64,000 nucleotides of DNA from Macrostomum hystrix (GCA_950097015.1 CATNEN010000034.1:4836001-4900000); one strand, 5' to 3'. Positions 1-64,000 are shown, counted from the first letter of the stretch. Program-made: numbers and translations. Notes: generated from the sequence alone by a model not told the origin.

Positions 1-367
1 AGAAAACGATGAGAGCGAAAATCTTGTTCTGATCGCGAAAAAAATCCTATTGCTGAGCCACCAACCCCATTACTCCATCACTCACTCACTCACTCGGGTC
101 TGGTCAGAAATCCTCAATCTCCCCATGCCTAAGGGTCCAGAAATTGGGGAGAAATCGCCGAGGACTTCCTCCTGGACGCCACGTTTCCTCAACTGGGTCG
201 CCAACCCCCCCCCCGAATTCGACTTCGAAGCTCTTATCGACTCAGCCACTGCAGTACGCACACTGAGTTCATAGTGTAACATTCAATCAGGCTATTTCCG
301 TTCCGTTCGGGCACTAGCAATATCCCCGAGCAGAATTCGCTCCTAAAATCTCTCGCATTCATTACAG

Positions 368-500
368 ATGACTGTGGTTTCGTCAGCCACAATGCTACTA
401 GGACTCACCGGCAGTCGCTTCCTGGCTGTGGTGCACCCGTGGGAGAACCGGAAGGTCAACCCCGCGAGAGCCAAGGTGGCCTGTCTCGTTGCATGGATCT
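368..500 (+). CDS. Class A GPCR (galanin/allatostatin-A-like neuropeptide receptor), internal exon TM3-TM4
   Basis: ttacag acceptor; MTVVSSATMLLGLTGSRFLAVVHPW...KVACLVAWI; phase-1 gtgagt donor at 501. TM1-2 exons are presumably upstream of the window. Confidence 0.8.
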
Positions 501-520
501 GTGAGTCAACAGTCTCACAT

Positions 521-2480
521 CCGTTTATCTCAAAGCTTATCCGTTTATCTCATAGCTTATCCGTTTATCTCATAGCTTAACTGTTTATCTCATAGCTTAA
601 CTGTTTACCTCATAGCTTAACTGTTTATCTCAAAGCTTATCCGTTTATCTCATAGCTTATCTGTTTATCTCATAGCTTATCTGTTTATCTCAAAGCTTAT
701 CCGTTTATCTCATAGCTTAACTGTTTATCTCAAAGCTTATCTGTTTATCTCATAGCTTAATTGTTTATCTCATAGCTTAACTGTTTATCTCAAAGCTTAT
801 CCGTTTATCTCAAAGCTTATCTGTTTATCTCAAAGCTTATCTGTTTATCTCAAAGCTTATCTGTTTATCTCAAAGCTTATCCGTTTATCTCAAAGCTTAT
901 CTGTTTATCTCAAAGCTTATCTGTTTATCTCAAAGCTTATCCGTTTATCTCAAAGCTTATCTGTTTATCTCAAAGCTTATCTGTTTATCTCAAAGCTTAT
1001 CCGTTTATCTCATAGCTTATCTGTTTATCTCAAAGCTTATCCGTTTATCTCAAAGCTTATCTGTTTATCTCAAAGCTTATCTGTTTATCTCAAAGCTTAT
1101 CCGTTTATCTCAAAGCTTATCTGTTTATCTCAAAGCTTATCCGTTTATCTCATAGCTTATCTGTTTATCTCAAAGCTTATCCGTTTATCTCAAAGCTTAT
1201 CTGTTTATCTCAAAGCTTATCTGTTTATCTCAAAGCTTATCTGTTTATCTCATAGCTTAACTGTTTATCTCAAAGCTTATCCGTTTATCTCAAAGCTTAT
1301 CTGTTTATCTCAAAGCTTATCTGTTTATCTCAAAGCTTATCTGTTTATCTCAAAGCTTATCCGTTTATCTCAAAGCTTATCCGTTTATCTCAAAGCTTAT
1401 CTGTTTATCTCATAGCTTATCTGTTTATCTCAAAGCTTATCCGTTTATCTCATCGCTTATCTGTTTATCTCAAAGCTTATCCGTTTATCTCAAAGCTTAT
1501 CTGTTTATCTCAAAGCTTATCTGTTTATCTCAAAGCTTATCTGTTTATCTCAAAGCTTATCCGTTTATCTCAAAGCTTAACTGTTTATCTCAAAGCTTAT
1601 CCGTTTATCTCATCGCTTATCTGTTTATCTCAAAGCTTATCCGTTTATCTCAAAGCTTATCTGTTTATCTCAAAGCTTATCCGTTTATCTCAAAGCTTAT
1701 CTGTTTATCTCAAAGCTTATCTGTTTATCTCATAGCTTATCTGTTTATCTCAAAGCTTATCCGTTTATCTCAAAGCTTATCTGTTTATCTCAAAGCTTAT
1801 CTGTTTATCTCAAAGCTTATCCGTTTATCTCAAAGCTTATCTGTTTATCTCAAAGCTTATCTGTTTATCTCAAAGCTTATCCGTTTATCTCATAGCTTAT
1901 CTGTTTATCTCATAGCTTATCTGTTTATCTCAAAGCTTATCCGTTTATCTCATAGCTTAACTGTTTATCTCATAGCTTATCCGTTTATCTCATAGCTTAT
2001 CCGTTTATCTCATAGCTTAACTGTTTATCTCATAGCTTATCCGTTTATCTCATCGCTTAACTGTTTATCTCATAGCTTATCTGTTTATCTCAAAGCTTAT
2101 CCGTTTATCTCATAGCTTAACTGTTTATCTCAAAGCTTATCCGTTTATCTCATAGCTTAACTGTTTATCTCATAGCTTAACTGTTTATCTCATAGCTTAT
2201 CCGTTTATCTCATAGCTTAACTGTTTATCTCATAGCTTATCTGTTTATCTCAAAGCTTATCCGTTTATCTCATAGCTTAACTGTTTATCTCATAGCTTAT
2301 CCGTTTATCTCATAGCTTATCCGTTTATCTCATAGCTTAACTGTTTATCTCATAGCTTATCCGTTTATCTCATAGCTTAACTGTTTATCTCATAGCTTAT
2401 CTGTTTATCTCAAAGCTTATCCGTTTATCTCATAGCTTAACTGTTTATCTCATAGCTTATCCGTTTATCTCATAGCTTAT
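521..2480. repeat. 20-bp minisatellite (CTGTTTATCTCATAGCTTAT), about 98 units, in GPCR intron
   Basis: Directly visible periodicity; a degenerate tail continues to about 2570. Confidence 0.98.
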
Positions 2481-4627
2481 CTGGTTATCTCGAAATCTAA
2501 TCCGATTATCTAAAATCTAATCAGGTTATCTAAAATCTTACCCATCTATCTCAAATCTTATCCATTTGTCTCAAATGTCTCTCCTTTTCTCTAGTCTATC
2601 TGTCAATAAAATGTGTCTTCATTGTTTCTTATCAGCACTGAGCTGAATTTCAGTGTCGAATCGATCGATATTGCAAAGTAAGAAGCTGTGTATTTTAGCT
2701 CCCATATCTCGGTGTATCGTAAAATGTTGTTGATCTGATCCCAAGGCCCGTGTTTGGGGAGTGAGAGTGACACTTAAAAGTACACAGTATGGCAAGGCTT
2801 TTCTCTGCTGATCTAAGCGAGGCTGGTTGGAGCTGCGATTTCACTGATACAAGTTTAAGTGACTGGTCCATTGAAAGTGACATAAAAATCGATATACTCA
2901 AACACCTTCAACTGTTTCACCCATCGCCCTTTCCTGCTCCCAGCCCTTCCTCGCCTATTTCTGGATTCTCGAGTTTAATCACCCCCCCGTTGGGATCCGG
3001 TGGGTAGGGACGGGACAGAAGGGATTAGTAGTTTTCAAAACTCCCTACTCAAAGTGTGAAGCGGAGAGACATGAGCTGGGGTTGTCCTAACGAGTCTCGA
3101 TCCTCTCTTATCCCCGCCCCAATCGACCGCTCGCCCACCCTCCGCTTTACTCCAATCTGCATTGCTTTGGCAGCACGGTTGCTCATTTCGGAGCTCACAC
3201 AAGTGGCAAGGTCCAGTACCAAGCTGGCGGGACTTTAATTGTACGAAGGCGATTTAAGCTGCAGCGTTTTGGTAAACCTGCTGCCATGTAGCAGCTCACA
3301 GTGACAGCAACACAAACTTCAGCCTGTAAATTATGCCACCATCTCCCCCGAGACTAACCAAGTGATTTTAAAGGCCCATTATCGCCTTAATGAGTCTGGA
3401 TATTGGACCAATTGGGAGTAGTGACAGTGGTCGGTTCGGAATCCCAGGCCTATACAGTACCATTGAGTAATCTGTGTAAAATCGTACAGTACGTACACTC
3501 CGAAAGGAAAAACACGAACGCAGCGCTTACCGATCGGAAGACGCAGGATGAAGCAGGTGGCTGCTCGGTGTATTTTCATGATTTCATGCAATAAAATGAG
3601 TCTTCGCAGTAAGAGACCGTCTCGCGGGGAGTGGGGCAGACAGGGGAGGCGGTGCACAAACTACCAAAGTTGGGGGAGGTAGGGTTGAACGCGCTGGCCG
3701 GTTGGGCGGACAAAGCTACGCAGTGCTGATTGGCGGGAGGGGCAAAGCCACACAGGGCTGGGATAAGGGTTAACAGACAACGCCCGCGCCCAGCCAATCA
3801 GGTGGCGGCTGAGGGCACACAGAGCAGGGATGGGGGAGGAGGGTGAGAGGGCGAGGCCAAGGCCGAGCTAACCAAACCGGCCTGAAACAACGGCCTAGCA
3901 GTCGACAATTCTCAACCGCCTCAGAAGCAAAGCCACTACATGTGTGTAGCGAGCGACTGTGATTACACTTGCGCTCTGGTGACTTATAGTTCGCTCGTTT
4001 GATATAGTTGTAACTATGGGCGGGAGGCCTTAGGCATCAAATGTTGGCACTTGCACGAAAAGCCTCCAAGCATTTTTCTAACCACACCTTTTTAGACGAG
4101 CTAACTTTATCTGCCCAGATTGCTAATTTGAATTTGAGTCATAACATACAGACATTGATTTGCGTTAATCGATTAAAAAACGGCAAGAAAAAAAACATTT
4201 GAATCGAAGCTTTTACGGAGGACTTAAAAAAATGAATGAAAATTGCACAGTCAAATACAGTGTCTTAGTAAATAAAATTAACTGAAAATGAAAGACTGAG
4301 GAATTGACGATTTCTTATTCATATTTTTCTTTAATTCTGTCAGCGGGAGTTCGGTGTTAACCATGTTGGTTATTATTGTTGAGTATTATTGAACCAACAT
4401 GGAGTCGCCACAGAGGTTTACACAGAGCAATGTCAGTTGTCCTTGTCACCAGGGTCTTCGACAAGAATCCACTGAATATCTCGACGATGGTGACGTCGGA
4501 TGGCTTCAAAAAAGTAGATCGTAAAGGGCGATAACATATTTCGAAGCCTGCCAAATAGCTCTAGAAGTGGTTAGTAGGTACAATTACTAATTCCTTACCC
4601 ACAAAAATCGCCAAACTGGTTTTCCAG

Positions 4628-4827
4628 TCGGAGCGTTCGTCAGCATACCGAACCCGGTGGTGTTCAGCGTGAACCTGTCATCGGAGGGCTATCTAGTTTG
4701 TCAGGACTCATTCACCGACAGTCAGCGCGTGGCCTACTCTGTAGTGATCCTGCTGTTCTCATACCTGCTGCCATTTTTCGCCATTGTGCTCATGAATTGT
4801 TTGATTGTTCGCAAGCTAAAACAGGAG
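4628..4827 (+). CDS. GPCR exon TM4-ECL2-TM5
   Basis: ttccag acceptor, phase matches the previous exon; FGAFVSIPNPVVF...LVCQD...FSYLLPFFAIVLMNCLIVRKLKQE; gtgagt donor at 4828, phase 0. Confidence 0.85.
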
Positions 4828-5136
4828 GTGAGTGAGTTTGCCATTATTTTCCAACACTTTTGCTCCAATTTAGTAACTGTTTTGTGCCCTGATTTGGAAG
4901 TAAACAGAGGCTAATGTTTATCATAGTGACGTCTCCACTCAAGATTTATGGCTAAAAAACCTGAATTGCAGCATTTCCAATCTGAGTAATTAGAGAAATA
5001 CCTGCTTTCACTAAAAGATCAATTAATAAATTTGCTGGCTTTTCTCGGTTGTGAGACAAAAATAAAATGCTCTAAACCTGAACGTTTAATAATTATGAGA
5101 AGTAATTTGTGTAAAAGGTTTCGATTTATCATTTTA

Positions 5137-6474
5137 AGGCACAGGGTTTGGGGTGTCAATTTAGGCACAGGGTTTGGGTGTGTCAATTTAGGCACAGGGT
5201 TTGGGGTGTGTCACTTTATGCACAGGGTTTGGGGTGTGTCACTTTAGGCGCAGGGTTTGGGGTGTCACCTTAGGCACAGGGTTTGGGGTGTGTCACTTTA
5301 GGCACAGGGTTTGGGGTGTGTCAATTTAGGCACAGGGTTTGGGGTGTGTCACTTTAGGCACAGGGTTTGGGTGTGTCAATTTAGGCACATGGTTTGGGGT
5401 GTGTCACTTTATGCACAGGGTTTGGGGTGTGTCACTTTAGGCACAGGGTTTGGGGTGTCACTTTAGGCACAGGGTTTGGGGTGTGTCACTTTATGCACAG
5501 GGTTTGGGGTGTGTCACTTTAGGCACAGGGTTTGGGGTGTCACTTTAGGCACAGGGTTTGGGGTGTGTCACTTTAGGCACAGGGTTTGGGGTGTGTCACT
5601 TTAGGCACAGGGTTTGGGGTGTGTCAATTTAGGCACAGGGTTTGGGGTGTGTCACTTTAGGCACAAGGTTTGGGTGTGTCAATTTAGGCACAGGGTTTGG
5701 GGTGTGTCACTTTATGCACAGGGTTTGGGGTGTGTCACTTTAGGCACAGGGTTTGGGGTGTCACTTTAGGCACAGGGTTTGGGGTGTGTCACTTTAGGCA
5801 CAGGGTTTGGGGTGTGTCAATTTAGGCACAGGGTTTGGGGTGTGTCACTTTAGGCACAGGGTTTGGGGTGTGTCACTTTAGGCACAGGGTTTGGGGTGTG
5901 TCACTTTAGGCACAGGGTTTGGGGTGTGTCACTTTAGGCACAGGGTTTGGGGTGTGTCAATTTAGGCACAGGGTTTGGGGTGTGTCAATTTAGGCACAGG
6001 GTTTGGGGTGTGTCACTTTAGGCACAAGGTTTGGGTGTGTCAATTTAGGCACAGGGTTTGGGGTGTGTCACTTTATGCACAGGGTTTGGGGTGTGTCACT
6101 TTAGGCACAGGGTTTGGGGTGTCACTTTAGGCACAGGGTTTGGGGTGTGTCACTTTAGGCACAGGGTTTGGGGTGTGTCAATTTAGGCACAGGGTTTGGG
6201 GTGTGTCACTTTAGGCACAGGGTTTGGGGTGTGTCACTTTAGGCACAGGGTTTGGGGTGTGTCACTTTAGGCACAGGGTTTGGGGTGTGTCACTTTAGGC
6301 ACAGGGATTGGGGTGTCACCTTAGGCACAGGGTTTGGGGTGTGTCACTTTAGGCACAGGGTTTGGGGTGTGTCACTTTAGGCACAGGGTTTGGGGTGTGT
6401 CACTTTAGGCACAGGGATTGGGGTGTCACCTTAGGCACAGGGTTTGGGGTGTGTCACTTTAGGCACAGGGTTTG
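5137..6474. repeat. 26-28-bp G-rich minisatellite (AGGCACAGGGTTTGGGGTGTGTCACTTT)
   Basis: Directly visible tandem array, about 48 units. Confidence 0.98.
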
Positions 6475-6599
6475 AAAATTGAAATTACTGTACATCAGTC
6501 AGCTAAAATACTGAGGGAATCCGATAGGATGATAATTTAACACGTGTGTGTGTTTTGTCTCAGAGGAATATATAAGTAATAATAAGAATTTTAACATTT

Positions 6600-6860
6600 C
6601 AGGAGGGCTGCGGGCAATGGCACATCACTTGGTGACACTTCTGCCCATTTCGCTGACTCCTGAGCACACACGCACACAGATACTGTACGCAGGCATGCAT
6701 ATACACACACAGGTGTGTACATCTGCCCTGACTTTCTCATCGTCAGGCCGTGTACACTCTCACTGTGCCTTGGGATTTACGCTCTCAAGGGCGTAAATTG
6801 CACGACAAGCCCCCAAGCCTTCTCTACGCGGCTGCGGCCGAAATAAATGTGGCCTCGCCG
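6600..6860 (-). mobile_element. tRNA-derived SINE copy, head truncated
   Basis: Colinear with the SINE copies at 63170-63513 (same strand) and 11005-11200 (opposite strand). Confidence 0.8.
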
Positions 6861-7070
6861 ACTCCTGAGCCCCTGAGCTCGAGTCCCTGAGCTCGAGTCC
6901 CTGAGCTCGAGTCCCTGAGCTCGAGTCCCTGAGCCCCTGAGCTCGAGTCCCTGAGCTCCTGAGCTCGAGTCCCTGAGCTCCTGAGCTCGAGTCCCTGAGC
7001 TCCTGAGCTCGAGTCCCTGAGCTCCTGAGCTCGAGTCCCTGAGCTCCTGAGCTCGAGTCCCTGAGCTCGA
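6861..7070. repeat. Short array of CTGAGCTC/GAGTCC modules derived from the SINE B-box region
   Basis: The array runs directly into GAGCTCGATTCCGCGGCGAGG, the SINE head sequence also seen at 11066. Confidence 0.8.
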
Positions 7071-7125
7071 TTCCGCGGCGAGGCCACATTTATTTTAGCC
7101 GCAGCCGCGTAGAGAAGGCTTGAGG
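7055..7125 (+). mobile_element. SINE fragment, inverted relative to the 6600-6860 copy
   Basis: 7077-7122 is a near-perfect reverse complement of 6814-6860. Confidence 0.8.
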
Positions 7126-7145
7126 TCTTGGCTTCGGCAGAGAGT

Positions 7146-7205
7146 GTCGTGTCCTGATTGGGAGTGTCCTGATTGGGAGTGTCCTGATTGGGAATGTCCT
7201 GATTC
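7146..7205. repeat. 15-bp tandem repeat (GTGTCCTGATTGGGA) x4
   Basis: Directly visible. Confidence 0.9.
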
Positions 7206-7649
7206 TTGATTCTATGGTTAAAATTGAGTAGAAGTACAAGCTGGAGCAGTGGGGTGAGAGAGGGCGAGGGAAATGCCAGTTGCAGATCGGATGCAAGCTA
7301 GCAAGTCACGGGGGATTCGTTCTAGTTTCCGTCATCGCCATCAGGTTTTCGGATGCAGGAAGAGGCATTTGGATATAGAAGGGCTTCAAAAAAACTGAGA
7401 AATCCCCCTTCATACGCATCCGAGTGTCTGCAATGCGGAGGCTGAGCTAAATGAAGCAAGTTGCAATAATTCCTATACCTGCTCTGGTTCGAGCTGCGGG
7501 GCACCGTTGAGCAGTTCTCATGTTTTCAGTCAATGCTTTTAAGTAAACATTTCACTTCCATTAGTCTTCTGTAAGGGAAGATAATAAATGGACAAGCCAT
7601 GAACTACAGCTCTATTGGGACTTCTTCTTTAGGCCTTCTCACTTTAAGC

Positions 7650-8635
7650 CCTACTGAGAACTTTTAAACCCTACTCAGAACCTTCAAAACCTACTCAGAA
7701 CCTTCAAACCCTACTCAGAACCTTCAAATCCTACTCAGAACCTTCAAACCCTACTCAGAACCTTCAAACCCTACTCAGATCCTTCAATCCCTACCCAGAA
7801 ACTCCAAACCCTACTCACAACCTTCAAACCCTACTCAGAACTTTCAAACCCTACTCAGAACCTTCAAACCCTGCTCAGAACCTTCAAACCCTACTCAGAA
7901 CCTTCAAACCCTACCCAGAAACTCCAAACCCTACTCACAACCTTCAAACCCTACTCAGAACCTTCAAACCCTACCCAGAACCTTCAAACCCTACCCAGAA
8001 CCTTCAAACCCTGCTCAGAACCTTCAAACCCTACCCAGAAACTCCAAACCCTACTCACAACCTTCAAACCCTACTCAGAACCTTCAAACCCTACCCAGAA
8101 CCTTCAAACCCTACTCAGAACCTTCAAACCCTACTCAGATCCTTCAAACCCTACCCAGAAACTCCAAACCCTACTCACAACCTTCAAACCCTACTCAGAA
8201 CTTTCAAACCCTACTCAGAACCTTCAAACCCTGCTCAGAACCTTCAAACCCTACCCAGAAACTCCAAACCCTACTCACAACCTTCAAACCCTACTCAGAA
8301 CCTTCAAACCCTACCCAGAACCTTCAAACCCTACTCAGAACCTTCAAACCCTGCTCAGAACCTTCAAACCCTACCCAGAAACTCCAAACCCTACTCAAAA
8401 CCTTCAAACCCTACTCAGAACCTTCAAACCCTACCCAGAACCTTCAAACCCTGCTCAGAACCTTCAAACCCTACCCAGAAACTCCAAACCCTACTGACAA
8501 CCTTCAAACCCTACTCACAACCTTCAAACCCTACTCAGAACCTTCAAACCCTGCTCAGAACCTTCAAACCCTGCTCAGAACCTTCAAACCCTACTCAGAA
8601 CCTTCAAACCCTACTCAGAACCTTCAAGCCCTACA
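7650..8635. repeat. 20-bp minisatellite (CCTTCAAACCCTACTCAGAA) with recurring variant order
   Basis: Directly visible; the variant block ccca/actcc/caca recurs. Confidence 0.97.
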
Positions 8636-9037
8636 TAGACCCTTAAAACAATACTCAGACTCTTCTCAGACCCGAAATGTTTTTAAAACATGAATAACTT
8701 CCTCACGCCTTTCTTTTTCAAGTCTTGAAAGTCCTGGGAACTAAAAAATAAAAATTTAAACATACCTCTAAAGTCCACATCCCTGAACTTTCTCACCTTG
8801 CCACCGCAGTTTAATAGCAATGTTTCCCGTACTCCCAAGATCAAGTAGTCGAAGATTTTTCTAAAGATTGAAAAACGACGGCACGCAAAGTTCAATGATG
8901 AAACTAGAAAGCCAATTTTTTGCAATTGTTGAAAAGTTTTAGCGAAATCATTGATTTATCTATAAAAAGTTTGAATTGCTTGCGTGTTGAGTCCAACCCA
9001 ATTTGATTTGACCTTCGCATTTCGTTCAATTCCATAG

Positions 9038-9682
9038 GACTCAAAGTCGAGCTCAGATAAGAGACGCGAAAATAAGCGGCGGCTGCGCACCAAAGTCACC
9101 AAGATGGTTCTGGTCGTGACGTCACTGTACGGCATCTGCTGGTTCCCGACGGAGCTAATCAACTTCTGGTACAACGGGCTTCGCGACACCTTCCCGTTCA
9201 ACGGAGCGATGCTGGTGTTCAAGATCAGCGCCACCGCTCTGCACTATGCCTCCTGCTGCGTGAATCCCATTGTGTACTCAATGCTGAGCGGCTCATTCAA
9301 GGCTGCCATTGCGAAACAGTTCCCAACATTTGGACGACGCCTTGGCGGCGGCGGCGACGCGGGAGTCGGCGGTACTGCCGGAGGCGGCCTTGTCGGAGCA
9401 GGCGCCGGCGGGGCCAACGGCGGCCGGCATCGACGATGCACCGACAATGACATCGATGCAATTGACGAAGACAGTAATTCGCCAGCTCGTCAGCCACTGG
9501 CAGGCGGAGTGGACACGATGACCGTCTCGGGCGGCAAGCGCAACCGGCCAGCAGCAGCGGACGATGCGGCTGCCGAGGACGGAGGAGAAGTGCCATCGGC
9601 CAGCCTGAAACTGCTTGACAACGCAGACACATTGGCGGACAGTGCTGGCGATTACCCGCACTGTGAGATCACCGCTCTGTGA
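9038..9682 (+). CDS. GPCR last exon ICL3-TM6-TM7-C-tail
   Basis: tccatag acceptor in frame; KVTKMVLVVTSLYGICWFP (CWxP) and YASCCVNPIVY (NPxxY), helix 8 SGSFK, TGA stop. Confidence 0.9.
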   Translation, partial: DSKSSSDKRRENKRRLRTKVTKMVLVVTSLYGICWFPTELINFWYNGLRDTFPFNGAMLVFKISATALHYASCCVNPIVYSMLSGSFKAAIAKQFPTFGRRLGGGGDAGVGGTAGGGLVGAGAGGANGGRHRRCTDNDIDAIDEDSNSPARQPLAGGVDTMTVSGGKRNRPAAADDAAAEDGGEVPSASLKLLDNADTLADSAGDYPHCEITAL

Positions 9683-9872
9683 CTTCACCGCTCGCTTGGT
9701 CTTGTGGCTTTTGGCACTTCTACAAAATAGGCCACATAATTAGTTGCTATTCTTACTGCATACGCCACGCCGTGTTTGCTAACTCTAAAGTAAATCGCTT
9801 CAAAGGTAGGATGTTTAGTCGCGTCATACAAATACCCTACTATTTTAGTTACCGAGCTTAGTGCCCACCACG

Positions 9873-10615
9873 ACTGCAGTTTGTCACTCGCTCTACCCTC
9901 CTCTGCTGCAGTTTGTCACTCGCTCTACCCTCCTCTGCTGCAGTTTGTCACCCGCTCTACCCTCCTCTGCTGCAGTCTGTCACTCGCTCTACCCAGCTCC
10001 TCTGCTGCAGTTTGTCACTCGCTCTACCCAGCTCCTCTGCTGCAGTTTGTCACTCGCTCTACCCAGCTCCTCTGCTGCAGATTGTCACTCGCTCTACCCT
10101 CCTCTGCTGCAGTTTTTCACTCGCTCTACCCTTCTCTGCTGCAGTCTGTCACTCGCTCTACCCTCCTCTGCTGCAGTCTGTCACTCGCTCTACCCTCCTC
10201 TGCTGCAGTCTGTCACTCGCTCTACCCTCCTCTGCTGCAGTCTGTCACTCGCTCTACCCTTCTCTGCTGCAGTCTGTCACTCGCTCTACCCTCCTCTGCT
10301 GCAGTCTGTCACTCGCTCTACCCTCCTCTGCTGCAGTCTGTCACTCGCTCTACCCTTCTCTGCTGCAGTCTGTCACTCGCTCTACCCTCCTCTGCTGCAG
10401 TTTGTCACTCGCTCTACCCTCCTCTGCTGCAGTTTGTCACTCGCTCTACCCTCCTCTGCTGCAGTCTGTCACTCGCTCTACCCAGCTCCTCTGCTGCAGT
10501 TTGTCACTCGCTCTACCCAGCTCCTCTGCTGCAGTTTGTCACTCGCTCTACCCAGCTCCTCTGCTGCAGATTGTCACTCGCTCTACCCTCCTCTGCTGCA
10601 GTCTGTCACTCGCTG
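9873..10615. repeat. 32/35-bp minisatellite (CTGCAGTTTGTCACTCGCTCTACCCTCCTCTG) just 3' of the GPCR stop
   Basis: Directly visible. Confidence 0.97.
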
Positions 10616-11004
10616 CACAAAACCTAGTCGTGTATTTAACAAATCAATACTTTGTTTATAAGTTGTTTTTTGAACTGGTCGATAATCAATAACTTCTCAG
10701 AGCTTATTCTGTTCTCATCCGAGCCGTCCATTAGATATTTTTTTAGATGTCTAAATAAATTCATACTTTTATTTATGCTAGCATTCGTGACTTCGTTGTC
10801 TCAGTAAATCTGAAGCAAATCATTGTTCTTTTATGAGACAGTATGCACAAAGTGATTTTTCGCCGTTTTATAATGTCAAGCATCGTTGTTCTTGTAAATC
10901 GAAGCGTTTTTCGTAGTTATTCTCAATTAACACACGTTTGTATTTCTATCGACAAAAGACTATTCGAAGACATAATTTAGCCCATTCACTCTCGTGTCTG
11001 CATA

Positions 11005-11200
11005 GGTGTTGAGTGGCAGAGCGGTGTAACACGTTAGCCTCTCACACCAAGGTCCCTAGCTCGATTCCGCGGCGAGGACCAAACTCCCCTAAACTCAATT
11101 TACGCCCTTGAAGGCCAACCTCCAAGGCACAGTGAGAGTGTACACTGCCGGACGATGAGAAAGTCAGGGCAGATGTACACACTTGTGTGAGCGTGTGCGC
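11005..11200 (+). mobile_element. tRNA-derived SINE, 3'-truncated and internally rearranged
   Basis: A-box-like TGGCAGAGCGG and B-box-like GCTCGATTCC with tRNA spacing; body shared with the 6600 and 63170 copies. Confidence 0.8.
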
Positions 11201-11902
11201 AATATAAATTGTTTTATTCAGGTTAAAATGGAATCCGTTAAGGGTGATACGAGCTCGTAGAATTACAGTTTAATCTGTTCAATTTTAGTGTAACCAATAT
11301 AGTTTTGTGTTGTTGCACATTCTTTATTAAATATAGTAGTTATATGTTAACATTGTTCGATACATTACGTTAAAAGATAACCATTAATTAAAGCACATTT
11401 CGATCAATAAAGTACATGCGAGCTATATGCTATTAATATTAATAAATTAAAGTATGCTTTATCTTGTCTGCATCATCATTAATGAACTGAACAGACTGTG
11501 ACTGGCATCTCTACTGCTAGGTTTTTTTAAGCAGAAACCGATTATATCTAATGCTACGAGCTAACACAGCAACATTCATTTACATAGCGATGACAGATTC
11601 CGGTTCAGGTTGAAGTACATCAGTTGCTTTCCCTATCAAACTGGACTGCTAGACTATGCACGTTTTAGAGTTTAGAAGGGAGCTGTGGCCCCTTACCAAC
11701 AGGCGATAACTGCACGACAGCTTTTTAATGCTACGCTCGTAATAAAAATATGTAAATAGCTCGTGGTTATCTTGTTGTAGCAGCCGTCCTATCCTCTGAA
11801 ATGCTTAGATTAAACTCCATCAATTAATGTAGGACTTCGCGAACAATAATGCATTCCGTCAATGCTTTCTTTAACAACTGATGATTGTTTTATCTATAGA
11901 CC

Positions 11903-12737
11903 TAGCTGCGATTCTAGCTGCAGTTCCTGCTGCGATTCTAGCTGCAGTTCCTGCTGCAATTCTAGCTGCAGTTCCTGCTGCGATTCTAGCTGCAGTTCCT
12001 GCTGCGATTCTAGCTGCAGTTCCTGCTGCGATTCTAGATGCAGTTCCTGCTGCGATTCTAGGTGCAGTTCCTGCTGCGATTCTAGCTGCAGTTCCTGCTG
12101 CGATTCTAGATGCAGTTCCTGCTGCGATTCTAGCTGCAGTTCCTGCTGCGATTCTAGCTGCAGTTCCTGCTGCGATTCTAGCTACAGTTCCTGCTGCGAT
12201 TCTAGCTGCAGTTCCTGCTGCGATTCTAGCTGCAGTTCCTGCTGCGATTCTAGCTACAGTTCCTGCTGCGATTCTAGATGCAGTTCCTGCTGCGATTCTA
12301 GCTGCAGTTCCTGCTGCGATTCTAGCTACAGTTCCTGCTGCGATTCTAGCTGCAGTTCCTGCTGCGATTCTAGCTACAGTTCCTGCTGCGATTCTAGATG
12401 CAGTTCCTGCTGCGATTCTAGGTGCAGTTCCTGCTGCGATTCTAGCTGCAGTTCCTGCTGCGATTCTAGCTGCAGTTCCTGCTACACTTCTAGCTGCAGT
12501 TCCTGCTGCGATTCTAGCTACGGTTCCTGCTGCGATTCTAGATACAGTTCCTGCTGCGATTCTAGCTGCAGTTCCTGCTGCGATTCTAGCTACAGTTCCT
12601 GCTGCGATTCTAGCTGCAGTTCCTGCTGCGATTCTAGCTGCAGTTCCTGCTGCGATTCTAGCTACAGTTCCTGCTGCGATTCTAGCTACAGTTCCTGCTG
12701 CGATTCTAGCTGCAGTTCCTGCTGCGATTCTAGCTAC
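11903..12737. repeat. 24-bp minisatellite (GCTGCAGTTCCTGCTGCGATTCTA)
   Basis: Directly visible, about 35 units. Confidence 0.98.
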
Positions 12738-12996
12738 TGTCTAAATAGTCGACACTGCAGCCAGAAAAATTAGAATGCTAAATCTTAGGCGAAAATTCGC
12801 CTAGTCATGCTGCTGCACAAGCTCTGATTTATTACCAGTTTGCCCTGTTGCTATGGCGGCTGCAGTGCTCATAAAATTCTAGCCTCTGCCATGGGTAAGA
12901 CAGACTGAGTGGCATTGTTTTTGTCGTCTAAAGGAATCTTAAACCGGATGTTAATCACTGAATATAAATGGGAGAACAGTGATTGATTGTCGGCTT

Positions 12997-13036
12997 CGCA
13001 CACACACACACACACGCACACACACACACACACACA
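12997..13036. repeat. (CA)n microsatellite
   Basis: Directly visible. Confidence 0.95.
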
Positions 13037-13259
13037 ATCACTGCAGTCTACATTTAGTTTTGCCACAGCAAACACTGTCTCTCTGTGTGTTGTAGAACCG
13101 AGATAAAGCAACAATGAAACAGGAATACCTGTATCAATACGCGGAGACTTAGAGTAGGAAAATATAGATCGATGGCTTTAATCCAGGCCACAATTAAACC
13201 CACAGGCGGCAGCGTGGTGAGGCTTGTGAACGGTATAGATGTTGGCATGTTGGTTCCGG

Positions 13260-13491
13260 TAACCCGTAAAGGGTTTCCAACCCGTAAAGGGTTTCCAACC
13301 CGTAAAGGGTTTCCAACCCGTAAAGGGTGAATGGTGAGGTTTGTGAATGGTGAGGTTTGTGAATGGTGAGGTTTGTGAATGGTGAGGTTTGTGAATGGTG
13401 AGGTTTTTGAATGGTGAGGTTTGTGAATAGTGAGGTTTGTGAATGGTGAGGTTTGTGAATGGTAAGGTTTGTGAATGGTGAGGTTTGTGAA
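13260..13491. repeat. Compound array: 18-bp (AACCCGTAAAGGGTTTCC) x about 4, then 16-bp (TGAATGGTGAGGTTTG) x about 10
   Basis: Directly visible. Confidence 0.93.
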
Positions 13492-15109
13492 TCATGGGTT
13501 ATGTGAAGGGTGAGTTTTTTCATGTGAAATTCTTGCAGTATATTTTAATAGAAGTATGTCTACTAATCTGTCTGTTTGTTTGTTAAGTTAAAGTTGTTTT
13601 TAAAAACTTTGTGTCACAGAAAGCAAAGCACAGCTTTCCGATTGTCGGTGGCATATAATATCAATCTTTCTTTAGATTGAATAATTGAATAGCTTGAATC
13701 TCACTAAAGACAGAGGGTTGATCTGTTTGAGGCTTTGGGAAATGACTCATAAAGGTAGTTATAAAAGGTTGCTCTCAAGAGGAAGTCTGGGGATTCTGGG
13801 CCAAACCTTCTCATGCACCGTAAATGCAAATTCGAGTCAGATTGGGTTGGGGACGACGCGCCCTCCGGCTGACCCCGCGATCGAATAAAATCCTGCCAAG
13901 CGTTTTCTATTTTGATTTACGACAGCCGCCCCAGCATTCGGCTCTGTCGGCCCGATGAAGAGAAATCGTTGGGCGACTGGAGGAAGAAGAATGCAAACTA
14001 TATATGCGCAAGAATAAATCACTCCTTGACCACTTTCGCCGGGATATTTCATTCTCGCCCGCCAAATCAAACGGGCGCGCAGAGCCGAATTCTTTCGACT
14101 TATTTTTATCCTCGAATTTATCCTGTCGGTGCTGGCTCCACCGAGAATTCCGGAAATTAATCACCCTGGTTTTCTTTTTTGGACAAGATTGAGTGGAAAA
14201 TTCATCCGTTTTTTTAATAAACATCGATGCTAAACCTTTTCCTGAATCAGACGTCACTGCATGTAGCTGATCAGCCATAGAAGGCATTTCCGGTCTAAAC
14301 TTTTCAGAAGATCAAAAATAGCATTCAGATAATGAAAATGAAAAGCAAATGAGACTATTGGAATTAAAATGGATCGCGATAGTCTAATCGGTCAATCAGT
14401 CAATTAAGAATGGGAGAGGATTCTGCCAAATCCCAGGCTTCTCTGCCGGTGCAGCGGCGGCAATAGCGTTGGCTCACGCATGCCTTTAAGAGGCTCGGAC
14501 GACGCCCAGGCGACGTGGCGTCGAAGTGGACCCCAGCTGAAGGCTTAGAGAGGCCGCGGGGAAGTCGCGACAGCCAGCCCGGGCCACCCGCCCGCGGCTA
14601 TTTAGAACGCTGAGAGCCTTGTCTAATCGTCATCAATATAGGAAAGATTGGGTGGGAGAGAGAAATGGAAGGGTTAGAGAGGCTATTGTCAGTAAAGCGG
14701 GTTAGCTGACTCTCCTGCAGCCAGACAGTCAGGCTCAGCCGGTTTCGCACTGGTTCGCACTCTCTGGCGCCAAATTGTTAAAAAATTCACCGTCAGACCC
14801 CATGTCCCTCCGTTTTGATTCTCTGCCATAAACCAGTAGTCTAAACAACATCAGTGCCGGCGGGATTGCCTGGAATCTATCAATTGTCAAGCACACTGCT
14901 GCCGATCTTAATATGGCTAAATCACATGCGCTTGTCTTGTCTGAACACTAGAACCTCTATGGCGAACCTCATAATGTTTTTATGAATTTTAAACGATCTC
15001 GATCCACCCAATTACTAAATTTTAATCATTTAACACAGAGAATGCAAGCCAAGACTGTTTTTTCGCTAGGGATTTCGAAAAATTTGAAACTGACAATTAG
15101 GAAGCATTT

Positions 15110-15607
15110 GGAAACCCTTCTCGGGGTTGGGAAACCCTTCACGGGGGTTGGAATCCCATCACGGAGGTTGGAAAGCATTTACGAGGAGTTTGAAACCATT
15201 CTCGGGGAGTTGGAAACCATTCACGGGGAGTTGGAAAACCTTCACGGGGGTTGGAAACCATACACGGGGGTTGGAAAGCATTCACGAGGAGTTGAAAACC
15301 CTTCATCGGGTTGGAAACCATTCACGGGGAGTTGGAAAACCTTCACGGGGGTTGGAAAGCATTCACGAGGAGTTTGAAACCATTCTCGGGGAGTTGGAAA
15401 CCATTCACGGGGGTTGGAAAGCATTCACGGGGAGTTGGAAACCATTCTCGGGGAGTTGGAAACCATTCACGGGGGTTGGAAAGCATTCACGGGGAGTTGG
15501 AAAACCTTCACGGGAGTTGGAAAGCATTCACGAGGAGTTGGAAACCATTCACCGGAGTTTGAAACCATTCACGGGGGTTGGAAACCATTCACGGGGGTTG
15601 GAAACCC
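15110..15607. repeat. 19-20-bp degenerate minisatellite (GGAAACCATTCACGGGGGTT)
   Basis: Directly visible. Confidence 0.93.
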
Positions 15608-16438
15608 TCATGGTAGCCTGTTAGTCTCATGACTTCCTTAAAACTCTTCCAGAAGCCCTCCTGTTTTTCAAGCCCTTTCTCCGCAGTCATATTCAAACTC
15701 CTATTTTACTTGAATCACTGTTCAGTTCTTTTCAGCCGATTTCAGTTCCTACTCCGGACTCAGCTCCGGACTCAAAACGGCGCACCTTTCCTGCTCTTCA
15801 GGTGTTTCCATTCTCATGTACCCATCACCTTCCTTCTTCGTAACTGGAGGCAAGAGCTACAAATATTCCATTTCGATTCCACATGACTGGATCGAAGATG
15901 GCGGCACCCTACGAGGCTGTCTAGCTGGCAAGATGTTCCACCGCTTAAAAAACTAACAAGGATCTATGCAGTGCTTCCTTACCCAAGGAAGATAATGAGT
16001 CGGATGAGAATTTTTCCCACTATCTACTTGTACTTTTGTCTAAAATTGCGTATCACGGCTTGCAGAACTTTTACCATTCTGGCAGGTCGCTTCGCTTGCT
16101 TGAGTGGCAAGTCGAGTCAATTAGAGATAAAGTATTGGAAAGTACGCTTAGCCAGGAAACAAAAAACATAAATGTAGCACCAGCAATATGCGCTTTCTAA
16201 TTAGCAAGGCAAACAACTTAGGTGCAAAGTTTCTCGATGCAAACTGGGTTGCCTTCCACCAGCCCTTACTTTGGCATAGGAGATGAGACTACGAAGCATC
16301 ACGTCACGTTTCTTACCTCATTGAAGTGCGTTGCTGGCACCGCGGCCAGACTCAATAAGCACCATGAAGCTCCACCAAGACCACCAAAACTAAAAAAGTA
16401 CACTGACAACCACTACCAGCCATTCTAGTCCCGCTATC

Positions 16439-16906
16439 ACACGTCGGCTGGCAAACGTCGTCTGGCAAACGTCGTCTGGCAAACGTCATCTGTCAAACGT
16501 CGTCTGGCAAACGTCGTCTGGCAAACATCGTCTGGCAAACGTCGTCTGGCAAACGTCATCTGTCAAACGTCGTCTGGCAAACGTCGTCTGGCAAACGTCG
16601 TCTGGCAAACGTCATCTGTCAAACGTCGTCTGGCAAACGTCGTCTGTCAAACGTCATCTGTCAAACGTCGTCTAGAAAACGTCATCTGGCAAACGTCGTC
16701 TGGCAAACATCGTCTGGCAAGCGTCGTCTGGCAAACGTCATCTGTCAAACGTCGTCTGTCAAACGTCATCTGTCAAACGTCGTCTGGCAAACGTCATCTG
16801 TCAAACGTCGTCTGGCAAACGTCGTCTGTCAAACGTCGTCTGGCAAACAACGGCTGGTAAATGTCGGTTGGCAAACGACGGCTGGCAAAAGTCCTGCTGG
16901 CAAACT
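16439..16906. repeat. 14-bp minisatellite (CTGGCAAACGTCGT), related to the MULE TIR repeat unit
   Basis: Shares the CTGGCAAAC core with the MULE arms at 40959-41270 and 44107-44426. Confidence 0.9.
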
Positions 16907-17412
16907 CCGCTATCCCCAAGTTTAAAAGTACGCTCTGTAACCTTCGCAACCGACTTGAAAAGTACATTCTGTGACCTTCGCTACGAACTTTAAAAGCACA
17001 CTTTGACCACCTCAGAATTAAACAGTTTATTTTATATTCTTACTTAGTATAAGGATCACTGAAATTTTGAATTTATGAAGACAAATAGAGGCAAGAATAA
17101 ATCTGAAATGGAGAAGCATGGAGTTGGAAAAGCATAAGTAAACAATAATGGGACAGCTAATCAAATAAACTTTCATATCAAAGAATCTCAAAGAAGCATG
17201 TCTAGAATATAGGAATGGATTTTGCATATGACTAAACCTGGTATAGAAAACATGGTGCACGGCCTCAATTTACAGTCTTGATTAGATGCAATGGCCTTTG
17301 TACGGAAACTGGGCGAGATGAATACTATCACAAGGTCAATCAAGTTTAAGACTTTTATGCAGAATATACCAAATAAGGAATGAAAAAAAACACTAAGATC
17401 AGTTGCTTAATT

Positions 17413-18125
17413 AGAGGAAGAGGTCATGACCAAAGTTGACCAAAGTGTCACAGACTCAGAGGAAGAGGTCATGACCAAAGTTGACCAAAGTGTCACAGAC
17501 TCAGAGGAAGAGGTCATGACCAAAGTTGACCAAAGTGTCACAGACTCAGAGGAAGAGGTCATGACCAAAGTGTCACGGACTCAGAGGAAGAGGTCATGAC
17601 CAAAGTGTCACAGACTCAGAGGAAGAGGTTATGACCAAAGTGTCATGGACTCAGAGGAAGAGGTCATGACCAAAGTGTCACAGACTCAGAGGAAGAGGTT
17701 ATGACCAAAGTGTCACGGACTCAGAGGAAGAGGTCATGACCAAAGTGTCACAGACTCAGAGGAAGAGGTCATGACCAAAGTGTCACAGACTCAAAGGAAG
17801 AGGTCATGACCAAAGTGTCACAGACTCAGAGGAAGAGGTCATGACCAAAGTGTCACAGACTCAGAGGAAGAGGTCATGACCAAAGTGTCACAGACTCAGA
17901 GGAAGAGGTCATGACCAAAGTGTCACAGACTCAGAGGAAGAGGTCATGACCAAAGTGTCACAGACTCAGAGGAAGAGGTCATGACCAAAGTGTCACAGAC
18001 TCAGAGGAAGAGGTTATGACCAAAGTGTCACGGACTCAGAGGAAGAGGTCATGACCAAAGTGTCACAGACTCAGAGGAAGAGGTCATGACCAAAGTGTCA
18101 CAGACTCAAAGGAAGAGGTCATGAC
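17413..18125. repeat. 35-bp minisatellite (GAGGAAGAGGTCATGACCAAAGTGTCACAGACTCA); first three units 45 bp
   Basis: Directly visible; the first units carry a 10-bp internal duplication. Confidence 0.97.
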
Positions 18126-18884
18126 CTGCGTTAAGACAGATTCTTGACAACATCTCATTTAAATTTTTTGGTAGAAAATCAAAGTGCAATAATTAAGCAG
18201 TTCAATTTAATTTAAAATCTTAGTTTTAGTGATCATAGTTACAGTCAAGTTCATAGCTCATTGTTTCCTTGTAAAGCAAATGTATAAGCTCGACAAAGAA
18301 GGAAAAAACTGAATTTCAGATATTTCATCCGCGAGAACAGAAGATGTTGCCAGCAGGTTAAGAAGAGGTTTAGAAGGCCCTCATAATGCACACCTGATGC
18401 CAACTAACAACGCCGAGAAAGATAGGTGCCCTACAGTATTAATTGGGGATCTATGTCTGCAAGAATTAATTATGCTCGCATGCTTATTTGCACCTGGCAT
18501 GGGTTCTAAATAGAATGAATCGGGGGGAGCAGAATGAAAAGGGGAGTACGACCAAGACTTTTCGACACGAGTGGCATTTAGTTTGAAAGCGCTCTCATGG
18601 CTTGCTCAAATTTGACTCGTTTACCATAGACAAACTGACACAGCGTTTAACATAGACTACGAATTTGTTATAATTCGTAGACTGCTTCTACCATAGACAA
18701 TTGATTTGGAGCGACGCTAAATGAGAACGAAAACAACCAAGGCAAAATTTCTATGGCACAATTTAGTACATCAGTCCCCATAAATATTGGGAATCAGTTT
18801 CTTGTGCCATATATACGAGGCACATAGACGTATGTCTCGTTGGCTCGTAGACGCATGATTCTCTACTTAATTATTCTCTGACGG

Positions 18885-19430
18885 TAACCAGCGCTGGGCT
18901 GCTGGACGGCCTGACTGCGGCGGCGGCGAGGGTCGGCCTCGCTATCAACGCCAGGAAGACCGAGGTGCTGACGGTGCCGCATAACCTACCTGCCGAGATT
19001 CGACAACGAGACGGTGACGGCCCCGGGACCGCGCTCCCGAAGTGCCGTCAGTTCGTCGGCGGATTGATGCCTGACGCGTGAGCGACGACCTGGCGAGACG
19101 GCGTGGCAAGGCCTGGACCGCCTTCCGTTCTGTGCGGGCGGTGCTGCTCTCCGAGGCCCTGACGAACGGGGCCAGGTCCCAGCTGTTCCAGCCGGTTGTC
19201 GAGACCGCCCTGTTATACAATGCTGAGACCTGGACGATAACCGGGGCGCTCGAGGCGCAGCTTGACGCGGCGCATGCGACCCTTGTTGGCGCCGCTTTCG
19301 GCACCCGCCGCGGCCCTGGCAGCGAGACAACCGAGTCCCTTTACCAGCGTGCGTGCCTAACGCGGCCTTCTGTCCTGCTGAGTCAGCGGCGCCTGCGGCT
19401 GGCCGGGCATGTCATCCGGGCCGAAACTAC
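18885..19430 (+). mobile_element. RTE-type non-LTR retrotransposon fragment (RT C-terminal part)
   Basis: GLAINARKTEVL; RRRGKAWTAF; ETALLYNAETWT; RRLRLAGHVIR. Homologous to the 37461-38324 ORF. Confidence 0.85.
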
Positions 19431-20914
19431 TTCTGGAAGTAGTTTTCATGGCGATTGGTAGCAAATTTTAGGAGAAACAGAATAACAGAATGCGTGGCTA
19501 TTTGAAGCACCCACTGTGGTCTATCTACTGTTTAATAATGTATAAGCCAAGTTAAAAATAGCCATAATTTGTTGACCAAAATAACTGACCGAGATTTAAC
19601 ACAACACATGAAGCGCAGACAACAATAATTATTTAAGTATTTGTCGAAGGATTTTCTTTAGCTAAAGCCCAAATCCCAGGGGTAGATAGTCTTTAAATTA
19701 AATCAGAGACTTCCAAGCCATCCACTCAGTAAGCATAGGCCGTTACAGACTTGCTTGTAGAAAAATAAAACAGTCCAGAAGTGCAGTTCCGCAGCAGCAA
19801 GCCGACAGTGAATGCGTGGAAACGCGGCTCGAAATGTTTTTACGCCATAATTAGGCGCCAATTTTCATTAAAAAACGACACCTGAATTTCCGCAGCAAAA
19901 CATAATGAGAGGAAGGAGGATTTGTTTTTCCTTCGTTTCTTACTCGTATTACGCAAAGAATCCCAGTTCTAGTGACTGCTTGTACAGTTTTCACCTCACG
20001 CGAGTCGAAATGAACATCGCGAGAGAGCCTTCTTAAAACAATACAACCATGAGAATGATTTTCATAGCCTAAATTATTTATTTGTAAGCTAAGGACGGAG
20101 AGACCTGATACATAATTAGGGCACGCTGTTAGTTAACATTGTAAATTGTTCCAATCAAGAGTGACTTACGAATTCATATTCCGCACAAATTTGATACTTC
20201 ACCCATCAATGACAGCATCATGCACCAACTTCAAACACTGGCGAAGCTACTAGTACTTTTGATGACAGGCAGCAACAGCAGCTTTTTTGTCATCCAATGC
20301 TACGGCATTGGTTCAATACTATCTAACAGACTAATAGATTATGCAACAACACTAAAACTTGACAGCGTACCAGTCTTACTACTCGTAAGTAGCCAAGATA
20401 GACTTCACAATTTGAAGTCAGTGAAAAATGGAACAATATTTAAAATACTCCAAGCACAGGTTTGACAGGTTTCCTTCAGAAGGAATGGAAAACGCCGAAA
20501 CTAAGAAGTGCAACATCATCAGAACAATGCCTTCTAATCGTCATTATTATTTAAAATGGTGCTCTAATAGCATACTCAGCGTTACACAAAAACAAAATTC
20601 ACTGCTAACAATTTCTTTAGATTAATAAATCCGTAGCGACGTATAGTTTAGATAATAAGAAATGAATCCTCTGCCATAATGATTCACAGAACATTTTATT
20701 TAAGCCATTGATTGACAATTGACAATTTTTCAGAGTCAGCAACTAGAAACTATAAGCTATAGATTAAGTACACTAAAACCCAGTCTTGCTGCTGGGGTAA
20801 AACCCAAATGGACAAGGCAAACACAGTATAGAATAAATTGAATATTGTACCCATTGTGCACATGCTTTTTATCCGTTCAGAACGTTTTTAATGAGTTAGC
20901 CTCTCGTACAAATT

Positions 20915-21010
20915 TCCCTGAACTCGATTCCGCGGCGAAGTCTAATAAATTTGTCGTGTGGTACTGGTAACGGTACAGGTTCGTGTGTTCAGGAGTCAGA
21001 GCGTCCAAAA
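20915..21010 (+). mobile_element. Degenerate SINE remnant
   Basis: CTCGATTCCGCGGCGA and GTGTTCAGGAGTCAG match SINE motifs. Confidence 0.5.
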
Positions 21011-21337
21011 AATTGCCTCTCGCAGGCCACGTTACCAGTTAGCTCCTGCAAATTACTAGCACTATTTTAGGGGAAGCTGATTAAACTCGAAACGTGATAT
21101 TAACTCAATGTTTTACTTAATGGTGAACTACGTAAATCGGTAGGTATAATGGCATACCTATATTTTTCTCGCAAGCTTTATTGCCATTTTGCTAAATAGT
21201 AAACACAAGTGCTATTAACCGTTTTATTAATTAGCCAATGCATCGGATACATACGTTTTCAGCTCAAATTGACTCAAAGCACTTTCAAATTTCAAATGAT
21301 GCCCCTGCCATGCTTCACAGTTGGTGTTAGTAGCAAA

Positions 21338-22039
21338 TCAAGTGGCTTTCGCCCTCTGGGCGGCACGCCTGCCAACTTGAGCCTGGAAGCCGGACTTGAT
21401 GCTGGCCACGGAGCAGCGACTGCCGCAGGTGCTGCACTGCAGGAAGAAGAGCCGAGTCTCCTTCACAAGCTCAGTATCGTGCGACCTGCATGTGTGGCAC
21501 ATCACATATTCCTTGATGTAGGAGCGCAGCACACTTTCTATATTTTTTGTCTGAAAGCGGCCCTTTATGATGAGCTGGTTGTTGCCGTCCACTGAGCCAG
21601 TGGTTCCCAGCTCAGTGAGCAAGTAGGCCAGCAGGTGGTCCGGCTTGCGTCTGATCTGCTTGCTGATATCTGTGAAGTTGGCGAAGGCGGTCTTCTTGGT
21701 GCCGACCCTCATCAGCGAGGGCGGCTTCATCACCACTTTTTTCTTCTCGGATAGCATGTCCGGATTGCGTTCCATCATGGCTCTGAAGGCCCGGCTCAGG
21801 AGGTCATTGTAAGTATAGTCCGCGTCCACGCCTGGCCCGCCCTCCAGCCCGGACGCCGCTCCCGCCGCAGAGCCACCGTCATCCTCAGCTGCTGCTGCCG
21901 GCCGCTCCTTGGCTTTTTTCTTCTTTTTGCTCTCCAGATTGAAATCAGCCTCCAGCTCGTCGTCAACAGCTGGGGCATCATCGGGCACATCCTCGACCTC
22001 GACCTTCTTCTTCTTCTTCTTTATGCTCGGGTCAAACAT
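21338..22039 (-). CDS. EIF2S2: Translation initiation factor eIF2 beta subunit, 233 aa, single exon (copy 1)
   Basis: Two Lys boxes, eIF2B/eIF5 domain (KKTAFANF..I...R.P.HL..YLL.ELGT.GS.DG), C2-C2 zinc finger CHTC..CSTC. An upstream exon or splice leader is possible (cgcag immediately before the ATG). Confidence 0.95.
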
Positions 22040-23224
22040 CTGCGGGTTGAAGGTGAATGCACCAGAGTGGCAGGCGGTTGCTATTGTACTTTTGCCCTTT
22101 TACTGAGCGACCCTCTTTAAAGTAAAGATTTTAGTGCTAAAGCAATTCTTTTTTATATTTTTACTTGACACTTAAGAACTCAGGAATCGACTTGAAATTG
22201 TGTGCTGTAGGTTTCGAATCACAGATAAAAAGTTCATATTCGGGACAAAATTCTAGTATATGATCGAGATCAACACAAATTTTATTCGGAGCATTATCAA
22301 ACACTGCGCTCACCTACCGGTACTTAAAATAAGCTAAAATGTCTAAAAAAACTCGAAATTGCAGCATCAACTTTGAAGCAGTACCAGGTTTAATCTAGCC
22401 AGCAGTTTAGGGTCATCAACGACATTATAATGCTGGCTTTATATGTTGTTCTATGTCTGTTTTAGGTCTGTTGGTTTGGACAACCTAGACAAAAACTTCA
22501 TTACGATAAGTGACTTGTAAATGTGTGACATGGCATTTAGAAAGGGTGGACAGACACCCTTTCTTTTTGTGGACAAACACAATAAGAGACATGTGGCTAC
22601 AAGATTGTCTTGCAAGCCTTGAACCCATTCACAGTGCAATGAAACCAATAGCAGCCTCATCTTGTGCAGCATCTACAAGACACTAACAAAATATTGCTAA
22701 TGTCTACCCAATGCAAATGTAGCTTTAGTTGGACTCATCTCTGGAACTGGAGTCCAACATTTACATTGATAAGTGTGCTTATCAGATACCCATTCTGACC
22801 ATTTGACTTCCACTATACTAAAAATAATTTGAATTCTAATAAACACATTTTAGCCTACTAGTACGAGCATTAGTAATAAGTATAGAGAATAACAAACTTT
22901 AAATAATATTTCATTATTTAGATACTAGATACTAGATTCTAGATAGGCCTACTCGTAGAAAAGCCTAAACAGAGCTTTTAAAGGCATTAAGAAAAACTAA
23001 AACAGAATTAAAAGATTTTCCTTTAAAAAATTGATGTCTTAGCTATGCAATATATTCAAGCATTTATAATGCTACAGAGGTAAGGTTTGTAGCAACCAAC
23101 AGTACTTAATTTTGAACTATCAAAAAATATAGTAAAATAATTTACTTTAAGGTTATATTCTCTAATATTAATGTAACAGGGCTTATAACTTTATCTTGGT
23201 AGCGTATCACTTGGCACGAGCAGT

Positions 23225-24231
23225 TTATCCTTCTAAGGCACTGGTCTCTTGTTCTCCAGTCTTTGCTGGGGGTTTCTCCAGGATTAGAGAATCAACAGCC
23301 TCAATCTTGTTGGTCCGTGATAGGCGCTCCCGCAAGACTTGGATAGCTGGCCATACCTGGGCTCGCTGTGGCAGGGCTTCGTCCATCCTTAGAAACGCGA
23401 TTCTGAGCAGCTACTGCACCAGGGCGTACCGGCTGCACTATATGGGAACGCTACGCTGAATAATCAGCGCCCTGGTGACTCGCCTGTAGTCTATTGATTC
23501 CATGGGTGGCGAGGCGTTGCCTGCTGGAGGCTGTTGTCCTTGGAATGGTGGTTCATCGCCAGCTGCAGCAATCTGGCGGCTAGTTAGTTGCCACCTTAAA
23601 TCCGGTTGCACCATGAGCTGTCAACTGCAGGCTACCCCGTCAACTCATTGGACAGATTTTTTCAATGGGGCAGCTGCCTGTTCAAGCAGCAGCTGGCTCC
23701 TGTCCTTGGCTGCTGTTGTCATGCTAGCGAGCCCGGGCAGCTCTTCCACCTCCAATCGGACTCAATTGCTGCCACTGTTATTGCTGCCTCCAACTTTGTT
23801 GCTGCTGCTGCTGCCACTGCCACTACCGCTACCACTGCTGATAACATCGACACCATGGGCACACCGGTTGGTACAGCCCGAGTTCCTGCTGCTCTGGCTA
23901 CTGTTGTTGGCACTGCTGCTACTGCTGTTGCCACCAGATGGCAATTGCGGCTTTGTGGGCTGCCTTTCTGGAGCTTCTGCAGCAGCAGGCATTTTTTATC
24001 TTCTACCAGGTCGTAGTCTTCCTGAATTGCTTTCAGAAAGGCCTTGATTTTGTCCGGCTCTTGCTCTTGGCATTCCTTGTTGCTTATTCTTAGCAGCAAG
24101 TGATTTGCTTTGTTTGCTTTTAGCACATGTCTCACCAGGGGTCCAATTAATCCATTATTTATACCCACCTGGGCCAAAACTGGACCTATTTTAAGGTCTC
24201 CCCCACCCCACTTCTTACTTTTGACACCCAA
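23225..24231 (-). pseudogene. Pseudogene: helical (CARD/death-fold-like) domain, Ser/Gly linker, second helical domain
   Basis: One frameshift near 24000, then a single frame to a TAA at 23225 with five internal stops; ends ...AIQVLRERLSRTNKIEAVDSLILEKPPAKTGEQETSALEG. The domain identity is a visual impression only. Confidence 0.45.
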
Positions 24232-27075
24232 AATTTAGCTTCTAACTTGAGGCTTTAAATTTTATGAGTAATCCTCAACCTTTTCTAACAAGGTTGGTGT
24301 CTTTCTAAAGATTTCTTTTTGTAGATTATTACTGTTTTTAAATAACTTTTCTAGCTTCAATACTTCGTGAAATAATCACGTTTTAATGCTTTTAATCCAC
24401 AATAAGAAACTAATTAGCACTGATCCTTATGGGAAAGTGGTTACGTCATCACTCTCACTTTTCATAATGGCAAGGATATTGAGCTTTGAGGATATTGAGT
24501 TTACTCACAGTAAACATCTACTCACAGTTTACTCACAGTAGCACACATAACTTATTTCTTTCAGTTTACACAATAATCTAAGACAACATTTAGGGTAATG
24601 TATCATCAACTGAACAGTGTATCTTTAAAACCGAACAAGAATTTTGACTCCTTCCTTGGTCTTGTGCAAGACAGAAACAAGCTATTGTATTTCACAGAAC
24701 AACTATTTTGAATGTCAATGAAATTATTTACAAGCTAAGGCATGACATGCAATGAAGCATTAAAAGGAAAGAAAGATATGGATGTTTCAGTAGAATTTTT
24801 TATCACAAAAGCATACTTTTTAACAGCATTTTTTCAGCATGTACATGTACTTTAGACTAAGATTGTATGTGGTTGCTTTCCAATTAATTACCATAAATGT
24901 AGTTATTTATAAAGCAAAAAATTATTTCAAATGACATAATTCATGATAGATCACTCCTTAAAATAAGATTAAACCACTCACTCAAATTTTAAAACCGAAC
25001 ATCAAATTCTCTGTTTGGTTTGAAGATACATGAAAATCATTGTTTGGTTTTAGATGAAAAACATGAATTCATAACTTTTTTCTATTTGACAAAATTGCAA
25101 AAGCAGGTACTATTTAGAAAGACAAAACAGTTTTCTATTACTTGGCATTTGTTTTATCATGATATCTTAAATAAAAAATCTGTAGCTTAGGTTTGAAGTT
25201 AAAAAATGCATATTCTTGTTCGGTTGATGATACATTACCCTAATACTAATTTCACACCATTTAAGGTGTGTTTACACAAACAATTTATGCATTATGTCGC
25301 ACAGTTTTCAATTATTCTTATTCATCACCTTAATTTTTTAAATTAATTCTCACAACTGAAAAGGTGACAGGTAATATTCTATTTGCTTTTGACCATCTGT
25401 TGTTTAATTTAACTGGCATGCAGGTGCTATCGAAGTTCCTAATTTATTCATATTGACTAATCTGCCTTCTCTAACCTATTTACTCCACTTACATAATTAC
25501 TTATTTTATTATCTTCAGGCCACAGTATATTTAAAATATACACTATAGTTTCAAAACACAGGAAGTGCAAAAATATTGGAATATTAGGCCTACATAATTT
25601 TTTGCAGCAGGTACAATTACTTTGCTTTGTTTTGTTAAAATGTTCAGCTATGGAATAAAACTGCATAAGTATAATTTATGTAATCAGAACTATAATAATT
25701 AAACTGAAAACCATAATAACAAAATGGCTGCTTTCATAAGTTTAGGCCTATGTAACTGTACTTATGGCAGAACACTAGCCAACCACATAAAAATACCATA
25801 AAAATAATATACATAAAAATACCAAGAAAAACTAATTGATGTTTAGGCCTATATTAGGCCTAATGTTCATAGTTTTACTAACTAAATATATTCAGGCCAA
25901 CAGTATAGTAAATACTTTTATTTACTTGACAGGTTTATGCGGTCTTAACTTAAATTTAAACAGTTTTAATTAAACGTGCAAAACTAGAAGATTGCCTTTT
26001 AGCTAAATAGTAAAATTGTATTCATTATCACAAAGAATGCACATGACCAATCTCACATCAGATTCAATGAAATCTTACTGGTTCAGCCATGTTGTTTTGT
26101 ACTCGCTTGCTTGCTTATATTTAAATTAATAACAGCAGCAGTTCAGTTGCTTATGCTAAAACGTCTTTGCTAGGCCAAGGCAAAAGTAAATCTCTATCTA
26201 AATCAAAAAAGTCTTTCGATTGAATTTGAAGTCAAATATTGCAATTTACTTTTTGGTAAGCAACTTTTGTCTTTATAATATTTGTGATATTTGTAACAAT
26301 AGTAAATTTTTAATCGATTCCAGACGTCGAAAAAGTAGAATAAGCGAATGGCCACGAGCTTTTTATAATTAGACGGAAAATTCCTATAATTAGACAGTTT
26401 AAAAATTATCATCATGAAAATGTTAAATTTTTATGGAATAGTTTTCTGTCTTGGAGTGTATCATTTTTTAATGCATGTTACGTAGCTTAAAAAATGATGC
26501 TTCATAAATTAATTTTTGTTTAACATTTTTTCCGTGGCAAATAATATATACACTAGCGTCGACTCAGTTGTAAGTGTATTCGTACAGTTCGTCGAATAGC
26601 ATTCTCTCTAGAGAACTAGGGCCTATTCAGTAGAATTGTTTCGAGAATTTAAATAGGCCTAATCATTCAACTATACAATAATTTGTTATATCCTTTTTTA
26701 CAATATCTTAACTTCGTTATTAATACTATTAACACAGTAGGCCCATTGATAGCTGACCAGCTTTGCCAAGGCAATAGTTAACTATTTTTCTAACTTTCTT
26801 ATTGTGTAGATTGTAGACTACTAAATTACCTGTTAGGTCTCTATGTTAGGGGACCTTAGTGTGATAAATTAATTAATTTTCAGTAAATTGGCTTCTATTT
26901 GTATATTTTGCCTTTTTGCTAGACTCTGCAAATACAAAACTGAATGGCAACCATGCCTATGCCCTAACTTGAATATAAAAACTATTGTGCTCTAATAGAG
27001 TATAAATGTGCTGTAAATGTCTTCAATAAATATATTAAATAACTAAGTTTTTTTTCTGTTTTTGTGTATTAGACT

Positions 27076-28040
27076 CATACATGCGCAACACCCGGCTGAA
27101 CCGGCCAGGTGAAACGAGGGCCAAGCAAGGTAAGTCGCAAAAACCAATCAACCAAGCGCAAAAAAATCAAAGGGAGACCAAAGGACAAAAAAGGAAGGCT
27201 TGAAGAAAGGAAGTGCTTATTCCCACGGTCCCGTTCCGATAATTTCAATTTTATCCACACGGATCCGTGCCGATAATTTTCTGCTTATCCACACGGCAGC
27301 TTGTATGAATAGGTCTACTTTCAAGTCCCTATGTACCTATTCTAATTCTTCTCTGAGCATAAGGCTTTTGCTTCAGAGTATAGTGTATAGTGTACACTAT
27401 CAATGAATAGTGTAAAATAATAACAATGATGTGTAGGGCCTAATGTGTGACGAGTTTGGTGCTGACTAGAATTCTGCTGGTTGACTCGTATGATTTTCTT
27501 TGATAGACTTTTTACTCTTTAAGTCAATACAATTCGAATGAAAACACGTAACGATGACAAAAGATTTAGTAAGTTGCTATTAAAATAATTAAAAAAGATG
27601 ACATTAATGTCAGTTAATTAATGTGTAGGTCGAAATGTAGAACACTGTCGTAACACACTGGCAACTTTGTCGATCTATTGGCTCGAGGGTTCAACAAAAC
27701 GTTCAAATCTGAAAGGGCCTCGTTTCAAAGAACAGAACCGTGTGGATAAAATTGAAATTAACGGCACGGCATATATAAAGAGTTGTAGACCTATTTATAC
27801 AAGCTGCCGTGTGGATAAGCAGAAAATTATCGGCACGGATCCGTGTGGATAAAATTGAAATTATCGGCACGGGACCGTGGGAATAAGCTCTGCCTTGAAG
27901 AAAAGGAAAAAGGGGGAGAAAAAGAGAGCAAATGAGAGCAAACTAAGTCATAAATAGAGCAATGAAACAAACCAAGTCGCAAATGAGAGCAAAAACTAAG
28001 TCGCACGGCTGGCTAAGATTTGGGAGGTTGCGCATGTATG
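27076..28040. mobile_element. MITE copy A (TIR CATACATGCGCAAC) containing a nested insertion
   Basis: 14-bp TIRs; flanks ATTAGACT / ATTAAACT (8-bp TSD with 1 mismatch); hAT- or P-like ends. Confidence 0.85.
27213..27890. mobile_element. Non-autonomous TIR element (about 105-bp TIRs) nested in MITE A
   Basis: 27213-27318 is the near-perfect reverse complement of 27785-27890; imperfect flanking direct repeat CTTGAAGAAA(A)GGAA. Confidence 0.8.
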
Positions 28041-28380
28041 ATTAAACTGGTATATCTAAACAGTTAGGCCTAGCAATTAGTAATCAACTTTTTTGCAGAA
28101 TGTTGAAAAAAACCAAGGCTGCTAAATTCAAACAGTTTCTAGCTTCAATAGACTGCAAATATGCACTTTATTTGCAGCCTCTACTTTTCTATTTATAGGT
28201 GAGTGAAAATGTGAATGTTTATATAGTCTGAATCTGTAAATACTGTAATAGGGCTTTTGTCTAAAAATATGGTTGCTAGGCATTTTGGTGCCTGTGCTTT
28301 CTGGTACCAAGCTTTTCTATACCTGATCTTGCTTTTTTGAACTTTTTTGTTCCTACCTATATATGATGCATAAGACATTG

Positions 28381-28667
28381 CATACATGCGCAACACCCGG
28401 CCGACCCGGCCGAACCGGCCGGGTGAAAGTGAAACGAGGGCCAAGCAAGGTAAGTTGCAAAAACCAATCAACCAAGCGCAAAAAAATCAAAGGGGGGACC
28501 AAGGGACAAAAAAGGAAGGCATGAAGAAAAGGAAAAAGGGGAGTGAAAAAGAGAGCAAATGAGAGCAAACTAAGTCGTAAATAGAGCAATGAAACGAACT
28601 AAGTCGCAAATGAGAGCAAAAACTAAGTCGCACGGCTGGCTAAGATTTGGGAGGTTGCGCATGTATG
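28381..28667. mobile_element. MITE, recombinant B/A copy
   Basis: Same TIRs; left flank AGACATTG (as copy B), right flank ATTAAACT (as copy A). Confidence 0.85.
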
Positions 28668-29007
28668 ATTAAACTGGTATATCTAAACAGTTAGGCCTAG
28701 CAATTAGTAATCAACTTTTTTGCAGAATGTTGAAAAAAACCAAGGCTGCTAAATTCAAACAGTTTCTAGCTTCAATAGACTGCAAATATGCACTTTATTT
28801 GCAGCCTCTACTTTTCTATTTATAGGTGAGTGAAAATGTGAATGTTTATATAGTCTGAATCTGTAAATACTGTAATAGGGCTTTTGTCTAAAAATATGGT
28901 TGCTAGGCATTTTGGTGCCTGTGCTTTCTGGTACCAAGCTTTTCTATACCTGATCTTGCTTTTTTGAACTTTTTTGTTCCTACCTATATATGATGCATAA
29001 GACATTG

Positions 29008-29294
29008 CATACATGCGCAACACCCGGCCGACCCGGCCGAACCGGCCGGGTGAAAGTGAAACGAGGGCCAAGCAAGGTAAGTTGCAAAAACCAATCAACC
29101 AAGCGCAAAAAAATCAAAGGGGGGACCAAGGGACAAAAAAGGAAGGCATGAAGAAAAGGAAAAAGGGGAGTGAAAAAGAGAGCAAATGAGAGCAAACTAA
29201 GTCGTAAATAGAGCAATGAAACGAACTAAGTCGCAAATGAGAGCAAAAACTAAGTCGCACGGCCGGTTAAGATTTGGGAGGTTGCGCATGTATG
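29008..29294. mobile_element. MITE copy B, 287 bp
   Basis: Perfect 14-bp TIRs; perfect 8-bp TSD AGACATTG (29000-29007, 29295-29302). Confidence 0.92.
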
Positions 29295-29493
29295 AGACAT
29301 TGTATGACATTGCCAAGCATTATTAGCAGTGTGTCTGACCTGTTTTGTTATATTCAATGCATTAAACCCTTTTTAGTTGCAAATGCTTATTATAGCTTGC
29401 AACTGTTGTAATTCCAATTGAGATGCTATTTTTTATAGTAGCAAGCTTTGAATTGTGTTACTTGTATATACATGCTTGTACATGTATATGAAA

Positions 29494-29775
29494 CAAATGC
29501 GCAACACCCGGCTGACCTGGCTGAACTGGCTGGGTGAAACAAGGGCCAAGCAAGGTAAGTCGCAAAAATGAATCAACCAAGCGCAAAAAATCATTGGGGG
29601 GACCAAGGGACAAAAAACAAAAAAGGGAAGAGAAAAAGAGAGCAAATGAGAGCAAACTAAGTTTTAAATAGAGCAATGAAACAAACTAAGTCGCAAATGA
29701 GAGCAAACTAAGTCGTAAATAGGGCAAAAACTAAGTCACATGGCCGGCTAAGATTTGGGAGGTTGCACATGTATG
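29494..29775. mobile_element. MITE copy D (diverged)
   Basis: Degenerate TIRs; perfect 8-bp TSD ATATGAAA (29486-29493, 29776-29783). Confidence 0.88.
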
Positions 29776-30638
29776 ATATGAAATGTAGCATATTTCTCAA
29801 TCAAAACATGAGGCTCACAAGCCATACAAAAACATATGACCAGGCACATCACACCAGACAGGATTTAATTTTTTAATGGGACAAAATATTAATTTATAAG
29901 TGTATTTAAACATGCAAACACAATTTTAATCTACCTAATGACTGATTGCCTCAATAACATAGATGAGCATTTATGTGGTCTATTCAGACTAGAAGTCTAC
30001 AGATAGCAACAAGAGCTGCAATGTGACAACTGCAACCATATCTGCCTAATAGATAAATAGAAAGCATGTTATTCTTCTTAAAATGCTATTGGTTTCATTG
30101 CACTGTGAATGGGTTCAAGGCTTGCAAGACAATCTTGTAGCCACATGTCTCTTATTGTGTTTGTCCACAATAAGAAAGGGTATCTGTGTACCCTTTCTAA
30201 ATGCCATGTCACACATTTACAAGTCACTTATCGTAATGAAGTTTTTGTCTAGGTTGTCCAAACCAACAGACCTAAAACAGACATAAAACAAGATATTTTT
30301 TAGAAAAAAAGTTAATTCCAAGATCTTATGATCCTATTTCATTGACTGAAATTCCTGCATGTACATGTACCTATAGGTGCAGCACAGATTTCAATTTATC
30401 ATTACCGGCACCTGAAGGAATTAGAAACTTTTGAATGGCTGTCTATATTGTACAATAGATACCACTGAGGCTGTTCTCAATGAAACCACTGATGCTATAT
30501 GCTGATCTATTGTTTTACAATGTCTTATATGTCATGTATTTGTGAAAACCAAAATGCATCAAAAAGGTACCAAAAAGCAAGACCAGATAATATAATCTGC
30601 TAAATTATTAGTGTAGCTTTGCTCTTGTTATTTTTCAG

Positions 30639-30806
30639 GATTGCATTGCTGTGCGTTTACAGCCTGGTGAGCAGCTGCGCGAGTCGATCATGCGACTAGT
30701 GAAGGAGCGTGGCCTTAGCTCTGCCTTCGTTATTAGCTGCGTTGGTAGCCTGACTCAGGCAAGACTGCGCTATGCCACCCCCTTGGATGGTTCTGGAACA
30801 AATCCG
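30639..30806 (+). CDS. PPC/DUF296 domain protein, internal exon
   Basis: ttttcag acceptor; DCIAVRLQPGEQLRESI...SAFVISCVGSLTQARLRYA; gtaaac donor, phase 0. The first exon was not identified. Confidence 0.85.
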
Positions 30807-31351
30807 GTAAACACTTTTAAAATAAAACCTACAGCAAATTTAGCAACAAAATATTTTTTCTTTGCCTTTTTTAATCGTCTCTATTGCCATTTTGCTCTAG
30901 AAATAATTGCAATTAAGCATTTTTGCATATTTCGACATTCTACCCTACATTCTACATTAGGATTTTAGGATTCTAGGATCTAGGATTCTACATTAGGATC
31001 GAAAAGCAATCCTAAAGTTGTTTGATTTGTCAAGCGAGAACCACATGCCTTAATAAAGTTACCGTGTAAGGGTGAACTTCGGAATAAGAAAGCGCCAATT
31101 CTTTAATCAAAGGCCCAGGGTTCGACCCCGCAGCAAGACCAATTTCCAGCCGCAGAAGTGAGCCTTTTGGGAACAAACATAAAATTTTACTAAAAAACGG
31201 CTATGGGTTGACTTTTGCTAAATGATGCTTCAGATCAGTTCTCATGAAGCCCATGAGAGTATTATTTAAATCAAACTGCTGCGCTCCGAATTTGTGATTT
31301 GGATGCTTGGTAATTTCACTGAACAACCTTGTTGCCTTGCGGGTTTATATA

Positions 31352-32347
31352 CTGTCTAACAAAAGTTCTTGTACGGTTGCTTCTGTTGCTTCTAGTATCC
31401 ATAATTTCCATCCGATTCAAATGAAAATTAGTGCAAATGAAAGCTGGGAATCTCTGCAACATTTTCTGTTTCACCGTATTTATTTATTCTGGAGTGGCTC
31501 GGAACAGCTTGCCGTTTAGCACAGACAGGTCGAATAAAAAAGTGACAGAATGACATAGAGCAAGCAGTCTATGGCCAACTTTCTTCACTCGCTGACTCCA
31601 CAGAGTGTCTAGGAAGCCTTCTGTCGATCGATCGCTCTGATGTCGTGACGTGCAGCGTTTCGTGCAGCTCTCGCTGTAGCTCTGGCATGGTCACAAATGG
31701 CTGATCGATCGCCACGGCAGCAACAAACTGATCGCACTCTGCGTCCATTGCACATGGACGGCCTGACCTTTGGTCATTGGTGACAGAATTCGTTACCTCA
31801 AATTTGGTCGCATAGTGCTGAACAGTAGATTTTGGCACGACGAGATGGTTTGCAATCCTGCCAAGTGACCAGCCTGCGTCCTCTCGAAGCGAAACGATTC
31901 TCCAACGAATTTCTTGGCTCACAACAGGCATGTCTCTCAGAAGTTAGTTAAGTCAAGCAAGTTAAGTCATGGAACTTTGCGAGGAAGCACAGGGTTATAC
32001 AGTGTGCGACAGTTTAGGCCATAGACATGTCGCCTGGGATGAAGAAGTAAAGCAAATCCCACACACAGAGCAATCGATCGACAGAAGGCTTCCTAGACAC
32101 TCTGTGGAGTTTGTCAGCGCGTGAAGAAAGTTGGCCATAGACTGCTTGCTCTATGTCATTCTGTCACTTTTTTATTCGACCTGTCTGTGCTAAACGGCAA
32201 GCTGTTCCGAGCCACTCCAGAATAAAAAAATACGGTGAAACAGAAAATGTTGCAGAGATTCCCAGCTTTCATTTGCACTAATTTTCATTTGAAACGGATG
32301 GAAATTATGGATACTAGAAGCAACAGAAGCACAAGACTGTTAGACAG
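31352..32347 (-). mobile_element. Tc1/mariner-like non-autonomous element in the PPC intron
   Basis: About 285-bp TIRs (CTGTCTAAC...GTTAGACAG) flanked by TA; truncated transposase N-terminus 31569-31931 with HTH, RSGRP and SIDRRL, no DDE domain. Confidence 0.88.
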
Positions 32348-32473
32348 TATAGATTTTCGAATTGTCGAAAGGAATTAGCTGTTTTTTAAGTAAAGTTCGA
32401 ACATTTTTAGCACCAGATTTTTTGTTAGGAAATATACATCGCTCAGCTACACTACCTGGTATTTTCAATTTAG

Positions 32474-32728
32474 TCCGAGTTGCTGCAGCGCCACATGGAG
32501 ATAGTGTCCCTCGTTGGCACCATTAGTCGTGGTGGAGACTCCTGTCATTTGCACATTTGTCTTTCCGATGAGCACGGTCGTACTATTGGCGGTCATCTGC
32601 TTGGCGAAGATGTTGTCTATACAACTGCGGAGATCGTGTTGGGTAGTCACAGTGGTCTTGTCTTTACCAGGGAGTCAGATCCGGCTACAGGATTTCCTGA
32701 ACTAATTGTTACCCAAACTAATTTGTGA
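32474..32728 (+). CDS. PPC/DUF296 domain protein, last exon
   Basis: ttag acceptor, phase 0; MEIVSLVGTI...HLHICLSDEHGRTIGGHL...YTTAEIV...D..TGFPEL, which are canonical PPC motifs. Confidence 0.9.
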   Translation, partial: SELLQRHMEIVSLVGTISRGGDSCHLHICLSDEHGRTIGGHLLGEDVVYTTAEIVLGSHSGLVFTRESDPATGFPELIVTQTNL

Positions 32729-35630
32729 CCGCTGACTGGTGTTTTTAAAGGTTGCATATTTTGTTCCGTTTTTTGATATATTGACTTTCTTGGCGCTATT
32801 GAGTTTGAAAGTTTACTTATTTTATATATTTTTGTTTTAATGCTCGATTTTTTATCTGTGCAATAAATAGTTTTTAGAAGCTACGGACAAAAATCCACTG
32901 TCAGAAGCGCTTGATTTTTTGGAAATTCAGAAACAAAGAATAACAGCACTGTGTTTTATGTATCTGTTGAATTTTCTATTTAGTTGTACTCTCTGTTGTG
33001 CTGAGGCAGCGTGACCAATTTAAGATCAGAGCAATAGTGATTTGAAAGGTTGAAAAACGCGAGGCTTGAAGAAGCGTGCGCGCACTAATATATATTTAGA
33101 CCATCACGTCAACAAATAACAGCAAAACCTCCCAGCCAATCAGAACGCGCCACGCGCGCTTACACTCAAGGCGGCATGCAAGCCGCATACACAACACTCC
33201 ACTTGTGAATGGATTCTAGACACAATTGTTTCATCATTAAATCTATTAACATATATAAGCGCTAAATAATTGAAAATCCTACCGGTGGTATATGCATTCA
33301 CAGCCTTCGCCTGTGAACAACAATTATTACCAGTTGATGTTTAATTACAAATCGAAGGCCTAACTTTAAATCCAAAGAAATAAATCCAAAACTTGGTGCC
33401 TAAGCAGATATTTTAGCAGATATTTTCGCTATGCCGATTTTTAATTATGGCTGCAAATGATTAAAATTATCACTAGCTACCTTGAGATTATGATGCAATG
33501 AGATAACAGATTGTCGCAATGACAATACTATAAAGTTAGGCCTACTGTGTAATTACGACAAAGCTGCAATCAGACAAGTGCATTAAGATTTGATGCGCAA
33601 TAACATGAAATCATAGTATACTGAAATTAGAAAAAAATTACCTGCTTTAGCTCTGAGGAAATCGTCTGGCTTCTGAGGTAAGTCTGGATTGGTTAGGTTT
33701 CCAACAAGTGGGATTTTAACTAAGGTGTATAACTACTGGGTTGCTTTTATAGTTAGGATTGAAAAAATGTAGCGAAGTTAGGAAACAGTGAGGAATTTAT
33801 AACAGCAGTTGCTGCCCTCGGAGGGGTTAAAACTTAATAGTAATAGTTATCTATATACGAGTTAGTTATCTAACTCGTAGTTATCTATAATAATAGTTAT
33901 CTATAATAATACTGATGTACTTAAATCCGGCGCCGTTCCATGGACTAGAATACTATAGAGTATAGAATTCTAGATGTCTTTAAACATTTAATTTATTTTA
34001 TCAAAGTTATAAATTTTATCCATGAATCCTTATGCAAGCAAACTATTTTAAATAAATTAACACAAGCTATTTACTCTGCAATTCGACGTTTTCTCTTCAC
34101 AGTAGCATATTAAGGGGTAAAACAGCAGCAACAACAAAAAACGCAGCCCGATAGGAAAAGTTTTAGGGGTGCATCAAGGAATGATCCCCTCCTCTCCACT
34201 ACCCAAACGATTATCATCCCACACATTTTTACACATTTCAATCACATGAATGATGCTGTTACACTTTTGAATTCGAATGAATTCTTTGTTGTTAAAACGA
34301 ATTCCCCCGAAGGACTGGGGCGCGGATCAGTTTCGAGAAACTCTACCGCTGAATTTTAAAATATATTTGACCGAGTTAATTAAAAATTTACAAGCGATTC
34401 GATCTGGATAATTTACGAAAATTGAAAATAGAACAATAAAACAATAAAACAATAATTCAATATTTGGCAATATTTAGGCATGCATTGGGAGATAAAAAGG
34501 GAGAATATACAGGGGGAATCCCGCACAAAGAGGGGATCTAATAAAAAAGGGAAATCTAAAAGGCATGCATGCAGGAATATTTGTGAGCGCAATTAAAAGC
34601 TATTTGAATACTTGTTAAAGAAATATAGAAAATTAAAGTAGTAAATTGAAACATAAAATGCGAATTTAAAAACATTTCTAGGCAATCGAATGAATTCTTT
34701 AAGAGCGTGAAAAATATCGTTCCTAGGGAACGGTTTGCTTTTTTAAATAAAAACAAATTAAATGTACAATGTACAATTGTACTTACAATAGTTAAGTTTA
34801 ATACCCCTTAAAATTAGTTTTTTTAAGCACACTGACTTGGAAACTAAATATATACAGAGCAATGTAATCCACTCATTCAAAATTCTTGCCATCCTTGTTT
34901 CGTCATGTTGATTGTGTATGTGTTTACATATACCTCATCGTTAGTACCCGTGAAGAATATTTGAGTAATAACTATTAAGAGTATTGTCACCTAACACCAA
35001 GTCTATTTTTGCGCATTATTATTACCACGTTTGACCTCGCCAGAAAATCTGATTCGATTTCTACTCATTATCACATTCTGAAAAATGGATGATGTGGTAT
35101 GTAAAAATACAAAATGTCTTTCTTTTTTTTACAATCTGAATCAATAGTTTTTTAGCAACTCTAATGCATAGCATAAAAATAGAATGATATCGATAGCATA
35201 GACACTATAAATAAAATTATAGAGTAATAAATAGAATAGAAGAATTATAGAATAAAAAAATGTTTATTAAAATATTAAAATGTTTATAACTTAACATTTT
35301 AATTAGAACTACTATCACTTAGCATTTTGGCACCTCTAGCTATTTCTCTGATTGCGAGCAGTGTGACCAGTACTTTTTAGCTATCAATCCTCTAGTTTTG
35401 CATGTTTATTTTAAAAAATAAATAATGGCTATAATGGCTTTCTTAGATTGCTGCAAGTAAATAAACAATATTATATGAGTTTTTAAATGATGTGGCAGTG
35501 CATGGCTAAGGCTATGGCCAAAACCATAGGGTTTGGATTAGAGTTTACTAATCTTAGCACTCTTACTTCACTCTCTCTACCTTGTATCTATTTCTAAAAA
35601 AACTTATGGCCATTCCATGTAACTAGGACA

Positions 35631-36835
35631 GGCTATCCTGCATTTTTGTTCGTTAAATTATTTTTTCATATGGAATTAATTTTACATGATCTCACGAGTT
35701 CAGCACAGGCAATAAAAAATATTATGGGACATACAGAACACCCGAAAAGTTTAAGAAAGTTTGTTATAGTCAAGTCAGTTTAAACGTTAGTCTCCAGATT
35801 ACAGTGGGTAGTAATGGCTCATCCAGTACAGAAAGTTGCCAAAATGATGCTCATTTGGGTAGAGCCGGCGCCACAGGAACTCCTGCAGGTGCGACTCGAA
35901 GAGCCCATCGCTGGTACCGTGCCCCTGACGTAGCTTGGCCTTGCAGTGTGCCCAGCTGCCCTCGATTATGTTGGTGTGCACTGTTGGGTCCTGTGGGTCC
36001 ACGAAATTGAGTTGATGGTTGACACTCGCATGGTTGAAGCCCATGGCAGCAAGGCCGTTGTGAGACTGCCATCCGTCAGTGATGACTGGGGAACCGGGCA
36101 GGATGTACTGCTGCAGAATAGGCAGCAGTGTTTCGGCACGTCAATTCTCAACCACCACCATCATGCATTTGTTACTGCCACGCTCTACCATTCCAAGCAC
36201 CCAGTGGCCCTCATGATAGTTGCCGACATGGTACTTGCGGTGGAAGAATTTGCTCTCGTCCACCTCCACTTCAATGTTCGGGCCACCAAGCTGCATTGGG
36301 TGGTCAATGAGTACCTGGGCACACACATCGCGGCAGAAGTTGGCCCAGTCAACACTGGTATGCGGCTGCTGGATGTCACTCTGCAGCATGATGTCCTTCA
36401 GTGGTGTCTTCAGTGCCCACCAGTACACAAAGTCCACCAGTTGGTTAAGCGCTAGGTGGCTTCTCTCGAAAAAGGAGCCCTTCCTTATGGACTCCTGGCC
36501 GTGACACTCCTTGCAAGCCCAAGCCCAGCCATCCACATACTGGTCACCCTGACGATGCTGAAGGCGCATTTGAGGTGCAGCAGGGCAATGGCACCGACGC
36601 TCGTTTGACAGCAACCGGTATTTGGCCAGCCAGCGCATCAGAGACAGTGTGTCAGTGGTCAAAAGAGCCAAGTCCCGCATCCTTATGAGCGGCAGGTCGC
36701 TTAGTTCCGTAGTAGGTCTTATCTCAGCTGGTGGGATGATAGTAGTGGGAGCAGCTGGACGACCCGCCATGTGGATGTGCAGTGTGGCTGAAAAAAATGA
36801 AAAAATAATTTAACGAACGAAAATGCAGGATAGCC
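35631..36835 (-). mobile_element. Merlin (IS1016/IS1595-like) DNA transposon, 1205 bp
   Basis: 39-bp TIRs GGCTATCCTGCATTTT..., perfect 8-bp TSD CTAGGACA (35623-35630, 36836-36843). Confidence 0.93.
35799..36770 (-). pseudogene. Merlin transposase, about 323 codons with one in-frame TGA (36141-36143)
   Basis: Zn-ribbon-like N-terminus; VEVDESKF; VITDGW; VHTNIIEGSW; the two ORF-track pieces are in the same frame. Confidence 0.9.
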
Positions 36836-37219
36836 CTAGGACAATGAAGCAAAAAAATAGAATTCACTAATTCAGCAATTTATTGTAATTTTCTTCATTA
36901 AATTCCTTAATGGATAAAAAAACTGACTGATCAATATAGAGATAGAAAAAATGTGTTTTTGTCTGCAATTTATTACTATCTTATATAGACACTCATTGTT
37001 TTGTTATGATACTTGACTTAATTAATTTGACTACTTTTATTTATCGGTGTAAATAAAATTGACACACGTGTGAATTTTCTCTGCACAGAGTTTACCACGC
37101 TAAAAACTGCATTGTAATGTGTGAACAAAACAATGCAGTTTTCAAAGTGGTTTTTAATGAGGGAAATGCCGTATTGAACCAATTCATTTAATTCATTTAA
37201 TATATCACATGTCAAATAC

Positions 37220-37410
37220 TCAATGCAGTATTTATATATTACTTTTGATGTGGTATTTTTAATATACAACTTTTAATGCAGTTTTTGATGCGGTTTTCAA
37301 TGCAGTATTTATATATGATTTTCAATGTGGTTTTAAATGAGGTATTTATAAAAGACTTTTGATGTGGTTTTCAATGTGGTATTTATATACACCTTTTGAT
37401 GCAGTATTTA
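37220..37410. repeat. Degenerate about 22-24-bp AT-rich array (TTTCAATGCGGTATTTATATA-like)
   Basis: Inverted relative to the related array at 51276-51485. Confidence 0.7.
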
Positions 37411-37449
37411 TAATTTGTCAGCTGTCATGAAATATGATTAAGTCAAAAG

Positions 37450-38945
37450 AGGGATCAGTGTCACAGGGCGCACTTGAGGGCCTGTGCATCAACAAAGGCT
37501 GTGCTACTGGCAGAGTCTGGAGTGCCGGCATCATCCAGCAGGCAGTCGACGTAGTGCCGGGTGCATGCTTGCCCTCGCAGGTAGGGTGCTTGTACAGTGA
37601 GCAGCAGGACTTCCTGCACCAGCTCTGGGCAGTACGACTCGGCGCGGATGACATGGCCTGCGAGCTGGAGTTGCCGATGGCACAGAAGTTGGCTTGGCTG
37701 GGCCAGGCTGGCACGGCGGTAGAGTGCCGCATTGGAGACTCGCTGGTCACCAATCTTGAAGGCAGCACGCAGCAGGCAAGCGTGCGCTGCTTCGACCTGA
37801 TGTTCAAGTGAGTCCGTCAGCATCCAGGTCTCGGCGTTGTACAAGAGGACAGTCTCGATCACTGCCCGGAGCAATGCTGCCCTCTGACGGTCAGGTAGGG
37901 CCTCGGACTGCAGAACAGTCCTCACGCAATGGAATGCCGCCCATGCAAGCCCGCGGCGACGCCGCAAATCGTCACAAGCGTTCGGTACCAGACCGCCGAG
38001 GTTGACGAACTGCTGGCATCTTGGGAGCTCAGTTGCCTGCCCATCAGTACCTCGGCAGTAAATTGCTGCCTCGATGTCGCCCGGCACGCAGAGCACTATG
38101 GTCTTCTGCGTGTTGACCACCAGGCCTACGCTCGCCGCAGCACCAACCAGCCTGTCCAGCTGGCGCTTGGCGCTGAGCGCCCTCGACGGTCGAGGACAGC
38201 AGGGCGAGATCGTCGGCGTAGCCAAGCACGCTGAGCCGTTTCTCCGTTTGACGTCGACCCACACGTCGCCGCAGCAGAAGGCCATCGTTGTCAGTCGGAA
38301 GAGCAGTTCGCAGCACCCAGTCAAGCACTAGGATGAACAGGAACGGCGCCAGCGTGTCCCCCTGGAGCACCCCGGAGGATGTCTCGAAGAAGTCCGATAG
38401 GCCGTCCTGAGTTGACACAGCAGCAGTTGTGTGTGTCGCAAGACACAGCGACAGCTCTGCTGCAGCCTCTGTCCGATCAGCGCGCCGACTCCTCCACGAC
38501 CACGATGGTCCGCTGATGAGTAGTGGAGAGTCCATCCGGCACCCAGGTCTTCGCAGTGGAGCCCTGGTTCCGCCCTGATGGACACCTCTTGCAGCGCGAT
38601 GACATCGCAGCTCAGGTTGTGCGCTAGCTTCGCCAGCAGTCCTCTCCGCCAGGTGGCTCTGAGGGTGCGGCAGTTCAGCGTCCCGACCCTGAGCGTGCCC
38701 TGTGGTATCGCTGATTCTCGGTGTTGCTGAGTCAGTTGGTCCCCGGCGCCACCCGGAAGATCCATTGGACCGCGGAGAGTTGCGGCTCGGCGAGCAGCGC
38801 CACGCTGTCGACCTCGCCGATTGCGCTCACGACGTCGTTCAACTCGCCGCCGGGCGCTGCGCTGCCCCCGCTTGGTCCTGCCGCTGTTGGCCGCCGCAGC
38901 AGTTAAGCGCGGCTCACCGACTTCACCACTGGGAGGTCCCAGCAT
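37450..38945 (-). mobile_element. RTE-type LINE with a large internal deletion
   Basis: APE N-terminus (RVGTLNCRTL, DVIALQEV) joined near 38440 to RT (GVLQGDTLAPFLF, YADDL) and C-terminus (LLYNAETW, LQLAGHVIR); frameshifts present. Confidence 0.9.
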
Positions 38946-39334
38946 ATACTTGCACCGGAGAGCAAATATAATAAGTCTGCAATTATAATAAGTCTGCAAA
39001 TTTTTTAATGCACTTGGCACTGAAGCAAAAGAAGTCGAGACTTACTTGGAACACGTAAATAACAAGATCAAATGTAAATAAAAACTCATGGGCAAAATGC
39101 CAACTGAATATAAAAATTGCATTAGTTGTGCCAAGACTTGGCATAAAAGGACATACATATTACCACTTAAAAATGCGTTTGTTGGCAGTCAGAAAATACC
39201 ATGAAAGCCAGAACCTGGTGTAGAAAAAGATTAAATATGGGTAAGGAAATGTAGCTGCAAATTTTTTTTTAATGCACTTCGCACTGAAGCAAAAAACAAA
39301 GAAAACGCTATCCAAGAAACGAAACCCCGTCCGA

Positions 39335-40020
39335 CTAGCAAACTGGTGATCCCTGGCTATGAGGTCCTGAGACAGGACCGGGAAAGAAACAAAGGAGGGG
39401 GTCTCTCCTGCACAGCACAGCCTGTCTACCAGCCAAGGGACTGAAACCGAGCCAGCTAAGAAAATGTCTATTACTATCCAGTTCAGCAAAGACTATCTGC
39501 AGGTTCATAATATCTACGTCCCGCCAGCCAGCTCCTGTCCTAGCAACTTATCTTACAATGCCATGTAACATCTTGGTGACTGCACCACAGGTTTGCATTT
39601 CGTCCCTGGAGACTTCAACACTCACAGTTCTCTCTGGCACTCCTCTATCTCTGATGCCAGAGGCAACCAGCTTGCTGACGATCTCCTTGAGACTAATCTG
39701 GCCATCCTCAATGAAGACTGCATCCTCCCAGCTACCTGGGCCAAAGTTATCCCGCTTCCAAAAGCCGGGAAGGACTCCAGCCTCAGCCCTGGGTACCGGC
39801 CAATCTCTATTTTGTCCCCCGGCCGTTAAGATCCTGGAAAAAATGCTACTGCCACCTTTTCAAAGAACCCTTAAGCTTCCTGAGTGGCAGAAAGGCTTCA
39901 AGGGGCCCTTGACCATCAAACGGCCTTCATTTTTTTCAACCATACCAAACTCCTGTCTATGATTAACAACACTAATCTCCCGGGGACTCGAGTCAGATGG
40001 ATGTTTGCTTATCTCCGCTG
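39335..40020 (+). mobile_element. Degraded I/Jockey-type LINE fragment (endonuclease plus RT start)
   Basis: GYEVLRQDR, GDFNTH, KVIPLPKAGKD..YRPISILSP..KILEK motifs with stops and deletions. Confidence 0.75.
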
Positions 40021-40958
40021 GTCGCTCGGTTTCGGTGGATGCTCACTGGCTTCCTTCATTTCAGCAGCTCTCGTGAGGTGGTCTGGGTCATCGTCGTTTC
40101 TAATAAGTATTATGAAAGTACGCACACGTAGTTTTGGTATGATACGTCAGAATTTATCTGCTAGGACCAGAATTATCTGATTCTGTGGCGACCTTCCAAA
40201 ACATGACGACAGATTAGAAACAGGAGAAACAAGTCTAGTTCACTGACACTAGCTCTTGGCTAGGCTTAGTCGGCTTAATTGCTAGTAAAACAGCTACATT
40301 AGTTAGAAGATTACCGACCAACAAAAACAACTTTCAAATCGAATATACTCACGCGAACCGTCGACAGAAGCCGCACTGCCATGTAGGAAGCTCAAGGCCG
40401 TCGGCCGGAAAAACCAATGCACTCAACGTGAGCCCAAACGTGACACGAGTCACAAAAGATCTGTCATGATTAAGTGTGGAAGCGATCAATGCGTGGTTTC
40501 TTTATTGTAGTATTCGCTGCTGCGTAACAGTTTCTCAAGGTTTAAAATATCACGGTTCTTGTTCCTGTTTCTAAAAATATGCCAGTGTAAAAAAGAGATA
40601 CAAAAATGTAGGAAAAATGCTATAATATAGTTTTTAAGAAAACACACAATATATTAAATAATGTAGTCAGTAACAACACTAGACCAGATATAAGACATAG
40701 CATATATTGCTAAAGTATATATAATAGAGTATGACCAAGCCTTGATTTTGGTCGAGTCTAGTACTTGGTTGAGTATTTCGAGGTCAAGTTGAGTAATTCA
40801 AGTCAAATTGTCATGTAGTAGTAGATGTATAGAGGATAGAGCCTAATTACAAATCTTCCTCTCTCTTGGTAGCGTATCACTCGGCAGAAGCGGTTTTATC
40901 CACAGACCAAGTAATATAACCAGACTGCGCACAGGAGAGAGAGGGGCGTGTCAGTTTT

Positions 40959-43900
40959 GGGTCTACGAGGTTTGCCAGCCGGAAGGTTGCCAGCCGAAGG
41001 TTGCCAGCCAGAAGTTTGCCAGCCAGAAGTTTGCCAGCCGAGAGGTTTGCTAGCCGGAAGGTTGCCAGCCAGAAGTTTGCCAGCCAGAAGTTTGCCAGCC
41101 GAGAGGTTTGCTAGCCGGAAGGTTGCCAGCCAGAAGTTTGCCAGACGAGAGGTTTGCCAGCCGAGAGGTTTGCTAGCCGGAAGGTTGCCAGCCAGAAGTT
41201 TGCCAGCCGAGAGGTTTGCCAGCCGAGAGGTTTGCTAGCCGGAAGGTTGCCAGCCGAGAGGTTTGCCAGTTTGTCCCATTCCCCACATTATTCAAGAGTT
41301 TGACTCAACTCCCTCTCCCCTCCATTTAACCGTTTCAGCGTTGCTTACTTTCAGGTAGACAATCAGAAAAGCCAGACGTGACTATTCAGGAAAACATTCT
41401 CCTTTCTATTTCCAGATCAGCTAGTTTCTCAAAAAACTTCAACGAGCCAGCCGTGTCCCCGAGCCCTTATTTCATATTGATTTCGATTGAGAGGACGAAA
41501 TTATGCTGCAGAAAAATGTAACAGTAATTATCTTCAGGAACTCAGAACCCCCACCCCCTATCGTGAGTTCCCAAAAACAAAAAAGACAGAAAATGGTATT
41601 ACAATTTTTTACAGACTCTTGTATAAAACTATTATTACTGCTTTATTACTACGCTATTACACATGATGGCACGTGCAAAGAGTTGGAACTGTTTGAGAAA
41701 AAATACAACTCAATACAGTAAAAAGAATTCGGTGCAACAGCGCAACAAAATGTTTCTGTGTAACTCAAGCCGGGAAAAACTGTATTACAAAAAGCAGCAC
41801 CACAAAAAGGTAGTTAAGCATTCGCCATCATCAGCTTCTGGGCAAAAGCGACTCTAAAAGTTGCTAGTGCTTACTTGTATTAAGTATAATTCATCCTTCT
41901 TTAATTACTTCGGAACTTTTAAAAGCATTTTCATTATTAAGAGTGCCACCCAAGGCCAAGATAGTAAAAATCAAATATACTAAAATAAGGGACCGAACTG
42001 CAAATGTATGAGAAACTGACAAAAACAGCAGCACCCTGAAAGTTTGAACTCGTCTAAATTGTGCCTCACAATTTGCAACGAATGTGATTATAGAAAGATT
42101 ATCCCCTGGTCTTTACCTGTAAAACAATTATGTCACTATATTTCACCGCAGTATTGACAGCTTGTCATTTGATAAACAATTGCCAGCTATTACTTGCTCA
42201 AGTGATGGGCGATGCCCCTCAGGAAAGAGCGCAACGGAAAGTCAGCTGGCAGTCCACCGTCATTCCAGCGTTGCGTGATGCGCAGGACCATCGCGTTGCT
42301 CTGCGCGTACTTCTGCCTCTCTTGTGGCACTTCGCCCGCGGCAGCTCGCTGCATCAGTAGGCGCTGATGGTCTTGTTCCTTTTTGAGGCAGCTGAGTAGC
42401 CTGAAGACTTGCGGACTGCTGCACGCGAGCACGACTTGAAGCATTCGATGCCAAGCTTCCACACAGTTGTTGGTCCGATGCCGACCCTCAAGCGTGCGCT
42501 GACGGACGTTCCAGACGGCTAGTTCAAACCTTGGTTGCCGCCTCTGGCCATTTGGAAGACGCCGACCAATCCATTGATCCTCAAAGTAATTCGCCACCGG
42601 CGTGAGCTGCTCTGGGAAACCAGGCATCATTATCAGGTCGTCAAACGATGTGGCGACGGAGTCAATGGGCACAAATGGCAGAGCAGTGAGGCAGCGCATC
42701 TAGAGCGATGTTTCCCCATCGTCCTGCTCCAGCTGTTGCTTTGGGCCTTCAGATATGGCCTTGCGGTACACGCACTGCCCTATGTGAAATAGACACCCAG
42801 ACGCGACAATGTCAAAAACGTGCCTGATGGCGTTCATGTGCGCTCGCTCGAAGTCGGCCATCCACCTGATTGGCTGCATGTTTGGTGCAAGATGGAAAAG
42901 CGTCTCGTAAAATCGCTGGTAAGTTTCTTGCGTCTTGTTAGGCAACAAGGCGTATATAAGTGGCCGAACAAACCCATGCCGCTCAACGTGGACTGTCATC
43001 AACTGAGCAAACAAAGTCGGAGAAGCATCGAATGTTCCATCCGAGTAGAAATCACTTGCTTCTTGCAGAAAGCCGAGGCTTTCCTCGCAACCGAAAATCA
43101 GGATCCGATCCGCCGTAGGTCCAGAATCGTGGAGTAGAAACCGCTGTCCATTGTGCTGTTGAAAATCTTCAGGGAGAACCAGCTCAGCTCGACTGGTTGG
43201 TTGGATGGGCAAGCCCTGAACCACTTTACGGGTAGATTGGACCATTTTCTTCAGCGCGGCTTGATTGGGAATGGCGACGGCTGAGGCCTCAGGGAGATTG
43301 TTAGTATTCTCCATGATGATGGTTGTTGTTGGGTTATGAGTAGTAGCAGCTTCTCGCTTCATGCCGCGTATGGCTTCTAGAGCATGAAAACGAGCACCAT
43401 CTGGCCCGTGATTGTGCTGATGCAGCTGCTCAACCTTCATGCCGTCGCGCACATGAATTCGAACGGGGCACGAATCGTGCCGGCCTTGCTCACATTGCCA
43501 GAAACTAAGGGCTTCGTCCAATTTGCTGACCTTTTCGAAAACAAAGTAGTATCCTTCACATGCAAGTTTCGGTTTGCCTCGCTTTGTAGTGGTCGCGCGA
43601 ACCGGTGTTTCGTCCATGATGTCTCTTTCTCTCAAAAGCAATGCCTTGCAAAGTCAGACGAAGCTACGAGTATATATTTCGTCCACACACAACACACCGC
43701 CCACCCACCCCTAATCCCTTCACGCAGACAGCCCTAGCGAGTTTTATGACCCCGTGCAAACCAAAGCAACACAGCCCCCCAGTTCAGTCTTTGTCTTAGC
43801 TTAGCCCAGCCCAAGGATCTAAATTTTGGCTCACGTTCCCCTTACTGCGTCCTGCGGATGCTGTGAAGGCCTAAAGATTGGCGGATTTTACACCCTCGGC

Positions 43901-44426
43901 CCAAGGCAGCGAAGCTGCGTGAGTCATCCTGCATTGCCCACCCCCCCAAACGCAGGGGCTGTCTCAAGGACAGAAAGCTACCAGCCAATAGGAACTCTCC
44001 CAAGACGAACGCCTGGGCTGTTGGGCTGGGGGAAAGGCCTAAGTAATTTTAACACTTTTCGCCTCGAAGATAGCGAAGACAACGTCAACAACGTCATAGC
44101 AAACTGTCCAGCAGCTGGCAAACTTCTGGCTGGCAAACCTCTCGGCTGGCAAACTTCTGGCTGGCAACCTTCCGGCTGGCAAACCTCTCGGCGGGCAAAC
44201 CTCTCGGCTGGCAAACTTCTGGCTGGCAACCTTCCGGCTGGCAAACCTCTCGGCGGGCAAACCTCTCGCCTGGCAAACTTCTGGCTGGCAACCTTCCGGC
44301 TGGCAAACCTCTCGGCGGGCAAACCTCTCGGCTGGCAAACTTCTGGCTGGCAAACCTCTCGGCTGGCAAACTTCTGGCTGGCAACCTTCGTCTGGCAACC
44401 TTCCGGCTGGCAAACCTCGTACTCCC
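40959..44426 (-). mobile_element. MULE/Mutator DNA transposon, 3468 bp, with about 310-bp minisatellite TIRs
   Basis: Ends GGG(TC/AG)TACGAGGTTTGCCAGCC; perfect 8-bp TSD TCAGTTTT (40951-40958, 44427-44434). Confidence 0.92.
42190..43641 (-). pseudogene. FLYWCH-MULE transposase, about 483 codons with one in-frame TAG (42700-42702)
   Basis: FLYWCH-like N-terminus (W.C...C...H.H); DGTF, DFE..H..A, GCLFH and RTNN.VEAWH motifs; both ORF pieces are in one frame. Confidence 0.92.
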
Positions 44427-44917
44427 TCAGTTTTAGTGTAGAAAAAATGGGTCCCCCGCGAAACCCCCCTCCGCGATCGATAATGGAACTAAAGTTGATT
44501 CCCCCAAAAAGGATTCCCCCCACTGGCGCTGCCCTTATGCGAGCATTAAGCACCCTATACCACAGATTCTATATTACCCTTATTCTATATTCTATACTAC
44601 TCTAGATAATATAGAATCTGTGCCCTATACTGCCTGGCTAATTTTATTCATGTGCACTCTATAGGATTCATATGATGCATGTTCTAAAAAAATTAGCATA
44701 TATTATTTATTTTTTAAGTGGATAAAATGTTAGTTTCAATAATGAAAAAATTGACAACGAAAGAGAAATTATTGACGAAAACAGCGACAAAAAAAACAAA
44801 ATAGTTTGTACGAGCTAATTAAGTCAGCATTAAGCATGCAAAAGTTCAGTTAGCAATGGCTTACCAAAAGAAGATTAGAAAAGTCCAACAGCAAGGAAAT
44901 TTTAGCACGCAATATGT

Positions 44918-45404
44918 TCACAAGTTAAGAAAAATAGCTGTTCTCAGCAGTTTCTGCCTCCTTCCAGACTTGACAGTGGAGAGATCCTTGGCTACCTTCT
45001 TCATGCGCACGTTGATGAAAAACTGGCTGAGAACTCGAATTAGGTGCAGCTTGTGGGATTCAATGCCGATGCTGTAGACAGCTGAATGAGAATCCAGATC
45101 ACCGAATAGATTGGCTGACACCCGCAAGAATCTCCTGGATGGCGAGTGCGCTCCGAAAGCTGCAGTCATAAGAAGATTGCCGGATAACATACTCTGCATG
45201 CAGAAACACTCGGAATGCATCAGCGATGGGAAACACAAGTCCTCCGCGGCCTTCGCTATTCATTGAATTATTTTGCAGGGCGAGGGAGGACGGAAGGTGC
45301 GAATCACCGTAATCAGATAAGCTTGAGCTGCCAAGCAGGGCGCAACGACACGGTGCACAGTCCAGGATCTTCAGCACACTGCGAACCACAGCTCCTCCTA
45401 TATA
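44918..45404 (-). pseudogene. P/THAP9-type transposase C-terminal region (3' part; the 5' part is at 48869-48995)
   Basis: YIGGAVVRSVLKILDCAPCRCALL; RGGLVFP; KLHLIRVLSQFFINVRM..RQKL. Removing the CACTG insert restores VVHYIGGAVVR. Confidence 0.8.
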
Positions 45405-46165
45405 CACTGTAAAGGAAAAGTGGCCGAAAAAGTGGCCCATTGGTGGCCGAATGCACGTGGCCGAATGGTGGCCGAAAGAGTTCAAACCGGGGCTACTAGT
45501 GTCCACTTAAGTGGCTAAAAAAGTTGACCATAAGTGGCCGAGTGTAGGTCAAGGCATTCCGGGGCCACTAAAGGCAATTTATCTGTATATGGTCCATGAC
45601 TGAATGAATTTCCCGACGCGTGTTAAAAAAACAAAATAATAAAGGAACGGAGACAGTTTCCAAGATATAGCTATTAGGCTTTTGTATACAGTTATATATG
45701 TATACTAATGAGTTTAAGTTGCAATTATTATTAATAAACTAATTAACGTTCATTTTCAATTATATTTTTTAAACACAGATGTTTATAATGCTTATTGTAG
45801 AAAAACAGTAATTACATATTGGTACATAAAACCGCACAAGATGCATACATACAAGAAACAATTGAACAAAATGTAGAAGCAAAACTAAGTTAGGCATGCA
45901 AATATGAGTTATGAAAAGCATAATCATTGAAAAGGAAAATTATGAGTTTTATAAGTACATCCAATTATGGTTTACTTGGATGGTTTATGGTTTATCAACA
46001 CAAACTTATTTAATTACATTGGTAAAACACAGATGTTTACAATGCTTATCGGAGAAAAACTGTAATTACAGTATACACTGGGATACACTGGGAGAGCATT
46101 ACAAAACTTTTAAATGTCAATTATAATGCGTGGACAGTCTTAACAGACAGGCAGTAACAAGGCAA

Positions 46166-46650
46166 TTAAGCCAACGGCAGTATTTTGGTTACTCCTCGAA
46201 TGGACTGATTTGAGCCTTTGCTTACTTTTCGAAATCCGAATATTATTTCCAAAACTTCGAGAAGGTTTTCAGTTGCCTTATCATGGCGAAGATTTAGGGC
46301 AAGGTAGACCATAATCAATGTCTGAATAGCATGCAGACTCGATTCCGTGCAGCTGACACGTAGACCGGCAACTTGCACAAACCACATGCCATCGTTCACG
46401 ACGAGGTGCACAAGCTTTGATGGCTTAAAAAAAGCAGTCAGCTTTTTTACCTGGCACTTTATGCACAAGATCATGAAGCCTCTCTGGGCAATTTCGTCAC
46501 CGCTTGGTGTGGCAGGCTTGAGGTACTGCTGTGCTCTTGCGCAACGGCGAAATAGCTCCCGGTTGCCGCACAGCCATTGAAAAATTCTTGCAAGCTTGTT
46601 GCGCTGCAGAATGTCCTGCTCCTTGAAGTCGCAACTCTTTAGAGAGTTGT
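46166..46650 (-). pseudogene. C-terminal part of the EnSpm element's second (accessory) ORF
   Basis: LALNLRHDKATENLLEVLEIIFGFR aligns with the C-terminus of the 49138-50526 ORF. Confidence 0.7.
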
Positions 46651-46652
46651 AG

Positions 46653-48239
46653 TCAGAATTTTTCGTCTGGGCATAGTACTGTCCATACATCACTACGCTG
46701 CAAAAAAGAATGATAACGTAGACAGAAATCGGAATCTTCTGCTTTGGCTTTGCAAAATCTGCAAACATAGTCTGATTTAAAATTACAACCTAATCCAACT
46801 AAAGTATTCATAGACAAATTGTCACCTACACAAAAACAGGCAATAACAGGAATTCTACTACTATTAGATCCCATTTCATTTGAAACTTCAAATGAAATGT
46901 CATATAAATCATATTACCAATATCATATAAATCATTCAGCTCCTTAATCAAAGGCAAATAAGATTCATAAAGAGAAACACCATTAGGATTACTATTTTTG
47001 TTATAAATACTTTTCCACTTTACTAAGCTAGCCAAAAAAGTCAAACTTTGTTTAGATTGAAATTCAGAAGGTAGATTCAACACTTTATAGTATATAGCAG
47101 AAATCTTATGCTTGGTTCGTGCTTTTCCAATTGGGTTACAAACCTCAAACTCCTCTGTATATAGAGAAATATAAATTGCCTTTGCATAGTCAACTGCTTG
47201 CTCTTCAGAGTCTAACAAAGGAATAATGTAGTTTTTTAAATATGGACTTCTAAAAAAAGGCCCTTTTTTCTCTAGATTACTATTAAGAATCAAATTATTA
47301 AACTTGCTACTTTGAACTAATGATTTAAGACTTGCACCTATTGGAACATAGTAAATACAAGACCCATGTAGAGAAGATGTAACTTTCTGTGGCTCAATAT
47401 AAGAAAAGTTTTGTCTAATATATTGTAATAATTGGCTTTCACTAAGGAGAATATCAAGGCAACCATCAAAATACATATCAAAATCAAGTTTTTGCTTGAT
47501 ATCTGCAATTTGTTCAGTGTTCATTCCTTGTTCCTTAAGAACTTGTTCCATAATATTACTAAATGAATTAGAAAATGATGCCATGATATCATGAAGTTGA
47601 CAACTTAGATTTTTAGCTACAGAATTAGGCAAGCCATGACAATCACGACTATTGATAAAAAACATGACTATCTTATGAGCAATATCATCTTGCAATTGTC
47701 CTTTTAATTCAAATGCACTGAGCTTACTAGATACAATAGCAAATGGAGGTTGGATGGGTTCAGAGTCAAATAGGCCAATATGTTTGATAGTTTGATTGCT
47801 AACATTGTCAGTGTCAATTTCACTTGTAACTGTAGGCCTCTTAGTAGTAGTATTAGGCATACTGTCATCAGGATCAGCCAAAGATTCATCCAAAATAGGA
47901 TCATTTAGTTGGTCACTAGGTATAGGATTTCGAGGAGTAGCAGTGGTGGATGTTTTCTTAGTCAATTGACTCAATATCTTCAAGTGGACTTTCTTAAGAT
48001 GACGAGAAACCAAGGACTTGGTTTTTGGAAGAGAACATGCAGCCTTTCGAAGGACATTGATGTCGGCGATTCCTAATAAAATTGTTAGCACAAAAGTACT
48101 TGTAATGGTAATTAAATGTAGCACCATCATTTGATGAGAAGTTACACTTGCAACAGAATACAAACATCAAAGCTAGTTGCAGCAGAATGAATCGAGACAT
48201 TATAATAAATATGAAATGTAGACAATAATAGTAAGGCAC
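46653..48239 (-). pseudogene. Animal EnSpm-type transposase, frameshifted and 3'-truncated, with N-terminal C2H2-like fingers
   Basis: LYTEEFEVCNPIGK..KHKI..IYY..LNLP and GDNL...CRFC motifs; frameshifts near 48025 and 46870. Confidence 0.85.
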
Positions 48240-49137
48240 AAATATTAGTTTAGATAATAGGCAAATAATTCAATAGATGTCGATGATTCGGCTAGGCTAG
48301 ATACTTGTCAAAGGTTTAGAGGTTACTTGGACTGGCAGCGGGCACTCACAAGAGGAAGATTACTTGGCAATAGGTCAATTTGTAATCGCAAAACTCGGAG
48401 AAGCTATAGAGGAGATTATTGTAATAGCCAGGCCCGCATGGCGGCCATCTTCTTTTAGTTTGTAAAGGTGCTTAAATTTAAAGTATTAACAAACACTTTA
48501 ATATAAACACTAAGTCACATTGAAAAAAACGTTTTAAAGTTAAGGATATGCTGCAAATATTTTTTACACTTTGTCCCAGGCCATAACGTTCAAAGCTGAA
48601 TTCATAGGTTTGTCGTTAAAACTTTTTCTTTTAGTACGAAAGAAGCTGATTAAGACAGGCCACTTTTATTCTATGAAATGCAGGGCCACATGTGACGAAA
48701 CATTGTTTTTGCACCCTTTACATGGCTCTGTATTTAGCAACGCAAACCATGAGGTCGATTTATTCAGAATATTTCGGCCACCCTTCGGCCACCCTTCGGC
48801 CACCACCAACGTTCGGCCACTGATCGGCCACTGTTTGCCCACTTCACGGCCACTTTTCCTTTACAGTGTAGTGCACAACGGACTGGTACATCTCGCAAGT
48901 TGACAAGGAGCTGCAGTGCTGAATCGAATCCACACGCTTTCCAACTGAGTTCAGCACAGGCATAAGACTCCGTAGAAGTTAAGAACTGGAATCCGCTGAA
49001 ATTAGCAACTTTAAATTTTCATGCATAGCTTTTCCACAATTTTAGCTTGTGCTTAAATATAAAAAACACTTTCTGAACCATATACTACACCAAAACGGTT
49101 TCCAGAAACAATTGAATGCAGAAAAGATGCAGTTGTC

Positions 49138-50526
49138 CTACATAGGCAAAATGCGTACTAAGGTCTTAACAGTAGAATTCTTTGCTCGCTTGGGGTTGCG
49201 TAACCCCAGAAAAATTTCAACTGTCTCCAAAAAGTTCTCCGTTCGGCAGTCGTGCTTCAAATTGAAGGCTAAGAAAGATAGGACGTAAACTAAAATTGAT
49301 TCGAGCGTTGATGCGACTTTGACTGCAAAGTTCGAAACTCGGACAGCGAACCATCGGTCTTCGAAATTTTCGGCAGCAATGCTCACAATGCGACTGCTAT
49401 CGAAGAACGCATTGAGATCCGTCTGCTTTGTCTTAATGGCCAAAAGCATAAGGCCTCGCTTAAAAAGAACGTCCGGGTCCGCATCTTCGCTTCGATTCTC
49501 GAGATACGGTGCAGCTCGTTTGCTCCTGGAGAAAAGGTCGGCATTACGCCCCATCCAGAGCAGCAGATACCTCAGGCGCTCAGTCAGGGCTTCCATACTG
49601 TACTGAATTGGCAAATAGTCGGATGATAGAGCCGTTGTGTAGAGCTCGACTACTCGTAAAGCCTCCTCGCAGAGAAGGCGAGCGTTGCCGAGTAGAGGAT
49701 AGCTTTTTAGTTGCTCTTCAATGGTCATAAGTTGAGCAGCTACTACACGGTCATTGAACGTCGCCTTCAAAAGCTCGGAGGCTTCTTTAATCGGCACAAC
49801 AAGATCGCCATCGTCGATCATTTCGCGCATTTTTGAGTAGTCGAAAGATTCGCCTGCTTCCATCACATCCTCGTCGATCATCGATGCCAAATCACTGGCA
49901 CGAACATCGTGCGCACTGTTTGAGTCGGAAGAAGCGGGTTCATCATTTTCAGCTGAGTCAGAGACAGAGTCACTCTGATGACCCAGATCCTGGTCACGCC
50001 GTCGGATGTGCTTCGCACTCGTTGCACTTGCAGCAGCAGCAGCACCACCATCACCAGGCTTTTGCTTCTCAGCGAACTTTTGGCGCATAGCTAAAATTTT
50101 AGGCGGCAGTTCTTCGGTGGCAACAAACGCCTTTTGCCGCCAAAATCGCAATCGTCGACGAATTCTGAGGCGCCAATAGTCGTGGCCTGAACCGAGGAAG
50201 GCACTCGAGTCTGCTAAATTGGGAAACTGTCCAATGATTGCGCTAGAAAATACTTCTAGCTCCTTGTGCTCGAGGTGTGGCTTGTCGCGATTTATGTAAT
50301 TGGACGTGATGTCAGCCACTATTTGGCGTAGAATGGCGTTGACGAAACACTGGTCATTCTTTAATCGGGTAGCCTTCTCTTTCGAATCAGCTAAACAAAT
50401 TTTCTCGACCAGATCATAAGGGTACTCTGGAAGCTTGTATACCAGAGGCACATTTTTTAAAGCAGTCGATTTTTCTGCTTCCTCTGGCTGATTGGCCGAA
50501 ATCCTTCTACAGGTTGCGCAAAACAC
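49138..50526 (-). CDS. 462-aa open ORF homologous to the EnSpm accessory ORF, located in the P-like element
   Basis: Uninterrupted frame; N-part AII.QFP.L.D...G...W..RIRRR; C-terminus clearly paralogous to 46166-46650. Confidence 0.75.
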   Translation of the reverse strand: MFCATCRRISANQPEEAEKSTALKNVPLVYKLPEYPYDLVEKICLADSKEKATRLKNDQCFVNAILRQIVADITSNYINRDKPHLEHKELEVFSSAIIGQFPNLADSSAFLGSGHDYWRLRIRRRLRFWRQKAFVATEELPPKILAMRQKFAEKQKPGDGGAAAAASATSAKHIRRRDQDLGHQSDSVSDSAENDEPASSDSNSAHDVRASDLASMIDEDVMEAGESFDYSKMREMIDDGDLVVPIKEASELLKATFNDRVVAAQLMTIEEQLKSYPLLGNARLLCEEALRVVELYTTALSSDYLPIQYSMEALTERLRYLLLWMGRNADLFSRSKRAAPYLENRSEDADPDVLFKRGLMLLAIKTKQTDLNAFFDSSRIVSIAAENFEDRWFAVRVSNFAVKVASTLESILVYVLSFLAFNLKHDCRTENFLETVEIFLGLRNPKRAKNSTVKTLVRILPM

Positions 50527-50729
50527 TCTGGAGTAAAGTGTTCAGAGCACACCTTGGAATGCTTTGAAGGTTTAAAATCTTTGCGGCGGAGAGCAGCTAT
50601 CCATTTTTTCTTAACATCATTGTCCTTCGGGAAGGAGTGAAATGAGATTGCTGACGAACTTGAGGCCCTGTTGCTACAGCCAAATGCTGTGCAGAAGTGA
50701 CTGTTTCCTGGCTTATTAGCTTGCTGCAT
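50457..50729 (-). CDS. THAP zinc-finger DNA-binding domain
   Basis: C2CH pattern: CTAFGC..FHSFP..W...R..VCSEHF. Confidence 0.92.
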   Translation of the reverse strand: MQQANKPGNSHFCTAFGCSNRASSSSAISFHSFPKDNDVKKKWIAALRRKDFKPSKHSKVCSEHFTPECFAQPVEGFRPISQRKQKNRLL

Positions 50730-51275
50730 GGTATGCTGATTGAATTATTTTTCGCTACACATTCATCAGTTTTCTTAATTCATCAACCATATATATATTT
50801 CATTTGTACTTAGCAGTCAGTACAACCATGTGTGCTTGATGAGATTTTAGTCAGAAGAACTGCATGGGGACCAGGGCACCCCACTATCCCACTGTTCCAT
50901 TATCGATCGGGGGAAAGGAAAACTGAGTGCCATTTCCTCTATGACAAACAAGACACGCACCCCTTAGTGTGGGGAACACCCGCATGCGCAGTCTAGTTAT
51001 ATTACTTGGTCTGTGGTTTTATCCTTCTAAGGCACTGGTCTCTTATTCTCCAGTCTTTGCTGGGCGTTTTCAGTGGATCAGAGGGTCACAGCCTCAAATA
51101 ATCAACTTAACACTTGAACACCTTCTTACTCAGTTATAGCTTATTTGCTTTTCGACACACTGGCACATTTATTTGTCTCACATGAATTGCAGTCGTTTAT
51201 ATACACAAAAAGGTTTTTTAAATGAATGAATTTGACAGAATATTAATAATATTTTACATATTAAAAATTTATGTA

Positions 51276-51485
51276 TATTATAAATACCGCAATGAAAGTC
51301 GTATATAAATACTGCATTAAAAACTGCATCGAAAGTTGTATATAAATACCGCATCGAAAGTCGTATATAAATACCGCTTTGAAAACCACATTGAAAGTCG
51401 TATATAAATACCGCATTGAAAACAGTCGTATATAATTACCGCATCAAAAGTAGTATATAAATACCGCATTGAAAACCGCATCAAA
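51276..51485. repeat. Degenerate about 22-bp array (TATATAAATACCGCATTGAAAG)
   Basis: Directly visible; reverse complement of the 37220 array family. Confidence 0.8.
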
Positions 51486-51489
51486 AACT

Positions 51490-51723
51490 CTCTGCTCTGT
51501 TTCTAAGGGACTCTTGTGGGATCTCGGCTTTGTTTCTAAGGAACTCTTGTGGGATCTCTGCTCTGTTTCTAAGGAGCTCTTGTGGGATCTCTGCTTTGTT
51601 TCTAAGGAACTCTTGTGGGATCTCTGCTCTGTTTCTAAGGAACTCTTGTGGGATCTCTGCTCTGTTTCTAAGGAACTCTTGTGGGATCTCTGCTCTGTTT
51701 CTAAGGAACTCTTGTGGGATCTC
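51490..51723. repeat. 33-bp minisatellite (CTCTGCTCTGTTTCTAAGGAACTCTTGTGGGAT) x7
   Basis: Directly visible. Confidence 0.95.
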
Positions 51724-52334
51724 AGCACTGTCAAAAGTGCCAGTAATTCCGTGATTTGGGTTCTTCCCGGTGTCTGAAATGGTAAAAAAAGAACAATGGT
51801 AAAATGTGTTTCAAACCTAAGGTTACGACCCTAAGATTAAAAAACGAAATATTTATGTTTTTGATAAATAAATCAGGCAAAATGGGTGCCTTTTACATTA
51901 TTGCAACTGTTTAACTCATTATTGTTGAATTCTGTGCCTAAATCTGTTATCTTTTGACAGAAAAACAACTTACAATTCAAAAAATATATTTGCCGGATTT
52001 CTGTTGTTACGACCCTAAGAGTGATTCTAGCCTTTAATTCAAGTTCATGATCGTCTTTTATTCATCCGTTTCTTTGGTCATGTGTTAGTTCACAGATTTT
52101 TTAGCATTTTAGGACCAAGTAATCATGACAGCACTATTTTTGACAGTGCAACTTTGAATTTTATCTGTAAATGTTACGACCCTATTTACATGGAATGGCC
52201 CACTTAGTTATTCAATTCCAAATCTTTAATACTTTATAGTAATAAACAAGACAGTGTTTTAAAACAAAATATCACAAAAATGTGCTAATACTTTTCTTAT
52301 CAGAAAATGTTGCATGAAATTAAATAGTATTATA

Positions 52335-53090
52335 TAGTAACATAAAACAGAGGGCCTGGAGTGATGGTTCTGGAGCCGGCAGAGACAGAGGCTTGCTTCG
52401 GCTGAATGCCCGTTGGCTGTGGCAATGCTGGTGACTTTGAAGCCGATGCTGAAGTGGTCTTCTTAGCAAGAAATCTGGCTTTGGTGCAATCGGTCTGCAC
52501 TGGCGGCCCGTCAGTGGCTGATTTGGAATGGCAATGCTCACGGTCGACCTTATTCCAAGGGGATGCCTGTTGAGGATAACCTGTGACATGGGTATGGCAG
52601 ATGCGGCTTGAGCCTGCACCACGCTGCAGCCTTTGGCCGCCACCACGTAGACTGGCAAGTGGCTGCTAGGCAGAGTCCTCTTGAAGGCTGTTTCCTTCAT
52701 TTAATTGATCACTTCCTTCTTCTGTTCCTCTGTAAGATCTGAACCAATGGTGACTTTACTGATCCATGCATCTCGACGTCGAGTGCAGCATCGTCGCTGC
52801 CCAGGCCTGGGCCACCCACCATGACATTAACCATCCAAATCATTCGCTCGTTGGCGGATCCGCTCCAGCCTCCGTCACCTCGCCTCTGCCTTTATCGCCT
52901 CCCATCACCTTCAGCACCTCCCGACTTCGCCCGCCCTCATCAAGCCGCTGCACTCTGGCGTCCAACGGCACCTCAGCTCCCGTGAAGCGCACCACCTGCT
53001 TGGTCGTCCTGCGCCGCAGGTCGATAAGTCCGAGCTCTCCCTGCCGCGCCGTGACCGCGCCACGCTAGCTCAGCTTCGTTCCGGACACTT
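52335..53090 (+). mobile_element. Degraded I-clade LINE fragment (RNase H-like region and C-terminus)
   Basis: WSDGS, DFEADAE and LPRRDRATLAQLRSGH motifs across broken frames. Confidence 0.55.
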
Positions 53091-54194
53091 GAGATGACGT
53101 CTGGCTGTTGGCACTAGATATAGCATTCGCTGCTAGAACAGACGATGCAAAAAATTTATATCTTGAATTCTTTGCTCCGCTCACATGTGCCTGTTAAAAA
53201 AGAAGCTTGAGTTAATATTCAACAGCGCCCATTATCCTCTCCTTGATAATGTTGGTATTGCATTTCTTCCTTAATTAAGTGATAATCCATCCCTTAGATT
53301 CATAGCAAAACTGTTGATGTTTTACTAAACCTGTTAGCGGCTGTCCCAACAAGTATTAGATTTCTACCATTTTTTTGTTGTATAGCCTGGACGGTTTCTT
53401 CAGTGCACCCTGCTTTGGCCCAACTAATGCTGAAAAATCTAACAGATACTGCACAATGGCCCAACACTTCAACGCTTCTGTTGACTCTGCAAGAGAGCAA
53501 CGCTCTTAGGGGCCCTGCTTTGGAAATTGTTCAGCAAGTAGGCAGAAATGATACACACAGGCCAACAAGTATTCTGCAATAAATTTATTCAGAACTCGAA
53601 TTCCCATACTGCGCTCTGCAGTTGGTTAAATATAGAGTTGTTTTTTGGATTGAACACTTTTTGAAGTACAAATGTATTGTTTTTACCTGGTAAAATATGT
53701 ACTCAGTGATTTACTCTGATTTACAGCATCATGTCTCGTACATGTTTCGACATTTAGTTTAAACCTATAAAAATCGTTTTCGGTCGCAATCCTTTGTCTC
53801 GGGCATTCATAAAATGTAATGAAATGTTCTTTGTCGAAGAGCTTTTAAATTATTAACGCGAGTAATGTCAAGGAGCTGATATGCCAACATTTCACAATTA
53901 AATTCAAATTACATTAAAGGTATTAACAAGCATAATAATAAATAACTAAAATGAAATGGCATAAACATACAATCATTAAGCATTAATAATGAATGTTTAG
54001 TTATTTGTAAAACTAGTGGGTTCTACTTTCGACAGTTTATTACTGCCACGAGTGAATACATGTTCGCTTTGCAACTTTGCTTTCTTCGCATTTAATCCAA
54101 GTCCATGCGCTAAGTCTTACGCAGAAACCATACTGTAAGCGTGAAATGCACAAAAAGGTGCTAATGTTGACATTTGGGTTCTGTTTATAGACTA

Positions 54195-54236
54195 TGTTGG
54201 CGGGCAAACATCGGCTGGCAAACGTCGTAGACCCCA
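54195..54236. mobile_element. Solo end of the CTGGCAAAC-MULE family
   Basis: GGCTGGCAAACGTCGTAGACCC matches the reverse complement of the MULE terminus at 40959. Confidence 0.7.
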
Positions 54237-54728
54237 CGACGCTGTGGAAGCCTTGTCAAACCTGTCGTGCGTTTTCAGGCACACTGATAAAGAAGTACAA
54301 AGTAGAACTGCTCAAACTTTTAGAAGCAGGATTTTTTTAAATTACATATTGGAATCCCTCTTAAAAAGGGAGTTGTTATGTTATGATAGAAAATCGTTAT
54401 CTCTTTTTTGAGATTTGTTTTATTATTGGCTCGACTGCTATGACTTAATAAACGAGCTAAAGAGCACTCAAAGCTCTTTAAGCATTTTCTTATCCTCAAT
54501 CTGTAAGAAATAATAGTTACTAATGGAGTCTGATATTCACAAGTTTGTGTATATGTAATCTAGGAATTGAAATTAACTCTCAGAATGGTTGACATTCAAA
54601 CATCTTTGTGCTTTTTGTTTGAGTTTTAGTTTATTTCGTCCTTTGGAGACCTAGTCACTTAGAAGGAGAAGTGCAAAAGTACAATAGCAACCGCCTGCCA
54701 CTCTGGTGCATTCACCTTCAACCCGCAG

Positions 54729-55430
54729 ATGTTTGACCCGAGCATAAAGAAGAAGAAGAAGAAGGTCGAGGTCGAGGATGTGCCCGATGATGCCCCAGCT
54801 GTTGATGACGAGCTGGAGGCAGATTTCAATCTGGAGAGCAAAAAGAAGAAAAAAGCCAAGGAGCGGCCGGCAGCAGCAGCTGAGGACGACGGTGGCTCTG
54901 CAGCAGGAGCGGCGTCCGGGCTAGAGGGCGGGCCAGGCGAGGACGCGGACTATACTTACAATGACCTCCTGAGCCGGGCCTTCAGAGCCATGATGGAACG
55001 CAATCCGGACATGCTATCCGAGAAGAAAAAAGTGGTGATGAAGCCGCCCTCGCTGATGAGGGTCGGCACCAAGAAGACCGCCTTCGCCAACTTCACAGAT
55101 ATCAGCAAGCAGATCAGACGCAAGCCGGACCACCTGCTGGCCTACTTGCTCACTGAGCTGGGAACCACTGGCTCAGTGGACGGCAACAACCAACTCATCA
55201 TAAAGGGCCGCTTTCAGACAAAAAATATAGAAAGTGTGCTGCGCTCCTACATCAAGGAATATGTGATGTGCCACACATGCAGGTCGCACGATACTGAGCT
55301 TGTGAAGGAGACTCGGCTCTTCTTCCTGCAGTGCAGCACCTGCGGCAGTCGCTGCTCCGTGGCCAGCATCAAGTCCGGCTTCCAGGCTCAAGTTGGCAGG
55401 CGTGCCGCCCAGAGGGCGAAAGCCACTTGA
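54729..55430 (+). CDS. EIF2S2: Translation initiation factor eIF2 beta subunit, 233 aa, single exon (copy 2)
   Basis: Same protein as copy 1 except for one V/E difference. Confidence 0.95.
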
Positions 55431-56904
55431 TTTGCTTCTCATTCTTAACTGTCACTTCTGACCTATTTTGGATAACATCAGTTTAGTCTGGTTGTTTTTG
55501 GATTCATTTGAGACAAGAAGGGCAAGAATTTTATTGACATCAGAACCCTAGAGAGCCTATAGTTCTTACATCTTCTCAAAAGTCATCATTCTTTTTTGCG
55601 GACTTGGAGCTTAAACACACGTACTGACTACATAAATTGAAATAATTTCGCGCTGAGAGAAAATATTACTTTGGTGCTCACGAACGTGCGAATAATAATT
55701 GAACCTTCGAAGTTACCATTGAATGGACATTAAATAACTTTTAGCCAACATTGAATCGTGTCGCATGATGCATTTGAATTAGAGTGATTTGGCACCTGAA
55801 ATTAACGTTTATTATTTTTTGCTGTTGTTTTTTGTTTTGTCGGCCTTGCTTATTTCGGCTATTCAATGTTTTTTGGGTAAAAAATATAAATCCGAAGGTG
55901 AGAAGCAAGCAGTTTGAGGAATGCTGAATAACTCTAATGTACAATTATAATTACTATTCCACAGAGTTTTAAACTAAATAAAATACAATTTAAGTTAGTA
56001 TCTAGAACTTGGCTACTATTCTAGCTATTTATTAACTTTGCGGGAGTATGTTAACAAAACAAATGCCGCATATTTAAGAAATCCGGTTTCTGAAAAAATA
56101 TGTTTTTAAGCGCATTCTGTTTCATATGTTCAACTAGTTTCCATCCTTAGTTGTAACATTAATCCATGATAGTATATTACGCTGTGCTTATTTAAATCTG
56201 TTTATTTTTATGACTCTTTGGCTGCTTCGATATAGCCAAGTAAGTTTATAGAGTATAAAGTAACAGCAAATGTTTCATGGTGTTTGCTTTTTCGTTTGTA
56301 CGAGTATGTTTGTTTGCCGCTTTGCAGTGTTGAAGTATTGTTATTTAATAATATACCATCGTTGCTAATTGAGTAATATGAGGAATCTGCTATCACTGCA
56401 ATTTTTGTGTCAGTAAAAATAATTTTGTCTAGGTATTTTAAATTAAATTAAATTTTGTAGGCTCTTGGACCATTCAGATATTCAGTTATGAGTGGAAATT
56501 ACTTTAAACAGACTCCGAAAAAGATTTCTTCTGACTGCGAAATTGAACCTAAAAAAACTTAGAATATTAGTATGCATGTATTATTCTGCATGCACAATTT
56601 ATTAGGTAGCTCGTAAGCTCGCGGCTGATTCATTTTGCATTTTTTTGCTGCATTAAGTGATGCCTACAAAATGAAGTCACTGGCTCAGCAACTCGATGAT
56701 AGCCTCAATAAGTCCATGCATGATGCCCACAAATACAAGGTCCCTAAAAATAATCATCATCATAACAGACGCTGCATAAGCATCGAGCACACGCAGCTTG
56801 TATGCCTTCGAGTCAAGGCGAGAGGCAGTCACAGGCGTCAGGCCAATCGACGTCAGGTCATCATAGAAAGTCTTAAGTAAGATGCAGTAACGGGCTATAA
56901 GTTC

Positions 56905-58865
56905 ATGATGCCCCCAAACCCATGATAGCCTCCATAAGTCCATGATAGCCTCCCCAAACCCATGATAGCCTCCCCAAACCCATGATAGCCTCCCCAAACC
57001 CATGATAGACTCCCCAAACCCATGACAGCCTCCCCAAACCCATGATAGACTCCCCAAACCCATGACAGCCTCCATATGTCAATGATAGCCTCCCCAAACC
57101 CATGATAGCCTCCCCAAACCCATGACAGCCTCCATAAGTCCATGATAGCCTCCCCAAACCCATGATAGCCTCCCCAAACCCATGATAGCCTCCCCAAACC
57201 CATGATAGACTCCCCAAACCCATGACAGCCTCCCCAAACCCATGACAGCCTCCCCAAACCCATGATAGCCTCCATAAACCCATGATAGCCTCCCCAAACC
57301 CATGATAGACTCCCCAAACCCATGACAGCCTCCATATGTCAATGATAGCCTCCCCAAACCCATGATAGCCTCCCCAAACCCATGATAGCCTCCCCAAACC
57401 CATGACAGCCTCCATGTCAATGATAGCCTCCCCAAACCCATGATAGCCTCCCCAAACCCATGATAGCCTCCCCAAACCCATGATAGCCTCCCCAAACCCA
57501 TGATAGCCTCCATAAACCCATGATAGCCTCCATAAGTCCATGATAGCCTCCCCAAACCCATGATAGCCTCCCCAAACCCATGATAGCCTCCCCAAACCCA
57601 TGATAGACTCCCCAAACCCATGACAGCCTCCCCAAACCCATGACAGCCTCCCCAAACCCATGATAGCCTCCATAAACCCATGATAGCCTCCCCAAACCCA
57701 TGATAGACTCCCCAAACCCATGACAGCCTCCATGTCAATGATAGCCTCCCCAAACCCATGATAGCCTCCCCAAACCCATGATAGCCTCCCCAAACCCATG
57801 ATAGCCTCCCCAAACCCATGATAGCCTCCATAAACCCATGATAGCCTCCCCAAACCCATGATAGCCTCCCCAAACCCATGATAGCCTCCCCAAACCCATG
57901 ATAGACTCCCCAAACCCATGATAGACTCCCCAAACCCATGACAGCCTCCCCAAACCCATGACAGCCTCCCCAAACCCATGATAGCCTCCCCAAACCCATG
58001 ATAGACACCCAAACCCATGATAGACTCCCCAAACCCATGATAGCCTCCCCAAACCCATGATAGACTCCCCAAACCCATGACAGACTCCCCAAACCCATGA
58101 CAGCCTCCCCAAACCCATGATAGACTCCCCAAACCCATGATAGCCTCCCCAAACCCATGATAGACTCCCCAAACCCATGACAGCCTCCATATGTCAATGA
58201 TAGCCTCCCCAAACCCATGACAGCCTCCCCAAACCCATGATAGCCTCCATAAACCCATGATAGCCTCCCCAAACCCATGATAGCCTCCATAAACCCATGA
58301 TAGCCTCCCCAAACCCATGATAGCCTCCCCAAACCCATGATAGCCTCCATAAACCCATGATAGCCTCCCCAAACCCATGATAGACTCCCCAAACCCATGA
58401 CAGCCTCCATATGTCAATGATAGCCTCCCCAAACCCATGATAGCCTCCCCAAACCCATGATAGCCTCCCCAAACCCATGATAGACTCCCCAAACCCATGA
58501 TAGCCTCCCCAAACCCATGATAGCCTCCCCAAACCCATGATAACCTCCCCAAACCCATGATAGACTCCCCAAACCCATGACAGCCTCCATATGTCAATGA
58601 TAGCCTCCCCAAACCCATGATAGCCTCCCCAAACCCATGATAGACTCCCCAAACCCATGATAGCCTCCCCAAACCCATGATAGCCTCCCCAAACCCATGA
58701 TAGCCTCCATAAGTCCATGATAGACTTCAAAAGTCCATGATAGCCTCCATAAGTCGATGATAGCCTTCAAAAGTCCATGATAGCCTCCATAAAAACCCAT
58801 GATAGCCTCCATAAAAACCCATGATAGCCTCCATAAAAACCCATGATAGCCTCCATAAATCCATG
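56905..58865. repeat. 20-bp minisatellite (CATGATAGCCTCCCCAAACC)
   Basis: Directly visible, about 98 units, with a drifting 3' end. Confidence 0.98.
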
Positions 58866-59063
58866 ATGACCTACAGCTGAATCCATGATTCCCTCTCATG
58901 CTACGATTGGCTGTCCCCAAATGTATGGACGATTGTCGCAGCTTAAAAATTAAAAAAACTTAAAAAGAAAAAAAATAGAAAGATAAAGATTGCATTCTGC
59001 TGCTTGCATGCTTGTGTGCGGCGAGTTTGAAATCTTTAGTTTCAGTTTGAAGTAACAAATAAT

Positions 59064-59298
59064 TCAAGCCGCTCGCCAAAGGAACGAAGGCGGTGGATCG
59101 TTGCCAGTGTCCGGTACGAACGGCATGCCCATCAGCGGTCCAGGCGCGTTGAACATTGTCGGCGCCGGATGCTCGGCCGGTGGCTGGTTGTCGCTGCTTT
59201 GAAATGTCGGCGGCGGCGTCGCAGGGCGAGATGGATGCGATTCGCTTGGCTTCTCATCGACCAAAGGGTTGATTGAGGATGCGACTCGAAGCTTGGGT
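59064..59298 (-). CDS. Single-pass membrane protein, last exon (Pro-rich cytoplasmic tail)
   Basis: ttgcag acceptor, phase 2 matching the upstream donor; PKLRVASSINPLVDEKPSE...FLWRAA-stop. Confidence 0.7.
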
Positions 59299-59336
59299 CT
59301 GCAAGTGGACGTGACACTAAATTATTTGAACTACGC

Positions 59337-60555
59337 TGAGGCCTGTCACTCTACCAGCTTCAATCGGTATGCCTGTCACTCTACCAGCTTCAATCGGTAT
59401 GCCTGTCACTCTCTCAGCTTCAATCGGTATGCCTGTCACTCTACCAGCTTCAATCGGTATGCCTGTCACTCTCTCAGATTCAATCGGAATGCCTGTCACT
59501 CTCTCAGATTCAATCGGAATGCCTGTCACTCTACCAGCTTCAATCGGGATGCCTGTCACTCTACTAGCTTCAATCGGTATGCTTGTCACTCTACCAGCTT
59601 TAATCGGGACGCCTGTCACTCTACCAGCTTCAATCAGTATGCCTGTCACTCTACCAGCTTCAATCAGTATGCCTGTCACTCTACCAGCTTCAATCGGTAT
59701 GCTTGTCACTCTACCAGCTTCAATCGGGACGCCTGTCACTCTACCAGCTTCAATCGGGACTCCTGTCACTCTCAGATTCAATCGGTATGCCTGTCACTCT
59801 ACCAGATTCAATCGGTATGCCTGTCACTCTCTCAGATTCAATCGGTATGCCTGTCACTCTCTCAGATTCAATCGGTATGCCTGTCACTCTCTCAGCTTCA
59901 ATCGGTATGCCTGTCACTCTACCAGCTTCAATCGGTATGCCTGTCACTCTCTCAGCTTCAATCGGTATGCCTGTCACTCTACCAGCTTCAATCGGTATGC
60001 CTGTCACTCTCTCAGATTCAATCGGAATGCCTGTCACTCTCTCAGATTCAATCGGAATGCCTGTCACTCTACCAGCTTCAATCGGGATGCCTGTCACTCT
60101 ACTAGCTTCAATCGGTATGCTTGTCACTCTACCAGCTTTAATCGGGACGCCTGTCACTCTACCAGCTTCAATCAGTATGCCTGTCACTCTACCAGCTTCA
60201 ATCAGTATGCCTGTCACTCTACCAGCTTCAATCGGTATGCTTGTCACTCTACCAGCTTCAATCGGGACGCCTGTCACTCTACCAGCTTCAATCGGGACTC
60301 CTGTCACTCTCAGATTCAATCGGTATGCCTGTCACTCTACCAGATTCAATCGGTATGCCTGTCACTCTCTCAGATTCAATCGGTATGCCTGTCACTCTCT
60401 CAGATTCAATCGGTATGCCTGTCACTCTCTCAGATTCAATCGGAATGCCTGTCACTCTACCAGCTTTAATCGGGACGCCTGTCACTCTACCAGCTTCAAT
60501 CGGGACGCCTGTCACTCTACCAGCTTCAATTGGTATGCCTGTCACTCTCTCAGAT
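59337..60555. repeat. 30-bp intronic minisatellite (GCCTGTCACTCTACCAGCTTCAATCGGTAT) with a 538-bp higher-order duplication
   Basis: A 28-bp variant unit recurs at 59761 and 60299. Confidence 0.97.
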
Positions 60556-60589
60556 CCACAATGACTGCCGGCATCCTGAAATGACTTAC

Positions 60590-60932
60590 ACAATGACCAG
60601 CGCTATAACTAGTCCCAGAACTAGCAGCAGAGCAGCCGAGCTGACTACCCCGCCGGCGATGGCGGCGTCCAGAGCGGCTCCAGAGAGTCCGCCCGTCCCA
60701 GTTCCGCTGCTGCTTTTGCTTCCACCGCTGCTGCCCCCGCCGCTGCCGCCGCCGCTGCCACCGCCGCCCAGACAGTAGGTTGGCCACTGCACAGTGGCAT
60801 TCCTCGGCGATGTGATGACGGTTACGTAATAGCCACAGCAACCGATCGGGCCAGAGCCATTCCGGGCGAGGCTGGCGTTGCCAATGCGCAGAATTGACTC
60901 AAATGAGCTCAGGTTTAGGTATTGGCTTGGCC
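60590..60932 (-). CDS. Membrane protein exon: Gly/Ser linker and TM helix
   Basis: tatcag acceptor (phase 1), gtaagt donor (phase 2); GGGGSGGGS... AIAGGVVSSAALLLVLGLVIALVIV. Confidence 0.75.
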
Positions 60933-61086
60933 CTGATAGTTCGGGTTAATGGACTCGTTGCCAAGTTGGCCAAGGCTAATACATTCTAGATAAATCCCAG
61001 AACTAAACATCTCAGAACCCTTCAACCACCCTCTCTCCATCTCCCTTCAACCCTCTCTCCTGTTTCGTCTTCCTGCATCGGCTCAC

Positions 61087-61422
61087 CAGAAGCGGCCGAT
61101 CGATTACAGAAAGCGTCTGTGGCTCGTCTGAGTGCGTACAGCGCTACCCTTGTTTCGCCAGTGACCTCCTGCAGTGGATAATAGCCGCTATCCGCTGCCA
61201 CCAGTTGAATGTCGCTAGCGTTGATAAACTTTGGGCCGCCAATAGCCGCTGTTGAGCCTGTATCAGGGCAGCACAGAGATGCAATCGACGCGGAGGTTGT
61301 GTTGCCGAAATCGATACTCCCGGCACTGGCGCCGCAAAACTGGTTGAGAATTTCTGCGATTGCGCTGAGCACAGGCGACTGTAGTGTGCTCTGCCACTGT
61401 CGGTTGGAGCGAAGGCTTGAAT
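61087..61422 (-). CDS. Membrane protein exon, extracellular (SEA-like?); acceptor uncertain
   Basis: Open frame with a phase-1 gtgagc donor matching the next exon; the 5' boundary is ambiguous. Confidence 0.55.
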
Positions 61423-61464
61423 CTTACATTATGCTTTTCACCAACTCTTTTTCCTGTCTGTTAC

Positions 61465-62730
61465 TTTCCTGTCCGTTCCTTTCCTGTCTGTTCATTTCCT
61501 GTCTATTCCTTTCCTGTCTGTTCATTTCCTTCTGTTCCTTTCCTGTCTGTTCCTTTCCTGTCTATTCCTTTCCTGTCTGTTCCTTTCCTGTCTGTTCCTT
61601 TCCTGTCTGTTCCTTTCCTGTCTTTTCCTTTCCTGTCTGTTCCTTTCCTGCCTGTTTCTTTCCTGTCTGTTCATTTCCTGTCTGTTCCTTTCCTGTCTAT
61701 TCCTTTCCTGTCTGTTCCTTTCCTGTCTGGTCCTTTCCTGTCTGTTCCTTTCCTGTCTATTCCTTTCCTGTCTGTTCCTTTCCTGTCTGTTCCTTTCCTG
61801 TCTCTTCATTTCCTGTCTTTTACTTTCCTGTCTATTCCTTTCCTGTCTATTCCTTTCCTGTCTGTTCCTTTCCTGTCTGGTCCTTTCCTGTCTGTTCCTT
61901 TCCTGTCTATTCCTTTCCTGTCTGTTCCTTTCCTGTCTCTTCATTTCCTGTCTTTTACTTTCCTGTCTATTCCTTTCCTGTCTATTCCTTTCCTGTCTGT
62001 TCATTTCCTGTCTATTCCTTTCCTGTCTGTTCATTTCCTGTCTGTTCATTTCCTGTCTATTCCTTTCCCGTATTTTCCTTTCCTGTCTGTTCATTTCCTG
62101 TCTATTCCTTTCCTGTCTGTTCCTTTCCTGTCTGTTCCTTTCCTGTCTGTTCCTTTCCTGTCTGTTCCTTTCCTGTCTGTTCCTTTCCTGTCTGTTTCTT
62201 TCCTGTCTGTTCCTTTCCTGTCTGTTCATTTCCTGTCTGTTCCTTTCCTGTCTGTTCCTTTCCTGTCTGTTCCTTTCCTGTCTGTTCCTTTCCTGTCTGT
62301 TCCTTTCCTGTCTATTCCTTTCCTGTCTGTTCCTTTCCTGTCTGTTCCTTTCCTGTCTGTTCCTTTCCTGTCTGTTTCTTTCCTGTCTGTTCATTTCCTG
62401 TCTGTTCCTTTCCTGTCTATTCCTTTCCTGTCTGTTCCTTTCCTGTCTATTCCTTTCCTGTCTGTTCCTTTCCTGTCTCTTCATTTCCTGTCTTTTACTT
62501 TCCTGTCTATTCCTTTCCTGTCTATTCCTTTCCTGTCTGTTCATTTCCTGTCTATTCCTTTCCTGTCTGTTCATTTCCTGTCTATTCCTTTCCTGTCTGT
62601 TCATTTCCTGTCTGTTCATTTCCTGTCTATTCCTTTCCCGTATTTTCCTTTCCTGTCTGTTCCTTTCCTGTCTGTTCCTTTCCTGTCTGTTCCTTTCCTG
62701 TCTGTTCCTTTCCTGTCTCCTTTCCTTTCC
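61465..62730. repeat. 15-bp pyrimidine-rich intronic minisatellite (CCTGTCTGTTCCTTT)
   Basis: Directly visible. Confidence 0.98.
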
Positions 62731-63169
62731 TTTCCTTGCTCATCTTAGTTTTGACTTCAATATATCTTATGCAGCCTACTGTAAGTAGACACCGAAGTTT
62801 TTGTCGGCTTCTCTCACAAGGTATGTGGGGGCCGGATAGTAGCTGCAGGACCGAACTCCGCCGGCGAAACGCATTTGAATCCCATTGTCCAGCTGATTGT
62901 TGTTAACTGCGTTGAGAAATTTGCCGGTACTATACAGAGAATTTACTACAAAGACAAAGCAAAGACTGAATGGCTGAACGAGTGTATCTAAAAATCCATT
63001 ACAAATACTTTTTGAAAGGCTAGGCTATGCGATTGGTTGTAAGAATATTCGTTCGAATTACAAAGACTACTTAAGGTACTGACTGGGCGAGTGTTACTAA
63101 GACTCCATTGCAAAGGCTTCTTTGTGGACTGGCACTCTGCGAAAGAGACTAACTCAATAAAAAATAATT

Positions 63170-63513
63170 GCAGGAGGGCTGCGGGCAATGGCACATCATT
63201 TGGTGACACTAAACCCGCAGCCAGCGAGGAGGCAATTCTGCCCATTTCGCTGACTCCTGAGCACACACGCACACTGATACTGTACGCAGGCACATGCTCA
63301 CACGTCAGGTCTCACTTTCACACTTTCTCATCGTCAGGCAGTGTACATTTCACTGTGCCTTGGAGGTTGGCCCTCACAGGCCTAATTCGCACGACAAGCC
63401 CCCAAGCCTTCTCTCCGCGGCTGCGCCCCAAATAAATGTGGCCTCGGCGCGAAGTCGAGCTTAGGGACCTTGGTGCGAGAGGCAAACGCGTTAACCGCTC
63501 CGCCAACGACCCC
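63170..63513 (-). mobile_element. tRNA-derived SINE, most complete copy (about 340 bp)
   Basis: Head TGGCGGAGCGG...GCTCGACTTC; body shared with the 6600 and 11005 copies. Confidence 0.85.
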
Positions 63514-63529
63514 CAGGAGACCAACTCAC

Positions 63530-63652
63530 ACTGGCACTGAGTTCCAGAGTAGCCGCTTGAGCAGCTACAAACGCAGCCGCTGCTACCAGACGAAGCGTCA
63601 GTGCCGTGAATGCACGGCGTGCGGGCAGCGTTGCACACGGACGCCGTGCAGG
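63530..63652 (-). CDS. EGF-like domain exon
   Basis: tttcag / gtgagt, phase 1-1; C..SVC....PCIHG.......CVCSCSSGYSGTQCQ. Confidence 0.85.
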
Positions 63653-63751
63653 CTGAAATATTTGAAGTATTTAAATTAAACTTGCTGTCTATGTATTAAC
63701 TGTCAATCATTTATTTTTAAAGCACAGTCCATGGTGCGGGCCGGCACTTAC

Positions 63752-63829
63752 AGGCATTGTTGTTGCACTGGCACACGATATCCTCAACGTAAGACACGTA
63801 CTGACACTCGTTACAGCTGGGCTGGCACA
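63752..63829 (-). CDS. Cys-rich exon of the same gene
   Basis: aacag / gtaagt, phase 1-1; CQPSCNECQYVSYVEDIVCQCNNNA. Confidence 0.7.
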
Positions 63830-64000
63830 CTGTTGATGCACGGGCGCATTGAAATAATTGTGACGTGAGGCTTTGGAAACATATTCACATGCATGTAAAT
63901 TAGTGACCTAGCACGTGTACAATGCTCATTAGGCACAGATAATATGGTCTGTGTTTCTCTCGCATCCTTTCTCTACTGGTAATGCATGCAGCAACGATGC

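Follow-up and report, generated by a model that had tools for sequence, protein, structure and literature searches.

A P element in the genome of the flatworm Macrostomum hystrix carries, where the catalytic core of its transposase should lie, coding sequence from a transposon of another superfamily. The locus is contained in a stretch of 64,000 nucleotides (GCA_950097015.1, CATNEN010000034.1:4836001-4900000; referred to here as the window) and is very probably a single-copy, dead-end derivative of a P element, the interior of which was replaced from the ORF2 gene of a CACTG-type CMC element. A first-pass annotation of the window had proposed a cross-superfamily capture, with the P transposase core swapped for the coding sequence of an EnSpm-type accessory ORF, and this central claim is borne out by our analysis. 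The annotation further considered that the capture had created a fused protein, a new composite transposon family, or a transposon regulator. Since the two parts are joined out of frame and at one locus only, the locus is better described as a recombination scar than as a new fused gene or transposon family.

The host element and its sibling copies

P elements are recognized by terminal inverted repeats (TIRs) of 31 bp and a target-site duplication (TSD) of 8 bp. The element in the window, previously described as P-like, is a true P element by its 31-bp TIRs and a perfect 8-bp TSD, and its span is larger than first read. It occupies positions 40901-51015 on the minus strand, with the 5′ TIR at 50985-51015 (minus strand) and the 3′ TIR at 40901-40931 (plus strand), the two differing by one mismatch. 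The TSD, GTTTTATC, was read directly at 40893-40900 and is identical to the copy at 51016-51023. The 31-nt terminus, CACAGACCAAGTAATATAACTAGACTGCGCA (inverted at the 5′ end in the window), has 26 matches in the 220-Mb genome, compared to 0 for a reversed-pattern control.

The remaining P sequence in the window is collinear with a sibling copy located at C39:1189422-1220937, the body of which corresponds to L039 2457-5944. Window positions 50888-50493 align with L039 2457-2852 (98.5% identity), 48999-48869 with L039 4847-4977 (97.7%), 45404-44623 with L039 4976-5758 (94.6%), and 44560-44427 with L039 5751-5888 (95.7%). The first of these segments belongs to the 5′ body (50493-50984, minus strand), which comprises the 5′ UTR and the THAP exon and was delimited by identity to the sibling copy, including 97% identity between window 51000-50880 and C39:1189437-1189559. 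The second is the stretch of body between the foreign block and a CACTG insertion (48869-48999, minus strand). The last two fall in the 3′ body (44427-45404, minus strand), a decayed C-terminal transposase region with 94.6 to 95.7% identity to L039 4976-5888 and 92% identity to a third copy (L040). The first-pass reading of this region as a remnant of the P transposase C terminus stands insofar as it is P-element sequence, with 92 to 96% identity to two sibling copies, but it has no Pfam match: neither the window ORF at 45099-45506 nor the corresponding ORF of the sibling gave a hit at E ≤ 0.1.

The sibling copy encodes the parts of a P transposase that the window copy lacks. Its Pfam matches comprise a THAP domain (3.8e-21; profile positions 1-87 of 87, including the AVPSIF motif), the Tnp_P_element HTH (3.6e-17), TNP-like_RNaseH_N (2.3e-38), and TNP-like_GBD, the GTP-binding insertion (5.7e-11), and its interior also encodes a coiled coil. 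Both the RNase H-like catalytic core and the GTP-binding insertion are absent from the window copy, which is therefore a non-autonomous member. The third copy (C38, L040) likewise keeps a transposase remnant, in which residues 1-109 of the 280-aa HTH/RNase H ORF of the sibling are matched at 93% identity. Because the sibling copies retain transposase sequence, replacement of the core is confined to the window copy. The further P copies that bear these TIRs (C39:3.57 Mb, C39:14.9 Mb, C30, and C2) were assessed from search tables.

Two side observations concern P elements elsewhere in the genome. The sibling copy at C39:1189422-1220937 carries a nested insertion of ∼28 kb between its 5′ TIR region and its THAP exon. 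Separately, a different P-type transposase (30% identity to that of the sibling) was found with identical scores at six places (C3:2733974, C3:10491339, C31:124897, C33:1348769, C38:27494907, and C1:11092327), in each case as an open frame of 573 aa closely preceded by a THAP domain. This transposase may represent a recently active P family.

A foreign block in place of the transposase core

At positions 49000-50492 (minus strand), 1493 bp stand in place of a 1994-bp stretch of P transposase sequence. Inside this block the window and L039 are unrelated, and on both sides of it they are 95 to 98% identical. As first annotated, the region between the THAP domain and the P 3′ part lacks an RNase H-like core, and the sibling has one at that place. 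The block derives from the ORF2 gene of a CACTG element, of which it holds the 3′ portion (linker, N-domain, acidic linker, C-domain, and stop) followed by 138 nt of 3′ tail; the CIDE-N head of ORF2 is absent from it, as is a SAM head.

The junctions read ...GGATTTCGGCCA/ATCAGCC... and ...GCTAATT/TCAGCGGA..., where the slash marks the breakpoint. No CACTG end is present at either of them, in agreement with the first-pass annotation, and the block is thus a replacement rather than a simple nested insertion bounded by its own TIRs and TSD. Junction microhomology is minimal and amounts to one 6-nt echo: ATCAGC occurs, perhaps by chance, both at the 5′ junction and in P sequence bordering the 3′ junction.

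The block is missing from both sibling P copies, and a DNA-level search of the genome retrieved no other copy of it, the best match being 72% over 173 nt. Despite P flanks that are only 1.5 to 5% diverged from the sibling, the assembly contains no donor, so that a nucleotide-level reconstruction of the capture event is not possible. The donor may have disappeared since, may have escaped assembly, or may be polymorphic. Among 119 THAP hits in the 220-Mb genome, the window locus is the only one at which THAP and an ORF2-family sequence are juxtaposed. With the block confined to one locus and lacking from the siblings, the idea of a new composite transposon family was not upheld.

ORF2 is an accessory gene of CACTG elements

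The open frame of 462 codons that spans most of the block (49138-50526, minus strand) has 27 ORF2-family matches in the genome. Its best paralogue is a 558-aa ORF on C24 (L002:1501-3174, minus strand), with 53% identity over residues 20-461; other members of the family include frames of 578, 501, and 398 aa (on C29, C25, and C7, respectively). At six loci (the window, C39:16.6 Mb, C1, C24, C29, and C7), genes of this family lie inside elements that end in CACTGTAA and are flanked by 2-bp TSDs, which at five ORF2-carrying elements read TA, TA, TA, TT, and AA. The elements on C1, C24, C29, and C7 are 12 kb, 5.2 kb, 3.9 kb, and 2.5 kb long, respectively. A 2-bp TSD presumably points to the Mirage-like side of the CMC superfamily.

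In the larger surviving elements (the 12-kb element on C1, the 5.2-kb element on C24, and others), ORF2 is a separate gene located 3′ of ORFs related to a 445-aa ORF in the window. Two fragments of these upstream ORFs matched Pfam Transposase_21 (PF02992, tnp2) at E values of 0.0015 and 0.004, below the curated cutoff, and the nearest Atlas clusters of the upstream ORFs were Plavaka (24/30) and Transposase_21. No intact transposase was found among the ORF2-carrying elements examined. Given the CACTG termini, the 2-bp TSDs, and a position 3′ of Transposase_21-like ORFs, the first-pass label of an accessory ORF from an EnSpm/CMC-type element is a fair description.

Elements with CACTGTAA ends bear arrays of short subterminal repeats, by which two subfamilies can be distinguished. 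GTGGCC repeats characterize the elements on C1 and C24 (L055/L056/L060/L061), which carry the clade of the 462-aa frame and L002, and GGTCCG repeats characterize those on C29 and C7 (L057/L062 and L014), which carry the clade of L008 and L014. Each subfamily thus has its own ORF2 clade, as would be expected if ORF2 recognizes the subterminal repeats. In plants, TnpA of En/Spm (CACTA) is the second gene in an element with arrays of short subterminal repeats, and ORF2 holds the same position in CACTG-ended elements with such arrays. By analogy, we infer that ORF2 would work as TnpA does, recognizing subterminal repeats and oligomerizing. Unlike TnpA, however, ORF2 has a CIDE-N head and shows no similarity to any Pfam TnpA family (nothing but noise at E ≤ 1).

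Nested insertions in the window

The P element was itself a target of such an element. A nested, nonautonomous CACTG (CMC/EnSpm-type) element of ∼3.46 to 3.47 kb lies at 45405-48868 (minus strand), with a perfect inverted repeat of 24 nt, terminal CACTGTAAAGG..., subterminal GTGGCC repeats, and a TA TSD. It contains a 445-aa ORF that represents the N-part of a transposase (46826-48163) and a 200-aa C-terminal piece of ORF2 (46166-46768, minus strand), and is an internally deleted derivative in which the former has been joined to the latter. The resemblance between the C terminus of the 462-codon frame and this ORF2 piece, on which the first-pass annotation relied, was reproduced (34% identity over 147 aa; E = 2e-26). 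An empty site is provided by L039, which at 4955-5000 runs straight across the insertion point and reveals the TA duplication, and a second copy of the element, 99% identical, is present at C39:16.6 Mb. CMC elements in this genome commonly carry large internal deletions.

A second nested element, at 40959-44426, is foldback-like, with inverted arrays of 15/16-nt repeats at both ends and a TSD, TCAGTTTT, at 40951-40958 and 44427-44434. It separates the terminal 58 nt of the P element from the rest, a position at which L039 and L040 are uninterrupted.

Beyond the P element, at 51456-51764, a 33-nt unit is repeated in tandem at least 7 times, leaving several frames open on either strand, and is adjoined by 25/12-nt repeats at 51272-51486. 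Just outside the transposon cluster, an uninterrupted 233-aa ORF with an eIF2-beta/eIF5 domain (54729-55430, plus strand; Pfam, 7.5e-40) marks a host gene.

Origin of the chimera

The probable history of the locus would begin with the insertion of a P element at GTTTTATC. A later event would have exchanged an interior stretch of 1994 bp, beginning immediately ahead of the THAP AVPSIF motif and comprising the coiled coil, the HTH, the RNase H-like N-part, and the GTP-binding insertion, for 1493 bp that were copied out of the 3′ portion of a CMC ORF2 gene. The most likely route, modelled on proposals for single-copy Pack-TIRs and for P-element gap repair, is a double-strand gap in the P element, during the repair of which synthesis would have switched template to a CMC element at an ectopic site. 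As a result of the join, the ORF2 body lies one base off the frame of the truncated THAP domain that precedes it. Having kept both TIRs, the chimera could in principle have moved in trans; it appears never to have amplified. The foldback-like and CACTG insertions would have followed, bringing the element to its present length of 10.1 kb.

The same structure could have arisen if a CMC element, full or partial, had first inserted in the P transposase region and deletions on both sides had then removed its TIRs, the CMC transposase, the CIDE-N part of ORF2, and ∼2 kb of P sequence. This P copy is demonstrably a CACTG target, given the element present 130 bp downstream, and large internal deletions are common among the CMC elements here, including the 3.47-kb derivative in the window. 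Nevertheless, we consider such a course rather unlikely, since it needs at least two extra deletions that left no trace of a TIR or a TA TSD, and the clean replacement is explained more simply by one gap-repair event.

Architecture of the ORF2 protein

Pfam searches with the 462-aa ORF, the 445-aa ORF, and the P 3′ ORFs returned no significant family, and an exact-sequence lookup of six ORFs from the window and its paralogues found none of them (0/6) in the sequence collection. A word-index protein search with the 462-aa ORF also found nothing, probably because its low-complexity linker swamped the search; a full HMM search was used afterwards. When the ORF2-family profile was run against 1.84 billion representative proteins, 83 hits were obtained at E ≤ 0.001. 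All six of the full-length hits scanned begin with a Pfam CIDE-N domain (four proteins from Macrostomum lignano and two unnamed metagenome/Logan proteins), as does the paralogue on C29 (2.1e-10). A sequence search of the PDB with the same profile matched the CIDE-N domains of ICAD, CIDE-A, and DREP2, in the CIDE-N part only. UniRef models annotated as "CIDE-N domain-containing" (2034 and 2381 aa) were rejected as evidence for elements, as these are gene-model fusions with neighboring host genes (DAXX, L20, and WASH).

Among the more remote matches are proteins that bear the name "sterile alpha motif domain-containing protein 3-like" in fish and Ciona and uncharacterized relatives in Hydra, sea urchins, and ticks, some of which carry a SAM head. 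The primary HMM E values for the SAMD3-like hits were 3e-8 and 1e-7 against the 1.84 billion proteins. An hhalign comparison of the ORF2 family with the SAMD3-like set gave 99.6% probability and an E value of 8.3e-24 over 339 columns, covering everything behind the head, in a test that is partly circular because the hits that make up the second alignment were themselves collected with the first profile. The ORF2-family loci compared were window 49141-50469, L002:1501-3174, and L008:1498-3231 (all minus strand). ORF2 and the animal SAMD3-like proteins share a body with a WPxVYxLP motif, a helical domain, MRxKFGRK, an acidic linker, and a C-domain ending in FNLxH. They differ in that the ORF2 head is CIDE-N rather than SAM and in that the ORF2 genes lie inside transposons.

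The native layout of ORF2 is a CIDE-N head, a helical domain, a disordered acidic linker, and a confidently modelled C-domain. AlphaFold predicted the whole body with a pLDDT of 78.9, residues 136-207 forming the disordered acidic linker, and the C-domain alone with a pLDDT of 93.3 and a pTM of 0.91. Fold searches with the whole model (Foldseek, E ≥ 2.2; VIA, Z ≤ 5.8) and with the C-domain (Foldseek, E ≥ 0.8; VIA, Z ≤ 5.0 over 66 residues) stayed below the tools' own guides, and neither tool found a solved structure matching the ORF2 body beyond common helical arrangements. As all scores fell below these guides, no fold was assigned. Residues 38-118 gave a weak homeodomain-like structural lead (Z of 5.3 and rmsd of 2.5 over 60 residues), also below the tool's significance guide. 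Our searches found no assigned function or solved structure for the SAMD3-like family beyond its head domains, and in the literature we found no paper linking CIDE-N to transposons or SAMD3 to transposable elements.

The THAP domain and the ORF2 body are out of frame

The overlap between the THAP ORF and an uninterrupted frame of 462 codons was annotated correctly, in coordinates and residues alike; the two were searched here as separate sequences. The THAP ORF is truncated, encoding 90 aa at 50457-50729 (minus strand), and matches Pfam THAP at 1.1e-16 over profile positions 1-62 of 87. The C2CH zinc module is kept; the AVPSIF motif and everything downstream were lost at the junction (50493/50492). 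The 462-codon frame is homologous to the ORF2 family from about codon 20 (50469) onward, codons 1-19 being an out-of-frame read of the THAP region and the junction, and its first ATG occurs at about codon 146.

The THAP frame stops at a TAA (50457-50459), and the ORF frame is one base off. The first-pass annotation had noted that a one-base shift would fuse the two and create a motif resembling the THAP terminal AVP. The frames do differ by one base, such that translation would pass into the ORF frame upon a −1 shift or with one base more ahead of the TAA. The resemblance to AVP does not hold: NVPLVY is the WPxVYxLP motif of the ORF2/SAMD3-like family itself, found also in CIDE-N-headed paralogues and in SAMD3-like proteins. 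Lengthening the A6 run by one A would leave the TAA intact, so the needed change must lie upstream of the stop. We rejected programmed −1 frameshifting, as TTTAAAA, the heptamer that looks like a slippery site, has the X_XXY_YYZ register in the ORF frame and not in the THAP frame. One candidate mini-intron that would join the THAP and ORF frames was read by eye and found to be out of phase. Because the THAP domain lacks its C-terminal third and the ORF2 body follows it one base out of frame, the sequence as assembled does not encode a THAP-ORF2 protein, and the proposed THAP-accessory fusion protein is not supported.

To what extent the open frame reflects selection was gauged by simulation. 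With 0.75 to 2.5% substitutions, the per-lineage range implied by the 1.5 to 5% divergence of the P flanks, a frame of 443 codons stayed open in 25 to 65% of trials. Openness is thus expected by chance in this share of cases, and the intactness of the frame is not evidence of selection. All 443 donor-derived codons are open and sit directly behind the retained P promoter region and the THAP start codon, an arrangement that leaves room for their expression.

It is on this arrangement that a functional THAP-ORF2 gene, whether regulator or domesticated protein, could be founded, the reading frame being restored by a sequencing error, ribosomal frameshifting, or splicing. The open donor codons and the retention of the P 5′ region and THAP ATG would suit such a gene; a −1 shift would yield ...RLLLKNVPLVY, with a spacing similar to that of the THAP AVP motif, and the ORF2/SAMD3-like family does swap N-terminal heads (SAM versus CIDE-N). 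We nonetheless regard a functional gene as very improbable. The stop persists even with an extra A, TTTAAAA does not qualify as a canonical −1 slippery site for the shift needed, the THAP domain is cut at position 62 of its 87-position profile, and the VP motif belongs to the ORF2 family. The locus, moreover, is single copy and without relatives, and its openness is expected by chance. For the same reasons (the frame, the truncation, the single locus, and chance openness), a role as a transposon regulator was not sustained. Hardly credible at all is an assembly artefact, in which two repeats were chimerically joined: both partners are indeed repeats, but both junctions lie inside one P element with matching TIRs and an identical 8-bp TSD 10 kb apart, and P sequence resumes in register after the block, a collinearity that a misjoin would not restore.

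Comparison with known systems and significance

Read as a product of repair, the chimera has close parallels. For single-copy Pack-TIRs in animals, a gap-filling model has been proposed, with a median filler of 224 bp (Tan et al. 2021, PMC8277862). Like those elements, the window locus is a TIR transposon with a foreign interior, internal breakpoints, a single copy, and presumed template-switch repair (PMC8277862). It departs from them in that the filler is 1.5 kb of coding sequence from another transposon superfamily rather than host DNA, that no parental copy of the block is identifiable in the assembly, and that microhomology is minimal.

The KP element, in turn, is an internally deleted Drosophila P element that encodes THAP and a leucine zipper and acts as a repressor. 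As in KP, the window copy keeps its TIRs and N-terminal THAP region and has lost the catalytic core. Unlike KP, its THAP domain is cut before the AVP motif, the coiled coil is gone, and foreign sequence has been added.

The chimera is an ordinary one-off chimeric transposon, one more case of a DNA transposon gaining foreign sequence during repair. With every junction, the TSDs, and the empty sites in view, the case is clean and can be resolved completely, and it shows that the filler can be the near-complete gene body of a transposon from another superfamily.

More useful than the chimera itself is the link between ORF2, the SAMD3-like proteins, and CIDE-N, which places the SAMD3-like family in a genomic context and equips it with a domain map and a confidently predicted structure. 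A broader, tentative reading is that SAMD3-like proteins serve as the CACTG/CMC accessory (ORF2) gene in this flatworm lineage, with interchangeable SAM and CIDE-N heads. Animal SAMD3 could then be domesticated accessory proteins or a host gene captured by transposons, and the P chimera would be a snapshot of a THAP head swap that failed by one base. In all, the context of ORF2 makes a hypothesis testable, namely, that SAMD3-like proteins would bind the subterminal repeats of transposons and oligomerize via their SAM or CIDE-N heads.
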